DNA of 64,000 nucleotides from a virus. Where the stretch lies: the IMG/VR virus record IMGVR_UViG_3300009446_000004. One strand, 5' to 3'. The translations under genes were made by a program, and so were the position numbers. Below the pieces are notes generated by a model. It made no database searches, had not been told where the DNA came from, and worked only from the letters and a program-made list of their open reading frames with translations. Of the stretch, positions 1-64,000 are shown one piece after another (within the stretch, counting starts at the first letter, position 1; each line of letters opens with the position of its first letter).

Positions 1-2
1 GG

Positions 3-779
3 GTACTAGATCCTGACTTCATAGGCAAGATCGATACACCAGCTATAAAGACGCCTGACTGTTTTACCAGCTCAGAGACCAGAATGCTTTCTTTGGATCA
101 ATTGGGGGACACTGGCAATATTGAAAACTGGACCGGAAACCCAACTATGCACAATTTCCTTGGCAGGTCAGCACTAACAGCTCAAGCCAATGCAGCCGAA
201 ATTGCACACAGCCAATTTATTTCTGATACACTGCTTGCTCGTAGACCTCATATAAGAGTAGCGCTAAGAGAGGCTTTCCCAACACTGGACCGCGCCACCA
301 GGGAATCATCCGAGTATGCTGGTATTGCCTTGTCAAAGTTTCAAGACTGTATCCAGCCTACCTACTCCCCTTTTCAGGAATGGATCAGGGCCAGGTTATA
401 CGGATCTAGTGAAGCGATTTTAACACACGATCAGGTACTTGGAGGGATATACTTCTTTGGTGAAGGGCAATGTTTCAGCTGCCATCATACCTACCACTTT
501 GCAGGAAATGAACCTCAGTCAATTGGTACGGCTGAAATAGGACGTTTCGAGTTTACAAAGGATTCCACTGATATCGGAAAAGTAGCCGTGCCGTCTTTGT
601 ATAATGTAACAGAGCATCCACCGTACTTTCATAACGGATCAGCCAAGACTATAAAAAAGGCGCTCAAGCAGCATTCTGATCACTTAGATATAGCAATGGA
701 TAGCAGACAGATATATCTAGTGGAGGAGTTCTTGGAGGCGCTGAGGGACCCGGTTATGAATCGATATGGAATTGATTAA
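3..779 (+). CDS. cytochrome c peroxidase / MauG-like heme protein, 5'-truncated
   Basis: Frame is open from base 3 (VLDPDFIGKIDTPAIKTPD...) through the track ORF. It has the heme motif CFSCH after G..FFGEGQ, then VPSLYNV...PPYFHNGS as in the C-terminal domain of di-heme peroxidases. Confidence 0.7.
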   Translation, partial: VLDPDFIGKIDTPAIKTPDCFTSSETRMLSLDQLGDTGNIENWTGNPTMHNFLGRSALTAQANAAEIAHSQFISDTLLARRPHIRVALREAFPTLDRATRESSEYAGIALSKFQDCIQPTYSPFQEWIRARLYGSSEAILTHDQVLGGIYFFGEGQCFSCHHTYHFAGNEPQSIGTAEIGRFEFTKDSTDIGKVAVPSLYNVTEHPPYFHNGSAKTIKKALKQHSDHLDIAMDSRQIYLVEEFLEALRDPVMNRYGID

Positions 780-951
780 CAAACCCCTTTGATTCAATAT
801 TCTCAAGCGCCTTTATGGCTCGCCTGAGGCTTTCTGCTGCCTTTTCTTGCCTTGCCTTTGCTCCTGGGTATTTGTCCCAAAAGTTACTATCAGATAGGCT
901 CTTTTCTATCTGGAAAAGATCTTTAATTAAAGTGAGTATTGCTGGTTTCAT
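754..951 (-). CDS. hypothetical protein
   Basis: Part of track ORF 754-1044; likely start is ATG at 951 (MKPAILTL) after an A-rich leader. Confidence 0.4.
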   Translation of the reverse strand: MKPAILTLIKDLFQIEKSLSDSNFWDKYPGAKARQEKAAESLRRAIKALENIESKGFVNQFHIDS

Positions 952-1346
952 TTGTGTTGTATTTGGGATTAAAAATAGTGCGCAGGTAAGTTCATCAAAC
1001 TCAATATATGTTACCAAAATCGGTAATAAAAAAACCCTGCGCACTTTGTTTTAGATATTGAATCCGTGTTGGCTTACCCAGCAGTCCGATTGATTGCTGG
1101 GCTTGTTGTTTGAAAATCAAGGCGAGGCTCGAACTCGCAATTTCAACCGCCAATGGTACATGATTGCCTTCGCTTAGCCTCACCCCTCAAGTGGTTTACA
1201 GCTTTGCTAAGAGATTACTCACAGTTTTTTTAGCGATTGGGTTGGCTCCCAAATTGGTGATTCTACTAAGCCATATACGATTACCACTTTCGTAGGTCGT
1301 TGCGGGTTCGAACCGCTAAACGCAAAATCATCAATACTTTTTTTAC

Positions 1347-1619
1347 TTACCATATATCAACTTCGGAGCATCTGACATAGTTCCTTTTTGCGTCAATTTC
1401 GATGTGGCTATCATCAAGCGAGCTTAACCCAAAATCGCTTTTGTTAAAACCCTTGACAAATTCAAAGTAGAACTCTCTTGCTTCCTCCCAATCAGGGAAA
1501 GAAGCAACCACTATGTCTTTTGTCGTTCTTGCGAATCCAGGCATGTTATATGTAGCCGTTTCGTCGTGCTTAATCACGATATCCGTAGAGTATCTGTCTT
1601 CTGATTGAATAATAGGCAT
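1347..1619 (-). CDS. hypothetical protein
   Basis: 90-aa ORF with an A-rich leader, co-oriented with its neighbours. Confidence 0.55.
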   Translation of the reverse strand: MPIIQSEDRYSTDIVIKHDETATYNMPGFARTTKDIVVASFPDWEEAREFYFEFVKGFNKSDFGLSSLDDSHIEIDAKRNYVRCSEVDIW

Positions 1620-1677
1620 GATCTTGTTTTTTATAGTTCAATAATAGCCTCAATCAAAGCGATTCGAGGCGGTTTGG

Positions 1678-2190
1678 TTAGTAAACCCTTTCTATAAATG
1701 AGCTGTGGAACCTTTTGTTCCTGTCTCTTATTTCGTTTAGGGTTTGCTGAACAGCCCACCTCACATCTATGGTGGGCTCGAGTCCAGTATCGAATATATC
1801 TCCGTCAACTGTGACAACACAGTGACCTAAATTGAAATCCATTTTTGCCACTATATCATGTGAGAATTTAGTCCCGCTTTTGGTATGCAAAAAAGACGTG
1901 CTACCAGATGCATAGTGCATGCCTTCGTACACTGTGAGGTTGTAAGCCTCAATGATATTTGCTTCTGTACCCTGAATGTTTCCAGATTTAGGGTGTAACA
2001 AATTCCATCTTCTGGCCATCTCGGCCACTGTAATAGGATTTTCTGCAAACAGCTTTGCCGCTTCTGTCAGTTTCGCCTTGTTGTTAGTGCCCCATCCTGA
2101 ATGGGTGAAGCCCATGCCTATAGGCTCGTCACCAACTTGGAATGACTTGATCTTATCAAGTAGTTCGCTTAGATTGATTGCGTTTTCCAT
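1678..2190 (-). CDS. hypothetical early protein
   Basis: Likely start is ATG 2190 (MENAINL), just downstream of the promoter copy at 2229-2270. Confidence 0.6.
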   Translation of the reverse strand: MENAINLSELLDKIKSFQVGDEPIGMGFTHSGWGTNNKAKLTEAAKLFAENPITVAEMARRWNLLHPKSGNIQGTEANIIEAYNLTVYEGMHYASGSTSFLHTKSGTKFSHDIVAKMDFNLGHCVVTVDGDIFDTGLEPTIDVRWAVQQTLNEIRDRNKRFHSSFIERVY

Positions 2191-2228
2191 GTCGTTGTAA
2201 GTTTGTTTGTTATTAATCTTGTTTCCTA

Positions 2229-2270
2229 ATCTGCTGTAAATATAAAGTAAATAACTGAGACTACAAAACA
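2229..2270 (-). promoter_or_regulatory. conserved phage promoter copy (Bacteroidota -33 TTTG / -7 TAnnTTTG type)
   Basis: Minus strand reads TTTTGTAGTCTCAGTTATTTACTTTATATTTACAGCAGAT, nearly identical to 8149-8190 and 27811-27852. Confidence 0.75.
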
Positions 2271-2319
2271 AGCAAGCAAAAAAGCAACAATAAAACCGAA
2301 ATTAAATCACCTTTGATCT

Positions 2320-2853
2320 ATGGATGCACGATATGACTTGATATTCAAGCACACATTTAAGGTAGAGAAAGGATTTCAGAACGACCCAGACGATACGGGA
2401 AATTGGTATCATAAGAAGTTGATCGGCACCAAATATGGCATCATTCCTAGTACTTATTTCCGGTACTACAAAAAAAGGCCCACGGTTCAGGACATGCGCT
2501 CCCTGACATTGGATCAGGCTAAGGAAATAACCTATCATCTATTTTACCTTCAATTTGGTTGTGACAAGATCACAGACGACTATGTAGCACATTTGGTTAT
2601 GGATGCAATGTTCAACCACGGAGCGGGCGGCAAAGTCATACAAAGGGCCTGTAATGTACTAGGAGCAAAGCTACAGATAGATAATGCAATAGGACCCAAT
2701 ACACTTAAAGCTACCAATAGAGCCAATCCTGTGAGCTTGTACAATGAAATAAAATCACAGAGGCTAATGTATATGATGACTTTACATAATTGGTGGAAGT
2801 ACAAAAACGGCTGGATTAGGCGTATATGTTCATTCAACTACGGGGCTATTTAG
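2320..2853 (+). CDS. endolysin, glycoside hydrolase family 108 with C-terminal peptidoglycan-binding domain
   Basis: EKGFQNDPDDTGN...GTKYGI catalytic motif; MDAMFNHG, LQIDNAIGPNTL and GWIRR are typical of GH108 + PG_binding_3. Confidence 0.9.
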   Translation: MDARYDLIFKHTFKVEKGFQNDPDDTGNWYHKKLIGTKYGIIPSTYFRYYKKRPTVQDMRSLTLDQAKEITYHLFYLQFGCDKITDDYVAHLVMDAMFNHGAGGKVIQRACNVLGAKLQIDNAIGPNTLKATNRANPVSLYNEIKSQRLMYMMTLHNWWKYKNGWIRRICSFNYGAI

Positions 2854-3233
2854 CAGGGCCCAAAATTCAGATCATCCTTTATGTTGTTCATGTATTCCCA
2901 CAAAACGGTACCAATATTATCAAAAAATTGTCGCTGTGGAGCACAATATATATAAGGACTAGCTAGGTCCATTTCTTCCAGCAAGGAAACGACAATTTGA
3001 TAATCCTCTTCAATGATTACCTTTTCAAACACAATTGGAGTTCCTTTGTATGTGGCCCATCCCGCAAAATCCCTAGCATTGGATTCTGGAATGCCGAATA
3101 TCTTGGTAAGCAAATAGGCTGATTTTTCATCAATCACAAGCCTATCTATTTTGAAATATGGTTCAAGCGAAAGGTCCCTGCCACCTGAACACGGGGCATG
3201 ATGATCGGTAATATCTCTTTTAAATCTACTCAT
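2850..3233 (-). CDS. hypothetical protein (last gene of the FtsK operon)
   Basis: 127-aa ORF overlapping the upstream gene by 4 bp. Confidence 0.6.
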   Translation of the reverse strand: MSRFKRDITDHHAPCSGGRDLSLEPYFKIDRLVIDEKSAYLLTKIFGIPESNARDFAGWATYKGTPIVFEKVIIEEDYQIVVSLLEEMDLASPYIYCAPQRQFFDNIGTVLWEYMNNIKDDLNFGPC

Positions 3234-3469
3234 GATTTCAGTTCATTTTGTCGTCCTTTTTTGTAAATATAACCTAGCCCAATAATCAAAATCGGAACCA
3301 GCAGCACGGGATTCAATGTCGTTTCTGCGATCTTGTTAGCAGCCTCCAGTATCTCAGAGATTAGCCATATCGATGAGCAAACGCAAAGCCCTAGTGTAAA
3401 TATTGCGGCGACCATTACCAATTCCCTTTGGTCCTCCTCCTCTGTGATATTTGTTACCTTTTTTTTCAT
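3230..3469 (-). CDS. small two-TM membrane protein
   Basis: Likely start ATG 3469 (ATGA overlap with the upstream stop). Two hydrophobic runs: LVMVAAIFTLGLCVCSSIWLI and VLLVPILIIGLGYIY. Confidence 0.6.
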   Translation of the reverse strand: MKKKVTNITEEEDQRELVMVAAIFTLGLCVCSSIWLISEILEAANKIAETTLNPVLLVPILIIGLGYIYKKGRQNELKS

Positions 3470-3861
3470 AGTCCGTATTTGTACATCAAAAGCGATGTGA
3501 TTAATAAAATGATTTCCAACCCTATATCCAATACCACCAAAACAATCATCCATAACACAACCAGAAGATGAGAAAAAAGGGGCAATCTGCGCCATTCTGT
3601 GCGACCTGAGCCCCTCGCCTTTATCTGTAATCGTTTGGTCCCTCTTAGCAATCTCTGCTCCTCTTGGTATGCGTGGCATATCCTGATGGAGAATATTATC
3701 TTGACATTGCCGTCCTGATTCCCGTCAGTTGCTTTGTCCACGGCTTCCCTTCTTTTTTCAAGCTTGTTATCGGTCCACCCGATCTTATAAGCTGCTATCC
3801 TATTCTTGTCTTTCAATAGGTAGATCACAGTCTTTTTAGCGAACGGGTTAAAGTTGATCAC
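3466..3861 (-). CDS. GIY-YIG / T5orf172-like domain protein with C-terminal TM helix
   Basis: VIYLL...AYKIGWT...R and a terminal TEW motif, followed by a hydrophobic tail. Confidence 0.65.
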   Translation of the reverse strand: MINFNPFAKKTVIYLLKDKNRIAAYKIGWTDNKLEKRREAVDKATDGNQDGNVKIIFSIRICHAYQEEQRLLRGTKRLQIKARGSGRTEWRRLPLFSHLLVVLWMIVLVVLDIGLEIILLITSLLMYKYGL

Positions 3862-5257
3862 CTGTTGATTCGTTTTGTTGCTGGTATTCTTTGACTGCTT
3901 CGTAAATTCTTTGCGCCCTGGTAGCTCCTATCTTTACCCAGGTGGATTCCGGACCCACTCTCAGTCCTTGTTCCCTCATGAATTGCTTTTGCATCTTGCC
4001 ACCGTTTTCTATATGCTCTAATCCATGGCGCAAATACCGATCCTCTTTAGATTCTGACTTTTTGATTATTGGTGCCATGTGCTCGCGGTCTTTCAAAATT
4101 GTGGACGGTCCAGGGAATCTATCGGACATATCGAAAATGTAATCTACCAACTCAGATTCCGAGATAAAAGCCGATTGTGCGCGGTAGGTCACACCACCAT
4201 CCATAACAATCATATCGCCTTTATCAAGCAGATTGTGCGCGTTTGTTTCTGCTCCTAGTATTGCGCTGGAATCATGGGCTGAGGCAACGCGGAGGCATAT
4301 CTTCATTGGTAACTGGCTCTTTAACTCAACCGATAACACTTTGCTACTAGGTCGCTGTGTGGTGATAATAAGGCGTATTCCGGCTGATCTGGCTTTACGG
4401 CTTAATACCTGGCACATATCAATAAAATCGCCTTGTCGGTCTCCCATCGACGCCACAAGATCAGAAAATTCATCAAAGATAGCCACGATATGAAATCTGC
4501 TTTTTAGCATTTCGTTTTCCTGATCATTTTTGCCATCCAATGGTAGGTCCTCTATTTCTTTGCAGTGGAAGTGCTTTAGTACTTGGTACCTGTGACGCAT
4601 CTCTCCTACTAGCCTACGGATTGCCTCGAAAGCATCTAAAGGGTTTGTTATGATCGGATCAACTCCGGACTTCAGCGCCATCATAAAACAGGGCAACCCA
4701 TTCCACCGGGTAAACTGGTTTCCCTTGGGATCAAAGAATAGTATTTTGGTCCATTCTGGAGATCTTGAGCGAGTTAATCCAACCATAACAGAATCCAATA
4801 CAACCGACTTTCCGGATCCAGTTATTCCGGCTATCACAGCATGAGCGGACAGATTCAATATCAGCGGTTTCTTATCTGCCTGTAGTCCTAGGAAAACGGG
4901 ACACGGCATCGGTCGTCCTCCCATCATTGGCAACGTATCTGGAAACTCACCAAAGTACACCATTTGCCGATCTCTGGTTGGTACCATGATTCCAATGCGG
5001 TCATTGTCCTGCTCTTGGCCTATGTACTGAACTCCAGAAACCCCAAGCGAGACCCCAATATCTGATATTTTTCTTTTTACGTCTGAGGCCGTTTGCCCTT
5101 CCAGCAGATCAAAGTAGTAGATAGTGGCGTTTGGTCCATTTATGATCCGTAATTTATTGCCCCACTTGATCCCGTGGGTATTCAGTGCTGGATAAAAGTC
5201 AGATATCAGATCTTGGTTTGTTCTGGTTCGCTTTCTGCTAGTTGCTTGCTTAAACAC
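3848..5257 (-). CDS. FtsK/SpoIIIE-family DNA translocase ATPase (motor only, no N-terminal TM domain)
   Basis: Walker A AGITGSGKS, FFDPK, Walker B IVAIFDEFSDL, RKARSAGIRLIITTQRPS, LLDKGDMI; the C-terminal KIGATRAQRIYE resembles the gamma winged helix. Confidence 0.9.
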   Translation of the reverse strand: MFKQATSRKRTRTNQDLISDFYPALNTHGIKWGNKLRIINGPNATIYYFDLLEGQTASDVKRKISDIGVSLGVSGVQYIGQEQDNDRIGIMVPTRDRQMVYFGEFPDTLPMMGGRPMPCPVFLGLQADKKPLILNLSAHAVIAGITGSGKSVVLDSVMVGLTRSRSPEWTKILFFDPKGNQFTRWNGLPCFMMALKSGVDPIITNPLDAFEAIRRLVGEMRHRYQVLKHFHCKEIEDLPLDGKNDQENEMLKSRFHIVAIFDEFSDLVASMGDRQGDFIDMCQVLSRKARSAGIRLIITTQRPSSKVLSVELKSQLPMKICLRVASAHDSSAILGAETNAHNLLDKGDMIVMDGGVTYRAQSAFISESELVDYIFDMSDRFPGPSTILKDREHMAPIIKKSESKEDRYLRHGLEHIENGGKMQKQFMREQGLRVGPESTWVKIGATRAQRIYEAVKEYQQQNESTGDQL

Positions 5258-5317
5258 TTGTTTGTTTATTTTAATAACTCATTGAAATTTCCACATAGTT
5301 GATCCTGTTAAGACCCT

Positions 5318-5341
5318 TCGGACGGGCGGACGAAACGGACG
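5318..5341 (+). repeat. three CGGACG direct repeats in the intergenic region upstream of the FtsK gene
   Basis: TTCGGACGGGCGGACGAAACGGACG; copies at 5319, 5327 and 5336. Confidence 0.7.
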
Positions 5342-5391
5342 AACTACGGTATAGTGAGCTCGTTGATTTTTTAGGGTCGGTTTTTCGTCTG

Positions 5392-6129
5392 TTACCTGAA
5401 AATCTGTTTCCCCATCAAATAGCAAACAATATCAAGCAAGGATACCAAGAAGAAACCAAAATAGGCTAGCATCCCAGGGTTAAGATGAATCATCTTTTTT
5501 GCTCTGTCGAAGTGCATCCCTGACAGGGAGACATTTTCATGTGTGTTACCCATCAACCAGGTGAATAGTCTGCCCTTATGGTGATCTATTGCAAAATCAG
5601 TCAAGCTATCCCTATTGTTTGGCGTCTTTCCTTCTGCGAGTATATAATCAAAATCATCAGGGCCATTCTCTTTCATTAATTTGAAATTGGTGTAGTCCCG
5701 TTCATCGTGCTTGGTTGCATTCTCAAAATGAAACTTAGCTTGATGCCAGTTCTTATCCTTGTAATGTATTCCAACTCCGTGTTTATTCCTCAGTGTAGCA
5801 AACGGGAGTTCCTGGCCTGTTCTGGCTTTCTTCAAAAGCATATGATACACAAAAAATAAAGATCCAAGCAGCATCCAAAATGTAGCCCAAAACCAAAACC
5901 CATACCAAAAGCAAACTATTGTAACTATCAGACAGATAAATGATTTTAGTTGAGTCGTCGCAAACCTGTATAGCATTTTGATAACAAACGGCGAGGCAAC
6001 ACCTAGCATGAAATCAACTTGAGTCCATAGTAATAGCGCGACGGTCTTGAACCAATCGGAGTTCTTTTTCTTTTTTCTTTTACTCCCCATCATCTGTCTT
6101 TTTGAAGTTTTCCGAGGCAATATGTACAA
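5392..6129 (-). CDS. multi-pass membrane protein with a soluble central domain
   Basis: Basic N-terminus (KRKKKK), 2-3 hydrophobic helices, a soluble region and a C-terminal TM helix. Confidence 0.7.
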   Translation of the reverse strand: MYILPRKTSKRQMMGSKRKKKKNSDWFKTVALLLWTQVDFMLGVASPFVIKMLYRFATTQLKSFICLIVTIVCFWYGFWFWATFWMLLGSLFFVYHMLLKKARTGQELPFATLRNKHGVGIHYKDKNWHQAKFHFENATKHDERDYTNFKLMKENGPDDFDYILAEGKTPNNRDSLTDFAIDHHKGRLFTWLMGNTHENVSLSGMHFDRAKKMIHLNPGMLAYFGFFLVSLLDIVCYLMGKQIFR

Positions 6130-6994
6130 TTACAGCAAGAACCAACGAAGCACAAAACCCGTAAACATAGCCCCAAAAAGTTTGATCCGCCTTCGACCAG
6201 AAATGGATAAGTGTCAGGATAAAAGTTAGGCCAGTAATCGGAAAAATTCCGATCCAGTTCCGACCGCTATGTAAGGTCTTTGCAATCATTACCTCAGTAC
6301 CAACGGCTATTCCGATTCCGAAAAGGTAATCAGTCGGATGGCTGTAACCGCCTTGGGTTTGACCGTATGTTGCAACCATCATTCCGAAAGTGGCGAACCC
6401 GGTAATCAAAAGGGCAAAGGAATACAGACCGCGTTCCGACTGTAAATCCTTCTTTAATCGGTTTTGTTCCGACTTGAGAAACTTATCTAATCGTGAACTA
6501 ACATCGGCTAACTCAGCATTAAGGCCGGAAATCTCTGCTATTTTGCTTGATAAATCGGACCGGAATAGTTCATTTTCCAACCTTAAAAGATCATCATCGT
6601 TCCGAAGCTTTCGGATTATTTCGGTCAATTGTTCCGATTCGTTCCGACTATTTTGCAGGTCCGATCGGAGCTTGTCCGATTCATCAGCGGTTGGTTTGTC
6701 GGATTTTTCCGAAACATTTCCCGATTTTAGAAGATCCGATTTTAGCAATTCAAAGGCTTTACGATCCGATTTGCTACCTAGCAAAGTACCGTCCAACATT
6801 GGAGCTATAACCAAATCCAAACATCCGAAAGAACCATTAAATAGGATTTTGTTCCGACCTCCTGGCTTTATAACCGTCATCGGATCGTTTGGATTTTCGG
6901 TCTTGTATTTCTTGAGCTTTCGAGTTATTGCGGTGGATGCAGTGGATGAGTCAGATCCTGGGAATACTAATTTGGCTATTTCTGTGATCAGCAT
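6080..6994 (-). CDS. putative DNA-binding + coiled-coil + four-TM membrane protein
   Basis: Likely start ATG 6994 (MLITEIAKLVF, ACACCAC-type leader). N-terminal helix-turn-helix-like segment, heptad coiled coil and four C-terminal hydrophobic helices. Confidence 0.7.
   Translation of the reverse strand: MLITEIAKLVFPGSDSSTASTAITRKLKKYKTENPNDPMTVIKPGGRNKILFNGSFGCLDLVIAPMLDGTLLGSKSDRKAFELLKSDLLKSGNVSEKSDKPTADESDKLRSDLQNSRNESEQLTEIIRKLRNDDDLLRLENELFRSDLSSKIAEISGLNAELADVSSRLDKFLKSEQNRLKKDLQSERGLYSFALLITGFATFGMMVATYGQTQGGYSHPTDYLFGIGIAVGTEVMIAKTLHSGRNWIGIFPITGLTFILTLIHFWSKADQTFWGYVYGFCASLVLAVIVHIASENFKKTDDGE
6238..6884. repeat. dense array of TCCGA/TCGGA pentamers inside a coding sequence
   Basis: Hand count of 24 exact copies (17 TCCGA, 7 TCGGA on +), including inverted pairs such as TCCGATCGGA at 6660-6669. 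Confidence 0.85.
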
Positions 6995-7065
6995 TTTAAT
7001 CTTTGTGGTGTTAAAAAACCGCCACAGGAATCCGAGATCCTGTGACGGTAAACAAAACTCTAACC

Positions 7066-8010
7066 TTATTTCTGTGCTTCGACCCATTCATTAAGATCTT
7101 GGATCTTTTGAATCAAACGATTTGCGATCTTTTCACCCTTTGGTGTCTTATCGTTTTCCTGCATTTGTTTTAAGGTCTGGATCACCTGAAACAGATAATC
7201 AATGTAAGGACCAGTTGGATCTCCTGGATCCTCAGGGCTTTGGGTATTGGTGGTGATTTTTTGTAATTCACAAGCCCCAACAGCCACATGAGCTATAGGA
7301 GCCGTTTCGGGATTCCATGCAAAGTGCTCCGCCTCTGCATCTTTAAGACCTTCAGGTCGATCGTCGATGCTAGTTGTGTCCTCTTCTATTTCCTTGTTTA
7401 GCTGGTTTGCTATTTGCTGTCTTTCCTTTGCTTCAGCGTCCACTTTCCGTTGTGCGATTGCTTGAGCTCGCTCCTCTTCAGCAGCCAGTCTTTCATCCTC
7501 CTGAACTTTGAAACTTAGTTTTGCAAGTTTCAAAACTTGGGCGAATTGCTCTGTACTAAGATCCGCCGCGCTTGATCCCTTTGGGAAAACGTAGTGGCCT
7601 TGGTACGGCTTTAGCTGGACCATGCGCTCCTGACCCGTTTCGTATCGTTTCTTTGCTTCGGCCTGCTCTGCCAAAGTCTCGATCATTGCAAGCTTGTTCT
7701 CTACTGGCTTGCTTGTATCGTCAACCAACGATTGTAGGGCCCTAAGTGTGTTATCCAGGGGTTTAATCTGATTCCGGTCAGATTTAATATCGCCAGTAAC
7801 CGCAAGTCTAGCTCTGCGGATTTCAAGACGCTTGTCTTTGGCTTTCTTTTGACCTTCGTGGTCGTCGGCCTCAATATCTTGATCCAGTATTTCTGTAGCC
7901 TCAGAAATTAAGGTTTTGATAACGGCCATACCGCCGTCATACTTGGTTTCCAGTTCTGTTGCTTTTTCTAAGGCAACACCTGGATCTATTGCTTTTTTAA
8001 CTTCACTCAT
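7066..8010 (-). CDS. coiled-coil protein (DUF1351-like)
   Basis: Likely start ATG 8010 after the leftward promoter. Long charged helices (EIRRARLAV...NQIKPLDN...KPVENKL). Confidence 0.5.
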   Translation of the reverse strand: MSEVKKAIDPGVALEKATELETKYDGGMAVIKTLISEATEILDQDIEADDHEGQKKAKDKRLEIRRARLAVTGDIKSDRNQIKPLDNTLRALQSLVDDTSKPVENKLAMIETLAEQAEAKKRYETGQERMVQLKPYQGHYVFPKGSSAADLSTEQFAQVLKLAKLSFKVQEDERLAAEEERAQAIAQRKVDAEAKERQQIANQLNKEIEEDTTSIDDRPEGLKDAEAEHFAWNPETAPIAHVAVGACELQKITTNTQSPEDPGDPTGPYIDYLFQVIQTLKQMQENDKTPKGEKIANRLIQKIQDLNEWVEAQK

Positions 8011-8038
8011 GTAAGATTGTTTTTTGTTTTCAACTTCT

Positions 8039-8080
8039 ACGCAAATATAAAGTAAATAAACGAAATGCAGAAACAATGCG
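8039..8080 (-). promoter_or_regulatory. leftward promoter (Bacteroidota type)
   Basis: Minus strand TTGTTTCTGCATTTCGTTTATTTACTTTATATTTGCGT contains TATATTTG. Confidence 0.7.
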
Positions 8081-8148
8081 CAATAAAAATGCTAATTGCC
8101 GACAAAAGAAAACAAATCGCTCAAAAAGTGCCTTATAATATACGCTAG

Positions 8149-8190
8149 TTTTGTGGTTTCAGATATTTACTTTATATTTACAGCAGATTA
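8149..8190 (+). promoter_or_regulatory. rightward conserved phage promoter
   Basis: TTTTGTGGTTTCAGATATTTACTTTATATTTACAGCAGATTA, back-to-back with 8039-8080. Confidence 0.75.
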
Positions 8191-8205
8191 CAAAACGATA
8201 CTAAT

Positions 8206-8664
8206 ATGACAACTCCAAAGCAAGAGGCGATCACAGAAAGACTAGCACACGTTGCCAGCTACATTAACGGTAGAGGCATAGCAACTGCTAAGTCGCTTTC
8301 ATTTAGCAAGCAGGGAAGCAAGTTTGGAAACAGCGGCTATATCGGCAATGAGTTTGGAGCTGACATCAAGTTTAAGATTCGCGTATCAGATCACGGATGT
8401 GGGGGAGCGAGAATCAAGGAAGAGATTTGTATCAGCCACACTGATACATTGATCGAAATTACAGAAAGGCTGGAAAGGGCTTTCAATACTGCCAGGTGGT
8501 CGGATAAGGTAGTTATCAGAGAAGAAATAAATACTGAAAAAGGCATAAAGGGAATCTTCCCAAATGCTACGATTGAATTGATTCAGGCAGGTATCAAGAC
8601 AAGCAAGAAAGGGAATGTGTTGAACCTTTACAGGGTCGCTTACTCAAAAAAAGTTTTCAAATAA
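8206..8664 (+). CDS. hypothetical early protein
   Basis: 152-aa ORF immediately after the promoter. Confidence 0.65.
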   Translation: MTTPKQEAITERLAHVASYINGRGIATAKSLSFSKQGSKFGNSGYIGNEFGADIKFKIRVSDHGCGGARIKEEICISHTDTLIEITERLERAFNTARWSDKVVIREEINTEKGIKGIFPNATIELIQAGIKTSKKGNVLNLYRVAYSKKVFK

Positions 8665-8738
8665 ACCCAATTGTATTTACTGCGTAGCGCAGCGTAGTTG
8701 TATGATACATATTATTAAGCGCAGTTAAAGCCAGAAAA

Positions 8739-8972
8739 ATGTTAAATATATTCCAAGAAAGAAAAACAAAATTAGCTAACGGACAAAATGTTAGGGAGGG
8801 TGATTTGGTTCACTACTACAACTCAGACCACAAAAAAGTTGAATCTTTGATTCAACGTAGAAAATTCAAAGCCACTCATCAAGAAACAGGCAAAATATTA
8901 AAAGAGGGAACTTTGTTTTTCTGGAACATTGGATTCAGCATTACTGATTATAAAAGCCTAACCCTATCTTAA
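8739..8972 (+). CDS. small hypothetical protein flanked by 16-bp inverted repeats
   Basis: 77-aa ORF; inverted repeats at 8713-8728 and 8969-8984. Confidence 0.55.
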   Translation: MLNIFQERKTKLANGQNVREGDLVHYYNSDHKKVESLIQRRKFKATHQETGKILKEGTLFFWNIGFSITDYKSLTLS

Positions 8973-9028
8973 TTGCGCTTAATAGCTGACTAAGCGAACC
9001 GCCTCTGACAAACCAAAAGAACAACACA

Positions 9029-9355
9029 ATGATTAACTGTACAAAATGTGGAAACGATACCTGTACAATAGATTGTAAAGAATCTATTGATCAAATCAAC
9101 TCAAGCCAGATGCTAAGAATCAAGGATACGATACAATCTCAAGGAATCCATATCAGTGGATATTGCCTTGAGCGTATGTTCATCGATTGTGGCGATGTGT
9201 ATATGGAATTTACAGACAGGAAAGGCTGGGTAATCTCTGGGGTGCCTTGTGGCATGGATATTGCCTTTCTGTTTGAGATACTTGGAAGGTTCTACAAAAT
9301 AGATGTAATCGTAGGGGGTCCAATTTACGCTGATGTTTTGAGCCTTGAGTTTTGA
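9029..9355 (+). CDS. hypothetical protein
   Basis: 108-aa ORF with an N-terminal CxxC...C. Confidence 0.55.
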   Translation: MINCTKCGNDTCTIDCKESIDQINSSQMLRIKDTIQSQGIHISGYCLERMFIDCGDVYMEFTDRKGWVISGVPCGMDIAFLFEILGRFYKIDVIVGGPIYADVLSLEF

Positions 9356-9396
9356 CATGAATTCTATTCTACTATCAAATTTTAACAATAAAGACC

Positions 9397-10434
9397 ATGA
9401 ACGAACTACAAATGGGTATAGGATCAGAACAGGTGCCTTATTATGAGGACCTTGGCACAATAGCTCCGCTATCCTATTTACACAGGCTAGATCCCAATAG
9501 CAAGGGCCAGCGATGGTACTACAAGGTTGATGACGATACTGCAGAAGTATCCTTTTTCCCCTCAGTGACTACAGTCATAAGCGGAACGACTCCAACGCCA
9601 GAAGCCATCAAAGAGCACTTTATTGCCAAACACGGCAAAGACTACAAAGACGTTTTATCAGAGTCTGCCGACTACGGAACATTTGAACACATGATGGTCC
9701 AGCAGCTCGCTAAGTTTGGGCACAATCATTGGCCTAGTCATTCCATCAAGTACTACAACCAAATGGGACGCGATGAAGCGATTCCGAAGACTTGGAAAAA
9801 AAGATGCCAGAAGGCCATGCTTTCGTTTGCTCAATGGATGAACGATTATAAGGTAAAGATATTAGCCATTGAGATGCCTGTATATTACCGGGGGCTACAA
9901 GGCGGTATAGAAGATCCTGAAGTCTTCTTTGGTGGTTGTATTGATTTTGTGGTTGAAATGACCATGAAGATCAAAGGCGATTGGGGCGAAGTGTACAAAA
10001 GTGGGAATAAAAAAGGGCAACCAAAATTGACCTTCAAAGAGTGCCAGGTGATCGCAATCATAGATTACAAATCCAGAATCAAGAACGGATACTTTAGGGG
10101 CCATATCAAGCAACTAAATATGTACAAGATGGCATGGAACGAAATGTTCCCAACAATGCCAATTGATCATATTTTCAATCTGAGTCCTTCAGATTGGCAG
10201 GCGTCTTCACAACCAAAATTTGCCTATGAATTTACATCTCAGATTGAAAAAAGGGACGGGGCCGATAAGATCACCAAAGATGAAATTTTGTACTCAGCTA
10301 GATTGTTTCATAGCCACAATGAGCCAAAGAAAACAGATACCTACATTCACGACGAAATCAGCTTAACAAACCATGCCGATGCCTGGGAGTTTCAAGACAC
10401 AGTGCAACTGCTAAAAACCAGAACCAGAATATGA
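9397..10434 (+). CDS. PD-(D/E)XK exonuclease (phage recombination nuclease)
   Basis: FPSVTTVI, GTFEH, ILAIEMPV, GGCIDF...IIDYKS and QLNMYKMA motifs. Confidence 0.8.
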   Translation: MNELQMGIGSEQVPYYEDLGTIAPLSYLHRLDPNSKGQRWYYKVDDDTAEVSFFPSVTTVISGTTPTPEAIKEHFIAKHGKDYKDVLSESADYGTFEHMMVQQLAKFGHNHWPSHSIKYYNQMGRDEAIPKTWKKRCQKAMLSFAQWMNDYKVKILAIEMPVYYRGLQGGIEDPEVFFGGCIDFVVEMTMKIKGDWGEVYKSGNKKGQPKLTFKECQVIAIIDYKSRIKNGYFRGHIKQLNMYKMAWNEMFPTMPIDHIFNLSPSDWQASSQPKFAYEFTSQIEKRDGADKITKDEILYSARLFHSHNEPKKTDTYIHDEISLTNHADAWEFQDTVQLLKTRTRI

Positions 10435-10805
10435 AAAAGATAGTTTTTAATCACGTAGTGGAATACAATAATGAGCCCTATTGTCTTGATTTTATCTTGA
10501 CAATCATAGATGACCAACCATTGATTGATGTGTTGAAAGTGCACCTTTATGATATTGATATGACATTGAGCTGGGATGATTATCTAGGTAGGCTTTACTC
10601 CGAATGCATAACAGAAGATGAGAAGATATTCCAGGAAATGGTTGCCGCTGGTTATGATGGCGAAGATGTGGAGGACGAATATGATATAGACGAAAACGAA
10701 AGGGACCTCTTAGGGTATCCAGAAAACACGTACCATCTTTGTCAGATCAAGCGACAACCAAAACCATTGATTGATTTTAAGACACAAAACCCTAATTTAA
10801 ACTAG
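10431..10805 (+). CDS. acidic hypothetical protein
   Basis: ATGA-coupled ORF. Confidence 0.55.
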   Translation: MKKIVFNHVVEYNNEPYCLDFILTIIDDQPLIDVLKVHLYDIDMTLSWDDYLGRLYSECITEDEKIFQEMVAAGYDGEDVEDEYDIDENERDLLGYPENTYHLCQIKRQPKPLIDFKTQNPNLN

Positions 10806-10807
10806 CC

Positions 10808-11176
10808 ATGAATACTAAATTAGAAATCACAGAAACCATCAATTTAACTCTACCAGGAGTTGACTTGGTTTTAGATATCACCTTTGATTTTTGTACTGAT
10901 CGTGATGGCGATTCAGTCAAAATAATATCCGCGACAGATTACTACACAGGAAAGGTCGTAATCCTTCAAGATTTGAATTTGATTAAGGAACTTATCAGAA
11001 AGGATTTTGTAGTAATGCAGCAATTATTTGACGCTGGAAGATCCTCGAAGGTAGATATATACGCCTCAATAATAAGCCAGCTAGGATCAACGTGTTGGCC
11101 GGAGGGACTATTGGATTTACTTGTAACAAATAAGCAAATAATCGACATTGAAAAACAGATCATAAATCTCAACTAG
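10808..11176 (+). CDS. hypothetical protein
   Basis: 122-aa ORF, tightly packed. Confidence 0.55.
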   Translation: MNTKLEITETINLTLPGVDLVLDITFDFCTDRDGDSVKIISATDYYTGKVVILQDLNLIKELIRKDFVVMQQLFDAGRSSKVDIYASIISQLGSTCWPEGLLDLLVTNKQIIDIEKQIINLN

Positions 11177-11177
11177 A

Positions 11178-11387
11178 ATGAGCACACCACCACCGGAGTT
11201 TGATGTACTAGATGTCAAACTAAACATCAAGACAATCGGATTAATCAAAGCGGCGCTAATGAAAAGATTGGCCCGTAATGATTTGACGAAAAAAGAAAGG
11301 GCTGAGACGGTCAAAGGATTAGCAATCTTTAATTCAAATACCAGAGATGCAGCAAAAGAACAAGCAAGCGCCAAAAACAAGCTTTAA
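11178..11387 (+). CDS. hypothetical protein
   Basis: 69-aa ORF, tightly packed. Confidence 0.5.
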   Translation: MSTPPPEFDVLDVKLNIKTIGLIKAALMKRLARNDLTKKERAETVKGLAIFNSNTRDAAKEQASAKNKL

Positions 11388-11886
11388 AATAACACAGGTG
11401 GATGCTTCAATTGTTGTGAGGCATACGCTATCCAGAGGATTCCCAGGTCAGCAATATATTGATTACCAAAACAGGCTATTTGCTCAGATTGCTCAAGATC
11501 ACAAAAAGAGCTTTGGTAATGATTTTGTGTACTTGACAAATACCTTTGAAGTTGTGAGCATGGTAATCAGCAGGGAGATACAAAAGTATTTCTTTTCAAC
11601 CGTGGCAAGGTTTATCAAAGACAGGTACAAAGATGCTGGAGTATTTGTGTCTTTGGACCAAGTTATTCAAGATATGAAAGCTGCTTGGTTTTTTAGGGAG
11701 TCGGTTAATCTGTTTACCAACCAAGTAGAGCGCATACCGCTATCGTTCAAAGAGTCAGCCAATGAGATGACGTTTGAAATATTTTGGGAGAAATTCGACT
11801 TGATCAATATCTGGTGTATCGAATCTTTTCACGGAAAGCCTGGGCTTGGCATTCCGCTACCGGACAAGCGATGGGCAAAAAGGTGA
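11347..11886 (+). CDS. NinB/YbcN-like recombination-associated protein (tentative)
   Basis: QKYFFSTV...S...FEIFWEK...IPLP pattern; start codon uncertain. Confidence 0.4.
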   Translation: MQQKNKQAPKTSFKITQVDASIVVRHTLSRGFPGQQYIDYQNRLFAQIAQDHKKSFGNDFVYLTNTFEVVSMVISREIQKYFFSTVARFIKDRYKDAGVFVSLDQVIQDMKAAWFFRESVNLFTNQVERIPLSFKESANEMTFEIFWEKFDLINIWCIESFHGKPGLGIPLPDKRWAKR

Positions 11887-11946
11887 TACGTTTGTTTTGC
11901 ATTTCAGTATATTTAAAGTAAATTTACCCAAATCTAAAAAACTAAC

Positions 11947-12576
11947 ATGAGACAAAAATTCAAACAAGGTGATACGATAGAAGCCCTTAAAAAGGCTTTT
12001 GAAGAGGCCGCCACCCCTATTGTCAAAACCTGTATAGGCATTTTGATCAAGATCAAAAACGGTGAAACAATTGGCAGTTCAGGAACAGAGGATGTATCAG
12101 GATACAAGGTATTCACCAGGTATCAAAAATTTGGGCTAGATGGTATCAAGGATTTGCCTGTTACTTGGATCCCGCTTGATCAGAGATTTGATCCTAAACA
12201 TACCGTGAGCTTCTTTTTGAATCTTGAGCAAAAAGAAAAAGACCTCTTCAAGAAGTTGAAGATTCGCGCTCTTAGAATGGTCAGACAGGGCGCCAGCTGG
12301 GAAGAAATTAATGATACTATCAATGGCGCGTTTTCGGCTAGATACGTTTACGATCGGTACATGGCTTCAGGATTGGATGCGGTATTGAATCCAGTCAGAA
12401 AAAAAGTCACCAGAAACAAGTTAAGCGATCAGCAAGAGAAAAGCCTGGCTGATAAGTTTGGCAAGCAAACACAAAGGGCGTCTATTGTTAGGGACTACAT
12501 TATGAGTGAATACAAAATTCAATATTCAGATACTGGAGTTAGAGCCTTGATGAGACGCTTGAAGATTCAATTCTAA
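11947..12576 (+). CDS. HTH protein resembling the IS630 transposase DNA-binding region, no DDE domain
   Basis: RALRMVRQGASWEEI...YDRYMASGLDAV...KLSDQQEK...YKIQYSDTGVRALMRRL. Confidence 0.55.
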   Translation: MRQKFKQGDTIEALKKAFEEAATPIVKTCIGILIKIKNGETIGSSGTEDVSGYKVFTRYQKFGLDGIKDLPVTWIPLDQRFDPKHTVSFFLNLEQKEKDLFKKLKIRALRMVRQGASWEEINDTINGAFSARYVYDRYMASGLDAVLNPVRKKVTRNKLSDQQEKSLADKFGKQTQRASIVRDYIMSEYKIQYSDTGVRALMRRLKIQF

Positions 12577-13199
12577 TGGCAGTCTTTAACACCGCTAACC
12601 GATTTGATCCAGCCGATGCAAAATGGGTACGCAAAGCATCAATGGAACGTCCTGTGATATGCTGTGATACTGAAACTACGTGCTTTAACAGAAGGAGTGG
12701 AAAGGTGATTCAATTGGCCGTGTTGAAGTGGTTCTCAAGCGATAAACCCATTTATTCAGGTGCTACATACTTGAACAATCAAGGTGTCCCAATATCTGAA
12801 GGCGCCAAGAAAGTACACGGTATTGATTGCAGCATGATCAATGAAGCGAAAACGTTTGATCAGATAGCAGAGAGATTGTTTCGGTTTCTTAATGGATGTA
12901 TCATTACTGGTTGGAACGTAAAGGCTTTTGACGTCCCATTTCTTCAGTCAGAGTTTGACAGGATAGGGGTGAAGTGGGAACCGAAATTGATATTTGATGG
13001 ATTACTTTTTGAGCGCAAAAAGAACAAAGGCAAGTTGATCCAAGGGCAGAAGATTTGTAATAAGCTTGGATCTACTTACAAGCGGTACACAGGTAACGAA
13101 ATAGAAAACGCTCACGACGCTAAAGCAGATACGGAAGCGACCTGGGAGATCATTAGTAAATACCAACTAAAACTAAAAATCCCGACCAGCGAGAACTGA
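12576..13199 (+). CDS. DEDDh 3'-5' exonuclease (DnaQ / Pol III epsilon-like)
   Basis: CCDTETT, VHGI, GWNVKAFDVPFL and NAHDAKADT (ExoI-III motifs). Confidence 0.9.
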   Translation: MAVFNTANRFDPADAKWVRKASMERPVICCDTETTCFNRRSGKVIQLAVLKWFSSDKPIYSGATYLNNQGVPISEGAKKVHGIDCSMINEAKTFDQIAERLFRFLNGCIITGWNVKAFDVPFLQSEFDRIGVKWEPKLIFDGLLFERKKNKGKLIQGQKICNKLGSTYKRYTGNEIENAHDAKADTEATWEIISKYQLKLKIPTSEN

Positions 13200-13338
13200 T
13201 CGGGATGCAATTTCAAGAAATGAGATAGATAACACCACTGAAACCTATCAACCAGAATCAACCAGAATCAACCAAAAAACTAGCAGGACAAAAGTAGTGA
13301 AATAGTTTGGATTTGAGAAATGTTTGTATCTTAGGGGC

Positions 13339-13507
13339 ACAACGCAATCAATCTAAGCGAACATTTACTTGCTTTTATCAATAGAATAAACTCTCCAAAG
13401 GACCCCATCATAAGGGTTCTACCAAGTAGGTAAAGCTGAATTGATTGCGTTGTAACTTTCAATCCTATATCCCTTGGGGTCCTTGTTTTTCTCCCTGCTG
13501 GTATAGG
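13339..13507 (+). promoter_or_regulatory. structured leader RNA upstream of the initiator genes
   Basis: Perfect 14-bp inverted repeat (13339-13352 / 13440-13453), internal hairpins, and 10-nt complementarity between 13398-13407 and 13475-13484. Confidence 0.55.
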
Positions 13508-13531
13508 TTAACTTATCAAAGTTCAACTATT

Positions 13532-13981
13532 ATGAAGCCAGTAAATCAGGTCGTTCAAGACCTATACAACATCAACATAACAGGAGTTGCGATACCTCGA
13601 TCGTGGAGGCTGCACATACGCAAGATCACAAATCGATCCAACAAACCGTACGAACAAGCCATTAACATACTATCACACGTATGCTTTCAGTACGAAGGTA
13701 TTGAAAGCCGTGATTATTCTGGTGCACCTATCCTGTGTCAAAAGTTTGATGGAGACGCTTATGCTATGAGCTATAGGGAAATAGAGTCCACCCTTGAATA
13801 CTCTGCTGATGTAGCAAGAGAGGCAATCAAATACCTAGTCAAATCAGGTCTGTTAGTCCAAGAGATCATAGATGTTGTGGTGCTCAAAAATGGAACAAAG
13901 TTATCCAATGTGATGTACCTGATTCCGGTGCCTAGCGAGATTCAAAAAATAACTTACTTCCCTTCAAAACTACACCTGTGA
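13532..13981 (+). CDS. replication initiator N-terminal-domain paralog (stand-alone)
   Basis: Aligns by eye along its length with the N-terminus of 13978-15306; likely start ATG 13532. Confidence 0.7.
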   Translation: MKPVNQVVQDLYNINITGVAIPRSWRLHIRKITNRSNKPYEQAINILSHVCFQYEGIESRDYSGAPILCQKFDGDAYAMSYREIESTLEYSADVAREAIKYLVKSGLLVQEIIDVVVLKNGTKLSNVMYLIPVPSEIQKITYFPSKLHL

Positions 13982-15306
13982 AGAAAGCTAATCAGATCGT
14001 CCAAGACCTAAGCGAGCTAAATTTTGCTGGTAATATTACCCCAGCATCTTGGTGGCGCCACATACTAAAGGTCAACAACAAAGTCAACCAGCCTTGGGAT
14101 AGAGCAATTAATATATTGGCAGAGATATGCTATCAATATCGTGGTGTATTGCTTCCTGATTCTGCTGGAAGCTCTTGCCTGTACCAGAAGTTCAACGGTG
14201 ATGCTTATTCAATGAGCTACCGACAATTAAAGAACCGATTTGGGTATAGCAAAGATGTCGCGAGACCTGCTATTGATTACCTACACGATTCCAAATTAAT
14301 AATCAAACACATTGAGGATTGCGTAACACTGCCAAACGGTAGAAAGCTATACAATGTGATGTACCTAATTCCAATTCCCGCCAATATAGCCAAGATCACC
14401 TATAATACATGGGAAAACGATAGTACGGAGGAGGATAAAGACAATGACTATCTAAACACAGGGGGTAGCAGTCTATTGCCATCTACCCCTAGCGGTCTAT
14501 TGCCATCTACCCCTAGCGGGCTATTGCCTACTACAAATACAGAGATTACTATTACAGAGAAAGAGATAGATAGAAAGGGAGAAATTTTAAATGATCATTT
14601 AAAAACTTGTTTCCAATCAAGCCCCGAAAACGAAGAAGGCGCCACAAATGATGAAAATCTATATATAGAGGGAAATGAAATGTCTCCTAGTGAGAGGCTA
14701 CTGGCCTACTATTCCGAGAAAGGGCTGATGCAGATCCCGAAACGAAAGCGAGACGATAACGCTAGGGCTATGTTTCACGCACTGGCAAGGAAAGGCCCAA
14801 AGTACAAAGGGAGCAAAGGCGTAACAGGCGCAAAGACGTTGTTGAGGCTCTACGGTGAGCAATGGGACTTGGCAGGTGAAAAAGATGGAATGACAAACCT
14901 AAGATCATTAAGCCAAATGCTAGGCGGCTATGTAGGCGCTGTAATGGCCTCAGAGGAGCGCAAAGGCGAAATCAAGGTAAAACCACATTGGAAGGCCGAA
15001 ATGCTCCCAGCGGACGCAGGACAGGCACAGACGGAGCTTTTAGATCACTTCAAGGCAAACCCAAAAGAGCTAGATAATTTAATCAGAGGCTTTGAGTGGG
15101 TCAATTGGGAATCAATGGTGGAGGACTTCGTGCTGCATTATTGGGTAACAGCGGACAAACCGATACTAAACTTGGAAAAGGCAAAAGCCAAGCTTAGGGC
15201 TACATGGATCAAGCGAGCGAGGCGCGAAGACCAGGAGGAGGAAGAGCCACGGAAAAAATTAAGAAACCAAGGAGGCGGATCAGTGTACGATCGCTATAAA
15301 ACTTAG
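13978..15306 (+). CDS. phage replication initiator protein
   Basis: N-terminal wHTH-type domain (GNITPASWW...SYRQLKNRFGYSK), an internal repeat linker followed by TEITITEKE, and a position within the replication block. Confidence 0.7.
   Translation: MKKANQIVQDLSELNFAGNITPASWWRHILKVNNKVNQPWDRAINILAEICYQYRGVLLPDSAGSSCLYQKFNGDAYSMSYRQLKNRFGYSKDVARPAIDYLHDSKLIIKHIEDCVTLPNGRKLYNVMYLIPIPANIAKITYNTWENDSTEEDKDNDYLNTGGSSLLPSTPSGLLPSTPSGLLPTTNTEITITEKEIDRKGEILNDHLKTCFQSSPENEEGATNDENLYIEGNEMSPSERLLAYYSEKGLMQIPKRKRDDNARAMFHALARKGPKYKGSKGVTGAKTLLRLYGEQWDLAGEKDGMTNLRSLSQMLGGYVGAVMASEERKGEIKVKPHWKAEMLPADAGQAQTELLDHFKANPKELDNLIRGFEWVNWESMVEDFVLHYWVTADKPILNLEKAKAKLRATWIKRARREDQEEEEPRKKLRNQGGGSVYDRYKT
14460..14534 (+). 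repeat. 24-bp iterons, probable replication origin inside the initiator gene
   Basis: CTATTGCCATCTACCCCTAGCGG(T/G) at 14473 and 14497, a partial third copy at 14521, and an inverted half-site GGGGTAG just upstream. Confidence 0.7.
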
Positions 15307-15556
15307 TAAGGAAAATATGGTAAGTTTTTAATTACGCATTTGATGATAAATGTTTAGGAGCCTTAGGGATAGTTAAATTAATTGCATGAAAGTTATTACT
15401 CTACTACTACTGATGTGTTATTTGGCCATGCTATGCCTAGTGTGTTTATTTGGGTTTTATAGCCTAGCCCTTCAATCTCTTGCAATCTTGTTGGTCGTGA
15501 CAATTCTGACATATATCGCGCTAAAAAGTACGAAATCAAAAAAAACAATAAAACCC

Positions 15557-16021
15557 ATGCCAATAGATTACAGCAAATACCCGCCGAACTGGAAACAGAT
15601 CAGAGTGCGAATACTGGAACGTGACGGTCAAAAGTGCAAATTTTGTAATGTGCCGAACCATGAAGTAATATTTAGAGGCCACTTAATTGATGAGCCACTT
15701 GATATTGAAATCTACCAAGACGATCAAGGCAAGGTTTACGATGCAAGTAATAGCAAATACCTATTTGAAAACTTATTTGCACCAATTGCTCCACTTTCAG
15801 GCGACCCGAATCAACAGGCTATCAAGGTTGTGCTAACCATTGCGCACTTAGACCACGACGAATGGAACCACGACGTTCAGGACGACCGTTTGGCGGCATT
15901 ATGCCAGCGGTGCCACTTGAGATATGACGCGCCTGAGAAAGCACGTAGACGGGCTATGAAGAAATACAAAGTATCATTATTCCCAATGCCTAACGAATCA
16001 ATCACATTTAAAACGAACTAA
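15557..16021 (+). CDS. HNH endonuclease
   Basis: MPIDYSKYPPNW...RDGQKCKFC...LTIAHLDHD...N...LCQRCHLRYD; likely start ATG 15557. Confidence 0.85.
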   Translation: MPIDYSKYPPNWKQIRVRILERDGQKCKFCNVPNHEVIFRGHLIDEPLDIEIYQDDQGKVYDASNSKYLFENLFAPIAPLSGDPNQQAIKVVLTIAHLDHDEWNHDVQDDRLAALCQRCHLRYDAPEKARRRAMKKYKVSLFPMPNESITFKTN

Positions 16022-16022
16022 G

Positions 16023-16523
16023 ATGAAACAATCAGAACAAACTACAGTAAACGAACTAGCCGAATTGGTTCGATCATTGCGAAGCGAGAACGCGCAGTTC
16101 CAATCCGACGTAACAAGCCAAGTCGAGGCAATCAAAGAGAAGACCGACAAGAAGCACTTGCCCGTCACACTTGAGCAAGACATTCTCATGGTAGCGCAAC
16201 AATCCATTCAGGAAGCTATTGGAAAATCACTTAGCAATTATGATTCCCCGATTGCACTGCTTGTTAAAGAGGTGGTAGGCGAGCACAAGGACGAACTCAA
16301 GGGGATTATCAACACAGCATTTGCTGAGGCAATCCGAACTGAAAACTTCAAGGCATCGATTGTCTCAGCGTTCAGCCATAAGGTTGCCAGAACGATCATA
16401 TTGAACAATGATAGCCTACTTGATAAGGTGTCTAACGAACTGAAGCAAGACAAGGTATTCAAGTCCCGAGCGACAGTGGCGGTCGCAAATGTTGTCGAGT
16501 CGTGTTTAAAAGATTCTAAGTAA
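16023..16523 (+). CDS. helical hypothetical protein
   Basis: 166-aa ORF. Confidence 0.6.
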   Translation: MKQSEQTTVNELAELVRSLRSENAQFQSDVTSQVEAIKEKTDKKHLPVTLEQDILMVAQQSIQEAIGKSLSNYDSPIALLVKEVVGEHKDELKGIINTAFAEAIRTENFKASIVSAFSHKVARTIILNNDSLLDKVSNELKQDKVFKSRATVAVANVVESCLKDSK

Positions 16524-16601
16524 TAAAACCAAGCCAACCAACCCGCCACGAAACGGCGAAACAATCACATTTCAAACTTCCTAACAAGCACATAAAAAAA
16601 G

Positions 16602-17705
16602 ATGAAACTAACAATACACTCAGGCACCCTTCTAAGCAACCTGCAAATTGCAGCCGCTGCGATAAGCAGTAACACAATCATTCCAATTCTCCAAAACTTC
16701 CTTTTCACCGTAAAGGGGGATGAATTAGAAATCAGAACTTCCGATTTGGAAACAATGATTTTGGTAAACATTCATGTCACAGCAGAAACAGACGGAAGCT
16801 ACGCGGTGCCTTCTAAAATCCTAATTGACTTTTTGAAAACACTGAGGGACGAGCCCATCACCATTGAGGTTTTGGAGAATGGGCAAATGGAGATCAAAGG
16901 AGGGGGGAGAGGTAAGTATAAATTCATGACCGAATCAGCAGAAGAATTCCCAGCAAAAGAAGATGTTCCGGAAACAAAAACAAAGATCCCAGGAGAACAG
17001 CTTTTGCAAATGATCAAATGGGGAGAATCAGCGGTCAGCAATGACGAGCTAAGGCCTCAGATGACGGGGTATTATTTTGACTTTCATTCCAACAGTTTGA
17101 ATTTAGTTTCAACCGACGCTCACACATTGGTTCAATCAGTAGTTAAAGGCAATGACTTGGATGCTAATTTCATAGTTCCTCAAAAGGCTATGAACTTCCT
17201 AAAAAACACTATTGAAAACGATTTAAAATCTGAGGTTGAAATCAGCTGGGGCGAAAAAAGAGTTTTCTTCAAATGCGGTGAAGTCTCAATTGATTCACGT
17301 TTGATCGTTGGGACTTATCCAGATTACAACACAGTGATCCCGTCGAACAATCCTAACACTTTACACGTGGATACTGAAGATCTAATTGCTGCGATAAAAA
17401 GGGTAATGCTGTTCGCCTCCAAATCCACCTTTCAGATCATTCTCAATATTGCAGCAGAGAAGATTTCCCTTTTAGCACAGGATTTGGATTACTCAAATGA
17501 GGCTCAGGAAGAAATGGCTTGCGAATACGAGGGTGAAGAAATTCAAATTGCATTCAATGCTAAGTATCTAATGGCCTGTTTTAAAGCACTTGGAACCACT
17601 CAGGCCAGAATCACCATGTCCCATCCTGCTAGAGCTGCTTTGATTTTTCCTGTAGATGGGGGAGATGTGAAGTTTTTGATAATGCCTTTAATGATAAATG
17701 TTTAG
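16602..17705 (+). CDS. dnaN: DNA polymerase III beta sliding clamp
   Basis: 367 aa. IPILQNF, SDLE, EEFP, RPQMTG, VSTDAHTL, SRLIVGTYPDY, IAFNAKYL and terminal FLIMPL motifs. Confidence 0.95.
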   Translation: MKLTIHSGTLLSNLQIAAAAISSNTIIPILQNFLFTVKGDELEIRTSDLETMILVNIHVTAETDGSYAVPSKILIDFLKTLRDEPITIEVLENGQMEIKGGGRGKYKFMTESAEEFPAKEDVPETKTKIPGEQLLQMIKWGESAVSNDELRPQMTGYYFDFHSNSLNLVSTDAHTLVQSVVKGNDLDANFIVPQKAMNFLKNTIENDLKSEVEISWGEKRVFFKCGEVSIDSRLIVGTYPDYNTVIPSNNPNTLHVDTEDLIAAIKRVMLFASKSTFQIILNIAAEKISLLAQDLDYSNEAQEEMACEYEGEEIQIAFNAKYLMACFKALGTTQARITMSHPARAALIFPVDGGDVKFLIMPLMINV

Positions 17706-17835
17706 AGAGATGAGAAAGCTAAGAACATTATGGAAAGATATCAAAACGAATAGACAATAGGCTGTTAGCAGCCGCAAAATATGGACAGCACATGGCCAAG
17801 CAAATTAGAGAAGCGGCCAAAAATAAAACACCACA

Positions 17836-18282
17836 ATGAATCATAAAACGGTAGAAGTAAACAAAGACCTGTTAGACATCACAGCAGTATCAGCAGTTGA
17901 TAGAATGAAATATTGGAACGACTTCAGAAGTGATAGACCACTAAAAGACCTATCCAGAGAAGATCTTGAAAGGGTATTTAAGGAGCTCGCACAGAAGGGC
18001 AGGGAGGATGCAGAGAATCAAATCAGAGAGATAGCAAGACTTGGCGGTCGTGACTTCAGAAAAAAGATATACGACAAACCGTTTCCCTGTTATGTGGATG
18101 ACCACCGGATACCAAACCATACATACCCATCATTGGCAGAAATAGATGATAAGGTAAATGAGCTTATCGATGAGGGCAGACTTTGGGCGGCTACTGCTGT
18201 AATGAGTCAAGCGAAACAGATTAAAAACGGAGTAGAAAAACACAAACCAAGTATCGTATACTTACTAAAAAACGACTTTTAA
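17836..18282 (+). CDS. hypothetical protein
   Basis: 148-aa ORF with an ACACCAC leader. Confidence 0.6.
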   Translation: MNHKTVEVNKDLLDITAVSAVDRMKYWNDFRSDRPLKDLSREDLERVFKELAQKGREDAENQIREIARLGGRDFRKKIYDKPFPCYVDDHRIPNHTYPSLAEIDDKVNELIDEGRLWAATAVMSQAKQIKNGVEKHKPSIVYLLKNDF

Positions 18283-18305
18283 AAAAACACCACAAAACAA
18301 ACATC

Positions 18306-18701
18306 ATGAAAACAAGCAAAATACTAGAATGGATAGTTGCAATCTTGATAGCAATATTTATAATCCTCATTATCGAAAATTATATTCTGCCAACTAGCGA
18401 GCAATGGCCGATTCAGAATACAGACAAAGACAGAGATGATTGTGAAACACTGACGGCTGATGAGGTGATCAACGAAATTTGTAAAACAGAGCGATTAGTG
18501 AGACAAAAAACATACAGGCTAGAACAAAACTGTAACACCTGGGCGGATAACTACAGGGCAACAAAAGATAAATACACTGAGCAGGACAAACAAGAGCTCG
18601 AAAGGTATTTTGCAGCCATACAAAAAGCTATCACAGAAACACCAAAGGAACCAGAGATCAATACAGTCTACTATCAGGATTGTGTAATTCTTTGCCAATA
18701 A
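18306..18701 (+). CDS. membrane-anchored hypothetical protein
   Basis: N-terminal TM helix (WIVAILIAIFIILII). Confidence 0.6.
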   Translation: MKTSKILEWIVAILIAIFIILIIENYILPTSEQWPIQNTDKDRDDCETLTADEVINEICKTERLVRQKTYRLEQNCNTWADNYRATKDKYTEQDKQELERYFAAIQKAITETPKEPEINTVYYQDCVILCQ

Positions 18702-18759
18702 CGCTTTGTTATTTCGGCATTTATACTTTATATTTGCAAATAAACAAAAACACACCACA

Positions 18760-19191
18760 ATGATAGTCAAGATAAACGGGCAAAGATTAACAGTGATTTG
18801 CTACACGATAGATGAGCAAAGAGGTCTCATAACAATAACATCGGCACCCGGATTAGAAACTACTATACAGATCCCTGGTTACAATAAACAAAGCTGGGGA
18901 AAACAGGCTAAGTCAATAATGACTCGTATAGATCAGGGTTTCATTGGCGGTAAACGATTTGTTGATTTGGACAAAGATCAGGAATTGGAAAAACTAAAAG
19001 AGATCACCAACGAACTAGGAGACAAGTATTTTTCAAAACCAACGGAAGAGTTTAAAGAGCACCTTGATTCAAAAAAGACAGAGACTAAGGCCAAGACAAA
19101 ATACAAGCACTCACAAAAGGATTGTGAGTGCCCTAAAATTAACGCGGATGTTTTAACCTGCCCGGACTGCGGCAAGGAGTGGCCTTTTTAA
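18760..19191 (+). CDS. hypothetical protein with C-terminal zinc ribbon
   Basis: Start ATG 18760 after the promoter-like TATATTTG (18730-18737); ends CECPK...TCPDCGKEWPF. Confidence 0.6.
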   Translation: MIVKINGQRLTVICYTIDEQRGLITITSAPGLETTIQIPGYNKQSWGKQAKSIMTRIDQGFIGGKRFVDLDKDQELEKLKEITNELGDKYFSKPTEEFKEHLDSKKTETKAKTKYKHSQKDCECPKINADVLTCPDCGKEWPF

Positions 19192-19234
19192 AAAAACTAA
19201 ATTTTCAAATTTCAAATTTCAATCAAATAACACC

Positions 19235-19570
19235 ATGAGAAAGGAACAATTATTTAAAGAGATCAGTAAAAGCACTGGAGTTGAAAAAGTAGATGTGCTG
19301 GTAGTACTGGAGGCGTATTTTAAAAAGGTAGAACACACCCTATCGACTGGAGAGTCAATTTATATTCGAGGTTATGCAACCATAGCACCAACACTCAGGA
19401 AAGCGAAAAAAGCGCGAAACATAAAAACGGGCGAAACGATAGATGTTGACGCGTATTATAAACCGACTTTGAAGTTTTGCAAAGCGGTCATCAAAACAGT
19501 TAGAGATAATTTGGTGATTGGTGAAGATATGAAGCCAGTACAAAAAGGCAAGCGGAAAACTAAAGACTAG
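19235..19570 (+). CDS. HU/IHF-family DNA-binding protein
   Basis: KEQLFKEISKSTG...GESIYIRGY...RKAKKARNIKTGETI...PTLKF. Confidence 0.9.
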   Translation: MRKEQLFKEISKSTGVEKVDVLVVLEAYFKKVEHTLSTGESIYIRGYATIAPTLRKAKKARNIKTGETIDVDAYYKPTLKFCKAVIKTVRDNLVIGEDMKPVQKGKRKTKD

Positions 19571-19639
19571 AACGACCCGACGTTTTAGATTAAAAAAACA
19601 GGGAGCAGCTATTTCGGTTGCTCCCATAACAGGTAGAGA

Positions 19640-21514
19640 TTGGAAACACCACTAAAACAAATCAAGGCGGATATACGGTTGGAGGCTTCTGGAAGGACTC
19701 AGAAATTTACAACTAAATGCCCATTTTGTAACGATACAAGAAAGAAGCACCCGAACCAAAAATGCTTCACAATTTGGCCCATTGAAGAAACCTATAATTG
19801 TAACCACTGTCATCAAAAAGGTAACTTTAAAATACATGAGGACAATCCCTGGGATTTACCCAAAAGAGTAGGGACATTGAAGCCAGTAGAACCACTATAT
19901 AAAAGAATGGCAGAACGCGGAATTGATAGGGATACAGTGGATCATTTTAAGATGACTTGGCAAAAGGAATGGAAAAACAGAAAAGGTGATACGGTACCTG
20001 CTACTGCTGTATATAATTTCTTCGAGGGCAATACTTTGATGAAGCAAAAATTCAAAGGCTACCAAAAAGACGGAGAGAAAATCATGTGGTCATCCTCCAA
20101 CAGCAAACACATTTTCTACGGACAGCAACACATGCCTACCGAGGAAGGGCATTTGATAATAACTGAGGGGGAGGATGATGCTATGTCATGGAGGCAATGC
20201 GGTGTAAGGGTCCCGGCGTGGTCGGTAGATAACGGTTCTTCATTAAAGAAGATTGGCAAAAAACTAGAATGCTTTGACAACATAAGTCGATTATTCCAAG
20301 CAGATGAAGAGGGGGAATACAAGATCACAAAGGTGTATATTTCTACAGATGATGATCCTGCTGGTTTGGTTCTAAAACAAGAACTCATAAGGCGCCTAAG
20401 GATTTGGCGCTGTTACATCATCGAATACCCTGAAGGGTGCAAAGATGCAAACGAGGTGCTACACCCAAAGGGGCCATTAGCAGGAAAGACAAAAAAAGAA
20501 AGGGAAAAGATACTACGTCAATGTTTCCTAGACGCTAGACCAGCACCGAGTCCTGACGTTCAGTATTTGGAAAACGAAATATGGGATGATATACTCAATG
20601 ATCATAGGCATGGATTAGAGACCGGAATATCTACAGGATCAGACCTGTTAGACCAAGTGCACCTTCACAGTCCAAATGGTAGTTTTGAAATATGGACCGG
20701 AATCCCTGAACACGGGAAAGGTGAATTTTTGCGATGGGTTGCAATGATGGCCGCTGTAAAGCACGACTGGAAATCAGGGTGGTATGTTCCTGAAGATATG
20801 CCGTCAAAGAATTTTTACAGAAAGCTAAGCGAGACTTATATAGGCAAGCCATTTGATAACCAGAAGCAGGATAAATACCCAGCCATGACAGAAAGCGAGC
20901 TCATCGCTGGAATGACATTTGTCAAAAATCATTTCTTTACAACACAACCGGAAAAAAACAAAAAACAACGACGAATGCCTACGCTCAAATGGGTAATTGA
21001 GGTGATGGAATGGCTAGTACTAAAAGAAGGGATAAGGATGTTTGTTATCGATCCATTCAACGGGCTTGATGCAAATTTCAAGATATCGCCAAATATAGCG
21101 GACAGGATGCAAAAAGACCTGACAGAAATGGAATACCAGGCTATGGAATTAGGTGTCAAGTTAGTTGTGGTAATGCACCCTAACAAAATGGAATACATGT
21201 CAAAAACGAGCAGCGAATTAAAAATGCCAGGACGGTATCATGTTGCAGGTGGGGCAATGCCTGTAAATAAATGCCACACAATGGCGGTGGTACACAGGGA
21301 GACAGATGAAGGCACTGACGAACTCAGCAACATTGCGCTTTTCCGATCGCTGAAGCAAAAGAACCAGGGAATAATGACAACAACGGGGCAAAGGGCTTTT
21401 GAGTTTGTGCCACACAAAAGACGATACATACACGCTGAAACCCAGGGTGACCCATTGGCTAATTGTTTGGCTAATATCGAAACAGAAATTGAAGATCAGG
21501 ATATACCGTTTTGA
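19640..21514 (+). CDS. bifunctional primase-helicase (T7 gp4 / Twinkle-like)
   Basis: Zinc finger CPFC...CNHC; TOPRIM IITEGEDD...STDDDPAG...KDANEVL; helicase TGIPEHGK, FVIDPF, VVMHP. Confidence 0.9.
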   Translation: METPLKQIKADIRLEASGRTQKFTTKCPFCNDTRKKHPNQKCFTIWPIEETYNCNHCHQKGNFKIHEDNPWDLPKRVGTLKPVEPLYKRMAERGIDRDTVDHFKMTWQKEWKNRKGDTVPATAVYNFFEGNTLMKQKFKGYQKDGEKIMWSSSNSKHIFYGQQHMPTEEGHLIITEGEDDAMSWRQCGVRVPAWSVDNGSSLKKIGKKLECFDNISRLFQADEEGEYKITKVYISTDDDPAGLVLKQELIRRLRIWRCYIIEYPEGCKDANEVLHPKGPLAGKTKKEREKILRQCFLDARPAPSPDVQYLENEIWDDILNDHRHGLETGISTGSDLLDQVHLHSPNGSFEIWTGIPEHGKGEFLRWVAMMAAVKHDWKSGWYVPEDMPSKNFYRKLSETYIGKPFDNQKQDKYPAMTESELIAGMTFVKNHFFTTQPEKNKKQRRMPTLKWVIEVMEWLVLKEGIRMFVIDPFNGLDANFKISPNIADRMQKDLTEMEYQAMELGVKLVVVMHPNKMEYMSKTSSELKMPGRYHVAGGAMPVNKCHTMAVVHRETDEGTDELSNIALFRSLKQKNQGIMTTTGQRAFEFVPHKRRYIHAETQGDPLANCLANIETEIEDQDIPF

Positions 21515-21560
21515 TAATTGGCAGAAATAAAGTAAATTCATAAAAAGCAAAAAGGCACCG

Positions 21561-23132
21561 ATGATTTGGACTCCCAGACCCTACCAAAAGAAATTTAAGA
21601 CTGATATTTATCAAGCCCTGCGACAGCATAACGGAGTGATGGGTCAAATGCCCACAGGCGGCGGCAAGACCATTGTAATGAGTGATATCTGTTACGATGC
21701 CCACAGAGCTAATAGGCCAGTATTGATCATCGCACATCGAAAAGAATTGATAACACAGGCACAAGATAAGATATCAAAGGCAGCTGGAATTGATACGGGG
21801 ATCATCATGGGAGACCATAGAATGAACTTAGATATACCTATCCAAGTTTGCAGCATTCAGACAATCAACAGCAGGCTGAACAAAATGGCTGATTACTTGA
21901 CTAGGTTTAAGTTGGTCATTGTTGATGAGGCCCACCATATCAAGGCAAGCACGTACATGAGCACCATTGATGCCTGTACAAATGCTAAAGTATTGGGCCT
22001 TACTGCCACACCTTGGAGGTCTTCAGGCGAAGGGTTTAAGGAGATCACTCAAACAATGATACAAGGCCCTAGCGTTAAATGGTTGGAGGCAAACGGCTAC
22101 TTAGTTCCTGCTAGAAAATTTCAGGTGCCTTTGGATCCAGAGGAAATGAAGGGATGGAGGGTCTACGGTGAAAAATACCGCGACGCCGATATGATGGAAT
22201 TAATGGGCCGGGATGACATCATGTCAGACATAGTGGGTAGTTGGAAGTTACACGCACAAGGCAGACAAACAGTAACCTTTGCCGTTAATATTGCACATAG
22301 CAAGAAGATTGTGGAGATGTATCAGGACCACGGTATATCAGCGGCCCATTTGGACGGCAACACAAACAAGTACGACAGGGACAAGATACTAATCGGACTA
22401 GAGAACGGAAAAGTGACTGTGTTATCTAATTGTGGCATAGTAGGTGAAGGTGTTGATGTTCCTGTTTTAGGAGTTGTCCAAATTGCTAGGCCAGTTTTTT
22501 CACTTGCCTTATTTTTACAAATGTGCGGTAGAGGTAGCAGAACGGCAAAAGGGAAAGAGGACTATATCTTGCTAGATCATGGAAATAATTTGATCACTCA
22601 TGGGTTCCCCAATAGAGATCACAAGTGGACCATCGAGGATAGAAAAAAACGCAAAAAAAACGAAATCGAAGTTGATGAAGATGGTCAAATATTAGAGGTC
22701 AAATTACAGGACGAGCAGGGCCGATTGTTTGATCCTGTAAAGTTTAAAGAATCAATCCCAGGGATGACACTCGTGGAGGTAACAAGAGACCACAGCGAAA
22801 TGGTGATTAAGAAGATAGCAAGGGAGATAAGGGAAAAGAATTGGAAACCCTACAGCATATGGCATCAGTTCAAAGACTGGTTGATAGAAAAAGAAGACAG
22901 CAGAGATCCTACAACTAAGGAATTAAAATTGGTTGAAGCGGAAATAAACAAGGGATTGCCAGCAGAGAATAAGATAAAACAACGTTGGCGGTCACACCGT
23001 ATATCAGAAATGCAAGACATACGCAACGGAGTTAAGCCAAAATCACACAGCAATAAAATTGTACTAGATGGAATCAGAAAGGGCATACGATCGAGAAGCA
23101 ATAGCAGCAGCTATCAAGGCAAAAGATATTGA
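21561..23132 (+). CDS. superfamily II DEAD/DEAH helicase
   Basis: MPTGGGKT, VDEAHH, GLTATP, GEGVDVP, QMCGRGSR. Confidence 0.9.
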   Translation: MIWTPRPYQKKFKTDIYQALRQHNGVMGQMPTGGGKTIVMSDICYDAHRANRPVLIIAHRKELITQAQDKISKAAGIDTGIIMGDHRMNLDIPIQVCSIQTINSRLNKMADYLTRFKLVIVDEAHHIKASTYMSTIDACTNAKVLGLTATPWRSSGEGFKEITQTMIQGPSVKWLEANGYLVPARKFQVPLDPEEMKGWRVYGEKYRDADMMELMGRDDIMSDIVGSWKLHAQGRQTVTFAVNIAHSKKIVEMYQDHGISAAHLDGNTNKYDRDKILIGLENGKVTVLSNCGIVGEGVDVPVLGVVQIARPVFSLALFLQMCGRGSRTAKGKEDYILLDHGNNLITHGFPNRDHKWTIEDRKKRKKNEIEVDEDGQILEVKLQDEQGRLFDPVKFKESIPGMTLVEVTRDHSEMVIKKIAREIREKNWKPYSIWHQFKDWLIEKEDSRDPTTKELKLVEAEINKGLPAENKIKQRWRSHRISEMQDIRNGVKPKSHSNKIVLDGIRKGIRSRSNSSSYQGKRY

Positions 23133-23586
23133 TGCTATACTGGAACTCAAAATGCCTTGTGGCGAATCAGCCTACATTCAACACCTGTTTAGGGTAGATT
23201 GGGTGAGCCCTGTTATCCCTTGGACAGACAAAGCAGGTAGCATGTCTATCAGATCAAGAGACAAACTGCTAAAAAAACTGAAAAGGATACTACCAGCGCC
23301 AAACAAATACCTGAATCACAAACGGATCTTTATAACAGTAAAAACACCAAAGGGATCGATCACAAGGAACTACGTAATCGATCAATATTACAACATAATG
23401 GACGGATGGCTTGGCGATGATGGGTATCCAAGATGTGCCAAAGAGGACTACTTTGACTTAGTAAAAAAATACGGAAAGGAAAACGTATCAACTAAATCCG
23501 AACCATACCGCAGGGATGACGGATATCCGGAGAGCTGGGGACGGGATATTAGAATATTCAAAAAAGACAAAGATAAAGACAAATAG
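23068..23586 (+). CDS. hypothetical protein
   Basis: 172-aa ORF; start uncertain. Confidence 0.55.
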   Translation: MESERAYDREAIAAAIKAKDIDAILELKMPCGESAYIQHLFRVDWVSPVIPWTDKAGSMSIRSRDKLLKKLKRILPAPNKYLNHKRIFITVKTPKGSITRNYVIDQYYNIMDGWLGDDGYPRCAKEDYFDLVKKYGKENVSTKSEPYRRDDGYPESWGRDIRIFKKDKDKDK

Positions 23587-23637
23587 AATTTTATTTAATA
23601 ACCGCGAGCTGATCGCTCGCTATTTCAAACAGATCAA

Positions 23638-24489
23638 ATGAGCAGAACGAACATTTCAAGTGAAGGAAATCACAAGATTAATATCGCAGGATATTTGAGT
23701 TTCCACGGAACCACAGGAGTAATAGAAAAAACCCCTATCGATGGAGAAAAAACACAGATCCCAATAGGAAAATTTGGATGCATTATTTTGAATGATGACC
23801 ATCATAAAGCCGGAGGGATGACTGACTATTTGTACTTCTTTTCAAGGGTACAAAAAAACGGCAACCCGATCAAGGTATTCAAGAAAAACCGAAAAGGGAA
23901 AACTGAAGTACCGACAACGTTAATAGGTGAGGGTGTTTGGGGCAAAGATCTAAAGACATCATTACATCCAATCGGTGTTCGTCACGTAAAGATCATCTAT
24001 GTAATGCACAAAGGCGAAATATGGGCGCTGGAACTAAAGGGCGCTGCCTCTTTTGCCTATGGGGCACTGAGCAAGAAACTAGGAGCAGAGCGTTATAACG
24101 GTGTACTAACATATACCGAGGTGACGCAAGAAAAAAAAGGATCAGTCGAATATGTGGTTCCTGTTTTTAAAATGATCCCGCAAAGCCGTTACCCTAGTAA
24201 AGTATTTGAAGATGCTGACAAAGCAGACATAAGATTGACAGAGGATCTGAAGCTGTACTTTGCAGATCAGGACAGCTACCAAGATCAAGATGATAGATCA
24301 ATGGATAATCCAACGCCACAGCTAGACGAAAACGGATCAGTGGTCAATGGTCAATACTTGGGGCCTGAAGATATGGAAGATGGATTTGAGAAGGCTAACG
24401 AGCACATAAAAAGTGAGCAAGAAAGGCTATTAAAAGAAACCAACGATCAAGCTCCGCCAGCCGATGATGAGGACGATTTACCATTCTAG
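23638..24489 (+). CDS. probable ssDNA-binding protein
   Basis: Beta-rich core and an acidic tail ending DDEDDLPF. Confidence 0.6.
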   Translation: MSRTNISSEGNHKINIAGYLSFHGTTGVIEKTPIDGEKTQIPIGKFGCIILNDDHHKAGGMTDYLYFFSRVQKNGNPIKVFKKNRKGKTEVPTTLIGEGVWGKDLKTSLHPIGVRHVKIIYVMHKGEIWALELKGAASFAYGALSKKLGAERYNGVLTYTEVTQEKKGSVEYVVPVFKMIPQSRYPSKVFEDADKADIRLTEDLKLYFADQDSYQDQDDRSMDNPTPQLDENGSVVNGQYLGPEDMEDGFEKANEHIKSEQERLLKETNDQAPPADDEDDLPF

Positions 24490-24503
24490 GAGAACATAAG
24501 CAC

Positions 24504-24535
24504 AAGGGGAGCAAAGCTAAAATTTTGCTCCCCTT
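24504..24535 (+). terminator. stem-loop after the SSB-like gene
   Basis: AAGGGGAGCAAA / TTTGCTCCCCTT 12-bp stem. Confidence 0.5.
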
Positions 24536-24549
24536 AAAAAACACCACTA

Positions 24550-24909
24550 ATGCAGGTTGATATAAAAATGAAAATGAAGGTAGAATGGAAAGACGAACCG
24601 CACCCAATATTCAAGGCAACAATATCTATCATCAACGACATGAGGCAAAGAGTGTGGATGTTAGGACACACTAGGGTTCTGGTATTAGGATTGTGTAGCG
24701 ATGAAACATTTAAGGAAGCAGGCAGCACACAACCGTCCCCAAAGCTGATAAACCCAGCACAGTCTATAACAACTGTAGACTCTATTGATTTACCGTCTAT
24801 TTTTGGAAGGGTGCAATTCATTTTTGATATAAAAATAGAGGGGCAGCAAGGTGTATTCACAATATTGACAAAGCCGTTTTTTTTGATCCAAAAAGCAAAA
24901 CTAAATTAG
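24550..24909 (+). CDS. hypothetical protein
   Basis: 119-aa ORF with an ACACCAC leader. Confidence 0.55.
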   Translation: MQVDIKMKMKVEWKDEPHPIFKATISIINDMRQRVWMLGHTRVLVLGLCSDETFKEAGSTQPSPKLINPAQSITTVDSIDLPSIFGRVQFIFDIKIEGQQGVFTILTKPFFLIQKAKLN

Positions 24910-25440
24910 ATGGCTATACCATGCCCGAACGGATGCGGTAACAATACGCAGTACAGAGGAAAGCTTTGCTTCAGGTGCAAGCCTAGAAAGGCGATACTTA
25001 GGACACCAATCAAAAAAAAGTATTACACAATACCCAGGACACCAATCAAAAAAAACCAAAAGACAACCAGAAAAAAAAGGCACGATAAAATCATGCGAAG
25101 CCTGCCTGAAAAGAAAGGCATTTGTTCAGGTTGTGGACAATGTGGATCAACGGAATGGAGCCATGTAAAGGCAGGCAGAACAGACGAAGCAATGAGATTT
25201 ATTATGGAGGACTGCAGAACGTGCCACCACAAGTACGATGCCGGATCTATTGCTGATTTCTTCACGCTAAATAACTGGCAGGTCAGATTGGTGATATTGT
25301 TCAAATTGAAATCACCCAAAACCATAAGGCTAATCAACTACGCTAGGGAACAAAACGAATTTATCCCACACGATGAGGAATGGGATAATGTGATAGAGCA
25401 AGATAATACAGTAATAGAAATTAAAAAGACTGATCGATGA
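24910..25440 (+). CDS. zinc-binding HNH/NinG-like protein
   Basis: CPNGC...CFRC, CSGC...SH...CRTCHHKYD. Confidence 0.5.
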   Translation: MAIPCPNGCGNNTQYRGKLCFRCKPRKAILRTPIKKKYYTIPRTPIKKNQKTTRKKRHDKIMRSLPEKKGICSGCGQCGSTEWSHVKAGRTDEAMRFIMEDCRTCHHKYDAGSIADFFTLNNWQVRLVILFKLKSPKTIRLINYAREQNEFIPHDEEWDNVIEQDNTVIEIKKTDR

Positions 25441-26189
25441 AACAACAACCGGAACCATACCAATCATTTTACGCTCTTTTTATGACCGCTATCACAATGG
25501 TAACAAGGCAAAAGATATACTTTCAACCGCCTTGGATGAAAGTATTGATTGAACAGTCGGTGCTAGATTTTATTATGCACATGAAGGAAAATCACGCACT
25601 AGGACCGGCAAAATTTAAACCAGGAGGCTACGTTGATAGGGGTGGAAATTTACAGAATGCTAGGAACCTGGTGCAACCTCAAAATAAATTGACCAAAGAT
25701 CAGGATGACCATATTAAGCATCTGCAAAAACTTTCAGAGGGTATTGAATCAGGAAAAATCAAACCGATAAAGATATCAATGGACTGGAGGAGTGATTTGC
25801 CACCACCAATGGTATTTCGATCACCTTTTGAAAAAAGAAAAAACTCGCTAGGAATAGGCATTGATACTGGGAAATTAAAACTCCACCATATTAGCGGTAA
25901 TCTAGGACAAGGGAAAACAAGATCAAGATCTGTGTCAGTACAGATGATCACCATAAAGCGACCTGAACCAATGGACGAAAGAATGAAGGAACTAACGGCC
26001 ACAGCATTCAGGCTAATAGAAATGCATCTACCAAGGCTAATATCAATATGGGTAGATAGTCGAAAACTAACAGACGCGCAGGTAGAGACCTTAATTGAAA
26101 ACGAGGGGATCAATCAGCAGCGCTTTTTAAAAGTTTACAACAAAACATTCACAGGATTTATTTGGCACTTCACCGATCTAAAATACTAA
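25437..26189 (+). CDS. hypothetical protein
   Basis: 250-aa coupled ORF. Confidence 0.6.
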   Translation: MKQQPEPYQSFYALFMTAITMVTRQKIYFQPPWMKVLIEQSVLDFIMHMKENHALGPAKFKPGGYVDRGGNLQNARNLVQPQNKLTKDQDDHIKHLQKLSEGIESGKIKPIKISMDWRSDLPPPMVFRSPFEKRKNSLGIGIDTGKLKLHHISGNLGQGKTRSRSVSVQMITIKRPEPMDERMKELTATAFRLIEMHLPRLISIWVDSRKLTDAQVETLIENEGINQQRFLKVYNKTFTGFIWHFTDLKY

Positions 26190-26193
26190 GCAA

Positions 26194-26499
26194 ATGATAG
26201 CATTATTAGAGAAATTCCAGTCAGAGACAGGACATAGCGCAAGCCAAAACCTGCTTGAGTACACTGATTGGCTAAGTAGACAGCGGTTTTTTGTCTGTTA
26301 TTTTGAGGGTAAAATCGATATGGGCAGCATGACACAAATAGGCCAAATGTATCCAAACAGGGACGCAACTATTGAGGGTATCAAAAAGGACTTGGGGAAA
26401 GACGGTCCCTTTGTGATCACTGGAATAGACGAAATAACGATGAAAGATTACTTCGAAAGCGCTAAAACAGAACCAACAGATGACAAAGACAACAGTTAA
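26194..26499 (+). CDS. hypothetical protein
   Basis: 101-aa ORF. Confidence 0.5.
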   Translation: MIALLEKFQSETGHSASQNLLEYTDWLSRQRFFVCYFEGKIDMGSMTQIGQMYPNRDATIEGIKKDLGKDGPFVITGIDEITMKDYFESAKTEPTDDKDNS

Positions 26500-26818
26500 G
26501 ATAGACAAATTTAGAGGCAATACACCACCATTTGCAACACCTTGGTACGCTTTCAGATGGATGTTTAACCGAGCAGCCAAAGAGATATTTGAAGGCCAGC
26601 ACACGGGTATCAGTCACCAAGTAGCGGCGATGGATGGGTCAGAGGGCAAAAGGGCCACCGTATCAATAGATAGAGCAAAGACAAAGGAATGGCTCGCTGT
26701 TAGAGGGATAGAAAGCCATCAGGACCTCTTGGAAAACGGAACCAAAGAAGACGAGCCAGCTATCCACAAGAGGGAATTTGATTATCATCGAAGGACCATG
26801 AAAGTACATCAGCAATGA
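26480..26818 (+). CDS. hypothetical protein
   Basis: 112-aa ORF. Confidence 0.5.
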   Translation: MTKTTVKIDKFRGNTPPFATPWYAFRWMFNRAAKEIFEGQHTGISHQVAAMDGSEGKRATVSIDRAKTKEWLAVRGIESHQDLLENGTKEDEPAIHKREFDYHRRTMKVHQQ

Positions 26819-27162
26819 AAACAACCAATACATTCAGGACCGACTCGATTGTAAATGTAGAGGTCGAGGACTTCATCAAAAACACTGTCTTTTACGAGTA
26901 CAGACCAGAGATGAAATTATTCTCGCTTGTAGTTCGAAAGGCAGGCGTCTATGATAAACACTTTGGAGATCTAGTAACTGAGTTATCGGAGGAGCGCAAA
27001 AAGCATTATGTTCTCAAAGATGATGGCATTTACTACTTGCCAAGGGTTATTATTACCCTATCAAGTAACAAGCAATTACAGGTAAGGTGCCAGACATTTG
27101 AGGAGGCATGGGAACTAGCTCGTTTAATAAGGACAAGTGATCAAGAGTGGCAAACTATTTAA
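26815..27162 (+). CDS. hypothetical protein
   Basis: 115-aa ATGA-coupled ORF. Confidence 0.55.
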   Translation: MKTTNTFRTDSIVNVEVEDFIKNTVFYEYRPEMKLFSLVVRKAGVYDKHFGDLVTELSEERKKHYVLKDDGIYYLPRVIITLSSNKQLQVRCQTFEEAWELARLIRTSDQEWQTI

Positions 27163-27211
27163 TAACAAATTGCCCTGATGAGCGGCAAACGCTTCTAAAC
27201 TAATCAACAAA

Positions 27212-27580
27212 ATGCAAAGGGAAAACATATTAGAGCACGTATTGAACAATTGGCCTATTAGAGCAGTAAATGTGATTAGAGATCTGAAGATCAAAAGCCC
27301 TCCAGGAGCTTACTATCATTTGAACGCTTTAGTTAGGGATAGTTTATTGGTCTTGGGATCAGACAAGAAGTACAGACCTATACAGGCAAGTAATAGCTGT
27401 GAGGCGTTGATTGAGAAGTACGAATACATGTGCAAGGAGCTGACCAAGTTGATCATATTCAACCCTCAGACAACCGAGGAGCACCTAACAAATGCCTCAG
27501 CTGTCATATCCAGAGATGCCGTAGCAAAGTGCATAAAGATAGCAAGAGAGACATTTGCAGATCCAAAAAAGAACCAATGA
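27212..27580 (+). CDS. winged-helix-like hypothetical protein
   Basis: VNVIRDLKIKSPPGAYYHLNALVRDSLL resembles a wHTH. Confidence 0.45.
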   Translation: MQRENILEHVLNNWPIRAVNVIRDLKIKSPPGAYYHLNALVRDSLLVLGSDKKYRPIQASNSCEALIEKYEYMCKELTKLIIFNPQTTEEHLTNASAVISRDAVAKCIKIARETFADPKKNQ

Positions 27581-27756
27581 CAGGGGTATTATTTATAACC
27601 GTTGGACTGATAGGAGTTATAGCTATTGGCCTATCAATTTATCACTTTGTAAACAGTGAAAGCCTATCCATGCCTAAGGACAGGGCTGACAAGTGGAATA
27701 ACCAAATAAAGGACGGGAAAGTATTTTGGAACAAAATGGGAAACGATAACAAATAA
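27577..27756 (+). CDS. small single-TM protein
   Basis: MTGVLFITVGLIGVIAIGLSIYHF; ATGA overlap. Confidence 0.5.
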   Translation: MTGVLFITVGLIGVIAIGLSIYHFVNSESLSMPKDRADKWNNQIKDGKVFWNKMGNDNK

Positions 27757-27810
27757 ATCAAAGTCGATCGAATTCACGATAAAGGATTGGGCTCTTTTAT
27801 TGCCTACTCG

Positions 27811-27852
27811 TTTTGTAGTCTCAGACATTTGCTTTATATTTACGGCATATTA
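27811..27852 (+). promoter_or_regulatory. conserved phage promoter copy driving the SNF2 / GNAT-MTase operon
   Basis: TTTTGTAGTCTCAGACATTTGCTTTATATTTACGGCATATTA matches the copies at 2229 and 8149. Confidence 0.75.
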
Positions 27853-27874
27853 CAAGACGACAAAAGCAAATGAT

Positions 27875-28120
27875 ATGAAAATCGATTTAGGCAACAAACA
27901 AGAAGTAAGAGATGTTATTTTGTCTTATTTGGCAGGCAATGCCAGAAAAGAAGACACAGGCACAGCATATGAAAATGATTTAGGTGTGTTGCCGATATGT
28001 GATGTTTATGAGATGTGGGATCAACTATCTTTTGATTATGCATTGAAACTATCTGAAGCATCAGGTCATAATTACCTATATGACAATGTTGGGTTCATTA
28101 TTGCAATTGAGTTTGAATGA
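27875..28120 (+). CDS. small acidic hypothetical protein
   Basis: Likely start ATG 27875 after the promoter. Confidence 0.55.
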   Translation: MKIDLGNKQEVRDVILSYLAGNARKEDTGTAYENDLGVLPICDVYEMWDQLSFDYALKLSEASGHNYLYDNVGFIIAIEFE

Positions 28121-29595
28121 GAATCCCACGAATCAAATTAACAATAGATAGGCTTATCCACGAAGCGGACAAAGCCTATCTATTCTACCGTAAAGGGAAA
28201 GAGTTTTGGGTGCCTAAGTCAATGTGCGAGATCTTAGGTGGCGGCAATACTCCTAAGAAGTTTTTCAAAGTATTGCTTCACCCTCGAAAGTTCCAAGAAC
28301 AAACAGGTGTGATTCCTCAAGCATTGGATACTTTTAAAATGGCAGTGGCTAATAGCGCCTATGATTTAGATAATCACCCAATACGAGAGTTAAAAGGGTA
28401 TGCGTTATTTCCTAAGCAAAAAACAACAATCGAAAAGGTGTACAGGTTGAAGTATTGTGCTTTGATCTGCGAAATGAGAACCGGAAAAACAGTTATGAGC
28501 CTTACAATTGCTAATAGTAGGCTAAAAGCTGGATTGATTGACAGAATTATTGTAATCGCTCCACTAAGAGCAAAAATTGCTTGGCAGGATTATGATATTC
28601 CTTTTGAGTTTTACCCTATTGAGCACTTTTCAAACATTCACACTAGGGTTAAGATTCAGCTTAATTGTGATACAAAAACAATGGTGATTCTGGATGAATC
28701 ACACAAAATCAAGAATGATAAGGTTAAACGCCAGGAGCTTATCATAAACGAAACCATTACTGCTGGCTTCAAAATGATACTTACTGGAACCCCAATAGGT
28801 AAACATGCTGGAGACTTGTTTTATCAATTTGCTTTTCTATCCAAGGATATACTAAGATTCAACAGCTATTCAGATTTTAGCGAGAGCCATCTATTGTATG
28901 GCGGCAGAGACGGTAGCAAGGTAGTAGCCTATGCAAATATCGAAGAGATAGCCGAAAAGATAAGCCCTTATGTGGCTTTGTTGAACAGGTCTGATCTTTG
29001 GGACGAAAAGTTAAAGATTAAAAAGGTCTTCGTATTCAAGTTGAGTTGTTACAAGGATTATAAGGAGCAAGTTGATGAGATGCGCGATTTAGTAACAGAA
29101 AACAAAACAGTCCACGTATTGGGCGCAATGGTAAAACTACAGCAGATGGCAAGTAATGATGCGAATAGGATCGAAAAGCTAAAAGAGATGCTTGATGACC
29201 GACCTACAGTGATCTACTATAAGTTTGAAAAGGAAGGTGAAGTCATTGACCAATTAGAGATACCACGATTGAGCGGCAAGACTTCCAATATGGATTTTGC
29301 TGTGATATTGAATGATTTCAATTATGGAGCAATTAAAAGAATCGCAATCCAGCAGAGCATCAGTCAAGGATTTAGCTTGAAAAAAGCCAGTCGATTAATC
29401 TATTACTCTACCACTTTTAATCTATTGGATAGAGCTCAAAGCGAAGAGAGGGCATCAGAAAACAGAGAAGAAATAGAAGTTGCTGACATAGTTGCAGAAG
29501 GCACTATTGATGAACGGATTCAAGATGTATTAAATTTGAAAACCACGATAGTTAAAGCATTCAAAGATGAGACTAAATCCAGAAGTGGACGTTAA
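28117..29595 (+). CDS. SNF2-family helicase/ATPase
   Basis: CEMRTGKT, VILDESHKIKN, ILTGTPI, LQQMAS, QGFSL, DRAQSEER, TIDERI. Confidence 0.85.
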   Translation: MRIPRIKLTIDRLIHEADKAYLFYRKGKEFWVPKSMCEILGGGNTPKKFFKVLLHPRKFQEQTGVIPQALDTFKMAVANSAYDLDNHPIRELKGYALFPKQKTTIEKVYRLKYCALICEMRTGKTVMSLTIANSRLKAGLIDRIIVIAPLRAKIAWQDYDIPFEFYPIEHFSNIHTRVKIQLNCDTKTMVILDESHKIKNDKVKRQELIINETITAGFKMILTGTPIGKHAGDLFYQFAFLSKDILRFNSYSDFSESHLLYGGRDGSKVVAYANIEEIAEKISPYVALLNRSDLWDEKLKIKKVFVFKLSCYKDYKEQVDEMRDLVTENKTVHVLGAMVKLQQMASNDANRIEKLKEMLDDRPTVIYYKFEKEGEVIDQLEIPRLSGKTSNMDFAVILNDFNYGAIKRIAIQQSISQGFSLKKASRLIYYSTTFNLLDRAQSEERASENREEIEVADIVAEGTIDERIQDVLNLKTTIVKAFKDETKSRSGR

Positions 29596-30994
29596 GAACG
29601 TAATCACCCAGAAAGAGCAAAATAAAAGATTAAGCGGCATAAAAGGGAAAGTGGAGTTTATCCCATTAGCTAAGGCCATAGGGACCGAGTGGGAGGAATC
29701 AATTAAAGAACTTGCGATAAAAGATGTCTTTGCAAAAAGAGCATCGAGAGCAAAGTTCCTGCGTAAGAATGCATTAGTTGTAACAGTTGATGGACAGTTT
29801 GCTGCATTTAGTATTTTCGAGAGCGACAGCAAAGCACAGCAATTCTATCAATGGCAAATTGGGATCGACGCCCCATATAAGGGGAAAGGATTAGCTAAAG
29901 TAATTGTGAACGAAACATTGAGCAGGAACGTAAACAATTATCCAGCTGTAGTTTCTGTTTTCAATAAAAATGAAATCAGTTTAGGGCTATTCCAGAGCTG
30001 CGGTTTTGAAGTATATAGGAAAACCGGAGGGCTTTACAGATTAACCAGAGGCGGAATAGTCGATGGAAAGGAGGTCACAGCTTCTAGCGTTGGAAGAGTA
30101 AAAGCACTGATTGGCATTAATCCAACGAACCTATGGAATAGCGCAAAAGGAGATTGGAGGCAAGCAAAAGCGGCATGGAATGAACTGATCGAGACTGCTG
30201 GAACAATGGCAGATGTCGATAATCCTACATATGCAAGTCGTGAAGGATGCTGGCAAAAAGATGGAGGCTTGGCAGCATTTGCTACAGGAAAGGCATTGAA
30301 TGATGGGGCTTCAGTGCTAGACCCGTTTGTTTGCGAATTATTATGCAAGCTATTCATGCCAAAGAACGGGAACAGAATCTACAATCCATTTGGCGGAGGT
30401 GTTCAAATGGGATTCATTGCTGGGACATTACAGCACGATTATGTGGGTAGTGAGATTAGGCAAAATCAATGTGATGCCAATAATGCCATTTGTCAGGCAA
30501 TGGATCTTCCGGCAAAATGGATTAAAAGCGACAGCTCGACTTATGAGCCAGAAGGAATGTTTGACATGATTTTCAGCTGTCCTCCTTATTACAAAGTAGA
30601 AAAATACATCGATTACGAGGGAGTGATTCCAGAGGGCGAATTGAATGATCTGGATACTTATGAAGAGTTTCGAGACATGCTATTTCAAGGCTACAAAAAA
30701 GCTATTGCAGTATTGAATGACAACCGATTCTTTTGTGTTATGGTAGGAGACTCAAGAGATTCAAAAGGCGCTTACTATTGCTGCGAGGCGGAAACAATCC
30801 TTTTCCTTAGAGAGCAAGGGCTTCATGTGTACAATAAAATCGTTTATATGGAAACTCAATTTACAAGAGCAATGCAGGTGCCTAAGACAATCAGGACCCG
30901 AAAGCTCCCTAAGACAGAGCAAAAGATTATCATTGCTTACAAAGGGAACTTGAAGAACATCAAAGCAGAATTTGAGGACTTTGGCAGGATATAG
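29567..30994 (+). CDS. GNAT acetyltransferase - amino DNA methyltransferase fusion
   Basis: N-terminal GNAT (QIGIDAPYKGKGLA...N...LFQSCGF); C-terminal MTase (SVLDPFVCEL, YNPFGGG, GSEIR, DMIFSCPPYY). Confidence 0.8.
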   Translation: MRLNPEVDVKNVITQKEQNKRLSGIKGKVEFIPLAKAIGTEWEESIKELAIKDVFAKRASRAKFLRKNALVVTVDGQFAAFSIFESDSKAQQFYQWQIGIDAPYKGKGLAKVIVNETLSRNVNNYPAVVSVFNKNEISLGLFQSCGFEVYRKTGGLYRLTRGGIVDGKEVTASSVGRVKALIGINPTNLWNSAKGDWRQAKAAWNELIETAGTMADVDNPTYASREGCWQKDGGLAAFATGKALNDGASVLDPFVCELLCKLFMPKNGNRIYNPFGGGVQMGFIAGTLQHDYVGSEIRQNQCDANNAICQAMDLPAKWIKSDSSTYEPEGMFDMIFSCPPYYKVEKYIDYEGVIPEGELNDLDTYEEFRDMLFQGYKKAIAVLNDNRFFCVMVGDSRDSKGAYYCCEAETILFLREQGLHVYNKIVYMETQFTRAMQVPKTIRTRKLPKTEQKIIIAYKGNLKNIKAEFEDFGRI

Positions 30995-31034
30995 AATAAC
31001 ATGAGTAACAGATAAATTCAGTGTGGTTTTCAGG

Positions 31035-31071
31035 GCGGGAGATTTAGCATAGTGCTATTTCTCCCGTTTTT
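31035..31071 (+). terminator. rho-independent terminator
   Basis: GCGGGAG...CTCCCGT followed by TTTT. Confidence 0.6.
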
Positions 31072-31145
31072 AGTTGAAAATGGGCTAAATTTGAAGCCAC
31101 AACGAACATTTAGCAACCCAATAGCAACCCGAAAAGGTAGTTTAA

Positions 31146-31646
31146 GTGATTTTTATGGCAAAATCTAGGATAGACAACTTAGGAGTAAATAAAGGATCTA
31201 ATGGTTTAGATAAGAACCCAGCAAACATAAACAGGAAAGGGCCATTAAGAATACCTAGCATTAACAATGCCGTCAAAACTGTTGCTGGTGGCAATGGGGT
31301 GATATTTATAGGCAATAATCTGATCACAGAGAGGACAGGGGATGGCGTTTACATACAACTAGCAAGCGATGAGGCGTTGGCTGTAAAGATGTTTCAAATA
31401 GCACTAGAAGGCAATGACAGAGATTCTTTAAGGGCTATAGCGAAGATCAAAGAAAGCCTAGAAAGTGAAACATTGCCAACTACGCCTGTTAATAACACTA
31501 TAGAGATAGGCGTAAATTCATCTACTATAGAAAGGATCGAAGCACTAAAAGAGATACGTAAAAAAATAAATGCAGACATCAGAAGACTACAATCAGCAGT
31601 CCGAATGGATAATGCAGACTCAAATAGCAAGCCAAGCAAAAAGTAA
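31146..31646 (+). CDS. terminase small subunit (probable)
   Basis: GLDKNPANINRKGP N-terminal motif; lies directly upstream of TerL. Confidence 0.65.
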   Translation: MIFMAKSRIDNLGVNKGSNGLDKNPANINRKGPLRIPSINNAVKTVAGGNGVIFIGNNLITERTGDGVYIQLASDEALAVKMFQIALEGNDRDSLRAIAKIKESLESETLPTTPVNNTIEIGVNSSTIERIEALKEIRKKINADIRRLQSAVRMDNADSNSKPSKK

Positions 31647-33627
31647 GCTACTAGCATTTACAAAACACACCAAGCCAGACTATAAATCAAACTGGCATCA
31701 TGAACATCTATGTGAGGTACTAGATGATTTCCTTGCTGGCAAAATAAAGAGGCTCATTATCACAATGGGACCTCAGCATGGGAAGTCAGAACTAGGAACG
31801 CGCCGCTTGTTATCCATGGCTCTAGGATTGAACCCTGATCTGAAGATTGCCGGAATATCCTACAGTCCAGAGCTTGCAAGGGAATTTAACCGAGATGTCT
31901 CCAGTATTATAAACAGTCCTGAGTATCAAGAGTTATTCCCTGAGACTGTTATCCCGGGTCCTGGAAGGGATGCAAGAGGTAACAGAAAATCCAATAGATC
32001 TGATAAATTTCAGATAGTCAACCACACAGGAAGTTATCAATCCATCGGTACAGGCGGTGGTATATCTGGAAAGACAGTTGACCTGCTTTGTATTGATGAT
32101 CCGATCAAGGGCCACGCCAATGCCAAGAGCAAAGCCAAAAGAGACGCTATATGGAACAGCTATATAGACGAATGGAGAACAAGGCTGCACAATGACGCGC
32201 AGCAAATCATAATGACCACCAGGTGGCACGATGATGATCTAGTAGGTCGAATCCTAAAAGCCAAAGAGGAGGGCACCTTGAATGAGGAATGGACGGTTAT
32301 CAATTACCCAACCATCAAGGAATATGATAATGATGATCCAGAACCACACCAATCACAAAGAGACATAGGAGAGGTCCTTTGGCCTGAACGTCACAGCGAG
32401 CAAAGTATCTACAATGCTAGAAACCTTAATCCTCAATCATTCAATTGTCTACACCAAGGAAGACCAACACAAGCAGAGGGCGAAACTGTAAAGCGCGAAT
32501 GGATAGGCACGTTCAACATGCAAGACCTGCCAGATAGTGTTGTATGGAATACATTCGTAGATGGAGCATTCACGGAAAAGACGTACAACGACCCATCGGG
32601 GCTTGTGGCGTGGTGTTATCATGCTGGGGACTGGTATATCAGGGATGCCAATATAAACCTGCGTAAAGGGACCCACGCGCTTGCAAACAATGTGTTTTCT
32701 TTTGCCAAATCAAATGGAGTTGATTACAGGGGCGTGATAGGAGTGGAGCCAAAAGCATCAGGACAATCGTTGATCGATGTAATGCAAAACCGATTTGCCG
32801 ACTCAGGGATCAAGGTAATGGCGTTTGCTCCTCCACAGAATAACAAAGAGATAGAGCTTGGTGAGGTGATTCACATATTGAGAGCTGGCAGGGTAAAGGT
32901 CTTAGATGGCGCGGCCTGGGTACCGGGATTCATGGACCAGCTGTGTAGCTTCCCGCAAGTAAAGCACGATGAGTCGGTGGACTGTATTATAAACATGATC
33001 AAACACGAAGCTACTAGCATGGAAAGTAACAGGTATTGTGATGGATTTTTTATTCAGGAAAGTGATATGCAAATCACTCAGCCGGAACTCCATTTGAGCT
33101 TCCAGTCATTACATAACGGATATGCAAACCTACTGGTAAGCGAGATCACAGACACAGAGGTGCGAGTTCTAAGGCATTTTGTAATAGGCAACGTGGCAAA
33201 CCCATTAAAGGAACTATGTCAAGAGTTCACGCTATGGGTGGCATCTCAGGATGTGAAACCCAAGTCAGTAGTAGGGTATTTGAGGCCGCTGAAGACAGCT
33301 AGGAGCATACAGGTTTTTTATAGGGATGCTGGATCTATTGAGGCAGAGCTGGAAAACTATTTTAGCTACGATTCTATGTGTATGGGCCTTTTTAAGGAAA
33401 GCAGAGTATTCCGACGAATGGCATCTAAGATAATGGAGGGCCAATCAGAGGTCAAGGTAAGAGTCGATACAAGCTGTGTAGAATTGATATCAGATCACCA
33501 GCACACAAAGGCAGACAGCGAAGGAAACAAGATCAGAGGCGACGGCAATGAAGGTTCACCAACGGACTGCCTATGGAGCAATTTTATATCCGTCTACTTT
33601 GAGGAATTGTTTATTGAGCGCGATTAA
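31570..33627 (+). CDS. terL: terminase large subunit with an extra C-terminal domain
   Basis: MGPQHGKSEL, LCIDDPIK, MTTRWHDDDL, nuclease VDGA...ND...VEPKASG...KHDESVD, then about 200 further residues. Confidence 0.92.
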   Translation: MQTSEDYNQQSEWIMQTQIASQAKSKLLAFTKHTKPDYKSNWHHEHLCEVLDDFLAGKIKRLIITMGPQHGKSELGTRRLLSMALGLNPDLKIAGISYSPELAREFNRDVSSIINSPEYQELFPETVIPGPGRDARGNRKSNRSDKFQIVNHTGSYQSIGTGGGISGKTVDLLCIDDPIKGHANAKSKAKRDAIWNSYIDEWRTRLHNDAQQIIMTTRWHDDDLVGRILKAKEEGTLNEEWTVINYPTIKEYDNDDPEPHQSQRDIGEVLWPERHSEQSIYNARNLNPQSFNCLHQGRPTQAEGETVKREWIGTFNMQDLPDSVVWNTFVDGAFTEKTYNDPSGLVAWCYHAGDWYIRDANINLRKGTHALANNVFSFAKSNGVDYRGVIGVEPKASGQSLIDVMQNRFADSGIKVMAFAPPQNNKEIELGEVIHILRAGRVKVLDGAAWVPGFMDQLCSFPQVKHDESVDCIINMIKHEATSMESNRYCDGFFIQESDMQITQPELHLSFQSLHNGYANLLVSEITDTEVRVLRHFVIGNVANPLKELCQEFTLWVASQDVKPKSVVGYLRPLKTARSIQVFYRDAGSIEAELENYFSYDSMCMGLFKESRVFRRMASKIMEGQSEVKVRVDTSCVELISDHQHTKADSEGNKIRGDGNEGSPTDCLWSNFISVYFEELFIERD

Positions 33628-33839
33628 CTAGCGTTATATTTGCGTGATTGAAACGGAATACATATATTTGCACCACTTCAGAGTGGTGTTTTGGGTGCAC
33701 TATTCATCTCTTTAAGGGCTGGGTCCCGCCCCAACGTTTCCCAGCCCTTTATTCAAAACTAAACGGGCCTCCACGGCCCTTTGCTTAATGGTGGGATTAC
33801 GGTTGCTGGCTTTCGGGTCAGCAACCAATACACCAAAAT

Positions 33840-33912
33840 GCGATCGTAGCTCAGTTGGTAGAGCATCTCCCTTTTAAGGAGAGGGTCCAGGGTTCGAGCC
33901 CCTGCGATTGTA
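33840..33912 (+). tRNA. tRNA-Lys(TTT)
   Basis: GCGATCG/CGATTGT acceptor, GCTC/GAGC D-stem, TCTCC-CTTTTAA-GGAGA anticodon arm, CAGGG-TTCGAGC-CCCTG T-arm; CCA not encoded. Confidence 0.93.
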
Positions 33913-33920
33913 CAAATGAA

Positions 33921-34005
33921 GATCAGGCAAGGGAATAGCTGAAATCAGGCGCTTTGATTGCTATGTTAAAGAGGCTAAGTTGCCAGCCTTTCTATCTGTC
34001 TGATC
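33921..34005 (+). ncRNA. unidentified structured RNA (three-way junction)
   Basis: 9-bp closing stem GATCAGGCA/TGTCTGATC with two internal hairpins (ATAGC..AATCA/TGATT..GCTAT; AGGCT/AGCCT). Confidence 0.4.
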
Positions 34006-34010
34006 AATTT

Positions 34011-34099
34011 TCCAGAGTTCCAAGGAAAGGGCTTGGGGTGTATCGATAGGTACATTGAGTAAAACAAAACTCACGCGGGGGCGGATCCCGCATCTGGAG
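34011..34099 (+). ncRNA. non-canonical tRNA-like cloverleaf with a long variable arm
   Basis: TCCAGA/TCTGGA closing stem plus four hairpins in tRNA order; T-like loop GGCGGAT and an 8-nt anticodon-position loop. Confidence 0.5.
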
Positions 34100-34106
34100 C
34101 AAATTC

Positions 34107-34190
34107 GGTAGGATACCAAAGCGGTCAAATGGACTAGACTGTAAATCTAGTGGCTCCGGCCTTCGGCGGGTTCGAATCCCTCTCCTACCA
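34107..34190 (+). tRNA. tRNA-Tyr(GTA)
   Basis: GGTAGGA/TCCTACC acceptor, CTAGA-CTGTAAA-TCTAG anticodon arm, long variable loop, TTCGAAT T-loop. Confidence 0.93.
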
Positions 34191-34208
34191 CTCACATAAT
34201 AAATCACT

Positions 34209-34520
34209 ATGATTGCCCAACTTGTAAAGGGACTCAGAGAACAAAAGGGATGGACCACAGCAGAGCTGGCAGAGAAAACCGGTATCGATATTGCATGGCA
34301 TCAAGAACTAGAGGCGCAAGGGATAGAAGTGGACAGCAGGAACATTACCAAGCTATCAGGTGTCTTTGAAATTCCGGTATCTTTTTTTACTATGATGGCG
34401 CTTGACAAAGACTCCGTAGCACCAGAAAAAAGACAGGCATTTGCCGACTTAGAAACACCATTGAAAACCCTATTGGTAGAAACAGCGAAACTAATTTCAG
34501 AAAATGGAATGGATAATTAA
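34209..34520 (+). CDS. XRE-family HTH transcriptional regulator
   Basis: LREQKGWTTAELAEKTGI...ELE...ITKLSGVFEIPVSFF. Confidence 0.8.
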   Translation: MIAQLVKGLREQKGWTTAELAEKTGIDIAWHQELEAQGIEVDSRNITKLSGVFEIPVSFFTMMALDKDSVAPEKRQAFADLETPLKTLLVETAKLISENGMDN

Positions 34521-34731
34521 TAGACTAAAAAGAGAAATCGAATCTCTAACAATAGAAAATGCCATAATGATTGGTGTTGTCTTCGGTTTATTGATCGATA
34601 TATTTGTTAACACATAAACACCGCTAAATGAAAATGCCAAAATTAGACGCAGATAAGGCCTTTATTATCTTCGTAATTTTAATGTGCCTTTGGGCGAGAT
34701 CACAAGGCGAAACACCACAAAACTTAGACAC

Positions 34732-35121
34732 ATGTCAAAATCAGAATCAGAATCAGGATCAGGTGGAAGCATATATATTGTCGTTATGCTTGCCATTGGG
34801 TTTGCCTTATCACAAAACAACTTTGACCTTGAGAGAGGGGTGGGAGCGTTCACAAAGGACGCAATCAAGGAAACCAAAGCAAATGTTTTGGAAAGAAACG
34901 AGGCAGCAGCAAACGCGGCTCCGGGCATTTTCCAAAACATCAGCAATGCGACGGGCAAGATATTACATGATCGACAGTTGGCAAAGGACAAAGATGCTGA
35001 ATTGGCAAGGGTAGCAGCTGACGCGATCAGTAACCATCTTTCAAACCAGAACACAGAAAGGCCAACACTTACCAAAACGCAGACCAGGCAATACAATCAG
35101 CGCACAAGAATCGGGCCCTAA
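34732..35121 (+). CDS. single-TM membrane protein
   Basis: Start ATG 34732 after ACACCAC (34712); SESESGSGG linker, then IYIVVMLAIGFAL. Confidence 0.55.
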   Translation: MSKSESESGSGGSIYIVVMLAIGFALSQNNFDLERGVGAFTKDAIKETKANVLERNEAAANAAPGIFQNISNATGKILHDRQLAKDKDAELARVAADAISNHLSNQNTERPTLTKTQTRQYNQRTRIGP

Positions 35122-35169
35122 GATGAAAACAGCCCACACAGAACAGTAACTTTTCATTTGACAGATTTC

Positions 35170-35201
35170 CCGCTGCTGGCTTAGGTCGGCGGCGGTTTTT
35201 T
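35170..35201 (+). terminator. rho-independent terminator
   Basis: CCGCTGCTGGC-TTAG-GTCGGCGGCGG followed by T6. Confidence 0.7.
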
Positions 35202-35213
35202 AAAACTTGAACT

Positions 35214-35717
35214 ATGACACTAAGAGAGCAATACGACGCAGAGCGCCCGACCGAACAGGGCCGATACGACTTGACCAATCAAGGTTATGTTGAATGGCTG
35301 GAAGCTAGGGCGAAGGGTTGGATAAGGATATCCGACAACCCGCCTGAGCCGAACAAAACGGTCTGGTTGGCTAGTGAAACTTGGGCTGTCATAGGCTGCA
35401 AACATGTGGTACCTGAAGGGGGCTGGCAATGGGCCGTATCTAATGGGCTAATGTACAGTGAAGGGAGTAAGATAGTGGCTGAATGTGAGGCCGATGATGT
35501 TGAACCGATTTACTGGCATGAGATACCAGAATTGCCACGAATCAAAGCAGCCCGCCAACAAGGGGCTCTACCGGGCAAGAGCGGTAAGGCATATCAGTAC
35601 GAAAAACTTGCAGCCGATAGTGTTACCGGGCCTAACAAAAAAATGCTCAATAGTTTTTGCCAACAGATTAAGGGTTTTGAATTGAAATACTCCAGTGACG
35701 TAATTGGCGAAATATGA
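35214..35717 (+). CDS. DUF551-like phage protein
   Basis: GWIRISDNPPE...V...PIYWHEIPELP. Confidence 0.6.
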   Translation: MTLREQYDAERPTEQGRYDLTNQGYVEWLEARAKGWIRISDNPPEPNKTVWLASETWAVIGCKHVVPEGGWQWAVSNGLMYSEGSKIVAECEADDVEPIYWHEIPELPRIKAARQQGALPGKSGKAYQYEKLAADSVTGPNKKMLNSFCQQIKGFELKYSSDVIGEI

Positions 35718-35926
35718 GCGAGGTCATACAAGGATTATTCCCTCTGCCAATCACCTACCATAAGCCTATTGAGGTCTATGCAATAGCCACCGAAATAAGA
35801 ACCGGCTACGATGTGGAGATAGAATATGTGGGAGAAACACACGTCATATACAGGAGACAAGGAGCAAACGTACTAGAAAGCACAAGCCTGTATCATTTCA
35901 AAAGACTATTCAAAGAACATGGCTAA
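35714..35926 (+). CDS. hypothetical protein
   Basis: 70-aa coupled ORF. Confidence 0.5.
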   Translation: MSEVIQGLFPLPITYHKPIEVYAIATEIRTGYDVEIEYVGETHVIYRRQGANVLESTSLYHFKRLFKEHG

Positions 35927-36317
35927 AAGGAAAATAGACAAGCACGAAGTAATCAAAAAGGTACTCAGTGGAGATAGCCAGAAATCCACTGCAAAAGCTT
36001 ATGGCGTATCAGAATCCACGCTATCAAGGTGGATGAAGCTATACAGATTACACGGTCAAAAGGTGTTCAAGGTAGAACGGAGAGGAGCTAAATCAAAGCT
36101 AAAAGAAGCGCAAAAGCTAACGCTGGTCAGAGCACACAAGGAAAGCCCGTTTCCCAATGGCAATGCAATGATCAATTATGTCCATGAGTGCTTTGGTGTT
36201 ACCTACTCAGCCAGGGGGATAGATTACCTAGCAAAATCAATAGGTATAGAGTTCAAAGGTAAATTGCCATCATTTCATCAGATAGAAATATCAACCAATA
36301 AAGAAGACCTGATATGA
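35919..36317 (+). CDS. double-HTH protein resembling the IS630 N-terminus, no DDE domain
   Basis: SQKSTAKAYGVSESTLSRWMKLYRLHG...RGAKSKL...ECFGVTYSARGIDYL. Confidence 0.65.
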   Translation: MAKRKIDKHEVIKKVLSGDSQKSTAKAYGVSESTLSRWMKLYRLHGQKVFKVERRGAKSKLKEAQKLTLVRAHKESPFPNGNAMINYVHECFGVTYSARGIDYLAKSIGIEFKGKLPSFHQIEISTNKEDLI

Positions 36318-36871
36318 AAAAAGATTACGTAATAATACTAAAGACAGGACAGGTGCTTTACGTGCCAGAAATTGTAGCTGAAGCAATAATGGAGGTAAAG
36401 AACGGCTATCCATCCATAACATTTACAGATCCAGATAATCCCGAAAATCTAGGCCGTATTAGTGATGTAATAGCAAGGCCACCGCAATCACAATACGACT
36501 CAGTAACATACTGTAAAGAAGACGGTAAAGGATTTTCTGTAGTAGTTCAGGACGTAATGGCAGTGATTCCAAAATCATCATTCAGGCCGGAGCTACAACC
36601 TAGAGTAATTAATAATGAAGAAATCAAGAAAGAGAAAGCATTTTTTGAGGCTATTGGGGTAGCGGATAAAACGAAGGGAAACAGTATTGATCTTGAGTGC
36701 TCACCAATGACAAAGGAATCAAACGCAAGGATTCAAGGAGGACATAAGAGGTCTATCCTATTGATAGATAAAGATGGCAATGAACATCCTTTTGATAATG
36801 TTACAATTCACGACCCAAAAGGCAGTGTTTTTGCCCCTATCAAGATAAAATGGGCAGATGAGTGTGAATAA
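36314..36871 (+). CDS. hypothetical protein
   Basis: 185-aa coupled ORF. Confidence 0.55.
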   Translation: MKKDYVIILKTGQVLYVPEIVAEAIMEVKNGYPSITFTDPDNPENLGRISDVIARPPQSQYDSVTYCKEDGKGFSVVVQDVMAVIPKSSFRPELQPRVINNEEIKKEKAFFEAIGVADKTKGNSIDLECSPMTKESNARIQGGHKRSILLIDKDGNEHPFDNVTIHDPKGSVFAPIKIKWADECE

Positions 36872-37370
36872 AACAAAATGGAACGGCAAACTAAAATCAG
36901 GCAAGGTCAGAAAATGGTCATTCAAGGACATAGACAAAGATAAGATCGTAGGGGATACGGGAAGCAATACAGTCATCCAAAAAGCCAAGGCAGATGAAAT
37001 CATAAGATCCTTTAAAAAGGCGTGTAAAGACGCTGGCCTGCCAGTTCCAGAGCATGAGTACATTTACCGAAACTTTCACCCAACGTTCCCAAGGGGCTAT
37101 AAGGGTGACTTTGTATGGCCTGATTTGGGCCTTAGTCTTGAAGTCGATGGAGGTCTAAGAATGCAAGCAGGCGGACACAATACAGCAGCGGGGATTTCAA
37201 GAGATATGCACAAGGGCAACATGGTACAGATGATCCTAAAATGGAAGTTCATACGAGTAGTTCCGGAGCGCCTACATGATCATGGGATATTAATCCTTAG
37301 ATCAGTTGTGGAGGATGATATCAGCATACTAGAGGATTATTTCAAACTAAAAACGGTGTTTGACTTATGA
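36858..37370 (+). CDS. Vsr/DUF559-like PD-(D/E)XK endonuclease
   Basis: PEHEY...FH...GDFVWPD...LEVDGG...GGHN...RDMHK...WKFIRV. Confidence 0.75.
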   Translation: MSVNKTKWNGKLKSGKVRKWSFKDIDKDKIVGDTGSNTVIQKAKADEIIRSFKKACKDAGLPVPEHEYIYRNFHPTFPRGYKGDFVWPDLGLSLEVDGGLRMQAGGHNTAAGISRDMHKGNMVQMILKWKFIRVVPERLHDHGILILRSVVEDDISILEDYFKLKTVFDL

Positions 37371-37442
37371 CATTGGGTGATGAAGAAATACGTCTTGCTC
37401 AAGAACGAACGAAATACAATTTTATAATTTAATAGATAAATC

Positions 37443-38366
37443 ATGGCTAGAAAACCGAAAAAATCAGGACTAACACTTGTCAGGTATCATTTCGAACGCA
37501 AGCAGGAATTACAGAAACAAGCTCAGGATTTCTACAAAGAAACATTAGAACCTCTTGAGTCGCTTATCCAACAGGAGGGCCAAGAGCTTGAAGAGAAGCT
37601 CAAAACCCACAAGGTAAAACCAGAAACCTGGAAGATCATTACTGAGACTAAGAAAAAGATCAAGCGGGCAGAAGCTGATAAGTTCAGAGAACCCCTGCAA
37701 AAGCACTTGAAAGAGTACTTGAAAGAAGTCGCTGACACGATCGGAGACGAACCACTGAAGGAAATAGAGGCCATTGTCAGTAAGATTGCCGAGCTAAAAA
37801 CTGAGTTCGAAAGTGCTCAGAAGGTCGGTCAAAAATTGTCAGACAAGATCCAGGCAGAGGAAAACGGCAGGGTGAAAGCGTTCCAGGAACATGTAGCTGA
37901 CAAGTATTCATACATCGGTAACCTGTGTCAGCTTAAAAGGGGCGTTGTGAAAGACGCTTTATTCCCTGGAGACCCAAAGACGGCGATCATGGCTCAGTAC
38001 GTAGACCGTCCCTGGCAGGTCCCCAATGGTCAGGTTGGCATTATCGCTGGATGGAAGGGCATTTACGTTAGAGCTGTACCAATGGATGAAGCGGGCACTA
38101 TTACAATCGACGCCTTAGCCTACTGCAATAGTGGACAGGCGAGCCCGTTCATGCTGCCTATCGAATGGCTGGAGGAGCACAGATCAGTAGCTGAGGGAAG
38201 GCAAAGGCAAAAGGAAAGAATGGCGGCGGCTAATGTTGCTAAGGAAACGCAAGATAAGGCCGGAAACGCTGTCACCGATGAACCGCCTAAACATTTGAAG
38301 GCAGTCAAATTGCCAGCAAAGAAAGATGCTGAAGCCGTTAAAGAGACGACAGTGGATAAGGAATAA
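37443..38366 (+). CDS. coiled-coil hypothetical protein
   Basis: 307-aa ORF with long charged helices. Confidence 0.6.
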   Translation: MARKPKKSGLTLVRYHFERKQELQKQAQDFYKETLEPLESLIQQEGQELEEKLKTHKVKPETWKIITETKKKIKRAEADKFREPLQKHLKEYLKEVADTIGDEPLKEIEAIVSKIAELKTEFESAQKVGQKLSDKIQAEENGRVKAFQEHVADKYSYIGNLCQLKRGVVKDALFPGDPKTAIMAQYVDRPWQVPNGQVGIIAGWKGIYVRAVPMDEAGTITIDALAYCNSGQASPFMLPIEWLEEHRSVAEGRQRQKERMAAANVAKETQDKAGNAVTDEPPKHLKAVKLPAKKDAEAVKETTVDKE

Positions 38367-38399
38367 AAGCAGTCATTTGATTGCCTTACTTTATTATTA

Positions 38400-38434
38400 A
38401 AAAGGCCGTTGCTTATTTGTGACGGCCTTTTTTT
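38400..38434 (+). terminator. rho-independent terminator
   Basis: AAAAGGCCGT...ACGGCC followed by T7. Confidence 0.7.
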
Positions 38435-38447
38435 GGAAACTAATAGC

Positions 38448-38747
38448 ATGACAATAGAGCAAATCAAAAACACTAGCGAGGGAGGGGCTGTAATGGACCA
38501 GCTAGGAAACGGATTTGTAACAGTGGGACAAATCCATTTAAAAACCAGCGTGGATACTGATATCATACGCGGTATCCTTTATGCCTTAAACGAGGCAGGG
38601 GCCTTGGTAGGCAAAAAGCATGGAATGGGGTACAAGTATCGATTAAACCCTGATAAGATCAATAAGCAGGCAACAAAACAGGTCAAACCACCAAGAACAC
38701 CAAAGGAACAAAGACGTAAAGGCTGGAATCCTATCGTTGACAGGTAA
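38448..38747 (+). CDS. small winged-helix protein upstream of the portal gene
   Basis: VTVGQIHLKT...IIRGILYALNEAG...GYKYRL; likely start ATG 38448. Confidence 0.5.
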   Translation: MTIEQIKNTSEGGAVMDQLGNGFVTVGQIHLKTSVDTDIIRGILYALNEAGALVGKKHGMGYKYRLNPDKINKQATKQVKPPRTPKEQRRKGWNPIVDR

Positions 38748-38787
38748 AAAAGCACCTCTAAACTAATCATTGCCTTATCTTGCAAAC

Positions 38788-40887
38788 ATGACAAGGAATG
38801 AGCAGATCCAAAGGCTAGTTATGTGTGCAGTAGGTGAGAAGTATTTTCACCCGTGGTATGAAAGGTCAGTAACATTGATGCAACAAATATCAATGCTTGC
38901 CAATGCTGAAACTAAATTCAAGCACTTCAAGGAGAATAAGACACTGACAAGCAATTTTACAGGATGCACATATAACCATACGGTCAAAGGAAACTGCACA
39001 CCAGAGACTCCGGACCAGCTACCGCTACTCAAGCAGCACCAAAGGCAAGATGATAATGATTTTATCATATCAGCGAGTCGTGTAAATCCAAGATCACCGG
39101 CCACTATTGGTAAGGTCAACAAGGAATTTGACAGGGTCCGCCAGGTGGGTTACAAATCCAATAGCATAACAGTGCCAGAAGATAAGGCGGAGAGCTATAA
39201 TAACAAATTGCAACGCTATGGACCGTCCACATTTAGTACTTTATCTTTGGAGGAATACTTGTGGGACTTCATCGATGTTAATACAGGCCACAGGGTCAAC
39301 AACGTGCTGATCACAAAGGTGTCTCAAGTAGAAAATGGCGATAGCGTAGAAGTACAAACAAACCCGAAACAATACTCAGCAGATAACGTAGTCTATATTC
39401 CTAGAGACGCAGGCCGCGACCTAGATTTTTGTATAGTCAGGAACGCAGATATCAGGTTAAAAAAGCAGGCCAGAAACACAAAGGAATACATTCACTACAG
39501 CTTTGAGTTATGGATGCCTGAATACTCAGTGCATTGCGAGGAGGTCAAAGACAGTCCAACGGTGGGTGATCTATTAGATTTTGATTTCGAACCATTCCTA
39601 GATAATACGGGTGAAGATGCAGTTGGTGATGATATTGTTACTTTCAATACAGGCAATCAGGAGCTGATTGTATCACACGAAAACAAGACTTTCAAGCTAA
39701 CATTTAGCCGACACAGATCAAAGGTCAATCCAGCTATTAGAATGGGATGCTGGAAGGATCAAGTGCATCGAAAATCAACACTAAGCGGAGAAAATGGTGG
39801 CAAGCTTCATCAATACGAACAATCACCGCTTTACATCCCAGCTTGGTACACTGGCCTTGTTCACATCCTAAATGTCGTCAAAGGTGATTTTGTACACTCG
39901 CAAGCACAAGATGAAAACGCTTATCCAGTTGAAATATGGATGATGCCTAAATGTTTGGGCGAGGATGGTAAAAGGTGTACCAGAAATACAAATGGCATTG
40001 GATTCGATAGGAAGAAAAAACCCAAAGCCGGATACTCATGTAGAGCCTGTCGAGATACTGGTTTCCAGATCCCAGGATCAGCAGCAGGCAAGATTGTAAT
40101 GAAGCTACCAGCTCAGGAAATGATGGGCTTAATGTCGGGCTTTGATGTATCCCAAATCCATACTTCGATCACGAGAGACCACGAATCAATAGCGGCGTGC
40201 TGGGAGTATGTTGAAAGGGAAACAAAGCTATTCCAAGAGTGCGTCCTAGGTACCATCATATCAACAAACGATCAGCTGAACATTACAGCCACTCAGAAGC
40301 TATTGGAGCAGGCAAGTATCAACAATGCCATTGCTCCATTGGCTGATCATATTGTGTGGGCCTACAAAAATATTGCTACGGTCATTGGTTATTACTGTGA
40401 CATTGAGGCCGAAGATATAAGCTTTGATATCCAGTTTTTCGACTCCATGGTGGAGCTTACTGACACCGAAATAGCTCAAATTATAGCAGAGCTGAGAACT
40501 GCAGGTGCACAGCCAGCCGTTATTGCTGCTTATGAGCTTCGAATGTACCAATGTGTATTCTCAGACAATCCAGAGAAACAAGCAGAGCTCCGTATCAGTC
40601 AGCAATTTGATTTTGGTGCTGGAATGGATCTTGATGCGCGGTCATTGGTTGCCTCCCAAGCTTGTTTGCAGAAAAAATACAAGATACGCCTTATGCAATA
40701 CCCGGTGATATGGCGCATGGTTGCACACGAAATGTATTGCGAAGGGAAAAAATTCCTAGACATCAAAGAGGGTCAAGACAGCAAGGCAGAAATAGAGGGA
40801 ATGATTGATAAGTATCTTGATGAAATCATTGCTCCAGAGCCTACAGATGAGTTCGAGCCAAACAGGGAACCCGCCACAGTCGCATGA
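38788..40887 (+). CDS. portal protein (probable)
   Basis: About 700 aa, first gene of the head module. Internal CRAC..TG zinc-finger insert and helical C-terminus with SATQK..EQ, as in Bacteroidota phage portals. Confidence 0.65.
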   Translation: MTRNEQIQRLVMCAVGEKYFHPWYERSVTLMQQISMLANAETKFKHFKENKTLTSNFTGCTYNHTVKGNCTPETPDQLPLLKQHQRQDDNDFIISASRVNPRSPATIGKVNKEFDRVRQVGYKSNSITVPEDKAESYNNKLQRYGPSTFSTLSLEEYLWDFIDVNTGHRVNNVLITKVSQVENGDSVEVQTNPKQYSADNVVYIPRDAGRDLDFCIVRNADIRLKKQARNTKEYIHYSFELWMPEYSVHCEEVKDSPTVGDLLDFDFEPFLDNTGEDAVGDDIVTFNTGNQELIVSHENKTFKLTFSRHRSKVNPAIRMGCWKDQVHRKSTLSGENGGKLHQYEQSPLYIPAWYTGLVHILNVVKGDFVHSQAQDENAYPVEIWMMPKCLGEDGKRCTRNTNGIGFDRKKKPKAGYSCRACRDTGFQIPGSAAGKIVMKLPAQEMMGLMSGFDVSQIHTSITRDHESIAACWEYVERETKLFQECVLGTIISTNDQLNITATQKLLEQASINNAIAPLADHIVWAYKNIATVIGYYCDIEAEDISFDIQFFDSMVELTDTEIAQIIAELRTAGAQPAVIAAYELRMYQCVFSDNPEKQAELRISQQFDFGAGMDLDARSLVASQACLQKKYKIRLMQYPVIWRMVAHEMYCEGKKFLDIKEGQDSKAEIEGMIDKYLDEIIAPEPTDEFEPNREPATVA

Positions 40888-41921
40888 TCGAAAATAAGGA
40901 CATAGAGAAGTATGCGAACGAAGCAAAGGAAAGGCAGCTAAAATCCTTTGATCGTATTGCTAGGTTGTTGGCTTCAATGGACAAGGCCATATTTGAACAA
41001 CTGAGCAAGTATCTAAGAGAGAAAACCAAAGGCAACCAAGGCTTTACAATCAAGGATGGCAGGATACAAAACACTCCAGCCAACCGTATTGCGATGGATA
41101 ACCTAATGACCAACTACGAGCGACTAATAAGGCAACTTGTATGGAAGTCTAGCAAGGAGCTGGGCAATACTTTGGTTGATGTGATGGATGAGGTGGTTAT
41201 CGAAATAAGACGCGCCACAGACCACACAAAGGCATTTAATGGGACGATGGTTGATGATCGTAGTAAGCTGGATAAGGCAGCACAACGTGCCTACCTTGGA
41301 GCCTTGGAGCGCACAGGATTCTATATTGATATCCCAGAATCAAGGCAAAACAGATACTACAAAGCCAGCAAAGGTATCTACCTAAGAAAAGATAGCCCAA
41401 TTGGGAAACGGTTCAACCCCGCAGGCATCGTGGATGAGCTAGGCGACTTGATAAATGACGCCATAAGAAACCAAAGGCCGTATCTCTCTGCCTTTAACAA
41501 TATCGAAAAGCTATTCACGGGAAGGACCCATTTACTAGGTAAGAACTTCAAAGGCTATTTGTTTTCCACAATACAGATAGCCCGTCGTGCTGAGTCTAAA
41601 ATAATGGCTAATGAGCTTGATTTTGAATTTGCTAAATACGTGGGAGGTAGGCGAAACAACAGGCCCATATGCGGAGGCGGCTACGATAAGCTAGCAAAGA
41701 AGCGGTTGCCTTCATTGATTAATAAGATATTTCACAGGTCAGAGATCCCAGGATTGTTCTCATATAAAAACTGGCAGGGCAAATTTAGTTGGCAAAGACC
41801 CGAAGATGCCGAGGAAGCTTGCGGAGGGGCTAACTGTAATCATGATTTTGTATTTACCGGAACCCTATTCGCTCTATCAAAGGAGCCATCAAAACGTAAA
41901 TTGGTAGGCACACCGTTTTAG
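40884..41921 (+). CDS. minor head / MuF-like morphogenesis protein
   Basis: Follows the portal; KYVGG...RPIC and GGANCNHDF motifs. Confidence 0.6.
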   Translation: MIENKDIEKYANEAKERQLKSFDRIARLLASMDKAIFEQLSKYLREKTKGNQGFTIKDGRIQNTPANRIAMDNLMTNYERLIRQLVWKSSKELGNTLVDVMDEVVIEIRRATDHTKAFNGTMVDDRSKLDKAAQRAYLGALERTGFYIDIPESRQNRYYKASKGIYLRKDSPIGKRFNPAGIVDELGDLINDAIRNQRPYLSAFNNIEKLFTGRTHLLGKNFKGYLFSTIQIARRAESKIMANELDFEFAKYVGGRRNNRPICGGGYDKLAKKRLPSLINKIFHRSEIPGLFSYKNWQGKFSWQRPEDAEEACGGANCNHDFVFTGTLFALSKEPSKRKLVGTPF

Positions 41922-42014
41922 TGTAGATTTGTTATCGTTAGGGAATAAGGGTATCTATTGCATTCTGACTCGATCTCAGAATGATACCATTTTCATTTAG
42001 CATGTTACGAAACG

Positions 42015-42050
42015 AGGGCTTCCGGTTATCAAACTTGGGAGCCCTTTTTT
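42015..42050. terminator. terminator between convergent genes
   Basis: AGGGCTTCC...GGGAGCCC followed by T6. Confidence 0.6.
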
Positions 42051-42540
42051 AATCAAACACAAAAGGATCAAAGGATTGCATTAAAAACTCATCAAGATTC
42101 TTTGTGAATACTAGATCCGGAATGTACTTCAAGCTCATATAATATTCGTAGCACTTTTGCTTGCTTTCCTGCCCTCCGTTCAATTGATAGCCTTTCAGAA
42201 ATCCGTAGAACATATACCTGTGGAAATTCTGGGACATTTCCTTTATGATTTGACCCATTTCAGACACATGTAAATCTCTATCCTCTATTTTACAGGATAA
42301 ATCTATTCGCTTATCCATGCCTGCCGTGTAGTTGATAAGTCTGGGCAAAAGAAACGGGCTTGATTCCGTTCTATCTGCCTTTACATGTACGTGTTTATTT
42401 ACTGATTTGTTGATTTGTGATGGTGTCATTTGTGGGTTCGCAAAAAGTGACCCATAATAAAAACCCGACCTAAATATCACCCATATATCGTTTTTAAACG
42501 GGCTAATCAGCAATTCTTTTGGGGCACTTTTTTTCTTCAT
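42049..42540 (-). CDS. inverted accessory (moron-like) hypothetical protein
   Basis: 163-aa ORF antisense to the late operon. Confidence 0.6.
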   Translation of the reverse strand: MKKKSAPKELLISPFKNDIWVIFRSGFYYGSLFANPQMTPSQINKSVNKHVHVKADRTESSPFLLPRLINYTAGMDKRIDLSCKIEDRDLHVSEMGQIIKEMSQNFHRYMFYGFLKGYQLNGGQESKQKCYEYYMSLKYIPDLVFTKNLDEFLMQSFDPFVFD

Positions 42541-42620
42541 TCCTTCAAGGTGATTATTTCTAAGAGCAAATTTAAGGCTTAAATTCTGTCATTCAATTAA
42601 TATTTGAGCCATATTGCACT

Positions 42621-42896
42621 ATGTCAAGAACCCTACTTATACCGATCGGCAATCAAATGGTAGCCCTTAGCCAAAAAAAGGAAGTCCAGAAACCCAAAGA
42701 ATCAGGACGAATGATTGCAGTGCCAGTTGATGAGACAAGCAAGACAATCAAGGTGAACAATGTAGGCGGATTGACCGTTGATAAAACGGAAACATTCGAG
42801 GCCATCAAGTTCATACAGTCACTTCCAGTTGATAAGCGAGAAGCGGCATTGGTAGGGGAACAACGTGAAATAGTTATTAGAGCATCAAAAGATTAG
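42621..42896 (+). CDS. hypothetical head-module protein
   Basis: 91-aa ORF. Confidence 0.55.
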   Translation: MSRTLLIPIGNQMVALSQKKEVQKPKESGRMIAVPVDETSKTIKVNNVGGLTVDKTETFEAIKFIQSLPVDKREAALVGEQREIVIRASKD

Positions 42897-42900
42897 TAAA

Positions 42901-43239
42901 ATGAGCGGAGATAAAGTATATAACGGTTATTCAGGCAAAAAGCTTGTCATAGAAGGGCTTGGAAAGGGTCTTGATGAAAAGGAAACCGACAGGATTAAAG
43001 CTCAATTCCAAAAGTCTAAGACTTTTAGGAGTGTCAGATTTGTCGAGGTTGATGCTGAAGAAAACACAGTAGCCGTAGAGGTTTCTGATGTTACGGGTAA
43101 AACTGATACCAGTACCCAAGGCAAAGCCGATGACCAAGCTAAAGCCGAATTCCCTAAATGGAACGACTGGAGAAAAGACAATCCAGAATTGAAACGCAAA
43201 GACTACGAGGCAGCCAAGGCGCTGCACGATCAAGTATAA
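42901..43239 (+). CDS. hypothetical head-module protein
   Basis: 112-aa ORF. Confidence 0.55.
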   Translation: MSGDKVYNGYSGKKLVIEGLGKGLDEKETDRIKAQFQKSKTFRSVRFVEVDAEENTVAVEVSDVTGKTDTSTQGKADDQAKAEFPKWNDWRKDNPELKRKDYEAAKALHDQV

Positions 43240-43294
43240 ATTTTAGTCCGATGAGGACCAACAAGGGGGATGACCCTGCAATCTTACATACATT

Positions 43295-44431
43295 ATGCCA
43301 ATTGATTTAACGGCCGATGAGGTCACAGAGATCATTATTACAGCGACAAATTTAACGGCCGATGAGGTCAAAGAGCAATATTTGGACGCTGACGGGAAGC
43401 CGGTTGAAAACTGGAAAGACAACTATAAAGCGACTGTTGTAGGCGCAAGAACTACAGCAGCAGCAGCAGCAGCAGAAGAGGCTAAGAAGGCGGCTCTCGA
43501 AGGTGTGGTTCCTCATGACATCTACCTCCGAGATAACCTGGCAAAACAGTACGGCGTAGTGCCTGATGAAGGCGAAAAGAGCAAGACGCTCATGCCAAAG
43601 ATTTTTGCAGCAGCAGCAGCAAAGGAAACCGAAAAGCTAAAGGCTGAGATTGAAACATTGAAAGCTGGAGGGGCAAAGTTGTCTGAACTTCAAGAGCACA
43701 AAGATGCTCTCAAGAAGATCGAAGCCTTGGAAAAGCAAACCGATTTAGCTAAAAACCCTGATTATCAAGCAAAGCTTGTTGAACTAGGCAAGGCTACCGA
43801 GCTAAACGAAAGTTTTGATACTAGGCTGGAGGCGGCTGTAAAGGAAAGAATGACGACCTATGCTGCTGAACAAAAGGCATTAGCAGCAGCAGCAAAGGCG
43901 CTCAGTGATACCAATTCAGATCTCAAATCTCAGTTGGTAAAAGGGGCAAAAGCACAAACACCTGAAGATGCTACTATTGTAAGCAATTTGGCTGATATTG
44001 TGATTGAGAAGGGAATGGTTTTGGATGGCGTCAAATTAATTGCCAAGAAAACAAAAGGCACAAACGATTACTATTTTACAAAGCCAGACGGCACTCTTTA
44101 CATGGATGGCGCAAAGGCCGTCCCGGTGCTTCCGTTTTTGAAAACACAAATACAGGGATTAGGTGTCAAATTCCTAAAGGAGCTGCCAAAGGATTCCACA
44201 GTTGATAAGACAGAAAAGAAAACAGCAGAGCAGGTCCTGGCAACCAAAACGCAGGACCTAGATCTGTTTAAATCTGAACAGAGCACAATTGCTCAGGACG
44301 AAACAAAGACAAAAGAAGATCGGTATAACTTGCTTTATACCACATGGTCAGGCATGAAAAAACTCGAAGGATCAGAGGATAAGGCGGCAAAAATGTCATA
44401 TATCCATAGTCTGATGAAACAATTAAGCTAG
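43295..44431 (+). CDS. capsid scaffolding protein (probable)
   Basis: Ala/Lys/Glu-rich coiled coil directly upstream of the capsid gene. Confidence 0.6.
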   Translation: MPIDLTADEVTEIIITATNLTADEVKEQYLDADGKPVENWKDNYKATVVGARTTAAAAAAEEAKKAALEGVVPHDIYLRDNLAKQYGVVPDEGEKSKTLMPKIFAAAAAKETEKLKAEIETLKAGGAKLSELQEHKDALKKIEALEKQTDLAKNPDYQAKLVELGKATELNESFDTRLEAAVKERMTTYAAEQKALAAAAKALSDTNSDLKSQLVKGAKAQTPEDATIVSNLADIVIEKGMVLDGVKLIAKKTKGTNDYYFTKPDGTLYMDGAKAVPVLPFLKTQIQGLGVKFLKELPKDSTVDKTEKKTAEQVLATKTQDLDLFKSEQSTIAQDETKTKEDRYNLLYTTWSGMKKLEGSEDKAAKMSYIHSLMKQLS

Positions 44432-44502
44432 CGATAAACTAGGTTAATATCCGCTTTTTTGATCTAAAGGAACGCCATATTTTTTAGATCAAAAACTATT
44501 AT

Positions 44503-46809
44503 ATGTTTACCGAAGGAAAAGGCATCAAGCGATGCTTTACCAAAGCAGGCTTCATTGACATTGAAATGTCGATCACAGAGGCAAACCTTGCAATAAATCA
44601 AGGAAAAGGAACCAAAGAGAGATTGGTCCCTTTTCTTAAGATGACGTCCAACCCAATGGTCAATGGATTGTATCCAGTATTTCGACCGAAGATCAAAGGC
44701 CAAAAGGCTAAAGTAAAATGGCATCAAGTATGCCCGGTTGATGTCAGGGAATGTGGCCCGATGGAATGCTACGCAATTGGCGGCGCTACTCCTAACGCTA
44801 TTGAGCAGATCTTTGATAAGCCAGGAAAGTGCTTTACTACTGGTTTCTCAATGAATGAGTGCGATTATGCCTCCGAAAGCGGACGAAGTATGACCGCTGA
44901 GTTTATGGCGGAGCTAATGCAGAAAAAAAAGGACCTTAAGCATCAAGCCCAAGATTACCTGATGGATTGGGTTTATGATAACCGCGGAACCAATGCATAC
45001 AGAGATGATGACCTATTTTGCAAGGGCAAAGGCGGTAGGGATTCTATGCTTCCAATCACAGCGGTCAATAATGTAGATTTCGCTTTCAAGTTGGCAGATC
45101 TTTTAGAGGACAATGAGATGTCCGAAATGAGCTATGCAATTGACGGCGGTATCTTTATCGATCCGATGCGAAAAATTGAGCGCGGCTACTACAGGGATCC
45201 TTCTTGTACTGATACAGGTGAGGAGCTTCGTATCTTGGCCGATAGCCTGCCAATGGATTACACAGCATCCCGTTTTACAATGGGAAAATTCGCTCAAAAG
45301 CTAGACAGGGAAGCCGGACGTAAGAATCCAAAGCGCCTCGGAATGTTTATCATTGACCCTGGTTCATTCTGTGTGATCAACACGCACACATTCCCGGTTG
45401 CTAATTTCACTACCGACCTATCAAATGTCTTCGAAACAGTTGATTTTAGCCTAATCGCTGATGAGATTGGAAGCACTGTAGGTGCTCCCAATACGATATA
45501 CGGCAAAGACGGAACGGTTACGAAGATGTTCTCTACTGAATTGGATGATCGTGTACGTCAGTTGCTTTTGGTCAATGGTCGTGTTGTTTCTGTGCCTCAC
45601 ATGATCGATGTCATCATGACATTTAAGTGCTGCCCGGACAATGCTCCGTACATGTGTATGGATGTGGATCTACGGTACACGCTTGGAGCCTTTTTGCCGC
45701 CGGAAAGCATGTGCATGAAAGGTGCAAATGGCATCTTGTATGTAGGTGTTGATTGTGATTGTAAACTTACTGGCCTTTGCGATGACGTTGAAGAGTGTCC
45801 AGACTTGACAAACCTTGGCAATGCTTACCACGGACAAGCAGACCAAAAAGGAAACGTGATCATATTCCCTCCATTGGGAGACATCCCGGTTGGTTCAGGA
45901 AACCTAGCATGGAGTCCTGACACTGTCGTCACGGTTCATTACGGACCGTCTATGAGCGGGCCAAAAGTAGGAACTTACACTTACCAGGATATCAAGGACG
46001 GTTTAGAGATCAAGCTAGACACCAAAGGCCGTTTGAATTCTCAGTATACGGTTGCCTTCTGTCCTTCGATTGTTGTTGATGGTCAGAATTGCTCAGAGAT
46101 ATTCTGCAGCTGCTACGAAGCAAATTGTGCTGATGCTGCTATTGGTGATCCTTGTGCTGGAATCTCAGTTGCTGGATCTTTGGTTTGCCCTCCTGATGGG
46201 GATGGTTTTATTTACCTTTCTGTCACCGGAGCTCAAGGCGGTGATATGAATGAGAAAGTAAAATCATTCAGCGGTATCATTTGTGATAATGCAGGCGTTG
46301 AGACTGCGATTGCTGGTACTGAACTTGAGGGGCTTGTTGTTCCTGAAGAATGCGAAGGACCACTACAGGTCACCGGCTCAGTTACTTTGGACGTAAACGG
46401 CACCACTTGTACTGTTAAATTCAGTGATCAAGTTGAAAAGTGTTACACCTCAAGCGGAGGTATTACCAAAATTGATGCAGAAGGCAATGTTTTGGGTCAA
46501 GGGACAGAGACAAAAGGTGACAACGTAGGCGGTGAAGCTGCCGCGGTTGAAGGCGATGTCGAAGAAGATGACACCAGGGCAAGAGCCGAAAGGTTGAATG
46601 CTGAAAAGGCAGAAGCTGACAAGATCAAAGCTGATGCAAAGGCAGCAGCTGATAAGTCCCTTACAGAGGCTAAGGCAGAGATCGATAAGATGAAAGCCAA
46701 GGCAGCGGCTGAAATTGAGGCATCCAAGGCAGCGGCTAAGGCGGTAAAGGCTCCTAAAGCCCCGGCAAAATCTCCTGCCAAGAAGTCTACCAAGAAAGGC
46801 AAGAAGTAA
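44503..46809 (+). CDS. major capsid protein with a long C-terminal extension (probable)
   Basis: Follows the scaffold. About 420-aa capsid-sized N-terminal part, then Cys-rich beta domains and an Ala/Lys-rich tail. Confidence 0.6.
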   Translation: MFTEGKGIKRCFTKAGFIDIEMSITEANLAINQGKGTKERLVPFLKMTSNPMVNGLYPVFRPKIKGQKAKVKWHQVCPVDVRECGPMECYAIGGATPNAIEQIFDKPGKCFTTGFSMNECDYASESGRSMTAEFMAELMQKKKDLKHQAQDYLMDWVYDNRGTNAYRDDDLFCKGKGGRDSMLPITAVNNVDFAFKLADLLEDNEMSEMSYAIDGGIFIDPMRKIERGYYRDPSCTDTGEELRILADSLPMDYTASRFTMGKFAQKLDREAGRKNPKRLGMFIIDPGSFCVINTHTFPVANFTTDLSNVFETVDFSLIADEIGSTVGAPNTIYGKDGTVTKMFSTELDDRVRQLLLVNGRVVSVPHMIDVIMTFKCCPDNAPYMCMDVDLRYTLGAFLPPESMCMKGANGILYVGVDCDCKLTGLCDDVEECPDLTNLGNAYHGQADQKGNVIIFPPLGDIPVGSGNLAWSPDTVVTVHYGPSMSGPKVGTYTYQDIKDGLEIKLDTKGRLNSQYTVAFCPSIVVDGQNCSEIFCSCYEANCADAAIGDPCAGISVAGSLVCPPDGDGFIYLSVTGAQGGDMNEKVKSFSGIICDNAGVETAIAGTELEGLVVPEECEGPLQVTGSVTLDVNGTTCTVKFSDQVEKCYTSSGGITKIDAEGNVLGQGTETKGDNVGGEAAAVEGDVEEDDTRARAERLNAEKAEADKIKADAKAAADKSLTEAKAEIDKMKAKAAAEIEASKAAAKAVKAPKAPAKSPAKKSTKKGKK

Positions 46810-46842
46810 TTCAAGTCAACTCAAGGTAAATTGTAAATTAAG

Positions 46843-46875
46843 ATTGGCCGCAACTAAAATGGTTGCGGCCAATTT
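46843..46875 (+). terminator. stem-loop after the capsid gene
   Basis: ATTGGCCGCAAC / GTTGCGGCCAAT 12-bp stem. Confidence 0.55.
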
Positions 46876-46893
46876 CTAAAAGCAAAAAGTAAG

Positions 46894-48978
46894 ATGGAAG
46901 AGTGTAATATTTTTTTGAAGTGGCTAACTAATTGCCCCGACAGTGAGTTTAGGTCTCTCACTGTCACAGTAACCGATGGCGGGGATAATACCATTGTGTA
47001 TGATCTTGATGAGGATTTTAATCTGATTGGTGATGATGGTGGAGCGCTGCCTGAAGGAATCAATTTTTCAGGGTCATTTGATCTTGTAGCAAATCCAAAC
47101 GATCCAGACAGTCAAGTATTGGCTGGATTGTCTCAAGTGCCTGGAGGTACAGAAAAGGTAACGGTGACACTATCGGCTGATTACCTTGCATGCACTTGTG
47201 AGGATTATGTGCTGGAAATAGAACCAATCCCACAAGCGGGACTGACTCTTGATTTGATCGTTATTGATCTTCCAGAAGATGCTCCAGAGCCTCCGGAGGG
47301 TAAGGATTTGTATGCAAAACAGTTGACGGTATCTGAGATCCTGGGAGTTGATGCTACCGGAGTGGTTGCCGTTGAGAACTTGGCACCATATGAATACGTC
47401 GATCATGTTACCGATACGGGCGGATATGACACCGTGGAAAATGAGTGGGTAATTGGGGATCTAGCGGCTAATGCCAGCGTTGATATGATTCTTTACTTGT
47501 GCCTTCCAGCGGGAACGGTACCGCCTGAGAATGTAATCAGTGTCGGGGCAGATAACGCACCTACTGTCACGGAATCAGTTACCCCGCCACCACCACCAAT
47601 CGACATCCTAATTGTTGACGCTAATGGTGAACCGATTGAAGACTGCGAAGGCGAACACACAGTTAGTTTTGGTTGCTATTCTGATGAAGAATTTACCGGA
47701 ACTTTGGAAGAGATTGCAGCGGCTTTGTCAGCAATTGATGGAGTCACAGCGGTTGTGAACGGTTGCGGATTTACACTCACAGAGTATGGAGAATGTACAG
47801 ACGACATTGTCGTGCTTGCTCCTGATGTATCGGTGAACAAAACGACTACAACGGTTGAAGGTGAGCCACTAGAAAAGTACGTAGTTGGAACTAATTGGAA
47901 CTATGAAATTGAGACTTGTAACAACGGAACAGCTACAGCAATAGGTGCTACACTGACTGACGTTTTGCCGGAAGGTGTTACAATTGTAACAGCTCCGGAA
48001 GGGTGGGCCGACGGCGTTCTTGCTTTGGGCGATATTCCTGCGGGTGAGTGTGTTACAACGATCTTGACGGTTGTTGTCAATGAAGAGCTTGATATAATAA
48101 ACACCGCTACTGTTAGCGGTGAGAACTTCCCAGAAGTTGAAGGGCCGAATTTCATTACTGCTGTTCCATGCATTCAGCCAAATTGCTTTTTCACGGCAGA
48201 CAATCAAGCGGATGGCGGAACTGTGGATAAGACCAATAACGGGTTACAGACAAACCTTGCCCCTCCAATGTTGGGTGGAATAGACGTAATCAACGGGTGG
48301 GACACTGCTTGGATTGGTGCAAACTTGAGAAATGGTGTTTCAATCAGACTAGTGCAACTAGAGCTGCTTGGCTGTGATTCTATATGTACATTCCCTGAAG
48401 CTAAGTTTTTCACAATTGTAAACTTTCAGGATACTCAGATTTTAGATGCCATGAATGCAGCACATGTAAGTGCAAATAGTGGTATTGTGACAACGCAAGG
48501 GATTAATCCTTATGTCGGTAGCTTGGATGGCTCTAAGGGCCACTACTTCACCGAAACAGTTAATTGTGACTCTTGTGTGACAGGTTATCGAGTGAGATTT
48601 GAAGCAGAAGGATACTTAGCAGAAGATGGAAGTCCTGCTTATGTGGAGTTCTTGTTCAAGAAACATGGCCCAATTGAAATGTGCGCTTTACCACCTGATT
48701 TGCCAAAAGGCGAAATTGGATGTCCAGCGAGAGCAGAAGGATGGCAAGTCGATCCCGTTAGCGGTTCAATCACTTGGACTGGGCAGGGTATTTGTCAAAA
48801 CCCTGTTAATTGTCCGTTTGGCAGTCCTATGAACGCAATATTCACGGATGGGGGGACAGAGGTTGCAGCGTTGCTTGTTACTGTTTCAAAGGATGCTTGT
48901 GATGGTGGTTGGACAGTTGACCCTACGCTGATTCCTACCACTTATGATACTATTGAATTTGAATGTCGTAAAGCGTAA
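46894..48978 (+). CDS. acidic virion protein with two DUF11-like (Ig-fold) repeats
   Basis: PDVSVNKT...NWNYEIETCNNGTATAIGATLTDVLPEGVT...LGDIPAGE...INTATVSG, plus a similar earlier unit. Confidence 0.7.
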   Translation: MEECNIFLKWLTNCPDSEFRSLTVTVTDGGDNTIVYDLDEDFNLIGDDGGALPEGINFSGSFDLVANPNDPDSQVLAGLSQVPGGTEKVTVTLSADYLACTCEDYVLEIEPIPQAGLTLDLIVIDLPEDAPEPPEGKDLYAKQLTVSEILGVDATGVVAVENLAPYEYVDHVTDTGGYDTVENEWVIGDLAANASVDMILYLCLPAGTVPPENVISVGADNAPTVTESVTPPPPPIDILIVDANGEPIEDCEGEHTVSFGCYSDEEFTGTLEEIAAALSAIDGVTAVVNGCGFTLTEYGECTDDIVVLAPDVSVNKTTTTVEGEPLEKYVVGTNWNYEIETCNNGTATAIGATLTDVLPEGVTIVTAPEGWADGVLALGDIPAGECVTTILTVVVNEELDIINTATVSGENFPEVEGPNFITAVPCIQPNCFFTADNQADGGTVDKTNNGLQTNLAPPMLGGIDVINGWDTAWIGANLRNGVSIRLVQLELLGCDSICTFPEAKFFTIVNFQDTQILDAMNAAHVSANSGIVTTQGINPYVGSLDGSKGHYFTETVNCDSCVTGYRVRFEAEGYLAEDGSPAYVEFLFKKHGPIEMCALPPDLPKGEIGCPARAEGWQVDPVSGSITWTGQGICQNPVNCPFGSPMNAIFTDGGTEVAALLVTVSKDACDGGWTVDPTLIPTTYDTIEFECRKA

Positions 48979-49003
48979 GAACACACACTAACAGATTAAC
49001 CAG

Positions 49004-49039
49004 AAGGCCGCTATCAGCAAATGGTGGCGGCCTTTTTTT
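49004..49039 (+). terminator. rho-independent terminator
   Basis: AAGGCCGCTATC...GGTGGCGGCC followed by T7. Confidence 0.7.
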
Positions 49040-49056
49040 GAATTAACAAATACAAA

Positions 49057-50502
49057 ATGAGCAAGAGCTGTCTTGATATTTCTATAGAGTCTTCCCTAGT
49101 AGATGGAAAGATAGTACTTGCATTGACTGATAATAGTACAGGTGTTTATCAGGTACAATTTCCTGATACGGCATCATTCCCTGTAGATAATGGTTGCGGT
49201 ATTGTTTCGGCTTTTGGCAAGTGCGCCAACGGGGAAACAATAAGCAAAAACTTTCATGCCAAGTGGGGTTCGCAATCCAGCGATGTAGAGATTATTCCAG
49301 AGGCAGGAGGTTGTTGTGTAGATCCTTTGTCGTCTTGTCTGGAGGGCCTAGTGGGTATCACAAATCAAAGCGAATGTAACTGCGACGGTGAGGTGCCTAT
49401 TCCAGATTACGCCTACATGAGTCAATCAGGTCTTTATCTATCTACTTTGGTCCCGCTTCAAGGCATCAAATCAGATTGCAATAAGGATCATTACGCAAAG
49501 CTGGTAGAGCTTCGAAAGGTAGCGGCCAATGAGGTACTGATGGATTTGGTTAAGTGTATGGGACTATACACAAACACTGATGACGATTGCAAAATAGAGG
49601 CAATACTAGGAGAATCAAGCTATACGGCTGCAAATATAAATCAGGATAGGTACGGAGGGATAAGAGTAAGAACAGGCAAAAGAATGGGATTGCGGGTACC
49701 TGTTACGGGCATTAGAATATTACCGCTATTCAAAAAAAACGGGACAGCGCACAACGGCAAAACAAAGATATTTGTCAGCATCATAAAAAACGATATTCCA
49801 GTAAAGACCTTTTCTATTAATGGTCGAAATAATGAGGGAGTAGATACCAATATCATATCAACAATTGATTTTTCGCAGCAATATCATATGGTCCTCGATG
49901 GGTCCAATTATGATTTTGTGATCAAGTACGAAGACGAAAAGGGCAACATACTTTGCCCGGCATCAAACGGGTTTCCTAAGATGTCGGACGGCGAAAGTTG
50001 TAATTGTACTCAGGCAAAAGGGCCGATGCATTTGGGAGCTTTCACGGATAGGGTATTGGGAGACGACCACTACTTTACGCTTCGTGGAGTCACTGGAAAC
50101 CATCTTGGCGAAAAGATGCACGAGGTAGATTCCGCTGGTGGGATTCAGCTTTGTGTTTTGGCTCCATACAAGGACTGCTCACATGAAACGCTAATCTGTG
50201 ATGCTATCAAAAATGAACCAATGATAGCGCGTCAGGTATCGACATTGATACTCCATAAATACGCCGAAATTGTCTACACACATAAGGTAACACATGGGTC
50301 CTCTTTTGGCTGTTTGGCTTGTATTGAGGGCGGTGATAATTACGCAGAGATGACCAATGTGTATAATGCCAAATACAAATCTTGTATCAAAGACGTTGCC
50401 AGTATGTTTACCTATTATATCGATCGATTCAGTGGGTGCTCGAAATGTCAAGATGAAGGTATTAGCTTTGGACTTCAAAGTATAGCCTCACAATATTGCT
50501 AA
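49057..50502 (+). CDS. Cys-rich structural protein, probable head-tail adaptor
   Basis: Position after the capsid and decoration genes; LEGLVGI...SGLYLS..VPL segment. Confidence 0.45.
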   Translation: MSKSCLDISIESSLVDGKIVLALTDNSTGVYQVQFPDTASFPVDNGCGIVSAFGKCANGETISKNFHAKWGSQSSDVEIIPEAGGCCVDPLSSCLEGLVGITNQSECNCDGEVPIPDYAYMSQSGLYLSTLVPLQGIKSDCNKDHYAKLVELRKVAANEVLMDLVKCMGLYTNTDDDCKIEAILGESSYTAANINQDRYGGIRVRTGKRMGLRVPVTGIRILPLFKKNGTAHNGKTKIFVSIIKNDIPVKTFSINGRNNEGVDTNIISTIDFSQQYHMVLDGSNYDFVIKYEDEKGNILCPASNGFPKMSDGESCNCTQAKGPMHLGAFTDRVLGDDHYFTLRGVTGNHLGEKMHEVDSAGGIQLCVLAPYKDCSHETLICDAIKNEPMIARQVSTLILHKYAEIVYTHKVTHGSSFGCLACIEGGDNYAEMTNVYNAKYKSCIKDVASMFTYYIDRFSGCSKCQDEGISFGLQSIASQYC

Positions 50503-50538
50503 ACATCTGTAGTGTAGATGGAGTTTGTTTGTTAGCTT

Positions 50539-50572
50539 ATGAGAGGCGTCTGTATAGGCGTCTCTCATTTTT
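50539..50572 (+). terminator. rho-independent terminator
   Basis: ATGAGAGGCGTCT-GTAT-AGGCGTCTCTCAT followed by a T run. Confidence 0.6.
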
Positions 50573-50583
50573 AATTTAGAACC

Positions 50584-51165
50584 ATGGCAATACCAATAGA
50601 AACACTTTTGGATCGCTTACAGCAAGCTACAGCAGATATAGAGCAAGGCATGGAACAGATCATGCTTGAGATTGCTATCCAGCTTAGAACAGAGGTAGAG
50701 GAGCGAGTTACAACAACCGGAATTAATGCCAACGGGGTATCCTTTTCGCCTTATAGTCAAAAACAATTACCTTTGAGCACCTTCGATGGCAAGGTTCCAA
50801 ACCAAGGGGCGTTCGATAGATTAGTAAAAACCAAGATAAATCAAGGCGTATTTACTGCTAGTTATGCAGAGATCCGAAAGAACCAAGGGGCACCAACATC
50901 GATGAAAACATTTCAATTGACCGGCGAATTTTGGCGCTCAATATCTGAAATGATTACGATGCTAAGACCCGGGGATTGGGAGATAAGCTGGGGACCGAAA
51001 TCGACATACGGCCGGATGATACTACGCGAGAACTCAGAACGCGAGGGAATACTGATAACCAAACATAGCGAAATGGAGCTGATAGCGGCTCAACAAATAT
51101 TCAAATTATGGCTGATCGGAATACTAGACAAAAACAACTTGCCAGCATCGTTTGTAACGGCTTAA
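50584..51165 (+). CDS. neck / virion morphogenesis protein
   Basis: G...NG..FSPYS and FQLTGEFWRSI motifs typical of neck (tail completion) proteins. Confidence 0.6.
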   Translation: MAIPIETLLDRLQQATADIEQGMEQIMLEIAIQLRTEVEERVTTTGINANGVSFSPYSQKQLPLSTFDGKVPNQGAFDRLVKTKINQGVFTASYAEIRKNQGAPTSMKTFQLTGEFWRSISEMITMLRPGDWEISWGPKSTYGRMILRENSEREGILITKHSEMELIAAQQIFKLWLIGILDKNNLPASFVTA

Positions 51166-51208
51166 TCAGATGCAATCTTGACAAACACCCTAAACGTTAC
51201 TTGAGATC

Positions 51209-51853
51209 ATGAGCATAGTAAACACCATAAATACCCTGCTTCAAAGCGATCCGTATTTGCCTACCATTGTGACTAATTGGGGAGGCGAAATAGGGACGGG
51301 CCAATGCGTATCCAAGACAGGAAAAAGGACTAAGTATTTCCCAATACAAAGATGCCCAAAACCGACCATTGATTGCTCATCAAATGAAATGGGCAAGGAT
51401 AGCAAGTTTAGCCGGTTTGTGTTATTGGGCAAGGATGAGAGAATGATCAGCCTTTTGCGGCCTGTGTCTTCGAGAGATATAACGACTAATCGAAAGTTCT
51501 GCAAATTTGAGCAAAAGGTAATGGCGATATTTGTACTAAACAGGTCGTTCTTTAAAGTGGCTGAGGACTGTTGTGTAGTCACTCCACAGCTTATCAATTA
51601 CATACTCACAAATCTACCCAATAAGATCACTAAACAATCCTGTGGCGGTCTGTATAACGATTTCAGGATAAAAGGCAAAAGACCAGTGACCGATCTAAAT
51701 GAAATATTCAAAGGCTATACACCAGAATGCTTTGCCCACTACGGAAACCCTTCGTGCGGCTTTGAAGTGTTTGCCATTGAGTTAACGGTCCAGTATGTTG
51801 CTTGTGATGAGGTACCAGATATTGAGACTATAGAACCTCCAAAACCATGCTAA
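51209..51853 (+). CDS. tail terminator-like structural protein
   Basis: Size and position after the neck gene; C-terminal FAIELTVQY strand. Confidence 0.45.
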   Translation: MSIVNTINTLLQSDPYLPTIVTNWGGEIGTGQCVSKTGKRTKYFPIQRCPKPTIDCSSNEMGKDSKFSRFVLLGKDERMISLLRPVSSRDITTNRKFCKFEQKVMAIFVLNRSFFKVAEDCCVVTPQLINYILTNLPNKITKQSCGGLYNDFRIKGKRPVTDLNEIFKGYTPECFAHYGNPSCGFEVFAIELTVQYVACDEVPDIETIEPPKPC

Positions 51854-51886
51854 AAAATATTATTCTTACAAAACAGACATGCAATT

Positions 51887-52159
51887 ATGGAAAATATGCC
51901 AGTACAAGGGGAAACGGGATTCATACACATCGATCGCAAATATTACGCCTATGAGTACCGAAAGGCTAGGCATGAGATAGATTTCTGTCTAGCAACAAAA
52001 GACCCTCAAAAGTATTGTAACGGCCATTACTTGTACTCAAGAAAAAATCCCGGAAATGGATTGGCTTTTGTCATTACCTTCACAACCAATAAGGAGCTAA
52101 TGACTAAGATTCTAGAACGAAACCCAGCGTATCATGCCAATGCTAAGCCCAATGATTGA
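51887..52159 (+). CDS. hypothetical protein
   Basis: 90-aa ORF. Confidence 0.45.
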   Translation: MENMPVQGETGFIHIDRKYYAYEYRKARHEIDFCLATKDPQKYCNGHYLYSRKNPGNGLAFVITFTTNKELMTKILERNPAYHANAKPND

Positions 52160-52601
52160 TAGTTTACTCCTCCTAATATTTGCGCTCTTATATGGTGCTG
52201 TTACTGGGTTTCTTATCCCATTTTTCACGCGCGAAATGATAGACAAGAAAGGTGAAATGTTTAGCTTTTGGGCCTTGTTTCGGAACAAACTACCAGAACC
52301 ATGGCGCAAGATATTTACAGGATGCCCCAACTGTAGCTCAGGCCAATTCTTTGTATGGACATTCCCTATATCGATCATAGGACTCACTGTAATAGACGAA
52401 ACAACAATTGCGATATACTGCTTTATTTGTGTATTTTTCCTATCCAATTTAGCCACCTTTTTGATACACGAAAAGGTGGGCATGGTAAATATGACCATCT
52501 ATCTTTTGTTGCTTCATTTGTTGATTCCTTTGCCCATTATGTTGTTGGGTCTTTTTTCTACGTTTGCATCAGTTAAAATCACAGGTAAAATAGCTAGGTA
52601 A
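52134..52601 (+). CDS. multi-TM membrane protein (DUF1360-like; possible holin)
   Basis: 3-4 hydrophobic helices around GCPNCSSGQFFVW. Confidence 0.5.
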   Translation: MPMLSPMIDSLLLLIFALLYGAVTGFLIPFFTREMIDKKGEMFSFWALFRNKLPEPWRKIFTGCPNCSSGQFFVWTFPISIIGLTVIDETTIAIYCFICVFFLSNLATFLIHEKVGMVNMTIYLLLLHLLIPLPIMLLGLFSTFASVKITGKIAR

Positions 52602-52602
52602 T

Positions 52603-52971
52603 ATGGCAGTAACAAGAGGATATAAAAAACCACGAGGCAAGCGAGTAAAACAAGCTGCTAGAACCGTATCTAATCAACTGTTTTGGACTACTTATAAACA
52701 GGCGTTAGAAATGGTGATGAGGTGCAAAATCTATGGAATAAATCACCATAAAAAGACAGTCAAAAAGATTGTACTAAGAGCGCGAGCCAATAGACCTTTA
52801 TACAAGGAAATAAGAGAACAAGAAATCACGGCTAGGCAAATAAAGTTACAATTCACTAGAGATGTGGCAGGAATTGGTGCTGCTTTTAAAGGGACTGCTG
52901 AACAGCTCAAGACGCTAATAGTAACACAAAATAATCTCAATACGGTACTTAAAAACACCAAGCAGGGATGA
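52603..52971 (+). CDS. basic hypothetical protein
   Basis: 122-aa Lys/Arg-rich ORF. Confidence 0.5.
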   Translation: MAVTRGYKKPRGKRVKQAARTVSNQLFWTTYKQALEMVMRCKIYGINHHKKTVKKIVLRARANRPLYKEIREQEITARQIKLQFTRDVAGIGAAFKGTAEQLKTLIVTQNNLNTVLKNTKQG

Positions 52972-53732
52972 GCGTAAACGCAAAAGAAATAAAGCGCCTT
53001 AGATCAATGATCAAAGGATATAAGGCTAAGAACCAAACTAAAGGCGATGAGTTTACAGCTGGCCTTGAATCTGTTATAGTTAGTCTTGGGAAAATCACTC
53101 AGGAAGTATTACAAGGTGATCCAGCCAATTTCTACCTAAACGAACCCACTAGACAAATGAGCATCGAGCTTCTGGACAAAAACAGATGCTTCAAAGGTGC
53201 TAGGCATTGGTACCAAGTACTATCACAAAATGAGGATGTGCAGCTTCAAATTTACGAGGCTATAAACATCTATCAAATGTCAGCGGCATACGGGGAGAGC
53301 GTGGATAGTATCTTGCTAAAAGGTCAAACATTTCTGGCTGATCTAATGAGCATGAAACTTCAAACTGACGCCACATATGATACAATAGACAGGATGAAAG
53401 TCTACCTATCAAATGAGACTGAGCTAATCAGCAACCTGCTGAGGGGTGACAGCATGAATCCTTTGCTATGTGCCATGTCTGTTATCACCCGCCGTATGAT
53501 CAATTATGAAAAGGACGGTGGTAATCTTGAGTACGCAAAATGTGACGTACTAAGCACGACCGAAATAGAACTAAGGATCAAGGACTGGGTGGAGGCTGGG
53601 TATGGAGTAGATTTTTTTTTACAAACGCCGCTACCTTTCATGGCTTACTCTCAGAAGATCTTACGTACCGTTTCAGAAGCACGATTTTCAAATATAGTAG
53701 AGAGTCATCGATTGATCGCTATGTCGAAATAA
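52968..53732 (+). CDS. tail assembly chaperone (gpG-like)
   Basis: Two genes upstream of the tape measure; contains slippery GAT-TTT-TTT-TTA (D-F-F-L). Confidence 0.7.
   Translation: MSVNAKEIKRLRSMIKGYKAKNQTKGDEFTAGLESVIVSLGKITQEVLQGDPANFYLNEPTRQMSIELLDKNRCFKGARHWYQVLSQNEDVQLQIYEAINIYQMSAAYGESVDSILLKGQTFLADLMSMKLQTDATYDTIDRMKVYLSNETELISNLLRGDSMNPLLCAMSVITRRMINYEKDGGNLEYAKCDVLSTTEIELRIKDWVEAGYGVDFFLQTPLPFMAYSQKILRTVSEARFSNIVESHRLIAMSK
53610..53621 (+). other. programmed -1 frameshift site (T9 run)
   Basis: The -1 frame is stop-free from the T run (TNAATFHGLL...RYVEIM) into ORF 53732-54253. Confidence 0.75.
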
Positions 53733-54253
53733 TGGTAGGCAAGCTGAAGCTTGATAAGAGATTTGGCGCTGGTTTTTTACTGGAAATGCTGGCTAAATAT
53801 ATGTCCAAAATGTCGGTATCTGTTAGGATTAATACACCGGATGGCGCGGTGATGCGTCGTCCTGGACCTTACCACAAAATACTTGAGAACAAAGTTAAGG
53901 CATCCGGAATGTCGGAGGAAGTTTGCTTGAAAATAGCTCAAAGAAGAGGACCCAAAGGTGATATTAAGTGGGGTCGGTTTGTCGCTCAATGCTGTCATGA
54001 TCTAACGCCGCTTAGTTATCCAGAGCGCCGCCGATTACTGGAACGGTCACAGGCCAGAACAAAGTACAATATCAATGACCAAATCAGCAGAAAAGAAGCT
54101 AAGGAAATGGGCACCTTCGAGTTTTATATTGAGCTCGAAACCATTGAGATGAGACGAATAGAGCAAGCTGCAGAACAGGAAAAAAACAGGAAAGCAAGCA
54201 AAAAAGGCAATTCCAAGGAAAAGAAAACCAACCGCATAACAGGCGGTAAATAG
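53732..54253 (+). CDS. tail assembly chaperone frameshift extension (gpT-like)
   Basis: In the -1 frame relative to 52968; lies just before the tape measure gene. Confidence 0.65.
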   Translation: MVGKLKLDKRFGAGFLLEMLAKYMSKMSVSVRINTPDGAVMRRPGPYHKILENKVKASGMSEEVCLKIAQRRGPKGDIKWGRFVAQCCHDLTPLSYPERRRLLERSQARTKYNINDQISRKEAKEMGTFEFYIELETIEMRRIEQAAEQEKNRKASKKGNSKEKKTNRITGGK

Positions 54254-54306
54254 TGTAGACAACCACAAAAGCACCAAAACCCGCTCAAAAGAGGCAATTT
54301 CGCTAT

Positions 54307-57300
54307 GTGGAAGAACAAGTAAAACTCAGATTTTCAAGCTCAGATTTGATAGCCGGTTTCCAAGAAACCCAAAAAGCAATCCGAGATACTACTGATATCC
54401 AAAAAAAGTATTTCGATGAACTAATATCCAACTATCAAACAGCAATTGGCTCCACGGATAGCTACCTACAGCAGCAGGTAGCAGTTAGAGGCGTAATAGA
54501 GGGAATAGCAAAGACTTCCAAAACCTACGGCGAACAGCTCAAAAGCCTTGAAGCCTTCCAAGCCAGCCTAACCGCAAAGACAAAAGAATATGCCGATCAG
54601 GGCAAAAACATGGGTGCGCTTGCCAAGCAAATAGCAGCAGTAGATAAGGAAATTCAATCAGTCAAAAAAAGTCAAGACCAGCTAAGCTCAGGAGATCCGA
54701 TTGATGAACTTACCAGATCATTTGATAAGTACGAGGATGCTATCAAGGCAACTGATAAGGCTATTGGGAAAATAGAACTATCTACAGGATCATTTGAAGA
54801 TGAACAAAAAGGCCTAAAGAAGATCTATGATAGTATAATCAAGAGTCAAAAAAGGTGGATTGAGGACGGCAAAGATATAAGCAAGCTTGAGGACTCATTG
54901 TCTCGAGTTCGCGATAAGATGGAGGAGGTCAAAGGTTTTCAGGATCAACTCGAACCACCTAAAGGATTTATCGACTCATTTAAGGAGGTAAGCGGTATCA
55001 ATTTGCCTGATGTGTCCAAGCTAGGCCCCTTGGCCGTTGGTGGCGCCATTGTTACAGGTGTTGCTGTGATGGGTAAAGAGCTCGCCAATGTAACTCAGGA
55101 GGCTTTTGCACTACGTAAAGAGGTAGCACAGTTAACCAATCTATCAGGTGGCGACCTTACTAATGCAGCTGTTGGCGTCCAAGCTATATCTAAGGCTTTT
55201 GGCAAAGAGTATGATGAAATATTACTCACGGCCAATGCTGTCAGTCAGCAGTTAGGTGTAACATTTGATGAAGCGCTAGACCAAATATCTGAGGGACTTG
55301 TATTGGGAGCAGACGCCAATGGTGAATATCTGGATTCGCTGAGGGAGTACAGCCCATTTATCAAGCAGATCGGAGCAGATCAAGCCCAATACAACCAAAT
55401 ATTAATTGAATCCACCAGAGCGGGTTTATTTAGCGATAAGGGTATAGATGCAGTCAAAGAGGCGTCTATCAAATTGAATGAATATACGCAATCAACTGAG
55501 GATGCGCTGTCAGCTTTAGATGAATCTACGGTAGCAGAAATCAGGAATAATGTCGCCAAGGGAGAAACATTCAAAGCCATACAGTTAATTAGTGCCGAGC
55601 TTGCCAGCGGTAAACTGGATGCAATTGAGTACAGCACAATTGTTGCCGACGTATTTGGTTCTGCAGGTGAAGATAGTTCTAGGGAATTCCTGGAGAATCT
55701 ACAAAACGTAAACGGTGAGCTTGGGCCAATGTCTACCGAGGCCAGAAATGTAGCAGAAGCCAACGCGGCCATGCTAGATAGTCAGGAAAAAATAGCTTTC
55801 CAATCACAGAGATTAGCCGTCCAATTTGGCGGGCTAGGGGACGCTGCAAATCTGCTTTTTAATTACATAAAGGCAGGTGGATTATATCTGGTAAATGAAT
55901 TTATCGCAATAATAAACGCCACCACGTCCCGCTTATTTTCTGCTGGTTCGGCTATCAGTACATTCCTATCTACTGGAAGCTTTACCCAAGCATCGGCGGC
56001 ATACAATAAAGAATTTGACCGCTTTTACGAAGCCCTGTCAGGAACATCTAAGGCACAAGAGGCAGGCAAGGCAGTAGCTAATGAATTCATGTCCAGCCTT
56101 GCTGAAGGTCTTTCAAAAAGTGATCGTAAAAAAGCGATTAACGAGGAACTTAAGAAGTTGTATCAAAGCCTTGACGATGCTGGATCTTTGGCGTCACAGG
56201 ATTTTGTTGATAATGTAGATGGGCAAATTGGAGTATTAGAGGCATCACTAAAAAGACTAAATGAAACAGGCAGCACGGGCGGGGTGGGAGAATCGCCGGG
56301 TGAAAAAAGGGCCAGTGAACAAGCAGCGAAGGAAAGAGCAAAACAGGAGGAGCAAGCAATTAAGGATCAGGCAAAGCGCAATAATGACAGAATCAAGGCG
56401 CTGGCAAAAGCAGAGGGAGACCTCGTTGCAGAGATTGCTAAAATCCGAGCTAGCGCGGAGGGGGCAGAGCTATCGCTACTTGACTCTGCGGAGGACCGCG
56501 CGGCTAGACAACTCGAGATTGACGATGCCAAAGTGGACTCGCAAGTACAAGCTCTACTTGAAAAGCAAGCTTTACTTGATCTTGAAAAAAGCCTTACGGC
56601 AGAACAATTAGCGGAGCTTTCAGATATTGAGCTGGAAATGCAAGCCAAGGCTAATGCTGAGAAGCTTTCATTGACCGAGGAACAGAATGCCTTATTTCAA
56701 TTGATCTATGCGGCCAATGAAAAGAAGTACAGCGACACCCTGGAAGCTGAGGCCGGTAAACGATTGGCCGCACTACAGAAGGAAACTAGCGATCGAGAGG
56801 CTGAAAAATTAAAGAGCTTCGAAGATGAAAAGAACCGTAACATTGACTTGATCATGTTGCAAACTGATTTCTATGATGAGGAGGGAAGGCTGATCACAGA
56901 TAAGCAAGAGATCGAAAAAATCAAGCAGGATCAAATATTGGCACAGCAAGAGGAGTTTTTGCAAAAACAGATCGATTACTATTTGAACTTGCAGGCAGCT
57001 CAACAATTGGCAGGTACTGAGGACCCGGCATTGGATGGGTTATTGGACAATCTAAAAAGGCAGCAGGCATTAATAGCCAAGGCCAGAAATGAAGCGCAGA
57101 ACAATTCAGCAGCAGAACCGGGCAGCATATTAGCTGCTTTGGGTCTGTCTGAGGAATACACGGAAGAACAAGCCGAAAAGATTAGAGAATCATTGCAGGG
57201 AGCTATTGATATGCTTTCCGATGTATCAGGTTACGACCTTTCAGGGCTTCAAGATGTAGCTACAGCCATACAGGAAGCATTGGAAGACCCTGACGGGTTT

Positions 57301-58164
57301 ACAGGTGAAACATGGCTTGCGATTGCTCAGGGAACCGTAGCCGTTATTACAAGCATGTTGAGTGGCCTTAATGATGTGGCCCGTGAAGCGGTGGAGGAAC
57401 GTATCAGCTTTCTGGATAAGGAAATTTCAGAGCAGGAAAAGATACTGGAACAAGAACAAGACAACCACGATGCAGGAGAGGCCGCTTATGTAGAACGGGA
57501 ACAAAGGACGCTCGATGAACTCAACAACCAAAGAGAGGCCGCTTTGTCTCAGCAGGAAACATTGGCTAAACGTCAGCAAAAGATCGATCAATTACAACAG
57601 ATAGCTGGTCTAGTTACAGCATCGGTCAGCCTGTTTAAATCTTTGGCTCCATTGGGTCCGATCGGAATTGCAACGGCTACCATATTGACAGGAACAATGT
57701 TTGCTTTTTATGCTGCCACTCAAGCCAAATCTAAGCAGCTCGCACAACAGTACTCAGGTCTAAGGCATGGAGGGTACACAGGTGACGGTCCAGTTGATAA
57801 GGAATCAGGACACTTTACACACGGTCAGGAGTTTGTACACACACAGCAAAAAACACTAAAGCACAGATCATTATTTGAAGCCATCCATACCAACGATGAA
57901 ACGGCTTTAGATAATGAGCTCAGAAAAATGGTGGTTGAGAGGAACCTTGATCTTGGACTAGCAATGCCAGGGCCTTCCATTGGTCACTCGTCGACTAGTC
58001 AGGTAATAGAGATTAAGGAAAACGATAGAATGGAGCGAATCATGGGCGATGTCAGGGATTCAAACAGACGCATAGCTGATAACTCAGAAACCCAAGTCTA
58101 CGAGATTGGGAAAAGCTATTTAATCAAAGGCAAAAATAGAATCAAAAAAGTGAACGCAAAGTGA
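54307..58164 (+). CDS. tail tape measure protein
   Basis: 1285 aa, mostly helical; DSLREYSPF...GLFSDKGIDAVKEA repeats and a C-terminal RHGGYTGDG motif. Confidence 0.9.
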   Translation: MEEQVKLRFSSSDLIAGFQETQKAIRDTTDIQKKYFDELISNYQTAIGSTDSYLQQQVAVRGVIEGIAKTSKTYGEQLKSLEAFQASLTAKTKEYADQGKNMGALAKQIAAVDKEIQSVKKSQDQLSSGDPIDELTRSFDKYEDAIKATDKAIGKIELSTGSFEDEQKGLKKIYDSIIKSQKRWIEDGKDISKLEDSLSRVRDKMEEVKGFQDQLEPPKGFIDSFKEVSGINLPDVSKLGPLAVGGAIVTGVAVMGKELANVTQEAFALRKEVAQLTNLSGGDLTNAAVGVQAISKAFGKEYDEILLTANAVSQQLGVTFDEALDQISEGLVLGADANGEYLDSLREYSPFIKQIGADQAQYNQILIESTRAGLFSDKGIDAVKEASIKLNEYTQSTEDALSALDESTVAEIRNNVAKGETFKAIQLISAELASGKLDAIEYSTIVADVFGSAGEDSSREFLENLQNVNGELGPMSTEARNVAEANAAMLDSQEKIAFQSQRLAVQFGGLGDAANLLFNYIKAGGLYLVNEFIAIINATTSRLFSAGSAISTFLSTGSFTQASAAYNKEFDRFYEALSGTSKAQEAGKAVANEFMSSLAEGLSKSDRKKAINEELKKLYQSLDDAGSLASQDFVDNVDGQIGVLEASLKRLNETGSTGGVGESPGEKRASEQAAKERAKQEEQAIKDQAKRNNDRIKALAKAEGDLVAEIAKIRASAEGAELSLLDSAEDRAARQLEIDDAKVDSQVQALLEKQALLDLEKSLTAEQLAELSDIELEMQAKANAEKLSLTEEQNALFQLIYAANEKKYSDTLEAEAGKRLAALQKETSDREAEKLKSFEDEKNRNIDLIMLQTDFYDEEGRLITDKQEIEKIKQDQILAQQEEFLQKQIDYYLNLQAAQQLAGTEDPALDGLLDNLKRQQALIAKARNEAQNNSAAEPGSILAALGLSEEYTEEQAEKIRESLQGAIDMLSDVSGYDLSGLQDVATAIQEALEDPDGFTGETWLAIAQGTVAVITSMLSGLNDVAREAVEERISFLDKEISEQEKILEQEQDNHDAGEAAYVEREQRTLDELNNQREAALSQQETLAKRQQKIDQLQQIAGLVTASVSLFKSLAPLGPIGIATATILTGTMFAFYAATQAKSKQLAQQYSGLRHGGYTGDGPVDKESGHFTHGQEFVHTQQKTLKHRSLFEAIHTNDETALDNELRKMVVERNLDLGLAMPGPSIGHSSTSQVIEIKENDRMERIMGDVRDSNRRIADNSETQVYEIGKSYLIKGKNRIKKVNAK

Positions 58165-60080
58165 AATTAAGGCAAATCAAAATATCGCACCCTGAAATTG
58201 GGCAGGGAATCAACGTGCCTCTTGGATATGTTAGTAATTACAGATCAGCAAGGCTTAACTGTGATATGGAAGGGTGTGACCTTTTCCCACGCGATAAATT
58301 TACTGGATCGATAACTATAACAGACAAGGCAGATAAAACCATATACAATTACCTTAACCAAATTGATTGTGCGATCGGTTGTGAGCCTATGAAAATAGAG
58401 TTCGTATTTCGTTGTAAGTCTGAGGACATAGTTTATTCGTCTTTAGTGCTCAAAAAGGATATGAAACCATGCCATCTAAAGTGCTATTTTGACCTTAAAT
58501 TGACTGAGGATAGCTGCATGGCAAGACTTGAAAATTATTGGGATCAAGAGATATGTTTTGGGAACCTACCTAGCACCAAATCAACTTTGGTGCCATTTGG
58601 TTGTGCCCTTGATATCTTTGTGGCAGATCGCCAATTTGTTGTTTATCAGGATCCTAATTTTACCCCCAATATTGCCAATACAAGCGACACCGCCTACCTT
58701 CCATATACGGATGAATCAGCGCTTTACACGCAATCAGACTTGGCAAACGCTGGATATGATGTAAGCCAATGGTGCCAGTATTCAAATGAAGTAACACAGA
58801 TAGCAGCAGGTGGTGGAGCAGGTGGGGCCAATAGCTCTCCATATGCATCGATTACCTACGATGTTGTTACAACTTGGTACCGTTTATTAAAATCAACTAC
58901 ATGCGCTGAATATCAGGCTCAGAACTTAGCAGAACAAGGTTGGAATATTATACAAGGCGATTGCAGCGACCCTAACAACGTAATAGGAATATCTAGGTGT
59001 ATCGGTGATTTTTTTGCTCCAACAACGGCGCGAGGTTACAATTTTTATCAAGCCTTATGCTATCTAACTACACAGACATTACAAAAAGCAGGGTGTGATG
59101 TTTTTTGCTGTCAAACAACATTTTTTGCCGGTGATGTTGGAGTAGTTCAGAATTCCAATCAGGCTTATGACTGTGCACTCAAGTACAACATTAAGGATAT
59201 CACAATTCACGACCAATCAGACGTATTGAGACCCGGAGCGACCGAGGCCCCGGACCCAAAAAGGATGAAAGCAAAATTGCAAGATTTTTTATCTGATGGG
59301 AAATGTCTTTTTGATTTACGGTTGGGAGTTCATAAAAGGGCTGATGGAAGCGAATGCGTAGCCTTTGAGCATAGTTCTTATCATGATACCTATACGGGCA
59401 TAGATCCTGTATATGGATACAATAATAGGGCTGAAATAGACCTCACAAACGGAACTCAAGATGATGCCTGTTTATCGCTTTCAGTTGAAGCGAAATCACT
59501 GATAAAGTACCAACAAAAAGACGAAGCAAATGACTTATATTTTAATGAGCTTGAAGTAAAGTATCCCGGCGAATGCACTGAAGGCGAAGAGGAATGTAAG
59601 CTGAAGGTGTTTAACAAAAACCCACACGAGATTTACAACAATCAAGATGATTACAGTGCAAGCGGCTTAGTTCTTTTTCACAACACAAACCTACAAATCA
59701 ATCCAGACGGTAGTGCTTGTTATGTTCAGGGGGTTTTTAGTCCTGATCTGCTTTCTGATACACCACCGGATCCTGTTATCAATGGATTCCTTTCTAATGA
59801 CAATCTAGTAAAGTGTTTTCAAACCGATGGTTGCTATGATACTGCTGAAGTAAGGGGTGAGCCGTTTGAATATGATAGCCCGTCCTATCTATACGAGGGT
59901 CCTTCTATTACCATGAAATGGTGTATCTGTGATGATGGTCCTATACCGTTTCTGGGTAATCTTAAAACGGCGATCACTGAAAATGCAGACTTAACTAAGT
60001 ACAAAAAAGCTAAGATCAAGTCCTACGAATTCAATCCATTTACCAACTACGTGACATTTCAAATACTGTACAGCAAATGA
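58161..60080 (+). CDS. Cys-rich tail (distal / hub) protein
   Basis: Directly after the tape measure gene with a 4-bp overlap. Confidence 0.6.
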   Translation: MKLRQIKISHPEIGQGINVPLGYVSNYRSARLNCDMEGCDLFPRDKFTGSITITDKADKTIYNYLNQIDCAIGCEPMKIEFVFRCKSEDIVYSSLVLKKDMKPCHLKCYFDLKLTEDSCMARLENYWDQEICFGNLPSTKSTLVPFGCALDIFVADRQFVVYQDPNFTPNIANTSDTAYLPYTDESALYTQSDLANAGYDVSQWCQYSNEVTQIAAGGGAGGANSSPYASITYDVVTTWYRLLKSTTCAEYQAQNLAEQGWNIIQGDCSDPNNVIGISRCIGDFFAPTTARGYNFYQALCYLTTQTLQKAGCDVFCCQTTFFAGDVGVVQNSNQAYDCALKYNIKDITIHDQSDVLRPGATEAPDPKRMKAKLQDFLSDGKCLFDLRLGVHKRADGSECVAFEHSSYHDTYTGIDPVYGYNNRAEIDLTNGTQDDACLSLSVEAKSLIKYQQKDEANDLYFNELEVKYPGECTEGEEECKLKVFNKNPHEIYNNQDDYSASGLVLFHNTNLQINPDGSACYVQGVFSPDLLSDTPPDPVINGFLSNDNLVKCFQTDGCYDTAEVRGEPFEYDSPSYLYEGPSITMKWCICDDGPIPFLGNLKTAITENADLTKYKKAKIKSYEFNPFTNYVTFQILYSK

Positions 60081-63000
60081 GCAAATTAAATCCCATGTTG
60101 CCTTTGGTTCTTGGTTGGTACAATAATCAATCGAAGCTACAGCACCTTCAAGGTGATTGCTGTGAGCTTAAATGTATCTATGCGCCTTGTGTACCTTTGG
60201 GGACAATCCTGCCCACCCAAATGCTGTTTTCTCCTGATTGGGGTACCGTTCAGTCTATAGAGGTGCTAAATGAATTAGGCGACGTAGTTGAAACCCTAGA
60301 CACAGGAAGAGCTGTTACTATTAAGGATAGAAACAATTTATTTGCTTTGATCCTTGATGGCAAAATGCCTCTTGTACCGTGCGGGAATCACCAGTTTAAG
60401 GTATCATTTACAGCTAGTGATCAGTGTATGTTTAGCGACTATTTTAAGGTAGTTGCTTCTGATTGTTGCCTGCATTTAATCGAATGGAGTAACGATTGTA
60501 ATGTAAGCGGGATTTGCTACGAGGGCACCAATTACACCAATAAGTTCTATATCCCTATTGGTTGTTTGACTTGTGTAGGAACACCAGTGATAGAGGAGGA
60601 CATTAGTATCACAGGAACAGACCAAAAGGAGTTTTACATTCAAGACGATTGGACTTTTAAAGTAGGTCCAGTTTACCCTCATGTTTTGAAAGTGTTACAA
60701 ACAATTGGCGGCCACTCAAATAAGCGATTTACAAAGCACGATGGGGAGACAACTGAGATGCTTTCCTTTGCCCCTCCCGTGGGAACTCCTATCCTGAATA
60801 CAGATTGCTTAATAGAGGTACAGGGCACTTTTAGGCAATCTAATTTCTTTGATGCCGATTGTTGCGGCGATGATGGACTTGAGAATTATGTTGATTGTAT
60901 TCCGGCTCCTCTGGTGGAGGATTGCGTGAAACCATGCCAGCCTGTTTGTGATTCTATTAATGCAGTTGCCGAACTGCTACCAGACAATACGGCTACCATT
61001 TCCCTTTCTTGGGCTGGATCTTCTGCCATTGGTTACAGGATCAAACACAGAATAAAGGCGGTAGATGATGAACCTGTTAATACGTGGGAAACTAGCTCAG
61101 TAATACAATCAACGGTTTACGATATAGTGGGCCTTGAATTGTGTAAGGACTACGATATTTGTGTGCAGTCGTTTTGTGATGAAGCGTTAACAAATATGGC
61201 TCAGTGTACAATCTGTGTCTCAACACCTTCCATATCTTGCGAGGCTCCAACGGCTGACCAAATAGCGGTAACAGTGACAGAGACCACAGCACTTATTACA
61301 GTTTCTCAAGATTGTGAGGCTGAGTACATGCTTAGATCGCTTCTGCCAGACTGGACCAATGCCACACCATTTACAGGATCAATAAATGATTTGATTCCAT
61401 GTACTAACTACGCTTACCGGTTGCGTTGTAAATGTGAAGACCCATGTTCAGATGAAGCCATATTTTCTAGTTGGCTGGTAGGTGGCTTTACTACTGATTG
61501 CTGTACTATTGAAATTGATACAAGCGTAGAATATGGGGAATGTGGTACACAGCCAATACTAACAGCAACAGCTATTAATGAAATCAACTACACCATAGAT
61601 GTAAACGGAACCACGGCCACAAATGGACCTTTGACTATTGCGCTAGATCCTGGCACTTATCAAATCACAGCCACAAACGAAGTATGCACCACAATTGTAC
61701 CAATCATAATAGATGACCCTTGTACAACTACAACAGGCGTAACCCCTTGTTGTGAGGATTTTAATTTCCAAGCTCTAATTGGATCATGTAGACCTCCAGA
61801 AGAATGTACAATGGGAGGCACAAACGCGGATGGTGAGCGTTTTGTTACCCTGCAATTTGATCAGGTAATTGGATGTGATCTGATTAATGCTACCATTCGA
61901 TTAGACGGACCAAATGGATCTATCACAAATACTTTTGATGTGGTTATCACAAATGGAGTCGGTCAGGCAGCGGTAGGCTATTATGCTCCGGGAACCTATT
62001 TTGTCAAATTGGAATACTGTGGGTGTGAGATCGAAAAGGAAATAATTATTGATCCGTGTGATGAAGAACCTGGTTGCGAGCTAGAAATGACACAAGATGT
62101 TGTTATTGACTGCGACGATAATTCGGCCGAATTGACGCTGACATTTACAGGTTACGGCACAAACACAACCCTAGATATATACAGCGATGGATTCGGCCCA
62201 TTTACCGTACCGATTGACTCAAATGGTCAAACCATTTCGTCGGTGACTCTGGGTGATTCCTTTACGGTTAGGGCTTGTCTCCCAGATGATCCAGAATGCT
62301 GTACTGAAGAAATTACGATAACAGTTCCGACTTGCCCACTAGATTGTATTGGGCTTTCACCGTTTACAAATGCAGTCTGTGAAGATGGTGAAGTTATTAC
62401 AGCAATTGGGATTTTATGGAATGGCAATACTCCAGTATCGGCGCTCGATGTATCAGTCAATGGTGCGCCAGCTACGTCAATCACGGTTGTGAATCCAAGC
62501 AGCTCAGTGCCTTATTTCATTTTGAATCTACAGCCCAACACAAGTTACACGATAGAGGCTTGTTTGCCGGGTCGTGGGTGCTGTACAGAGATTACTTTTG
62601 TTTCTGAAGATTGCCCTTGTGATTGTCCTATTGATATAAACTACGTTGACTGTAATACTGTAGAGGGGCTATGTCCTACTGAACCGATTGTATATAAAAT
62701 TGAAAAAATTGTTGAATCGGAAGAATGGTCAATATCCGGCACTGGAGACATCAACAACTGGCTTTCCTTGAGCGGTTGCACGAATATATCTTATATCACA
62801 AAATTAGATCTATATGACCAAAGCGACAATTTTGTATCAACTTTAATGCCGCTTGGCAGCAATTGGACTGAGGTGATTCCTGCTTCAATATCTAATATTG
62901 TAGTGATAATGAACATTAAAGCAACATGCTCTGGGCATAATCTATGTTTCGGTAAAAAATTTAGGATATACCAAAGCTCTTTTACCGACATTCGCGAAAT

Positions 63001-64000
63001 AGAGATGTCTTGTATAGATAAGTCGTCTGGTGCTTGCTTTACGATTGAGGCTATTCCGTGTGAAGGTGCAACTATAACTAGCGCAGGATGGGTAGATGAT
63101 CCGATTGATGAAGTTTCTGGCGTGAATTATGAATATTGTCTTCCGCCGTGCAATGGATTTGGCGTATCTAGTTTTGATGAATTCTCCAACAACGGAGGCG
63201 GTTTGATGAGTATTTCTTCTTCTGGATCTGTGTTCACATTTAGAGTTGATTATGCCTCCCCTATGCCCGCAGCCGACCTAGCTAAAATACAAGATATTTA
63301 CGATAACAACAATTTGGGAATTCTCTCTAATACTGGCACTTTTAGTGGCGTTTTTTGGTACAAACCCTCAATAATTAGCTTTGTCAATGATGTCAATTTT
63401 ATAGAATGGTCTATGGATAGAAGTATACCAATTTGTTGTTTGGCCGTAGAAAACCACATAACAAACGTCTTATGGCCGTTTGTTGATGATATAATTTCAG
63501 ACTTAGGCGGACTGCCAATTAATTCTGAACCAACAACAGCAATTTCTGATATATCTTCTAGCGAAATACCATACGCAGATTGCACACCCTCCAAGCACTT
63601 TGTCGTAGAATACACGAAAGATTCTTGCGAATACCGGACTTGGGTTAAGCTTCAAATTAATGATATTAACAGCCCCTGCTCTAATTGGGAAATAACTGAT
63701 GAAGAGGGAAATCCAACAGAAAGCTCTCCTACTTGTGAGTGCGAAATAACCGCATCGGTTAATTGTGTGAGCGATTCAGGCACTTGCTTTACCGCTGCGG
63801 TTGATGCCTGTGTTGGCGGTAAGATTCTAGGCACTTACTGGACAGATGACCAGAACAATCTTTGCAGTGAAACAGTGTTAAGTAATAATTTTATTGTTAC
63901 GCGAGTTATTATTGATGGTTCGATTATACCTATCAGTGGCCTTGATTATGCTTTATACTCAGGAAACGACCCGTCTAATTCTCTAATATCGGCTCAAGGT
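60077..64000 (+). CDS. large Cys-rich tail / adhesin-like protein with FN3 domains, 3'-truncated (absent from the ORF track)
   Basis: ATG 60077 overlaps the previous stop. I read the frame as open in every part I translated, including the last 13 codons. FN3 units: LSWAGS..GYRIK...GLELCKDYDICVQSFC and NDLIPCTNYAYRLRCKC. Confidence 0.85.
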   Translation, partial: MSKLNPMLPLVLGWYNNQSKLQHLQGDCCELKCIYAPCVPLGTILPTQMLFSPDWGTVQSIEVLNELGDVVETLDTGRAVTIKDRNNLFALILDGKMPLVPCGNHQFKVSFTASDQCMFSDYFKVVASDCCLHLIEWSNDCNVSGICYEGTNYTNKFYIPIGCLTCVGTPVIEEDISITGTDQKEFYIQDDWTFKVGPVYPHVLKVLQTIGGHSNKRFTKHDGETTEMLSFAPPVGTPILNTDCLIEVQGTFRQSNFFDADCCGDDGLENYVDCIPAPLVEDCVKPCQPVCDSINAVAELLPDNTATISLSWAGSSAIGYRIKHRIKAVDDEPVNTWETSSVIQSTVYDIVGLELCKDYDICVQSFCDEALTNMAQCTICVSTPSISCEAPTADQIAVTVTETTALITVSQDCEAEYMLRSLLPDWTNATPFTGSINDLIPCTNYAYRLRCKCEDPCSDEAIFSSWLVGGFTTDCCTIEIDTSVEYGECGTQPILTATAINEINYTIDVNGTTATNGPLTIALDPGTYQITATNEVCTTIVPIIIDDPCTTTTGVTPCCEDFNFQALIGSCRPPEECTMGGTNADGERFVTLQFDQVIGCDLINATIRLDGPNGSITNTFDVVITNGVGQAAVGYYAPGTYFVKLEYCGCEIEKEIIIDPCDEEPGCELEMTQDVVIDCDDNSAELTLTFTGYGTNTTLDIYSDGFGPFTVPIDSNGQTISSVTLGDSFTVRACLPDDPECCTEEITITVPTCPLDCIGLSPFTNAVCEDGEVITAIGILWNGNTPVSALDVSVNGAPATSITVVNPSSSVPYFILNLQPNTSYTIEACLPGRGCCTEITFVSEDCPCDCPIDINYVDCNTVEGLCPTEPIVYKIEKIVESEEWSISGTGDINNWLSLSGCTNISYITKLDLYDQSDNFVSTLMPLGSNWTEVIPASISNIVVIMNIKATCSGHNLCFGKKFRIYQSSFTDIREIEMSCIDKSSGACFTIEAIPCEGATITSAGWVDDPIDEVSGVNYEYCLPPCNGFGVSSFDEFSNNGGGLMSISSSGSVFTFRVDYASPMPAADLAKIQDIYDNNNLGILSNTGTFSGVFWYKPSIISFVNDVNFIEWSMDRSIPICCLAVENHITNVLWPFVDDIISDLGGLPINSEPTTAISDISSSEIPYADCTPSKHFVVEYTKDSCEYRTWVKLQINDINSPCSNWEITDEEGNPTESSPTCECEITASVNCVSDSGTCFTAAVDACVGGKILGTYWTDDQNNLCSETVLSNNFIVTRVIIDGSIIPISGLDYALYSGNDPSNSLISAQG

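What the first reader, a model, noticed from the sequence alone, without database searches (positions are those of the whole stretch)
2850..6994. Phage-encoded FtsK motor plus separate membrane proteins: candidate DNA segregation or cell-to-cell spreading system
Seen: a leftward gene block of HTH-like/coiled-coil/4-TM protein, multi-TM protein, anchor-less FtsK ATPase with a gamma-like C-terminus, membrane-tailed GIY-YIG/T5orf172 protein and small 2-TM protein. Established: Streptomyces TraB (FtsK/SpoIIIE family) moves dsDNA by recognising short clt repeats, and Spd membrane proteins such as SpdB2 (coiled coil + 4 TM) spread plasmids along filaments. Inference: a tailed phage with an iteron origin and no visible integrase may use an analogous machine to partition or pass its genome across septa, which would matter in filamentous Bacteroidota.
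Basis: partly seen in the sequence, partly recalled or inferred. Interest (0 to 1): 0.8.

Follow-up and report, generated by a model that had tools for sequence, protein, structure and literature searches.

The report
Phage FtsK pump with docking array
A marine tailed phage, probably of Bacteroidota, joins an anchor-less FtsK-type DNA pump to orphan membrane proteins, and one of their genes hides 27 copies of a 5-base motif; the layout matches the Streptomyces plasmid DNA-transfer machinery with no sequence kinship beyond the motor, and its function is untested.

Summary
The gene block is real. It is a leftward operon of a 76.7-kb marine phage contig, in this order: F (304 aa: soluble N-domain, amphipathic helix, 3-4 TM), E (233 aa, multi-TM), an anchor-less FtsK alpha-beta motor (469 aa), a marginal T5orf172 protein with a hydrophobic tail, a 2-TM protein (79 aa) and a 127-aa protein. 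Start and stop codons overlap at all but one junction. The "gamma-like" C-terminus of the FtsK is not supported.

The main addition is a DNA array. 27 of the contig's 91 TCCGA/TCGGA sites lie in 1 kb covering gene F. The same protein recoded with the phage's codon usage gives 3.6 +/- 1.8 sites against 26 observed, and the sites fall in all three frames and both orientations.

F is a true ORFan, so co-occurrence in relatives cannot be tested. The same layout does recur without homology in two actinomycete phages, an IMG/VR contig and Thermobifida phage P1312: a 4-TM protein gene carrying its own short-motif array, next to an FtsK-like gene. Their membrane protein belongs to a family that sits beside tra genes in actinomycete integrative conjugative elements.

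The Tra/Spd/clt analogy is therefore partly supported as architecture, not as membership. A role in segregation or spreading is inference. This scan has noted similar modules before, in phages of actinomycetes, Chloroflexota and cyanobacteria.

The parts
8042..8057 (-). Leftward early promoter element. It is one of three exact copies of a 16-mer (ATTTACTTTATATTTR) that contains a Bacteroidota-type -7 box, TAnnTTTG.
   Evidence: Exact copies lie at 2237(-), 8042(-) and 8165(+). Sequence read.
7066..8010 (-). G: 314-aa coiled-coil-rich protein and first gene of the leftward transcript. Its language-model features resemble DUF1351-like viral proteins (a lead only).
   Evidence: No Pfam, PHROG or NCBIfam hit.
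7018..7049 (-). Terminator-like hairpin (12 pairs followed by a T6 run) between G and F. Genes F to A would need read-through, as delayed-early genes do. Its loop carries one motif copy.
6080..6994 (-). F: 304-aa ORFan with a soluble N-domain of about 70 aa, an amphipathic or coiled-coil helix (~75-190) and 3-4 TM segments (190-293). It is the proposed membrane anchor and array binder.
   Evidence: It is an ORFan in both large protein searches. The Atlas fold neighbours are Bro-N/pRha-like at low TM-score.
6056..7035 (.). Array of 27 TCCGA/TCGGA sites (19 TCCGA and 8 TCGGA on the + strand), irregularly spaced, with some palindromes (6601-6615, 6660-6669). It is superimposed on gene F.
   Evidence: 27 of the contig's 91 sites lie here. 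Codon resampling gives 3.6 +/- 1.8 against 26 observed, with 0 of 5000 resamples reaching it. It is the strongest local 5-mer cluster in the contig, Poisson p about 1e-26.
5392..6093 (-). E: 233-aa membrane protein with 3-4 TM segments and a soluble stretch of about 115 aa. Its start overlaps the end of F by 14 nt.
   Evidence: No family hits.
5319..5340 (-). Three copies of CGTCCG spaced 8-9 bp apart, in the 134-nt gap upstream of the FtsK gene. The last copy forms a TCCGA site. Possibly an operator or a further docking site.
3848..5257 (-). Anchor-less FtsK-like alpha-beta motor ATPase of 469 aa. Walker A is at residues 144-151, Walker B at D262/E263 and TQRPS at 300-304. The C-terminal ~95 aa are unassigned.
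   Evidence: The gamma domain was not detected.
3466..3861 (-). C: 131-aa protein with a marginal T5orf172 (GIY-YIG-like) domain and a hydrophobic C-terminal tail. Its GTG start overlaps the end of the FtsK gene by 14 nt.
   Evidence: The frame of the tail is ambiguous.
3230..3469 (-). B: 79-aa 2-TM protein with charged ends, a holin-like topology. It starts in an ATGA overlap with C.
2850..3233 (-). A: 127-aa soluble ORFan and last gene of the operon. It starts in an ATGA overlap with B and converges on the GH108 endolysin gene (2320-2853, + strand).

Best explanation
The block is a phage-borne, membrane-associated DNA-handling module that acts on the phage's own chromosome. It is built like the Tra/Spd/clt apparatus of actinomycete plasmids but assembled from unrelated parts.

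Proposed mechanism:
1. F oligomerises through its helical region, sits in the cytoplasmic membrane by its 3-4 TM segments, and binds the 27-site TCCGA/TCGGA array written into its own gene. This tethers that part of the phage genome to the membrane.
2. The anchor-less FtsK alpha-beta hexamer lacks both the membrane domain and the sequence-reading gamma domain of cellular FtsK. It is recruited there by F and/or the other membrane proteins (E, the T5orf172 protein, the 2-TM protein) and pumps phage double-stranded DNA. F and the motor together would supply the full FtsK domain set in two polypeptides.
3. The favoured role, by analogy only, is segregation of phage genomes to daughter cells or across septa.

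Shown: the genes, the motor's integrity, the array and its statistics, and the recurrence of the layout elsewhere. Inferred: who binds the array, that the proteins form a complex, and the biological role.
For: 1. The array is real and acts at the DNA level. 26 sites lie in gene F against 3.6 +/- 1.8 expected for the same protein (0 of 5000 resamples). They fall in all three frames and both orientations. It is the most extreme 5-mer cluster in the contig, and more extreme than the best cluster in any of 80 other phage FtsK loci.
2. F is still coding in its own frame in all three of its parts.
3. The motor is intact and has no anchor.
4. F-E, FtsK-C, C-B and B-A overlap start on stop. Spd operons are likewise translationally coupled (PMC4447253).
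5. Independent analogues exist. IMG/VR phage contig L024 is a genuine tailed phage (tape measure, major head, portal and terminase). It has a 321-aa protein with C-terminal TM segments whose gene carries (C)CAGAA(G) sites: 23 in the ORF against 11.1 +/- 1.3 on codon shuffling, in all frames. A 4-TM protein and an anchor-less FtsK alpha-beta-gamma follow. Thermobifida phage P1312 has the homologous membrane protein, with 48 GG[AT]CCGG sites in its gene (shuffle 17 +/- 3.8), next to its annotated FtsK-like ATPase.
6. That membrane-protein family has more than 960 members. In Kribbella and Micromonospora it sits directly upstream of a ~735-aa tra-like gene, with prim-pol, and in Kribbella also Xis and an integrase. 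Repeat arrays lie just 3' of the tra-like gene, in the classical clt position.
7. Published precedents: TraB binds clt repeats; SpdB2 (coiled coil plus 4 TM) binds DNA and TraB (PMC4447253); SpdA2 binds a site inside its own gene and affects segregational stability (PMC4170104).
Against: - No protein here other than the motor has any relative, so conservation of the module cannot be shown.
- F shows no homology to the actinomycete family.
- DNA binding by F is not demonstrated: there is no Pfam hit and the fold is unusable.
- The complex prediction gave no verdict.
- Overlapping genes are common in phages whatever their function.
- Only 1 of 80 IMG/VR phage FtsK loci (L024) shows the layout. 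P1312 was found separately, through L024's membrane protein.
- Three metagenomic anchor-less FtsK loci have no TM neighbours.
- There is no sign that the phage persists as a plasmid or that its host forms filaments.
- The 2-TM protein lies next to an endolysin gene and could simply be a holin.
Confidence: 0.4

Rival explanations
1. The genes are unrelated neighbours. The FtsK-like protein is a stand-alone accessory motor, as in cluster J mycobacteriophages or SPO1-like Bacillus phages, acting in replication or recombination. The small membrane proteins serve lysis (holin or antiholin next to the endolysin) or superinfection exclusion. The array is a separate cis element, for example a regulatory or silencing site, a nuclease barrier or a centromere for a host factor, that happens to lie in F.
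For: - Anchor-less phage FtsK genes are widespread: 296 phage records match. Their role is unknown (PMC3706429, PMC11536984).
- Three such metagenomic loci have no TM neighbours.
- B has a class-II-holin-like size and topology and lies 380 bp from the GH108 endolysin gene.
- PHROGs files phage FtsK proteins under 'moron, auxiliary metabolic gene and host takeover'.
Against: - The same three-part layout (TM-protein gene with its own array, further TM proteins, FtsK-like gene) recurs in two unrelated phages, and in the Kribbella and Micromonospora elements the same TM-protein family sits next to the tra-like gene, with the array just 3' of it.
- The endolysin gene is on the opposite strand and in a different transcription unit.
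- The genes from F to A form one tight leftward block behind a single terminator.
Confidence: 0.3
2. The module is a genome-entry or membrane-replication device. It is expressed from the first DNA to enter the cell, holds the phage chromosome at the membrane through the array, and either pulls the rest of the genome in or organises membrane-attached replication. From my own knowledge, phi29 p16.7 and p17 and the T5 two-step transfer are comparable cases.
For: - The block lies in the early region, next to two divergent copies of the early promoter 16-mer.
- F has the same parts as phi29 p16.7 (TM, coiled coil, DNA-binding domain) in reverse order. This rests on my own knowledge, not on a test.
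- The array implies action on the phage's own DNA.
Against: - No FtsK-type motor is known to import a phage genome.
- The genome ends are unknown: the contig breaks inside a long gene in every assembly.
- The block lies behind a terminator, so it is not the very first gene set expressed.
- The replication origin appears to be elsewhere, at the 3 x 24-bp iterons at 14466-14537.
Confidence: 0.15
3. The module is for defence or host takeover. A membrane complex with a DNA pump and a GIY-YIG-like nuclease domain excludes superinfecting DNA or acts on the host chromosome.
For: - The motor matches the FtsK-like parts of the SspH and mad8 defence proteins in PADLOC.
- T5orf172 belongs to the GIY-YIG nuclease clan (marginal).
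Against: - The PADLOC matches cover only the generic motor, and no other component of those systems is present.
- A dense array on the phage's own genome is not explained by this reading.
Confidence: 0.1

Closest known systems
TraB / clt / SpdB2 dsDNA transfer and spreading system of Streptomyces plasmids (pSVH1, pIJ101, pWTY27; PMC4447253, PMC3583192)
   Same: - An FtsK-family hexameric motor.
- A nearby array of short repeats. Published clt repeats are 5-9 bp, direct and/or inverted.
- A partner protein with a coiled coil and four TM helices.
- Translationally coupled small membrane-protein genes.
   Different: - The motor here is of the FtsK type, not TraB: 46 bits to NCBIfam plasmid_TraB against a cut-off of 800.
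- It has no TM segment and no detectable C-terminal wHTH.
- The array has 27 copies of a 5-mer, lies inside the coding sequence of the membrane-protein gene, and is upstream of the motor gene rather than at its 3' end.
- The host is probably Bacteroidota, where no such system is described.
- The partner proteins show no sequence similarity.
SpdA2 / sps of pIJ101 (PMC4170104)
   Same: A Spd-operon DNA-binding protein whose specific binding site lies inside its own coding region. It has an effect on segregational stability.
   Different: sps is a single palindrome, not a 27-site array. SpdA2 is not described there as a 4-TM membrane protein. It was not compared by sequence.
Phage-borne relatives of the Tra/Spd module: IMG/VR contig IMGVR_UViG_3300010047_000005 (locus L024), Thermobifida phage P1312 ORF62-63 (KT021004.1), and the Streptomyces plasmid-phage pZL12 (Zhong 2010, cited in PMC3583192)
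   Same: L024 and P1312 are tailed phages that carry an FtsK-like ATPase next to a protein with a soluble N-part and C-terminal 4 TM, whose own gene holds a dense short-motif array in all frames.
   Different: - These are high-GC actinomycete phages.
- Their membrane protein belongs to a large actinomycete family with which F shares nothing.
- The motifs differ: CCAGAAG and GG[AT]CCGG against TCCGA.
- P1312 has a serine recombinase (PMC4569894), whereas no integrase was seen here.
Anchor-less FtsK-like proteins of cluster J mycobacteriophages (Omega gp203; PMC3706429)
   Same: The central FtsK motor is kept, the N-terminal membrane domain is missing, and the C-terminus differs from known gamma domains. 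The function is unknown.
   Different: In the one cluster J locus inspected (phage Schatzie) the immediate neighbours have no TM segments. No repeat array stood out in the IMG/VR loci scanned, which were not identified to cluster.

Membership tests
FtsK/SpoIIIE ATPase family (PF01580) | RecA-like beta motor domain with Walker A, Walker B and an arginine finger, scoring above the Pfam cut-off | tested here: met
   87 bits against a cut-off of 24. 1e-34 to solved FtsK motors 2IUS/2IUU. The invariant motifs are conserved.
Cellular FtsK (NCBIfam NF007615) | N-terminal 4-TM membrane domain | tested here: not met
   No hydrophobic segment. No FtsK_4TM hit. 115 bits against an equivalog cut-off of 1566.
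Cellular FtsK (NCBIfam NF007615) | C-terminal gamma winged-helix domain (PF09397) | tested here: not met
   No hit at E<=10. hhalign probability 9.5% over 16 residues. The fold is low-confidence and shows no wing.
Streptomyces TraB (NCBIfam NF041214) | Whole-protein match above the curated cut-off | tested here: not met
   46.4 bits against 800, on the motor only.
Streptomyces TraB / clt system | Array of short repeats (clt) next to the motor gene | tested here: met
   27 TCCGA/TCGGA sites lie 0.8-1.8 kb upstream of the motor gene. Their position (inside another gene, upstream) differs from the classical site at the 3' end of tra, which I recovered in two integrative conjugative elements.
Streptomyces TraB / clt system | Motor C-terminal wHTH that reads the repeats | tested here: inconclusive
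   The C-terminal 98 aa have no family hit, and the model has pLDDT 58.
SpdB2-like spread proteins | Coiled coil plus four TM helices; oligomeric, DNA-binding and pore-forming (PMC4447253) | tested here: inconclusive
   F has the helical periodicity and 3-4 TM segments. DNA binding, pores and oligomers cannot be tested here. There is no similarity to the actinomycete family found beside tra genes (hhalign 0.1%).
T5orf172 / GIY-YIG clan (PF10544) | Score above the Pfam gathering cut-off | tested here: met
   22 bits against 20, E=2.4e-4, which is marginal. No PHROG or NCBIfam support.
ParABS-type plasmid partition | ParA, ParM or TubZ NTPase plus a centromere-binding protein | tested here: not met
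   No such Pfam family appears in the precomputed tables for any called gene of the contig.

The most novel reading that the evidence does not exclude
A phage of Bacteroidota has assembled, from an FtsK motor and unrelated orphan proteins, a functional equivalent of the Streptomyces Tra/Spd/clt machine. It would be a 'split FtsK', in which the membrane anchor and the DNA-sequence reader sit on one protein (F) and the motor on another, with the docking site encoded inside the anchor's own gene. It would move or partition phage dsDNA without virions. This would extend FtsK-type dsDNA transfer or segregation of mobile elements to a phylum where it is unknown, and would show that such machines arise convergently.
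Probability: 0.2. Interest if true: 0.85.

Novelty: new variant of a known kind. Interest (0 to 1): 0.7.

Why it matters
FtsK-like genes are common in phages, and nobody knows what they do. This locus offers a concrete, testable hypothesis: a motor, a candidate membrane anchor and a sharply defined cis site of 27 short motifs that can be recoded synonymously.

The same design is present in a cultured phage, Thermobifida P1312, so the idea can be tested at the bench now. If the idea holds, virion-independent movement or membrane-based partition of phage genomes would not be a peculiarity of Streptomyces plasmids but a recurrent solution in several phyla.

The result also shows that cis-acting arrays can be hidden inside coding sequence, where annotation pipelines do not look.

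Tried and rejected
- **Single-sequence AlphaFold2.** Models of the F N-domain (pLDDT 46) and the FtsK C-terminus (pLDDT 58) were unusable, so no fold search was run.
- **Complex prediction.** FtsK with F(1-190) gave no verdict. This is not evidence either way.
- **Gamma domain.** Pfam at E<=10 and hhalign against a 16-sequence gamma profile were both negative.
- **Relatives of F.** None was found by the word-seeded search of 5.8 billion proteins, by phmmer against 1.84 billion representatives, or by tblastn of plasmids. hhalign of F against the actinomycete Spd-like family gave 0.1%, and BLASTP found nothing.
- **Close relatives of the phage in IMG/VR.** FtsK, TerL and the exonuclease found none. 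Megablast of 20 kb against phages found none.
- **KOPS-like polarity of the motif around the genome.** S=18 against a null of 5.5 +/- 8.1, P=0.07, so rejected.
- **Depletion of the motif outside the array.** z=-2.95, but CG-containing control 5-mers deviate as much, so it is not specific.
- **Helical phasing of the sites.** No robust period.
- **The array as an artefact of peptide repeats or a non-coding region.** Rejected: the sites lie in all frames and F's frame has the best coding score.
- **Arrays near FtsK in other loci that turned out not to be analogous.** L030 is the host ftsK inside a provirus call, with 12-bp tandem repeats. L058 is a ParM/ParR/parC-like cassette. L080, L082, L084, L087 and L089 are single-frame peptide repeats.
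- **By-eye likeness of the actinomycete family's N-terminal HTH to FtsK gamma.** hhalign gave 4.5%, so not supported.
- **PADLOC.** Only generic motor matches.
- **Whole genome.** No whole genome is held for this window.

Full report
**Context.** The window is 64 kb of a 76,666-bp marine-metagenome contig. The same sequence appears in an ENA assembly, a Logan assembly and a JGI assembly, probably all from one sample. I rebuilt the whole contig from the window and its flanks. It has no terminal overlap, and in every assembly it breaks inside one long + strand gene.

It is a tailed phage. It has a terminase, a tape-measure-like protein, a DnaN clamp, a primase-helicase, SNF2 helicases and a GH108 endolysin. 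No integrase, recombinase or Par protein appears in the precomputed Pfam tables of any called gene. An XRE-type repressor-like gene lies just outside the window.

The host is probably Bacteroidota, on three grounds:
- Genes lack Shine-Dalgarno sequences and have A-rich leaders.
- The early promoters carry the TAnnTTTG -7 box within a 16-mer that is present in three exact copies.
- The nearest TerL proteins are those of Flavobacterium phages, at 32-37% identity.

Nothing bears on whether that host is filamentous.

**The observation.** The leftward block exists. Transcription would start at the promoter copy at 8042-8057 and run through G (7066-8010, a 314-aa coiled-coil-rich protein). It then meets a strong terminator-like hairpin at 7049-7018. 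After the hairpin come six genes:
- F, 6080-6994, 304 aa
- E, 5392-6093, 233 aa
- the FtsK-like gene, 3848-5257, 469 aa
- C, 3466-3861, 131 aa
- B, 3230-3469, 79 aa
- A, 2850-3233, 127 aa

The block ends head-on against the endolysin gene. F-E and FtsK-C overlap by 14 nt, and C-B and B-A by ATGA.

- **F.** The 31 codons upstream have no coding signal and contain the hairpin. F has 3-4 C-terminal TM segments. Residues ~75-190 show significant 3.5-residue hydrophobic periodicity.
- **E.** It has 3-4 TM segments.
- **The FtsK-like protein.** It is an intact alpha-beta motor. PF01580 matches at 1.6e-24, the solved FtsK motors at 1e-34, and all invariant motifs are present. It has no TM segment.
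- **The motor's last ~95 residues.** They are not detectably a gamma domain.
- **T5orf172.** It sits just above the Pfam cut-off. The frame of its hydrophobic tail is ambiguous.

**The array.** I tested that claim.
- Of 91 sites in the 76.7-kb contig, 27 lie between 6056 and 7031.
- Recoding the F protein with the phage's own codon usage gives 3.6 +/- 1.8 sites against 26 observed. None of 5000 resamples reached that number, and the largest was 12.
- Shuffling F's own skewed codons gives 10.6 +/- 2.1, with a maximum of 18.
- The sites occupy all three frames and both orientations. Some form palindromes.
- F's Ser and Arg codons are bent towards TCG, CGA and CGG.
- It is by far the strongest local 5-mer cluster in the contig, with Poisson p about 1e-26 against 6e-10 for the next unrelated one.
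- F still scores as coding in its own frame in each of its three parts.

This is therefore a cis element written over a gene. It is not the replication origin, which is more likely the 3 x 24-bp iterons at 14466-14537. I found no helical phasing, no significant genome-wide polarity (P=0.07) and no specific depletion outside the array.

**Relatives and co-occurrence.** The motor's nearest relatives are cellular FtsK proteins at 29-32% identity. F has no relative at all, either in the word-seeded search of 5.8 billion proteins or in an exhaustive phmmer search of 1.84 billion representatives. Close relatives of the phage are absent from IMG/VR and GenBank phages. The refutation test 'do the genes co-occur elsewhere' therefore cannot be run by homology.

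**Analogues.** I collected 80 IMG/VR loci that encode FtsK-like proteins and scanned each for local k-mer clusters. None is as extreme as this window. Most clusters are peptide repeats or unrelated elements. One locus, L024, has the same layout.
- **L024.** It is a genuine tailed phage of 66% GC. It has a 321-aa protein with a soluble N-part and C-terminal TM segments. That gene and its flanks carry about 38 (C)CAGAA(G) sites: 23 in the ORF against 11.1 +/- 1.3 on codon shuffling, in all frames and both orientations. Small TM proteins and an anchor-less FtsK alpha-beta-gamma follow.
- **Thermobifida phage P1312.** Its ORF62 is the homologue of that membrane protein (51% identity over the TM part) and lies next to ORF63, annotated as FtsK/SpoIIIE. 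ORF62 holds 48 of the locus's 51 GG[AT]CCGG sites (shuffle 17 +/- 3.8, all frames). The P1312 paper mentions only a possible role of ORF63 in DNA segregation (PMC4569894).
- **The family.** It has more than 960 members in Actinomycetota and no Pfam model, and is often misnamed 'ABC transporter permease'. In Kribbella flavida and Micromonospora sp. L5 it lies directly upstream of a ~735-aa tra-like gene, together with a prim-pol gene; the Kribbella element also carries Xis and an integrase. There the repeat arrays lie just 3' of the tra-like gene, in the classical clt position.
- **Nocardia plasmids.** In Nocardia plasmids of about 60 kb the same protein lies next to ParA and a ParB-like protein.

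F shows no similarity to this family. The resemblance is one of design, not descent.

**What is known.** TraB of Streptomyces plasmids is an FtsK-like hexamer that binds short repeats in clt through a C-terminal wHTH. SpdB2 has a coiled coil and four TM helices, binds DNA and TraB, and forms pores. The spd genes are translationally coupled. [quoted passage not shown] SpdA2 of pIJ101 binds a site inside its own coding region and affects segregational stability (PMC4170104). A Streptomyces plasmid-phage with transfer genes, pZL12, is on record (cited in PMC3583192). Anchor-less FtsK proteins with odd C-termini are known in cluster J mycobacteriophages, with no known function (PMC3706429). Earlier notes of this scan report Tra/clt/Spd-like modules in phages of actinomycetes, filamentous Chloroflexota and filamentous cyanobacteria. 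I did not check those notes.

**Reading.** The best-supported explanation, which I put at about 0.4, is a membrane-associated DNA-handling module acting on the phage's own chromosome. F would tether the array to the membrane. Segregation or cross-septal spread is the favoured role, by analogy only.

The rivals are:
- unrelated neighbours, meaning an accessory motor, lysis or exclusion membrane proteins and an independent cis element (0.3);
- a genome-entry or membrane-replication device (0.15);
- defence or host takeover (0.1).

Membership in the TraB or SpdB2 families is not supported: TraB scores 46 bits against a cut-off of 800. The claim stands at 'works like', not 'is a'.

**Verdict.** This is a new variant of a known kind, and its in-gene array makes it unusually testable.

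Noticed in passing
window 14466-14537, also 13533-13564/13979-14010 and 13888-13926/14334-14372: Three tandem 24-bp iterons lie inside the 442-aa gene at 13978-15306. Two further repeat pairs are spaced 446 bp apart. The spacing suggests that the 178-aa gene and the start of the 442-aa gene are tandem paralogues, with a lambda-O-like origin inside the initiator gene.
   Followed up: partly
window 2237-2252(-), 8042-8057(-), 8165-8180(+), 27827-27842(+, 1 mismatch): An exact 16-mer (ATTTACTTTATATTTR) containing TAnnTTTG marks what look like early promoters. The two copies at ~8.1 kb are divergent and form a 23-nt inverted repeat.
   Followed up: partly
window 3-779, extending left of the window (363 aa in all): A MauG / di-haem cytochrome c peroxidase-like gene sits alone on the + strand inside the phage's leftward early region. 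It is a possible auxiliary metabolic gene (NCBIfam TIGR03981, 67 bits, below cut-off).
   Followed up: partly
both contig ends (window-equivalent positions -6932 and 69734): All assemblies break at the same two points, inside long + strand ORFs (387 aa open at the 5' end and 1256 aa open at the 3' end). These are probably one very long tail-fibre-like gene interrupted by a variable or repeated stretch, so the genome may be circularly closed apart from that gap.
   Followed up: partly
L058:2514-3790 (IMGVR_UViG_2791355488_000004): A low-GC phage with an FtsK-like gene also carries what looks like a ParM-like actin, a 75-aa ParR-like protein and about 14 AGTAA sites in 200 bp. This would be a type II partition cassette, 3 kb upstream of two TM proteins and the FtsK-like gene.
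   Followed up: partly
L030:6208-6976 (IMGVR_UViG_2671180292_000001, called a provirus): Two opposed arrays of GGAAC at about 12-bp spacing (14 and 12 copies) lie in and just after a 339-aa 4-TM gene, directly upstream of a full-length cellular-type ftsK. They may be host DNA inside the provirus call. Unexplained.
   Followed up: partly
L098 (Nocardia farcinica plasmid NZ_CP086601.1) and two other Nocardia plasmids of 60-65 kb: These plasmids are about the size of phage P1312. They carry the same Spd-like TM protein next to ParA and a ParB-like protein, with a weak GTGAACAC array in the gene. They may be phage-plasmids.
   Followed up: partly
L007:985-5389 (Bacillus phage 043JT007): In this SPO1-like phage the anchor-less 749-aa FtsK-like translocase is directly preceded by four TM-protein genes (1, 2, 5 and 1 TM segments). 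This is another motor-plus-separate-membrane-proteins layout. I did not scan it for an array.
   Followed up: partly
window 6390-7094 (+): A 234-aa ORF is open on the strand opposite gene F. P1312 likewise has an annotated antisense ORF over its array-bearing gene. This is probably a side effect of the stop-free motif composition rather than a gene.
   Followed up: no

Follow-up and report, generated by a model that had tools for sequence, protein, structure and literature searches.

What could a phage gain from packing two dozen exact copies of one 5-bp word into a single protein-coding gene? In the window, which here means the whole 64-kb stretch of viral DNA that was analysed, TCCGA/TCGGA occurs 24 times in 6238-6884, where the rate in the rest of the window predicts 0.5 copies per 650 bp, and 27 times in 6056-7031 compared with 47 times in the remaining 63 kb. 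An earlier sequence-only reading had counted these 24 copies by hand, with others at 6056, 6111 and 7031, and the recount confirms every one of these positions. It had also put the number of copies in the nearby FtsK-like gene at about three, and three are found there (4122, 4158 and 4654); the inverted pairs to which it drew attention (6238/6248, 6601/6611, 6660/6665 and 6699/6708) are likewise present. As described below, the array is a cis-acting DNA element kept by selection at the nucleotide level. Because this selection acts on the choice of codons for the sake of the word, the gene almost certainly also acts as a putative DNA docking site.

The array and its word

TCSGA, the degenerate form of the word, is its own reverse complement and so constitutes a 5-bp quasi-palindrome with a degenerate centre. 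The scan for local k-mer enrichment that had been suggested as a check on the hand count was run without bias over all 4- to 7-mers across the window, and it ranks TCCGA at 6238 as the number one local cluster (Poisson p ~1e-31). The sites (Table 1) are irregularly spaced, from 5 to 127 bp, and occupy all three codon phases, with each phase and both orientations enriched. Outside the array gene, the + strand ratio of the word is only 28:19. No tandem or longer repeat unit was found beneath the array, no period in the spacing rises above the null that would indicate helical phasing or periodicity, and one-mismatch variants of TCSGA stay at background level with no excess. Similarly, TCAGA and TCTGA are not enriched, with 0 and 1 copies in the array gene. 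There is also no sign of a polar guide of the KOPS/SRS type, which is an asymmetric 8-bp word, as the word found here is clustered in one gene and has no genome-wide spread with strand skew.

Some of the sites nevertheless form a polar subclass. In addition to the five copies of the 8-mer listed in Table 1, the 7-mer GTTCCGA is found at 6599 and 6631 on the + strand, and the array holds 5 of the 6 copies of GTTCCGAC and 7 of the 10 copies of GTTCCGA in the window, with 3 copies of the latter outside it. The polar sites are all on the + strand and are encoded in two reading phases (x-Ser-Glu and Gly/Ser-Arg-Asn). Moreover, AC comes directly after TCGGA in 7 of the 18 cases (p 6e-5 to 1e-3).

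Table 1. Features of the array, its gene block and other parts of the window that bear on its interpretation.
Feature	Position	Strand	Description
P0003, FtsK/SpoIIIE-type ATPase	3848..5257	-	469 aa; PF01580, E 1.6e-24
P0124, next gene downstream	5392..6129	-	Membrane protein, 2-3 TM helices, no family match
TCSGA array	6056..6884	both	26 exact sites; on the + strand 18 TCCGA and 8 TCGGA
P0002, array host gene	6080..6994	-	304 aa, ORFan; array overprinted on the coding sequence
Polar site subclass	6257..6858	+	8-mer GTTCCGAC at 6257, 6433, 6466, 6641 and 6851
Terminator-like hairpin	7018..7049	-	12-bp stem, T-run, 8-nt loop with TCGGA (site 7031)
P0123, upstream gene	7066..8076	-	First gene of the leftward block; acidic, helical, soluble
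Candidate origin	14466..14620		Three 24-bp tandem iterons and AT-rich tract inside an O-like gene
Methyltransferase gene	29567..30994		PF01555 beta-class N6/N4 enzyme fused to a GNAT domain

Selection on codon choice

The extent to which the gene is filled with the word can be expressed as opportunity saturation, i.e. the number of sites used relative to the number synonymously possible. In the 304-aa protein, 25 of 38 opportunities are used, compared with 34 of 713 in all other ORFs (p 2.7e-24 for the contrast). Codon shuffling, which had been named in advance as a control, leaves the enrichment standing. The 26 observed sites compare with 10.7 +/- 2.1 (maximum 18) after synonymous permutation of codons within the gene, and with 3.8 +/- 1.8 (maximum 12) after resampling of codons from the usage of the window (n=5000 for each control). 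On the sense strand of the array gene, TCGGA occurs 18 times against 1.7 expected and TCCGA 7 times against 1.9 expected (5 of 5000). Ser-Asp/Glu pairs are encoded with TCC or TCG in 11 of 12 cases (p 1e-7), and TCG is used over TCC by 9:2 where either codon could serve. The skew extends to the protein sequence of P0002 itself, which is enriched in dipeptides able to encode the word: shuffled protein sequence offers 21.3 +/- 3.7 opportunities instead of 38, and 3.7 Ser-[Asp/Glu] pairs instead of 12.

Several simpler causes have been eliminated. The sequence-only reading had argued from the differing reading contexts of the sites that they do not stem from a protein repeat, and this holds: the sites fall in three codon phases, the excess persists under the synonymous controls, and a protein repeat as the origin of the array is ruled out by the opportunity use, these codon controls and the separately enriched orientations. 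A rare-codon or tRNA effect is rejected by the within-gene permutation, which keeps the codon usage of the gene and still gives 10.7 sites against 26; the tRNA genes of the phage are tRNA-Lys and tRNA-Tyr only. General CpG enrichment is likewise rejected as the cause because CpG outside the TCSGA motif is normal, at background level. As the word is its own reverse complement and both of its orientations are enriched, recognition on duplex DNA would fit better than recognition on one RNA strand.

Cis-acting sites that are hidden in coding sequence are invisible to gene-based annotation, and the present array is an unusually clean example of such sites. Two thirds of the synonymous opportunities of one gene are filled compared with one in twenty elsewhere, which illustrates the extent to which a DNA signal can override the choice of codon and even of amino acid. 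The opportunity-saturation statistic could also be used across genomes to find more elements of this kind.

The host gene and its neighbours

P0002 most likely starts at an internal ATG at 6994, which matches the 304-aa form in the protein database, and with this start the site at 7031 lies in the hairpin loop upstream of P0002 and outside its coding sequence. The hairpin separates P0123 from P0002; P0002 is downstream of a strong terminator, with no separate promoter. Its frame scores as coding, comparably to its neighbours, and an antisense ORF of 234 aa (6390-7094) was rejected as the true gene on codon log-odds (-0.09 compared with +0.10 for the minus-strand frame). Folding of the P0002 mRNA is not special, with a z of -3.07 compared with -2.93 for a neighbouring gene used as the control, and RNA structure is therefore excluded as an explanation of the array.

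P0002 is a membrane protein for which 3-4 TM helices are predicted. Its N-terminus is predicted from secondary structure to form a helix-helix-hairpin-helix domain of ~70 aa, and its middle is a charged coiled-coil region of ~115 aa that is rich in Ser-Asp/Ser-Glu and of low complexity. The predicted helix-helix-hairpin-helix pattern is the sole feature that fits a winged HTH, and the AlphaFold model, made with no alignment, has a pLDDT of 52 and is too poor for a fold search. No Pfam, PHROG or NCBIfam family matches P0002 even at E<=10, and no look-alike of the whole protein or of its N-terminal part was found in the ESM Atlas. Of the earlier description of P0002 as a putative DNA-binding membrane protein, the membrane part is supported and the DNA-binding part is not, and neither is binding of P0002 to its own gene or any partition or transfer of DNA. 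Searches for homologues in a word index of 5.8 billion proteins returned only P0002 itself, and none was found among 1.84 billion representatives (HMMER), in IMG/VR or JGI metagenomes, or by identity look-up.

The gene is part of a leftward block that includes P0123, P0002, P0124 and the FtsK-type ATPase P0003, and lies two genes upstream of the latter. P0123 uses 0 of 12 opportunities, which gives the array a sharp upstream edge, and P0124 uses 2 of 12 and has sites 6056 and 6111 at its 5' end. The ATPase comprises the alpha and beta motor domains but lacks any TM segment, and is thus soluble and without a membrane anchor. It compares with the FtsK structures 2ius (E 1.8e-34) and 2iuu at E ~2e-34, and its motor domain is modelled at pLDDT >90. 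The C-terminal ~85 aa (386-469) show a weak BLAST alignment to the gamma region of cellular FtsK and are modelled at pLDDT 40-69, and Pfam FtsK_gamma gives no match in P0003 even at E<=10. The best protein matches of P0003 are at most 32% identical and are mostly cellular FtsK, and no relatives were found in IMG/VR. P0003 was rejected as a TraB orthologue, as it scores 46 bits against NCBIfam plasmid_TraB where the cut-off is 800, and the best model is that of cellular FtsK. Such FtsK-like ATPases are placed by PHROGs in the category 'moron, auxiliary metabolic gene and host takeover'. A block in which an orphan membrane protein is combined with a second membrane protein and a soluble FtsK-type motor offers a testable handle on the role of FtsK-like ATPases in phages.

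In public data the phage stands as a singleton, and the one public run that contains it is a marine metagenome, probably its source. Its TerL is closest to the TerLs of Flavobacterium phages (36%), and its host is probably a marine Bacteroidota-like bacterium. The DNA of the block has no match among GenBank phages. FtsK-like genes at five other loci (three of clear phage nature and two in cellular FtsK contexts) have no analogous array within 10 kb, and at L001, L005-L008 and the cellular FtsK loci L002-L004 there are ordinary in-frame tandem protein repeats only. No member of the ParA/ParB family is present among the 29 window ORFs scanned; with this result, and with sites that are 5 bp long and irregular, a ParABS or plasmid-type partition locus was rejected.

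A possible docking platform at the membrane

We put forward, tentatively, the possibility that the array is a multivalent platform for docking or loading DNA at the membrane translocation module encoded by the block. A sequence-specific DNA-binding domain from one of the block's own proteins would read the TCSGA sites, the candidates being the N-terminal domain of P0002 and the gamma-like C-terminal region of the ATPase, and the phage chromosome would thus be attached to the membrane where the translocase is. The purpose of such a tether might be uptake or transfer of DNA, or else its replication or segregation at the membrane, and its proposed logic would be that of RacA-ram with SpoIIIE or of TraB-clt with SpdB2. 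In support of docking, the array is confined to one gene of a block whose products include a soluble FtsK-type ATPase and a pair of membrane proteins, and the architecture of P0002, a coiled coil with 3-4 TM helices, resembles that of SpdB2, the partner of the FtsK-like TraB. Furthermore, with a better origin candidate elsewhere in the window, the array need not fill the role that such arrays most commonly have. Against docking, no DNA-binding domain is demonstrable in P0002 with Pfam, PHROG, NCBIfam, the Atlas or AlphaFold. The sharply defined unit of 5 bp is shorter than known centromere, clt, KOPS and ram sites (8-16 bp) and is more typical of methyltransferase or nuclease specificities; in addition, the spacing is without helical phasing and no analogous array lies within 10 kb at the five other FtsK-like loci.

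It is also conceivable, but unlikely, that the gene doubles as its own membrane-attachment site and pins the chromosome beside the FtsK-type pump. Nascent P0002 would then insert co-translationally into the membrane while its N-terminal domain would grip the ~25 sites in its own coding sequence. The phage chromosome would in this way be pinned beside the anchor-less pump, and the pump would transport the phage DNA in double-stranded form, with a compartment, the far side of a septum or a neighbouring cell as its destination. If true, own-gene attachment would provide a phage-borne counterpart of RacA/SpoIIIE or TraB/clt/SpdB2; to our knowledge, there is no comparable system in the lineage of this phage.

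Comparison with known systems

During sporulation of Bacillus subtilis, the tether that RacA forms between DNA and membrane speeds SpoIIIE (PMC6593407). In RacA, a DNA-binding domain is followed by a coiled coil, which is similar to the role proposed for P0002 (PMC4914108; PMC6593407). About 25 chromosomal ram sites are fastened to the membrane or pole and their clustering enhances binding, so that the array is similar in number and in clustering. However, ram is a 14-bp GC-rich palindrome distributed over ~600 kb, whereas the array consists of a 5-bp word in 0.8 kb of one gene, and RacA is soluble and docks on DivIVA, whereas P0002 has TM helices of its own. The two proteins show no sequence similarity, and for P0002 a MerR-like fold is hypothetical.

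SpdB2 is an oligomeric membrane protein with an N-terminal coiled coil and four TM helices that works with the FtsK-like dsDNA translocase TraB, and SpdB2 homologues have been reported in actinophages (PMC4447253). The clt site is read by the C-terminal domain of TraB, and SpdB2 binds DNA non-specifically (PMC4447253). The present locus resembles this system of conjugative Streptomyces plasmids in that an FtsK-family ATPase stands beside a cis cluster of short repeats. It differs in that clt comprises a few direct 8-bp repeats, whereas the array has ~25 quasi-palindromic 5-bp copies in both orientations within coding sequence, and only the five-copy GTTCCGAC subclass is direct. The predicted architecture of P0002 is similar to that of SpdB2, but P0002 has no detectable sequence similarity to any protein, and the Streptomyces systems are actinomycete while the present host is probably marine and Bacteroidota-like. 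parS, too, is longer (16 bp) and present in few sites, whereas the 5-bp quasi-palindrome is irregularly placed and saturates coding sequence. The earlier proposal of a parS/clt-like site served by the FtsK motor is partly supported, in that an anchor-less ATPase is encoded nearby, but the sites differ in length, number and layout.

Sites inside the gene of their own binder include the ori iterons of lambda in gene O, parS inside spo0J, the pac site of T4 gp16 and oriV inside repA of RepA_N plasmids. As in the array, a cis site lies over coding sequence in these cases, often over a flexible linker. These examples, however, consist of 1-10 longer and regularly spaced units, and none is known to saturate two thirds of a gene's opportunities across all three codon phases and in either orientation. 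Both oriC, where SeqA is the reader, and the P1 pac site have GATC clusters that are read through methylation and are tied to membrane sequestration. Like the array, these clusters concentrate in one place a palindromic word that is exact and very short; their 7-11 sites lie in 160-250 bp of mostly non-coding DNA, in contrast to the ~25 sites within a gene, and methylation of TCSGA is hypothetical.

Alternative explanations

A cluster of methylation sites would account for several properties of the word. A DNA methyltransferase, perhaps the beta-class enzyme that the phage itself encodes (Table 1), would modify TCSGA, the dense cluster would serve as an epigenetic patch comparable to the GATC clusters of oriC and P1 pac, and a reader of the methylation state, possibly P0002 itself, would sequester or release the stretch after replication. 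A 5-bp palindrome with a degenerate centre is the format of type II specificities such as GANTC or CCWGG, the limits of the motif are sharp in that one-mismatch variants are not in excess, irregular and unphased spacing is expected where each site counts alone, and the PF01555 methyltransferase fused to a GNAT domain is a candidate enzyme. We nevertheless regard methylation as unlikely. TCAGA and TCTGA are not enriched, so a methylase target would need to be S-specific; the GTTCCGAC extension and the 9:2 preference for TCG indicate asymmetric reading, which is needless for a palindromic methylase site; and no known patch has ~25 sites that saturate a gene body. Replication iterons, where the phage initiator would read the array as an origin (primary or secondary) or as a cis region for replication, are quite improbable as well, even though the ori iterons of lambda likewise lie within a gene and GTTCCGA runs at other IMG/VR loci include origin iterons. 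These loci come from a search of IMG/VR for three consecutive copies of GTTCCGA, which gave at least 120 loci; since they were chosen by the pattern itself, the shared word is no evidence of relatedness and they are not counted as relatives. Those inspected are in-frame protein repeats or classical origin iterons. For example, TGTTCCGAC repeats at L060 flank an AT-rich spacer as two sets in inverted orientation and lie directly 3' of a DUF927 + HTH_56 Rep helicase gene, and the N-terminus of P0002 has no similarity to the iteron-binding end of this Rep protein. L066 and L074 carry four 12-bp TCGGAACCTAyc iterons that encode Ser-Glu-Pro repeats. An initiator-like ORF has these repeats in its linker and is located just upstream of a primase-helicase that shares 27% identity with that of the window (19640-21514), and the iterons of L066 use the same TCG-GAA (Ser-Glu) codons as the array sites. 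At L114, GTTCCGAA iterons lie beside DnaA boxes. Such comparison arrays have 4-12 copies at a regular spacing of 8-12 or 21 bp, an AT-rich centre and an adjacent initiator, whereas the ~25 copies studied here are irregular, have no AT-rich tract (maximum 0.72-0.74 per 50 bp) and sit within a gene for a membrane protein, 7-13 kb away from the replication genes, with a classical candidate origin elsewhere (Table 1).

A signal at the mRNA level, in which a sequence-specific endoribonuclease or an RNA-binding protein would act at UCGGA and make one mRNA hypersensitive, would suit an array that coincides with one gene, and TCGGA is the major sense form (18 copies). The word is also depleted in the other phage ORFs (8 compared with 22.9 +/- 4.7, rank 11 of 1024 pentamers), and UCGGA is present in the terminator loop just upstream of the gene. 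However, TTCGG and TCGGG are depleted in other ORFs too, so the depletion of TCGGA may be a generic codon-pair effect, the complementary TCCGA is enriched on the sense strand and not depleted elsewhere, and the mRNA has no special structure. Pentad-specific MazF toxins with target-rich mRNAs are known, such as the UACAU-specific toxin of S. aureus (PMC7470975); the sense-strand enrichment of a single RNA word that a MazF-type target-rich transcript would predict is not observed here, as the complementary word is enriched on the sense strand too. Overall, we consider an mRNA signal to have a small chance of being correct. The same can be said, with similar doubt, of another DNA binder, for which the array would be either a decoy that titrates a host protein while the phage DNA multiplies or an extended operator for a repressor that coats and silences a potentially toxic membrane-protein gene. 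The high density of exact sites on duplex DNA would agree with this, as would the lack of a dedicated promoter and the position of the gene behind a strong terminator, which point to tight limits on its expression. However, no candidate binder was identified, there is no comparative support, and silencing is normally exerted at promoters rather than over 800 bp of gene body. Finally, it is very improbable that the array lacks a present function and that the ORF was recently overprinted on an older, repeat-rich non-coding tract of which the sites are decaying relics. The ORFan status of P0002 and the low-complexity middle of the protein are in line with such an origin, but no longer repeat unit underlies the sites, the coding score of the frame resembles that of its neighbours, and all 25 sites are exact with near-variants at background level, where decay predicts the reverse.

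A DNA word concentrated in one gene

The sequence-only reading had reported 24 copies of TCCGA or TCGGA within 6238-6884, with extra copies at 6056, 6111 and 7031. A recount returned 24 sites at the same positions and all three extra copies, and a pentamer array inside a gene is confirmed. The whole window of 64 kb holds 74 sites, and the remaining window gives an expectation of 0.5 sites per 650 bp. When all 4- to 7-mers were scanned for their densest 650 bp, TCCGA at 6238 formed the top cluster of the whole window (p ~1e-31), outranking a CAG-type trinucleotide run at ~43.45 kb. No tandem repeat or longer repeat unit was found under the sites, and no site periodicity is significant, with 10-11-bp phasing absent. 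Four of the eight minority-orientation sites pair inversely with a neighbour, leaving a gap of 0-5 bp between pentamers.

As TCCGA and TCGGA are mutual reverse complements, the unit is a 5-bp quasi-palindrome, TCSGA. Taken singly, each form is enriched on the sense strand (TCGGA 18 vs 1.7; TCCGA 7 vs 1.9, 5 of 5000), and no enrichment of TCAGA or TCTGA was found in the array gene. Neither variants with one mismatch nor CpG beyond the word rise above background level, so the word is sharply defined. Its reading is not fully symmetric: where either Ser codon fits, TCG is chosen 9:2 (p 0.009), and the extended sites GTTCCGA (seven) and GTTCCGAC (five) lie on the + strand without exception, in two different phases. 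The window has 10 copies of GTTCCGA, 7 of them in the array, and 6 of GTTCCGAC, 5 of them in the array.

Selection on the word

By every control built, the array exceeds what protein sequence and codon usage provide. Where 26 sites are observed, synonymous resampling from window codon usage yields 3.8 +/- 1.8. The gene's own codon usage is odd (TCG for 12 of 31 Ser, CGG for 6 of 16 Arg), and permuting its own codons, with this usage kept, gives 10.7 +/- 2.1 sites (maximum 18 in 5000). The enrichment survives codon shuffling and, with both synonymous-codon controls far under 26, the earlier claim that no protein repeat explains the sites holds.

An opportunity was defined as any place where the protein permits TCSGA by synonymous choice, some such places being mutually exclusive. 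The array gene carries the word at 25 of 38 opportunities and, across residues 37-294, at 25 of 31 non-exclusive places, compared with 34 of 713 in 34 other ORFs (4.8%; binomial p 2.7e-24). The upstream flanking gene uses 0/12 opportunities and the downstream one 2/12, and the array is therefore bounded by one gene. Ser-Asp/Glu pairs are spelled with TCC or TCG in 11 of 12 cases (p 1e-7), every Phe-Gly and Ile-Gly pair is written xTC-GGA, and the x-Arg-Asn triplets are xxT-CGG-AAC in 4/4. Furthermore, the encoded protein, P0002, offers 38 opportunities where its shuffled self offers 21.3 +/- 3.7 (0/2000), including 12 Ser-[Asp/Glu] pairs vs 3.7 expected. This surplus implies that the DNA word also shaped amino-acid choice, or that the ORF expanded across an array already present.

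Host gene, its product and the FtsK-type motor

The coding frame is on the minus strand, with a neighbour-like codon log-odds of +0.10 per codon. A 234-aa antisense ORF at 6390-7094 (+), rich in Ser, Arg and Phe, was rejected as a gene (codon log-odds -0.09, non-coding) and is probably kept open by array composition. The database form of P0002 begins with the ATG at 6994 and is 304 aa long, with a short N-terminus predicted as helix, helix, beta-hairpin, helix, a middle of one ~115-residue charged helix rich in Lys-Ser-Asp and Ser-Glu, and an end of 3-4 predicted hydrophobic helices that agrees with the earlier description of a membrane protein. No family matched P0002 in Pfam, PHROG or NCBIfam (the N-terminal part had none even at E<=10), and no homologue was found in a 5.8-billion-protein index, 1.84 billion HMMER-scanned representatives, IMG/VR or JGI metagenomes. 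Its putative DNA binding is thus suggested only by the secondary-structure pattern and is unproven.

The hairpin listed below separates the upstream gene from the P0002 start, with site 7031 (TCGGA) in its loop. Only ~25 nt lie between hairpin and ATG, which leaves no room for a promoter before the array gene, so expression of the membrane and FtsK genes seems to rely on read-through. Two further genes of this leftward block lie downstream: one for a second membrane protein, P0124, with 2-3 TM helices, and one for the 469-aa ATPase P0003, which matches PF01580 (E 1.6e-24) and FtsK motor structures (E ~2e-34). No TM segment is predicted in P0003, and the array gene thus shares its block with an anchor-less FtsK-type motor. 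In a model built from a 59-homologue alignment, the motor domain has pLDDT >90 and the last 85 residues 40-69. A BLAST alignment with cellular FtsK spans the gamma domain (KIGATRAQRIYEAVKE vs IGYNKAARIMETLEK), Pfam detects no gamma domain in P0003, and a putative sequence-reading end on this motor is possible. No GIY-YIG domain was confirmed in the smaller ORFs of the block at E<=0.01.

Coordinates of features in the window and at comparison loci
Feature	Coordinates	Strand	Context
Array gene (P0002)	6080-6994	-	leftward block
Membrane protein P0124	5392-6129	-	leftward block
FtsK/SpoIIIE-type ATPase P0003	3848-5257	-	leftward block
Strong hairpin of terminator type: T-run, 12-bp stem with 7 GC pairs	7018-7049	-	directly past first leftward gene
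Three tandem 24-bp repeats, TAGCrGTCTATTGCCATCTACCCC	14466-14620		inside O-like gene 13978-15306
GNAT acetyltransferase + PF01555 N6/N4 DNA methyltransferase, single ORF	29567-30994		domain matches
tRNA-Lys(UUU) + tRNA-Tyr(GUA)	33840-33913 + 34107-34191		just past terminase gene
L060: ~eleven TGTTCCGAC iterons, two inverted sets around AT-rich spacer	2440-2890		IMG/VR contig 3300021400_000035
L066 and L074: four 12-bp iterons, TCGGAACCTAyc	3244-3290 (L066); 2452-2492 (L074)		linker of 231-aa initiator-like ORF

Possible roles of the array

One orphan membrane-protein gene is saturated with a DNA word that is sharply defined and under strong selection. The sequence-only reading saw in it a parS/clt-like site bound by its own gene's product, tethering the genome for FtsK; this outline is partly supported by the selected word, the membrane protein and the anchor-less FtsK-type motor in the block, while its pivotal step, DNA binding by P0002, is putative. 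We tentatively suggest that the array may be a multivalent docking or loading platform holding the phage chromosome at the membrane for the FtsK-type module, a reading that we hold at somewhat less than even chances. Its reader would be the P0002 N-terminal domain or the C-terminal region of the motor. Two systems provide the nearest working models: RacA, with roughly 25 ram regions and a membrane tether that speeds SpoIIIE (PMC4914108, PMC6593407), and TraB/clt with SpdB2, a coiled-coil, four-TM partner reported to have homologues in actinophages (PMC4447253). However, the array module belongs to neither family. P0003 fails the TraB model, the window site is 5 bp whereas RacA/TraB-type sites are 8-14 bp, and P0002 has no sequence-level resemblance to RacA, SpdB2 or anything else. 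Cis sites embedded in a coding gene are known as a general kind; here their density is unusually extreme, and the array is linked with a phage FtsK module that is unexplained.

The strongest rival, although unlikely, is a cluster of methylation sites, with which the sharp 5-bp palindromic format, the unphased spacing and a phage-encoded beta-class methyltransferase are consistent; if TCSGA is a methylation site, the GNAT-PF01555 ORF is a candidate writer. A signal at the mRNA level is slightly less probable. In its favour, sense TCGGA is about three-fold depleted in ORFs other than 6080-6994 (8 where codon usage predicts 22.9; 11th in rank among 1024 pentamers), whereas TCCGA occurs there as expected, but TTCGG and TCGGG are depleted as well, so that this may be a generic codon-pair effect. 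Moreover, the array mRNA folds no better against shuffles (z -3.07) than that of the neighbouring gene (-2.93), and, as both complementary words are enriched on one strand, reading on the duplex is favoured over reading on RNA. A decoy or silencing platform is about as doubtful as an mRNA signal, and a functionless relic is very improbable.

Replication iterons are about as improbable as an mRNA signal: the array has neither an AT-rich tract nor regular spacing, and is probably not an origin. By analogy with the classical lambda arrangement, the 24-bp repeats are a candidate lambda-type origin; each repeat is bordered by inverted GGGGTAG/CTACCCC ends, the peptide encoded is a recurring SxLLPSTP linker, and an AT-rich tract follows. 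Searching IMG/VR for three copies of GTTCCGA no more than 30 bp apart gave at least 120 loci, which are uninformative on relatedness because they were chosen by our own pattern. Those in mixed phase are textbook origins. The L060 iterons, whose 8-mer is identical to the window's polar subclass, lie directly 3' of a DUF927 + HTH_56 (Cch-type) Rep helicase gene, which makes this viral-contig locus a Rep-ori module in the style of SaPI/SCC. In L066 and L074 the iterons are written as Ser-Glu-Pro repeats, with a purine-rich AT tract after them, and the initiator-like ORF directly precedes a primase-helicase that shares 27% identity with the one at window 19640-21514. Elsewhere, GTTCCGAA iterons adjoin DnaA boxes (L114) and an array adjoins a D5-like helicase gene (L111). 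Ordinary arrays of the word thus comprise 4-12 regularly spaced copies with an AT-rich centre and an adjoining initiator, and the window array differs on all these points; the sole common feature is TCG-GAA coding, which exists in nature for iterons within the binder's own gene. At the loci examined that carry FtsK-like genes, of which three are clearly phage, there were only ordinary in-frame protein repeats and no analogous array.

Phage setting

The window is the major part of a 76.6-kb tailed-phage contig, and the only public run containing the phage is a marine metagenome. Genes run leftward left of ~8.1 kb and rightward beyond, and include a T4-type large terminase, a tape-measure protein, a DnaN clamp, a Toprim/AAA primase-helicase, SF2 helicases and the GNAT-methyltransferase fusion. 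The terminase has its nearest relatives in Flavobacterium phages (36% identity). GenBank phages gave no match at the DNA level, and the collections searched contained no relative of the array gene or the phage. No tRNA gene in the window serves TCG or CGG, rare codons of which the array gene makes heavy use. The second-strongest k-mer cluster, AGCAGCA/CAGCAGC at 43455-44150 (10-12 copies of 7-mers per 650 bp), sits in ORF 43295-44431 and resembles a run of trinucleotides (Gln/Ala/Ser-type) in a protein of the virion module.

Follow-up and report, generated by a model that had tools for sequence, protein, structure and literature searches.

A phage SNF2 ATPase gene overlapping a GNAT-methyltransferase fusion gene: a candidate ATP-driven DNA modification dyad

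DNA methylase-SWI2/SNF2 dyads of phages and conjugative elements, typified by DarB of phage P1, are well known in anti-restriction, where they have been proposed to use ATP to modify either incoming DNA or that of the element itself (Iyer et al. 2017, PMC5512222). Polyvalent proteins directed against the host repeatedly combine GNAT, methylase, and SNF2 domains (PMC5512222, PMC7824862), and the GNAT-fold enzyme Mom of phage Mu makes N6-carbamoylmethyl-adenine (PMC7261163). Other phages encode fusions of a ParB domain to an N6_N4 methylase: Listeria phage B054 gp77, Pseudomonas phage ZRG1 WID42107, Fusobacterium phage Funu2, and Mycobacterium phage Vincenzo gp1. Our literature search found no paper on a GNAT-CPPY-methylase fusion or on its pairing with SNF2 or radical SAM proteins, nor any experimentally characterized member of the CPPY clade.

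The locus described here lies in a 64,000-nucleotide stretch of DNA from an uncultured tailed phage (the window) and consists of two same-strand ORFs, 28117-29595 (492 aa) and 29567-30994 (475 aa), with the following features:

27800..28120, plus strand: small upstream ORF with no family match; its stop overlaps the SNF2 start (ATGA)
28117..29595, plus strand: SNF2-family ATPase gene, P0001, 492 aa (PF00176, ResIII, phrog_62)
28474..28491, plus strand: SNF2 motif I (Walker A) MRTGKT, aa 120-125; R121, G123, K124, and T125 invariant in 33 orthologues
28693..28704, plus strand: SNF2 motif II (DExH) DESH, aa 193-196; D193, E194, S195, and H196 invariant
29567..29595, plus strand: 29-nt overlap of the SNF2 gene 3' end with the fusion gene 5' end
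29567..30994, plus strand: GNAT-methyltransferase fusion gene, P0002, 475 aa (sequence matches, AF2 model)
29648..30061, plus strand: GNAT-fold domain, aa 28-165 (VIA-align structure match, PF00583)
29876..29899, plus strand: GNAT motif A, acyl-CoA pyrophosphate loop YKGKGLAK, aa 104-111 (K105-x-x-G108-x-A110)
30104..30976, plus strand: class I amino-methyltransferase core, aa ~180-470, motif order X-I-II-III-IV (gamma-like)
30383..30400, plus strand: motif I (SAM binding) NPFGGG, aa 273-278, invariant in 83 homologues
30578..30589, plus strand: motif IV (catalytic) CPPY, aa 338-341, invariant in all homologues

The methylase core of P0002 is sister to the phage ParB-methylase fusions, which likewise bear CPPY. 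The cores are homologous (26-36% identity over aa ~182-470), with the same motif order and an S/T-C-P-P-Y motif IV, and the B054, Funu2, and ZRG1 genes, like that of P0002, lie just upstream of the terminase genes. The earlier note had stated that related phage methylases usually carry a ParB-like N-terminal domain; we found this to be so in relatives from isolated phages (ZRG1, B054, Funu2, and mycobacteriophages). Where these have a ParB/CTPase-fold N terminus, however, P0002 has GNAT and no ParB match, and the SNF2 partner further distinguishes the window locus from the ParB-methylase fusions. The GNAT form was absent from all 50,697 isolated-phage records, and a megablast search of 50,697 phage records with the locus as query gave no match.

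Like the DarB dyad, the window pairs an amino-methylase with a functionally tied SNF2 ATPase on a mobile element. But DarB-type methylases are EcoKI/TaqI-family enzymes that combine NPP(Y/F) with an N-terminal LPD36 domain, whereas the window methylase has CPPY, is related to ParB-methylases, and carries GNAT; the DarB-type methylase is also fused upstream of its helicase in a giant virion protein, while that of the window has its own gene, which follows a small SNF2 gene. Mom shares with P0002 a phage GNAT fold and a DNA-modification/anti-restriction setting, but is a solo domain, lacks both a methylase and an SNF2 partner, and has no detectable sequence relationship. The Mom family was absent among Pfam and PHROG matches of P0002 at E ≤ 1 (very remote GNAT-superfamily kinship lies beyond the reach of such searches); for the analogy to Mom drawn in the earlier note, we found no homology.

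P0001 has a small N-terminal domain (aa 1-~90) followed by a two-lobe helicase-like core. Its identification as an SNF2 ATPase, proposed from the letters alone, holds: it matches PF00176 at 39 bits (cut-off, 24.9), ResIII at 24.9 bits, and phrog_62 at E 1.1e-59, and motifs I, II, III, and VI (MRTGKT, DESH, TGTP, and QSEERA) are intact and conserved across 33 orthologues. About 55 SNF2 orthologues lie at 38-48% identity, after which matches drop to 31%.

The pairing of SNF2 and GNAT-methylase genes is obligate. The SNF2 gene lies directly upstream of, and overlaps, the fusion gene in the window, L001, L004/L190, L005/L188, L087, and the P0014 contig; thus all six SNF2-type GNAT-methylase loci examined have overlapping genes, as do two loci with GNAT-less methylases (L103 and L189). 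The overlap is 4-11 nt in L001, L087, L103, and the P0014 contig, and the 29-nt overlap in the window may be read as translational coupling. These backgrounds are unrelated: the two genes are the only ones that the window has in common with L001 or L005, and on the P0014 contig they are located within a tail-gene module. About 13 SNF2 orthologues reside on contigs that match in size those of GNAT-methylase homologues. Conversely, none of 76 loci with other SNF2 proteins has a CPPY methylase nearby, and we found no orthologue of P0001 (>40% identity) without an adjoining CPPY methylase; this SNF2 subfamily is seen only with CPPY methylases. The gene pair is a self-contained, horizontally mobile cassette, and the conserved overlap and adjacency in unrelated backgrounds support the functional coupling to SNF2 suggested previously. 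Complex prediction for the two proteins, using their own alignments, scored 0.00, which we count neither for nor against, and we found no fused proteins of greater length (833-2,375 aa, e.g., SNF2-GNAT-methylase in a single chain), a negative of little weight.

The SNF2 start and the stop of the preceding ORF share nucleotides, so the pair is embedded in a long co-directional gene array. The GNAT-methylase gene immediately precedes terminase, and the locus closes the replication module. The earlier note had placed the pair under an early promoter. Its two-gene layout, domains, and motifs are confirmed, but the promoter is not: σ70-like sites occur at chance (13 found versus 14.8 expected from shuffles), no Bacteroidota-type −33/−7 promoter match lies near the locus, and the SNF2 start sits inside the array. 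Pfam and PHROG scans of neighboring ORFs in the window revealed no further base-modification genes, and neither domain profiles nor tblastn detected a radical SAM gene in its 64 kb.

The assignment of P0002 as a GNAT-methylase fusion in one 475-aa ORF is upheld. Structure prediction (AF2 model, pLDDT 84.9, pTM 0.81) gives a clear N-terminal GNAT fold: the best VIA-align matches are Naa30 (7l1k; Z 14.3, rmsd 2.1, 130 aligned residues, with aa 28-163) and Ard1 (4r3k; Z 13.9). The PF00583 match is borderline in P0002 (20.6 bits versus a cut-off of 20.7; E 5.5e-4) and clear in its 65%-identical homologue P0003 (36.8 bits), and the PDB sequence-profile search gave only weak matches, to EctA (E 0.008) and the TTHA0409 methylase (E 0.03). 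The motif A consensus, Q/R-x-x-G-x-G/A, is recognizable as K105-G-K-G108-L-A110, with Lys in first position; among 29 SNF2-type homologues, K105, G106, L109, and K111 are invariant and G108 is nearly so. Since the acyl-CoA pyrophosphate loop is kept, GNAT catalysis is plausible as judged from these residues, although the motif-B position of the usual general-acid Tyr is Phe (F142).

In the C-terminal core, NPFGGG, E296, and D322 are conserved. PF01555 matches above its cut-off (28.2 versus 26.7 bits), as expected for the amino-methyltransferase first read from NPFGGG and CPPY, but covers only profile positions 2-108 of 221 because the motif order of the core differs from that of the beta class. 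Other matches are phrog_12517 (E 4.6e-43) and phrog_498 (E 1.1e-39), and the PADLOC type II model MTase_II scores 38.7 bits. Motif IV has Cys instead of the usual D/N/S and so falls outside the D/N/S-PP(Y/F/W) pattern; this Cys aligns with the Ser of SPPY in TTHA0409, and its position at the Ser of N4-cytosine methylases is a weak hint toward cytosine. By structure (VIA-align), the core, with NPFGGG as its FxGxG motif I, matches many class I methylases at Z 18.3-14, the best being the archaeal and bacterial tRNA m2G enzymes Trm11 (5e72; 18.3), TrmN (3tma; 17.3), and Trm14 (17.1), with generic methylases at ~15. These three share the X-I-...-IV order and an xPPY catalytic loop with the core; they differ from P0002 by a THUMP RNA-binding domain and by D/NPP(Y/H), and sequence identity is 10-16%.

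In a sister clade of the core, which is coupled to an AdoMet decarboxylase, motif I contains Asp; these features suggest aminopropyl transfer to DNA by that clade. The Gly-Gly motif I of P0002, as opposed to this Asp, leads us to expect ordinary SAM as its cofactor.

P0002 has >2,278 homologues, all metagenomic, of which the window represents a rarer, SNF2 type. The majority type is paired with a spore-photoproduct-lyase-like (SPL-like) radical SAM enzyme of the PA0069/Rv2578c type, either fused or adjacent, and lacks SNF2. Proteins of this type (e.g., UFOVP154_8) have the same two domains, fold, and inter-domain packing as P0002, with 47-53% identity overall, 60% in the methylase core, and ~29% in the GNAT-like domain. 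They differ from the window in their fused or overlapping radical SAM gene, in having no SNF2, and in the CoA-loop glycines, which are missing in all of them. Despite the lost loop, the GNAT-like domain retains 62% mean identity within the radical-SAM type, a constraint that suggests a role more central than "accessory." L49, A50, D53, A56, A59, and R61 of the α1-α2 acceptor region are invariant in both types. An independent model of a radical-SAM-type homologue superposes on that of P0002 (469 columns, TM 0.85, rmsd 2.8), and as modeled the fusion is a rigid two-domain unit. We considered an analogy to Elp3 (radical SAM plus GNAT) and rejected it: it could apply at best to the radical-SAM type, as the window has no radical SAM gene, and there the CoA loop is missing and Elp3 is not among the top folds of the radical SAM domain.

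Two SNF2-linked relatives lack GNAT altogether: L189 encodes SNF2 and a methylase-only protein, and the Riemerella locus L103 encodes SNF2 and a methylase core with an unrelated N terminus (hhalign of its N-terminal 240 aa against the GNAT profile found no relationship; probability 0.1). Both branch below the node that joins all GNAT-bearing forms (support, 0.998), although basal placement of the GNAT-less forms is weakly supported (0.29). These relatives identify SNF2 plus methylase as the core and GNAT as an added module.

Starting from the domain identities, intact motifs, obligate pairing, and evolutionary position documented above, we infer ATP-driven coupling, an anti-restriction role, and whatever chemistry GNAT performs; DNA as the substrate and methyl transfer are likewise inferred. 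The explanation that we prefer, and to which we give an even chance, is an anti-restriction dyad that methylates DNA in an ATP-driven manner and carries an acyl-CoA module as an accessory. The SNF2 protein would be a dsDNA-dependent ATPase that tracks along or distorts phage DNA and cooperates with the downstream protein, whose C-terminal core would bind ordinary SAM, flip a base into the CPPY pocket, and methylate an exocyclic amino group (adenine N6 or cytosine N4). The position of the gene at the replication/terminase junction suggests that modification is timed after replication and before packaging; the modified genome would be shielded from host restriction, as with DarB-type methylase-SNF2 dyads. 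GNAT appears to be a later addition, packed rigidly on the methylase core and dispensable for the core reaction. Its likeliest role would be in handling the same nucleic-acid substrate as the core, and possible functions are placement of a second (acyl) mark at some sites or coupling of activity to acetyl-CoA.

That the substrate is probably DNA follows from several observations: the core is 32% identical to ParB-methylases, with SCPPY common to both; Pfam DNA methylase and PADLOC type II MTase models both recognize it; the alternative partner is SPL-like; and the gene is adjacent to terminase. A DNA-modification context is thereby supported, given the DNA-methylase-like core, dsDNA-motor or SPL-like partners, and terminase adjacency. 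Against the preferred reading weigh the tRNA m2G methylases, rather than DNA methylases, as top structures for the core, the unusual Cys in motif IV, the phage tRNA genes 3 kb downstream, and a GNAT-like domain conserved without its CoA loop. As for the earlier interpretation, its domains, ParB contrast, SNF2 coupling, and DNA-modification context stand; no Mom homology was found, the early promoter has no support, and an obligatory two-step modification is weakened.

Such an obligatory two-step, or composite, base hypermodification would have GNAT and the SAM-dependent domain act successively on one flipped base, for example by acylation of an amino group installed or modified by the other domain, with SNF2 giving ATP-driven access. 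In RNA, N4-acetylcytidine is formed by TmcA and NAT10, which are GNAT enzymes coupled to a helicase; a two-step enzyme would be their DNA counterpart. The CoA loop, intact and conserved in 29 of 29 SNF2-type homologues, the rigid packing of the two domains, the six invariant acceptor-region residues common to both family types, and the recruitment of radical SAM chemistry by the other branch all fit this idea; moreover, the sister clade seemingly uses decarboxylated SAM, which marks the CPPY clade as prone to non-methyl chemistry. We nevertheless regard it as unlikely, if still appreciable: GNAT is absent or replaced by an unrelated N terminus in SNF2-linked relatives and hence dispensable for the core reaction, which counts against an obligatory pathway; P0002 has no detectable similarity to Mom; F142 replaces the general-acid Tyr; and motif I has the form expected for ordinary SAM. 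In a broader and equally unlikely form, the CPPY clade would be a phage toolkit for placing SAM-derived groups beyond methyl on DNA, and the window enzyme would make an SNF2-powered, ATP-dependent acyl-plus-alkyl mark.

Alternatively, the methylase half might act on DNA while the GNAT half separately acetylates a protein, such as host RNA polymerase, a defense factor, or the SNF2 partner. This is modeled on proposals for phage polyvalent-protein GNAT domains and phiKMV Rac, and the recurrence of GNAT, methylase, and SNF2 domains in polyvalent proteins (PMC5512222, PMC7824862) agrees with it, as do the top GNAT structures, Naa30 and Ard1, which are protein N-terminal acetyltransferases. The nearest sequence matches, however, are small-molecule amine acetylases (EctA) and not RimI-type, and both the fixed inter-domain geometry and the strong constraint on a glycine-less GNAT-like domain in thousands of radical-SAM-type relatives would be odd for an independent protein acetylase, so that we consider it quite improbable.

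Modification of RNA (host or phage tRNA) instead of DNA, by a Trm11/TrmN-like m2G methylase plus GNAT, seems very unlikely. The phage does carry tRNA-Lys and tRNA-Tyr genes (33840-34191), the top folds are Trm11, TrmN, and Trm14 (Z 17-18 versus ~15 for other methylases), and Bacillota GNAT-methylase fusions are annotated as rRNA/tRNA methylases (a lead only; score, 0.80); but P0002 has no THUMP or other RNA-binding domain, the family is partnered by a dsDNA motor or by SPL-like radical SAM enzymes, ParB domains occur in the sister clade, and the matching sequence models are DNA methylases. Incidental adjacency, in which SNF2 is an ordinary replication or recombination helicase beside a methylase gene, as its place at the end of the replication module and the simple phrog_62 annotation "DNA helicase" might suggest, is close to negligible given the overlap kept in unrelated backgrounds including a tail-gene module, the restriction of this SNF2 subfamily to CPPY methylases, and the separate phage helicases at 19640-21514 and 21561-23132.

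The outcome of restriction and other defenses hinges on phage DNA modifications, which have also yielded new enzymology and tools. The P0002 family comprises several thousand metagenomic phage proteins with no cultured-phage member, and its modular partners (an SNF2 motor, two kinds of radical SAM enzyme, ParB domains, and AdoMet decarboxylase) are varied enough to indicate more than one chemistry on a single methylase-like core. An ATP-driven motor and an intact acyl-CoA loop occur together only in the window form, which, as a compact two-gene unit of ~2.9 kb, is directly testable in E. coli. If it performs DNA methylation only, it would establish methylase-SNF2 dyads against restriction in a second lineage, independent of the first; if the toolkit reading is true, the window type would be an evolutionary bridge from a plain SNF2-methylase dyad to the radical-SAM-linked family.

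We found that the GNAT fold and the amino-methyltransferase read from the sequence in the earlier note are indeed joined in one 475-aa open reading frame (ORF), whose gene overlaps that of an SNF2-family ATPase by 29 nt:

28117-29595, + strand, SNF2-family ATPase gene, 492 aa (PF00176, phrog_62, motifs)
29567-30994, + strand, GNAT-methyltransferase fusion gene, 475 aa (domain matches and AlphaFold2 model)

The 492-aa protein matches PF00176 (39 bits) and phrog_62 (E = 1.1e-59), and its MRTGKT, DESH, TGTP, and QSEERA motifs are kept across 33 orthologues. The fusion protein has matches to PF01555, a DNA methylase family (28.2 bits; cut-off, 26.7), phrog_12517 (E ∼1e-43), phrog_498 (E ∼1e-40), and PADLOC type II methylase models. 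Its N-terminal half is borderline for the GNAT family PF00583 (20.6 bits; cut-off, 20.7), and a homologue 65% identical to it scores 36.8 bits. An AlphaFold2 model built from 42 homologues (pLDDT, 84.9; pTM, 0.81) places a GNAT fold at aa 28 to 163, most similar to Naa30 (Z = 14.3; rmsd, 2.1; 130 aligned residues) and Ard1 (Z = 13.9), so that structure prediction bears out the GNAT identity of the N terminus; the pyrophosphate loop is present (K105-x-x-G108-x-A110). A class I methylase fold follows at aa ∼180 to 460, carrying NPFGGG (motif I; aa 273 to 278) and CPPY (motif IV, with Cys where D, N, or S is usual; aa 338 to 341) where the earlier note had put them. The top matches of this fold are tRNA m2G methylases (Trm11, Z = 18.3; TrmN, 17.3; Trm14, 17.1), with generic methylases at ∼15.

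An early promoter over the pair, also claimed earlier, did not hold up: sigma-70-like sites are not enriched (13 observed versus 14.8 expected), and a search near the locus for the Bacteroidota-type promoter pattern found none. The SNF2 start and the stop of the ORF before it overlap (ATGA); thus, the pair is internal to a long co-directional array, with the replication genes on one side and the large terminase on the other. Past the methylase gene, a 166-aa ORF (31146-31646) that runs into the start of the large terminase matched no Pfam or PHROG family; judged by its position, it may be the small terminase. The replication module (12576-13199, 16602-17705, and 19640-23132) encodes, besides an exonuclease resembling RNase T and a full DNA polymerase III beta sliding clamp, both a primase-helicase and a second SF2 helicase. 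Since the module has helicases of its own, the SNF2 protein beside the methylase is an extra motor.

The SNF2 and GNAT-methylase genes form a 2.9-kb cassette (28117-30994), in keeping with the coupling proposed in the earlier note. They are the only genes that the window has in common with either of two related loci, L001 and L005, within 6 to 8 kb, and on a further relative, the P0014 contig, the pair is placed among tail genes. The SNF2 protein has ∼55 orthologues (38 to 48% identity), the next relatives being ≤31% identical; at least 13 of these orthologues lie on contigs equal in size to those bearing the GNAT-methylase. Near other SNF2 proteins, at 76 IMG/VR loci, we found no CPPY methylase.

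The fusion protein has >2,278 homologues in metagenomes, the best 120 of which show 47 to 65% identity across 84 to 100% of its length (mostly ≥93%). We scored 80 IMG/VR loci with profiles of the fusion protein, the SNF2 protein, and the N-terminal extension found in ∼735-aa forms. The fold of this extension is that of radical SAM enzymes, which make up nearly all of its top hits, spore photoproduct lyase ranking first (Z = 12.0). The radical SAM domain is fused to the GNAT-like/methylase protein in ∼40 loci and is encoded by a separate overlapping gene, directly upstream or downstream, in ∼30; in six more, the 3′ end is overlapped by a canonical radical SAM gene (PF04055) resembling PA0069/Rv2578c (SplB-like). 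All radical-SAM-type loci lack SNF2, and the CoA loop of their GNAT-like domain lacks glycines. The combination of an SNF2 gene directly upstream, a loop reading K-G-x-G-L-A-K, and the absence of a radical SAM gene is confined to the window, L001, L004, L005, L087, and the P0014 contig. Partner type and CoA-loop type are thus perfectly correlated in the sampled loci, and the window type is distinct from the radical-SAM type and rarer. Across the radical-SAM-type loci (L002 and L006-L083), the same GNAT-like/methylase protein is served by two radical SAM kinds; the divergent one, fused or adjacent, has an invariant C-x11-C-x3-C and a C-terminal CxxCxxxC and is missed by Pfam. One locus carries the GNAT-like/methylase gene twice in tandem, the second copy cut by the contig end (L044:3761-5871), and another has a C5 cytosine methylase gene (PF00145) directly downstream of its three-domain radical SAM-GNAT-like-methylase gene (L002:10281-11189).

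The GNAT domain is missing from two relatives that are linked to SNF2:

L189:3001-5440 (IMGVR_UViG_3300020180_000045), SNF2 orthologue and methylase-only protein
L103:2738-5921 (Riemerella columbipharyngis DSM 24015, NZ_FNAS01000028.1), SNF2 orthologue and 546-aa protein

In L189, directly after the SNF2 orthologue (41% identity) comes a 305-aa methylase-only CPPY ORF with no N-terminal domain. In L103, from a cultured member of the Bacteroidota, the gene of the SNF2 orthologue (39% identity) overlaps that of a 546-aa protein whose C-terminal 300 aa are 58% identical to the window methylase core; the first 240 aa of this protein bear no relationship to GNAT and weakly match LPG_synthase_C (E = 0.011). 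Neighbors of the L103 pair include an 889-aa HTH/HNH protein and a weak LPD38-like ORF. With ParB types as the root, maximum-likelihood analysis of the methylase core places L103 and L189 below the node joining all GNAT-bearing forms (support, 0.998), the order of these two basal branches being weakly supported (0.29); the radical-SAM type is a derived clade (0.989), sister to that of the window. Judged from these sequences, the GNAT domain is a module added to an SNF2-methylase core. The simplest history would begin with an SNF2-methylase dyad, which would have gained GNAT to give the window's state; in one lineage, radical SAM would then have replaced SNF2 and the CoA loop would have been remodeled. 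Compared with the radical-SAM type, the window is 29% identical in the GNAT domain and 60% in the methylase core, which fits this history. Among radical-SAM-type proteins, the mean identity of the GNAT-like domain is 62%, so it is still under constraint, and one such homologue, as modeled in BFVD, superposes on the window model over 469 columns (TM, 0.85; rmsd, 2.8), so inter-domain packing is conserved.

Matches in isolated phages are restricted to aa ∼182 to 472 of the fusion protein. Many are ParB-methylase fusions (ZRG1, B054, Funu2, and mycobacteriophages), as the earlier note had stated of related phage enzymes; the GNAT form is absent from all 50,697 isolated-phage records. Because the unusual motif IV, S/T-C-P-P-Y, is common to the window protein and these relatives, its Cys is a trait of a larger phage clade and is not peculiar to this gene.

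In a sister clade, the CPPY methylase gene is translationally coupled to one for AdoMet decarboxylase, as in two isolated phages:

L084:2494-4135, CPPY methylase and AdoMet decarboxylase genes, Croceibacter phage P2559S gp66-gp67
L003:3512-5357, CPPY methylase and AdoMet decarboxylase genes, Pseudomonas phage ZRG1

In both, the decarboxylase gene lies downstream and overlaps the methylase gene (PF02675, 70 and 83 bits). The P2559S enzyme is a true AdoMet decarboxylase by experiment (PMC9992855); that paper makes no mention of the neighboring methylase gene or the pairing. A CPPY methylase ORF lies within the 3-kb flank in 73 of 80 decarboxylase-bearing IMG/VR loci (L108-L187), and in nearly all of the 73 it ends at the decarboxylase gene start. 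Every aligned motif I of the decarboxylase-linked methylases reads F-(A/S)-G-D; Gly-Gly stands at this position in the window protein, B054, Funu2, and every GNAT form. An Asp also occupies the glycine-rich GGGDG loop of spermidine synthases, where it hydrogen bonds the aminopropyl amine of decarboxylated SAM (PMC6514230). Together with the decarboxylase coupling, the motif I Asp suggests, by analogy, that aminopropyl groups are what this sister clade transfers, DNA being a possible acceptor; the window's motif I instead suggests use of ordinary SAM.

SNF2-methylase dyads, of which DarB is the archetype, are a recognized anti-restriction theme among phages and conjugative elements (PMC5512222). 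The window dyad is alike in logic but is not a DarB-type member: its methylase has CPPY rather than the EcoKI/TaqI NPP(Y/F), its gene order is reversed, and its proteins are small and separate. We therefore read the cassette as an independent machine, which would carry out ATP-driven DNA methylation before packaging, with the GNAT domain as an integrated accessory predicted still to bind acyl-CoA. This domain could add a second acyl mark to DNA, as the earlier note envisaged; it could acetylate a protein, by analogy with the suggestion made for GNATs of polyvalent proteins (PMC5512222, PMC7824862); or it could serve in substrate handling or regulation. Of that note's interpretation, the domains, the ParB contrast, and the SNF2 coupling stand; the GNAT-less SNF2-linked relatives argue against a two-step modification that is obligatory. 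Resemblance of the fold to Trm11 and the presence of tRNA genes (33840-34191) would point to action on RNA, a minority possibility beside DNA methylation. The feature is a new variation on two known kinds, one being phage methylases whose N-terminal module varies and the other methylase-SNF2 dyads; its fusion protein belongs to a large, metagenomically sampled family.
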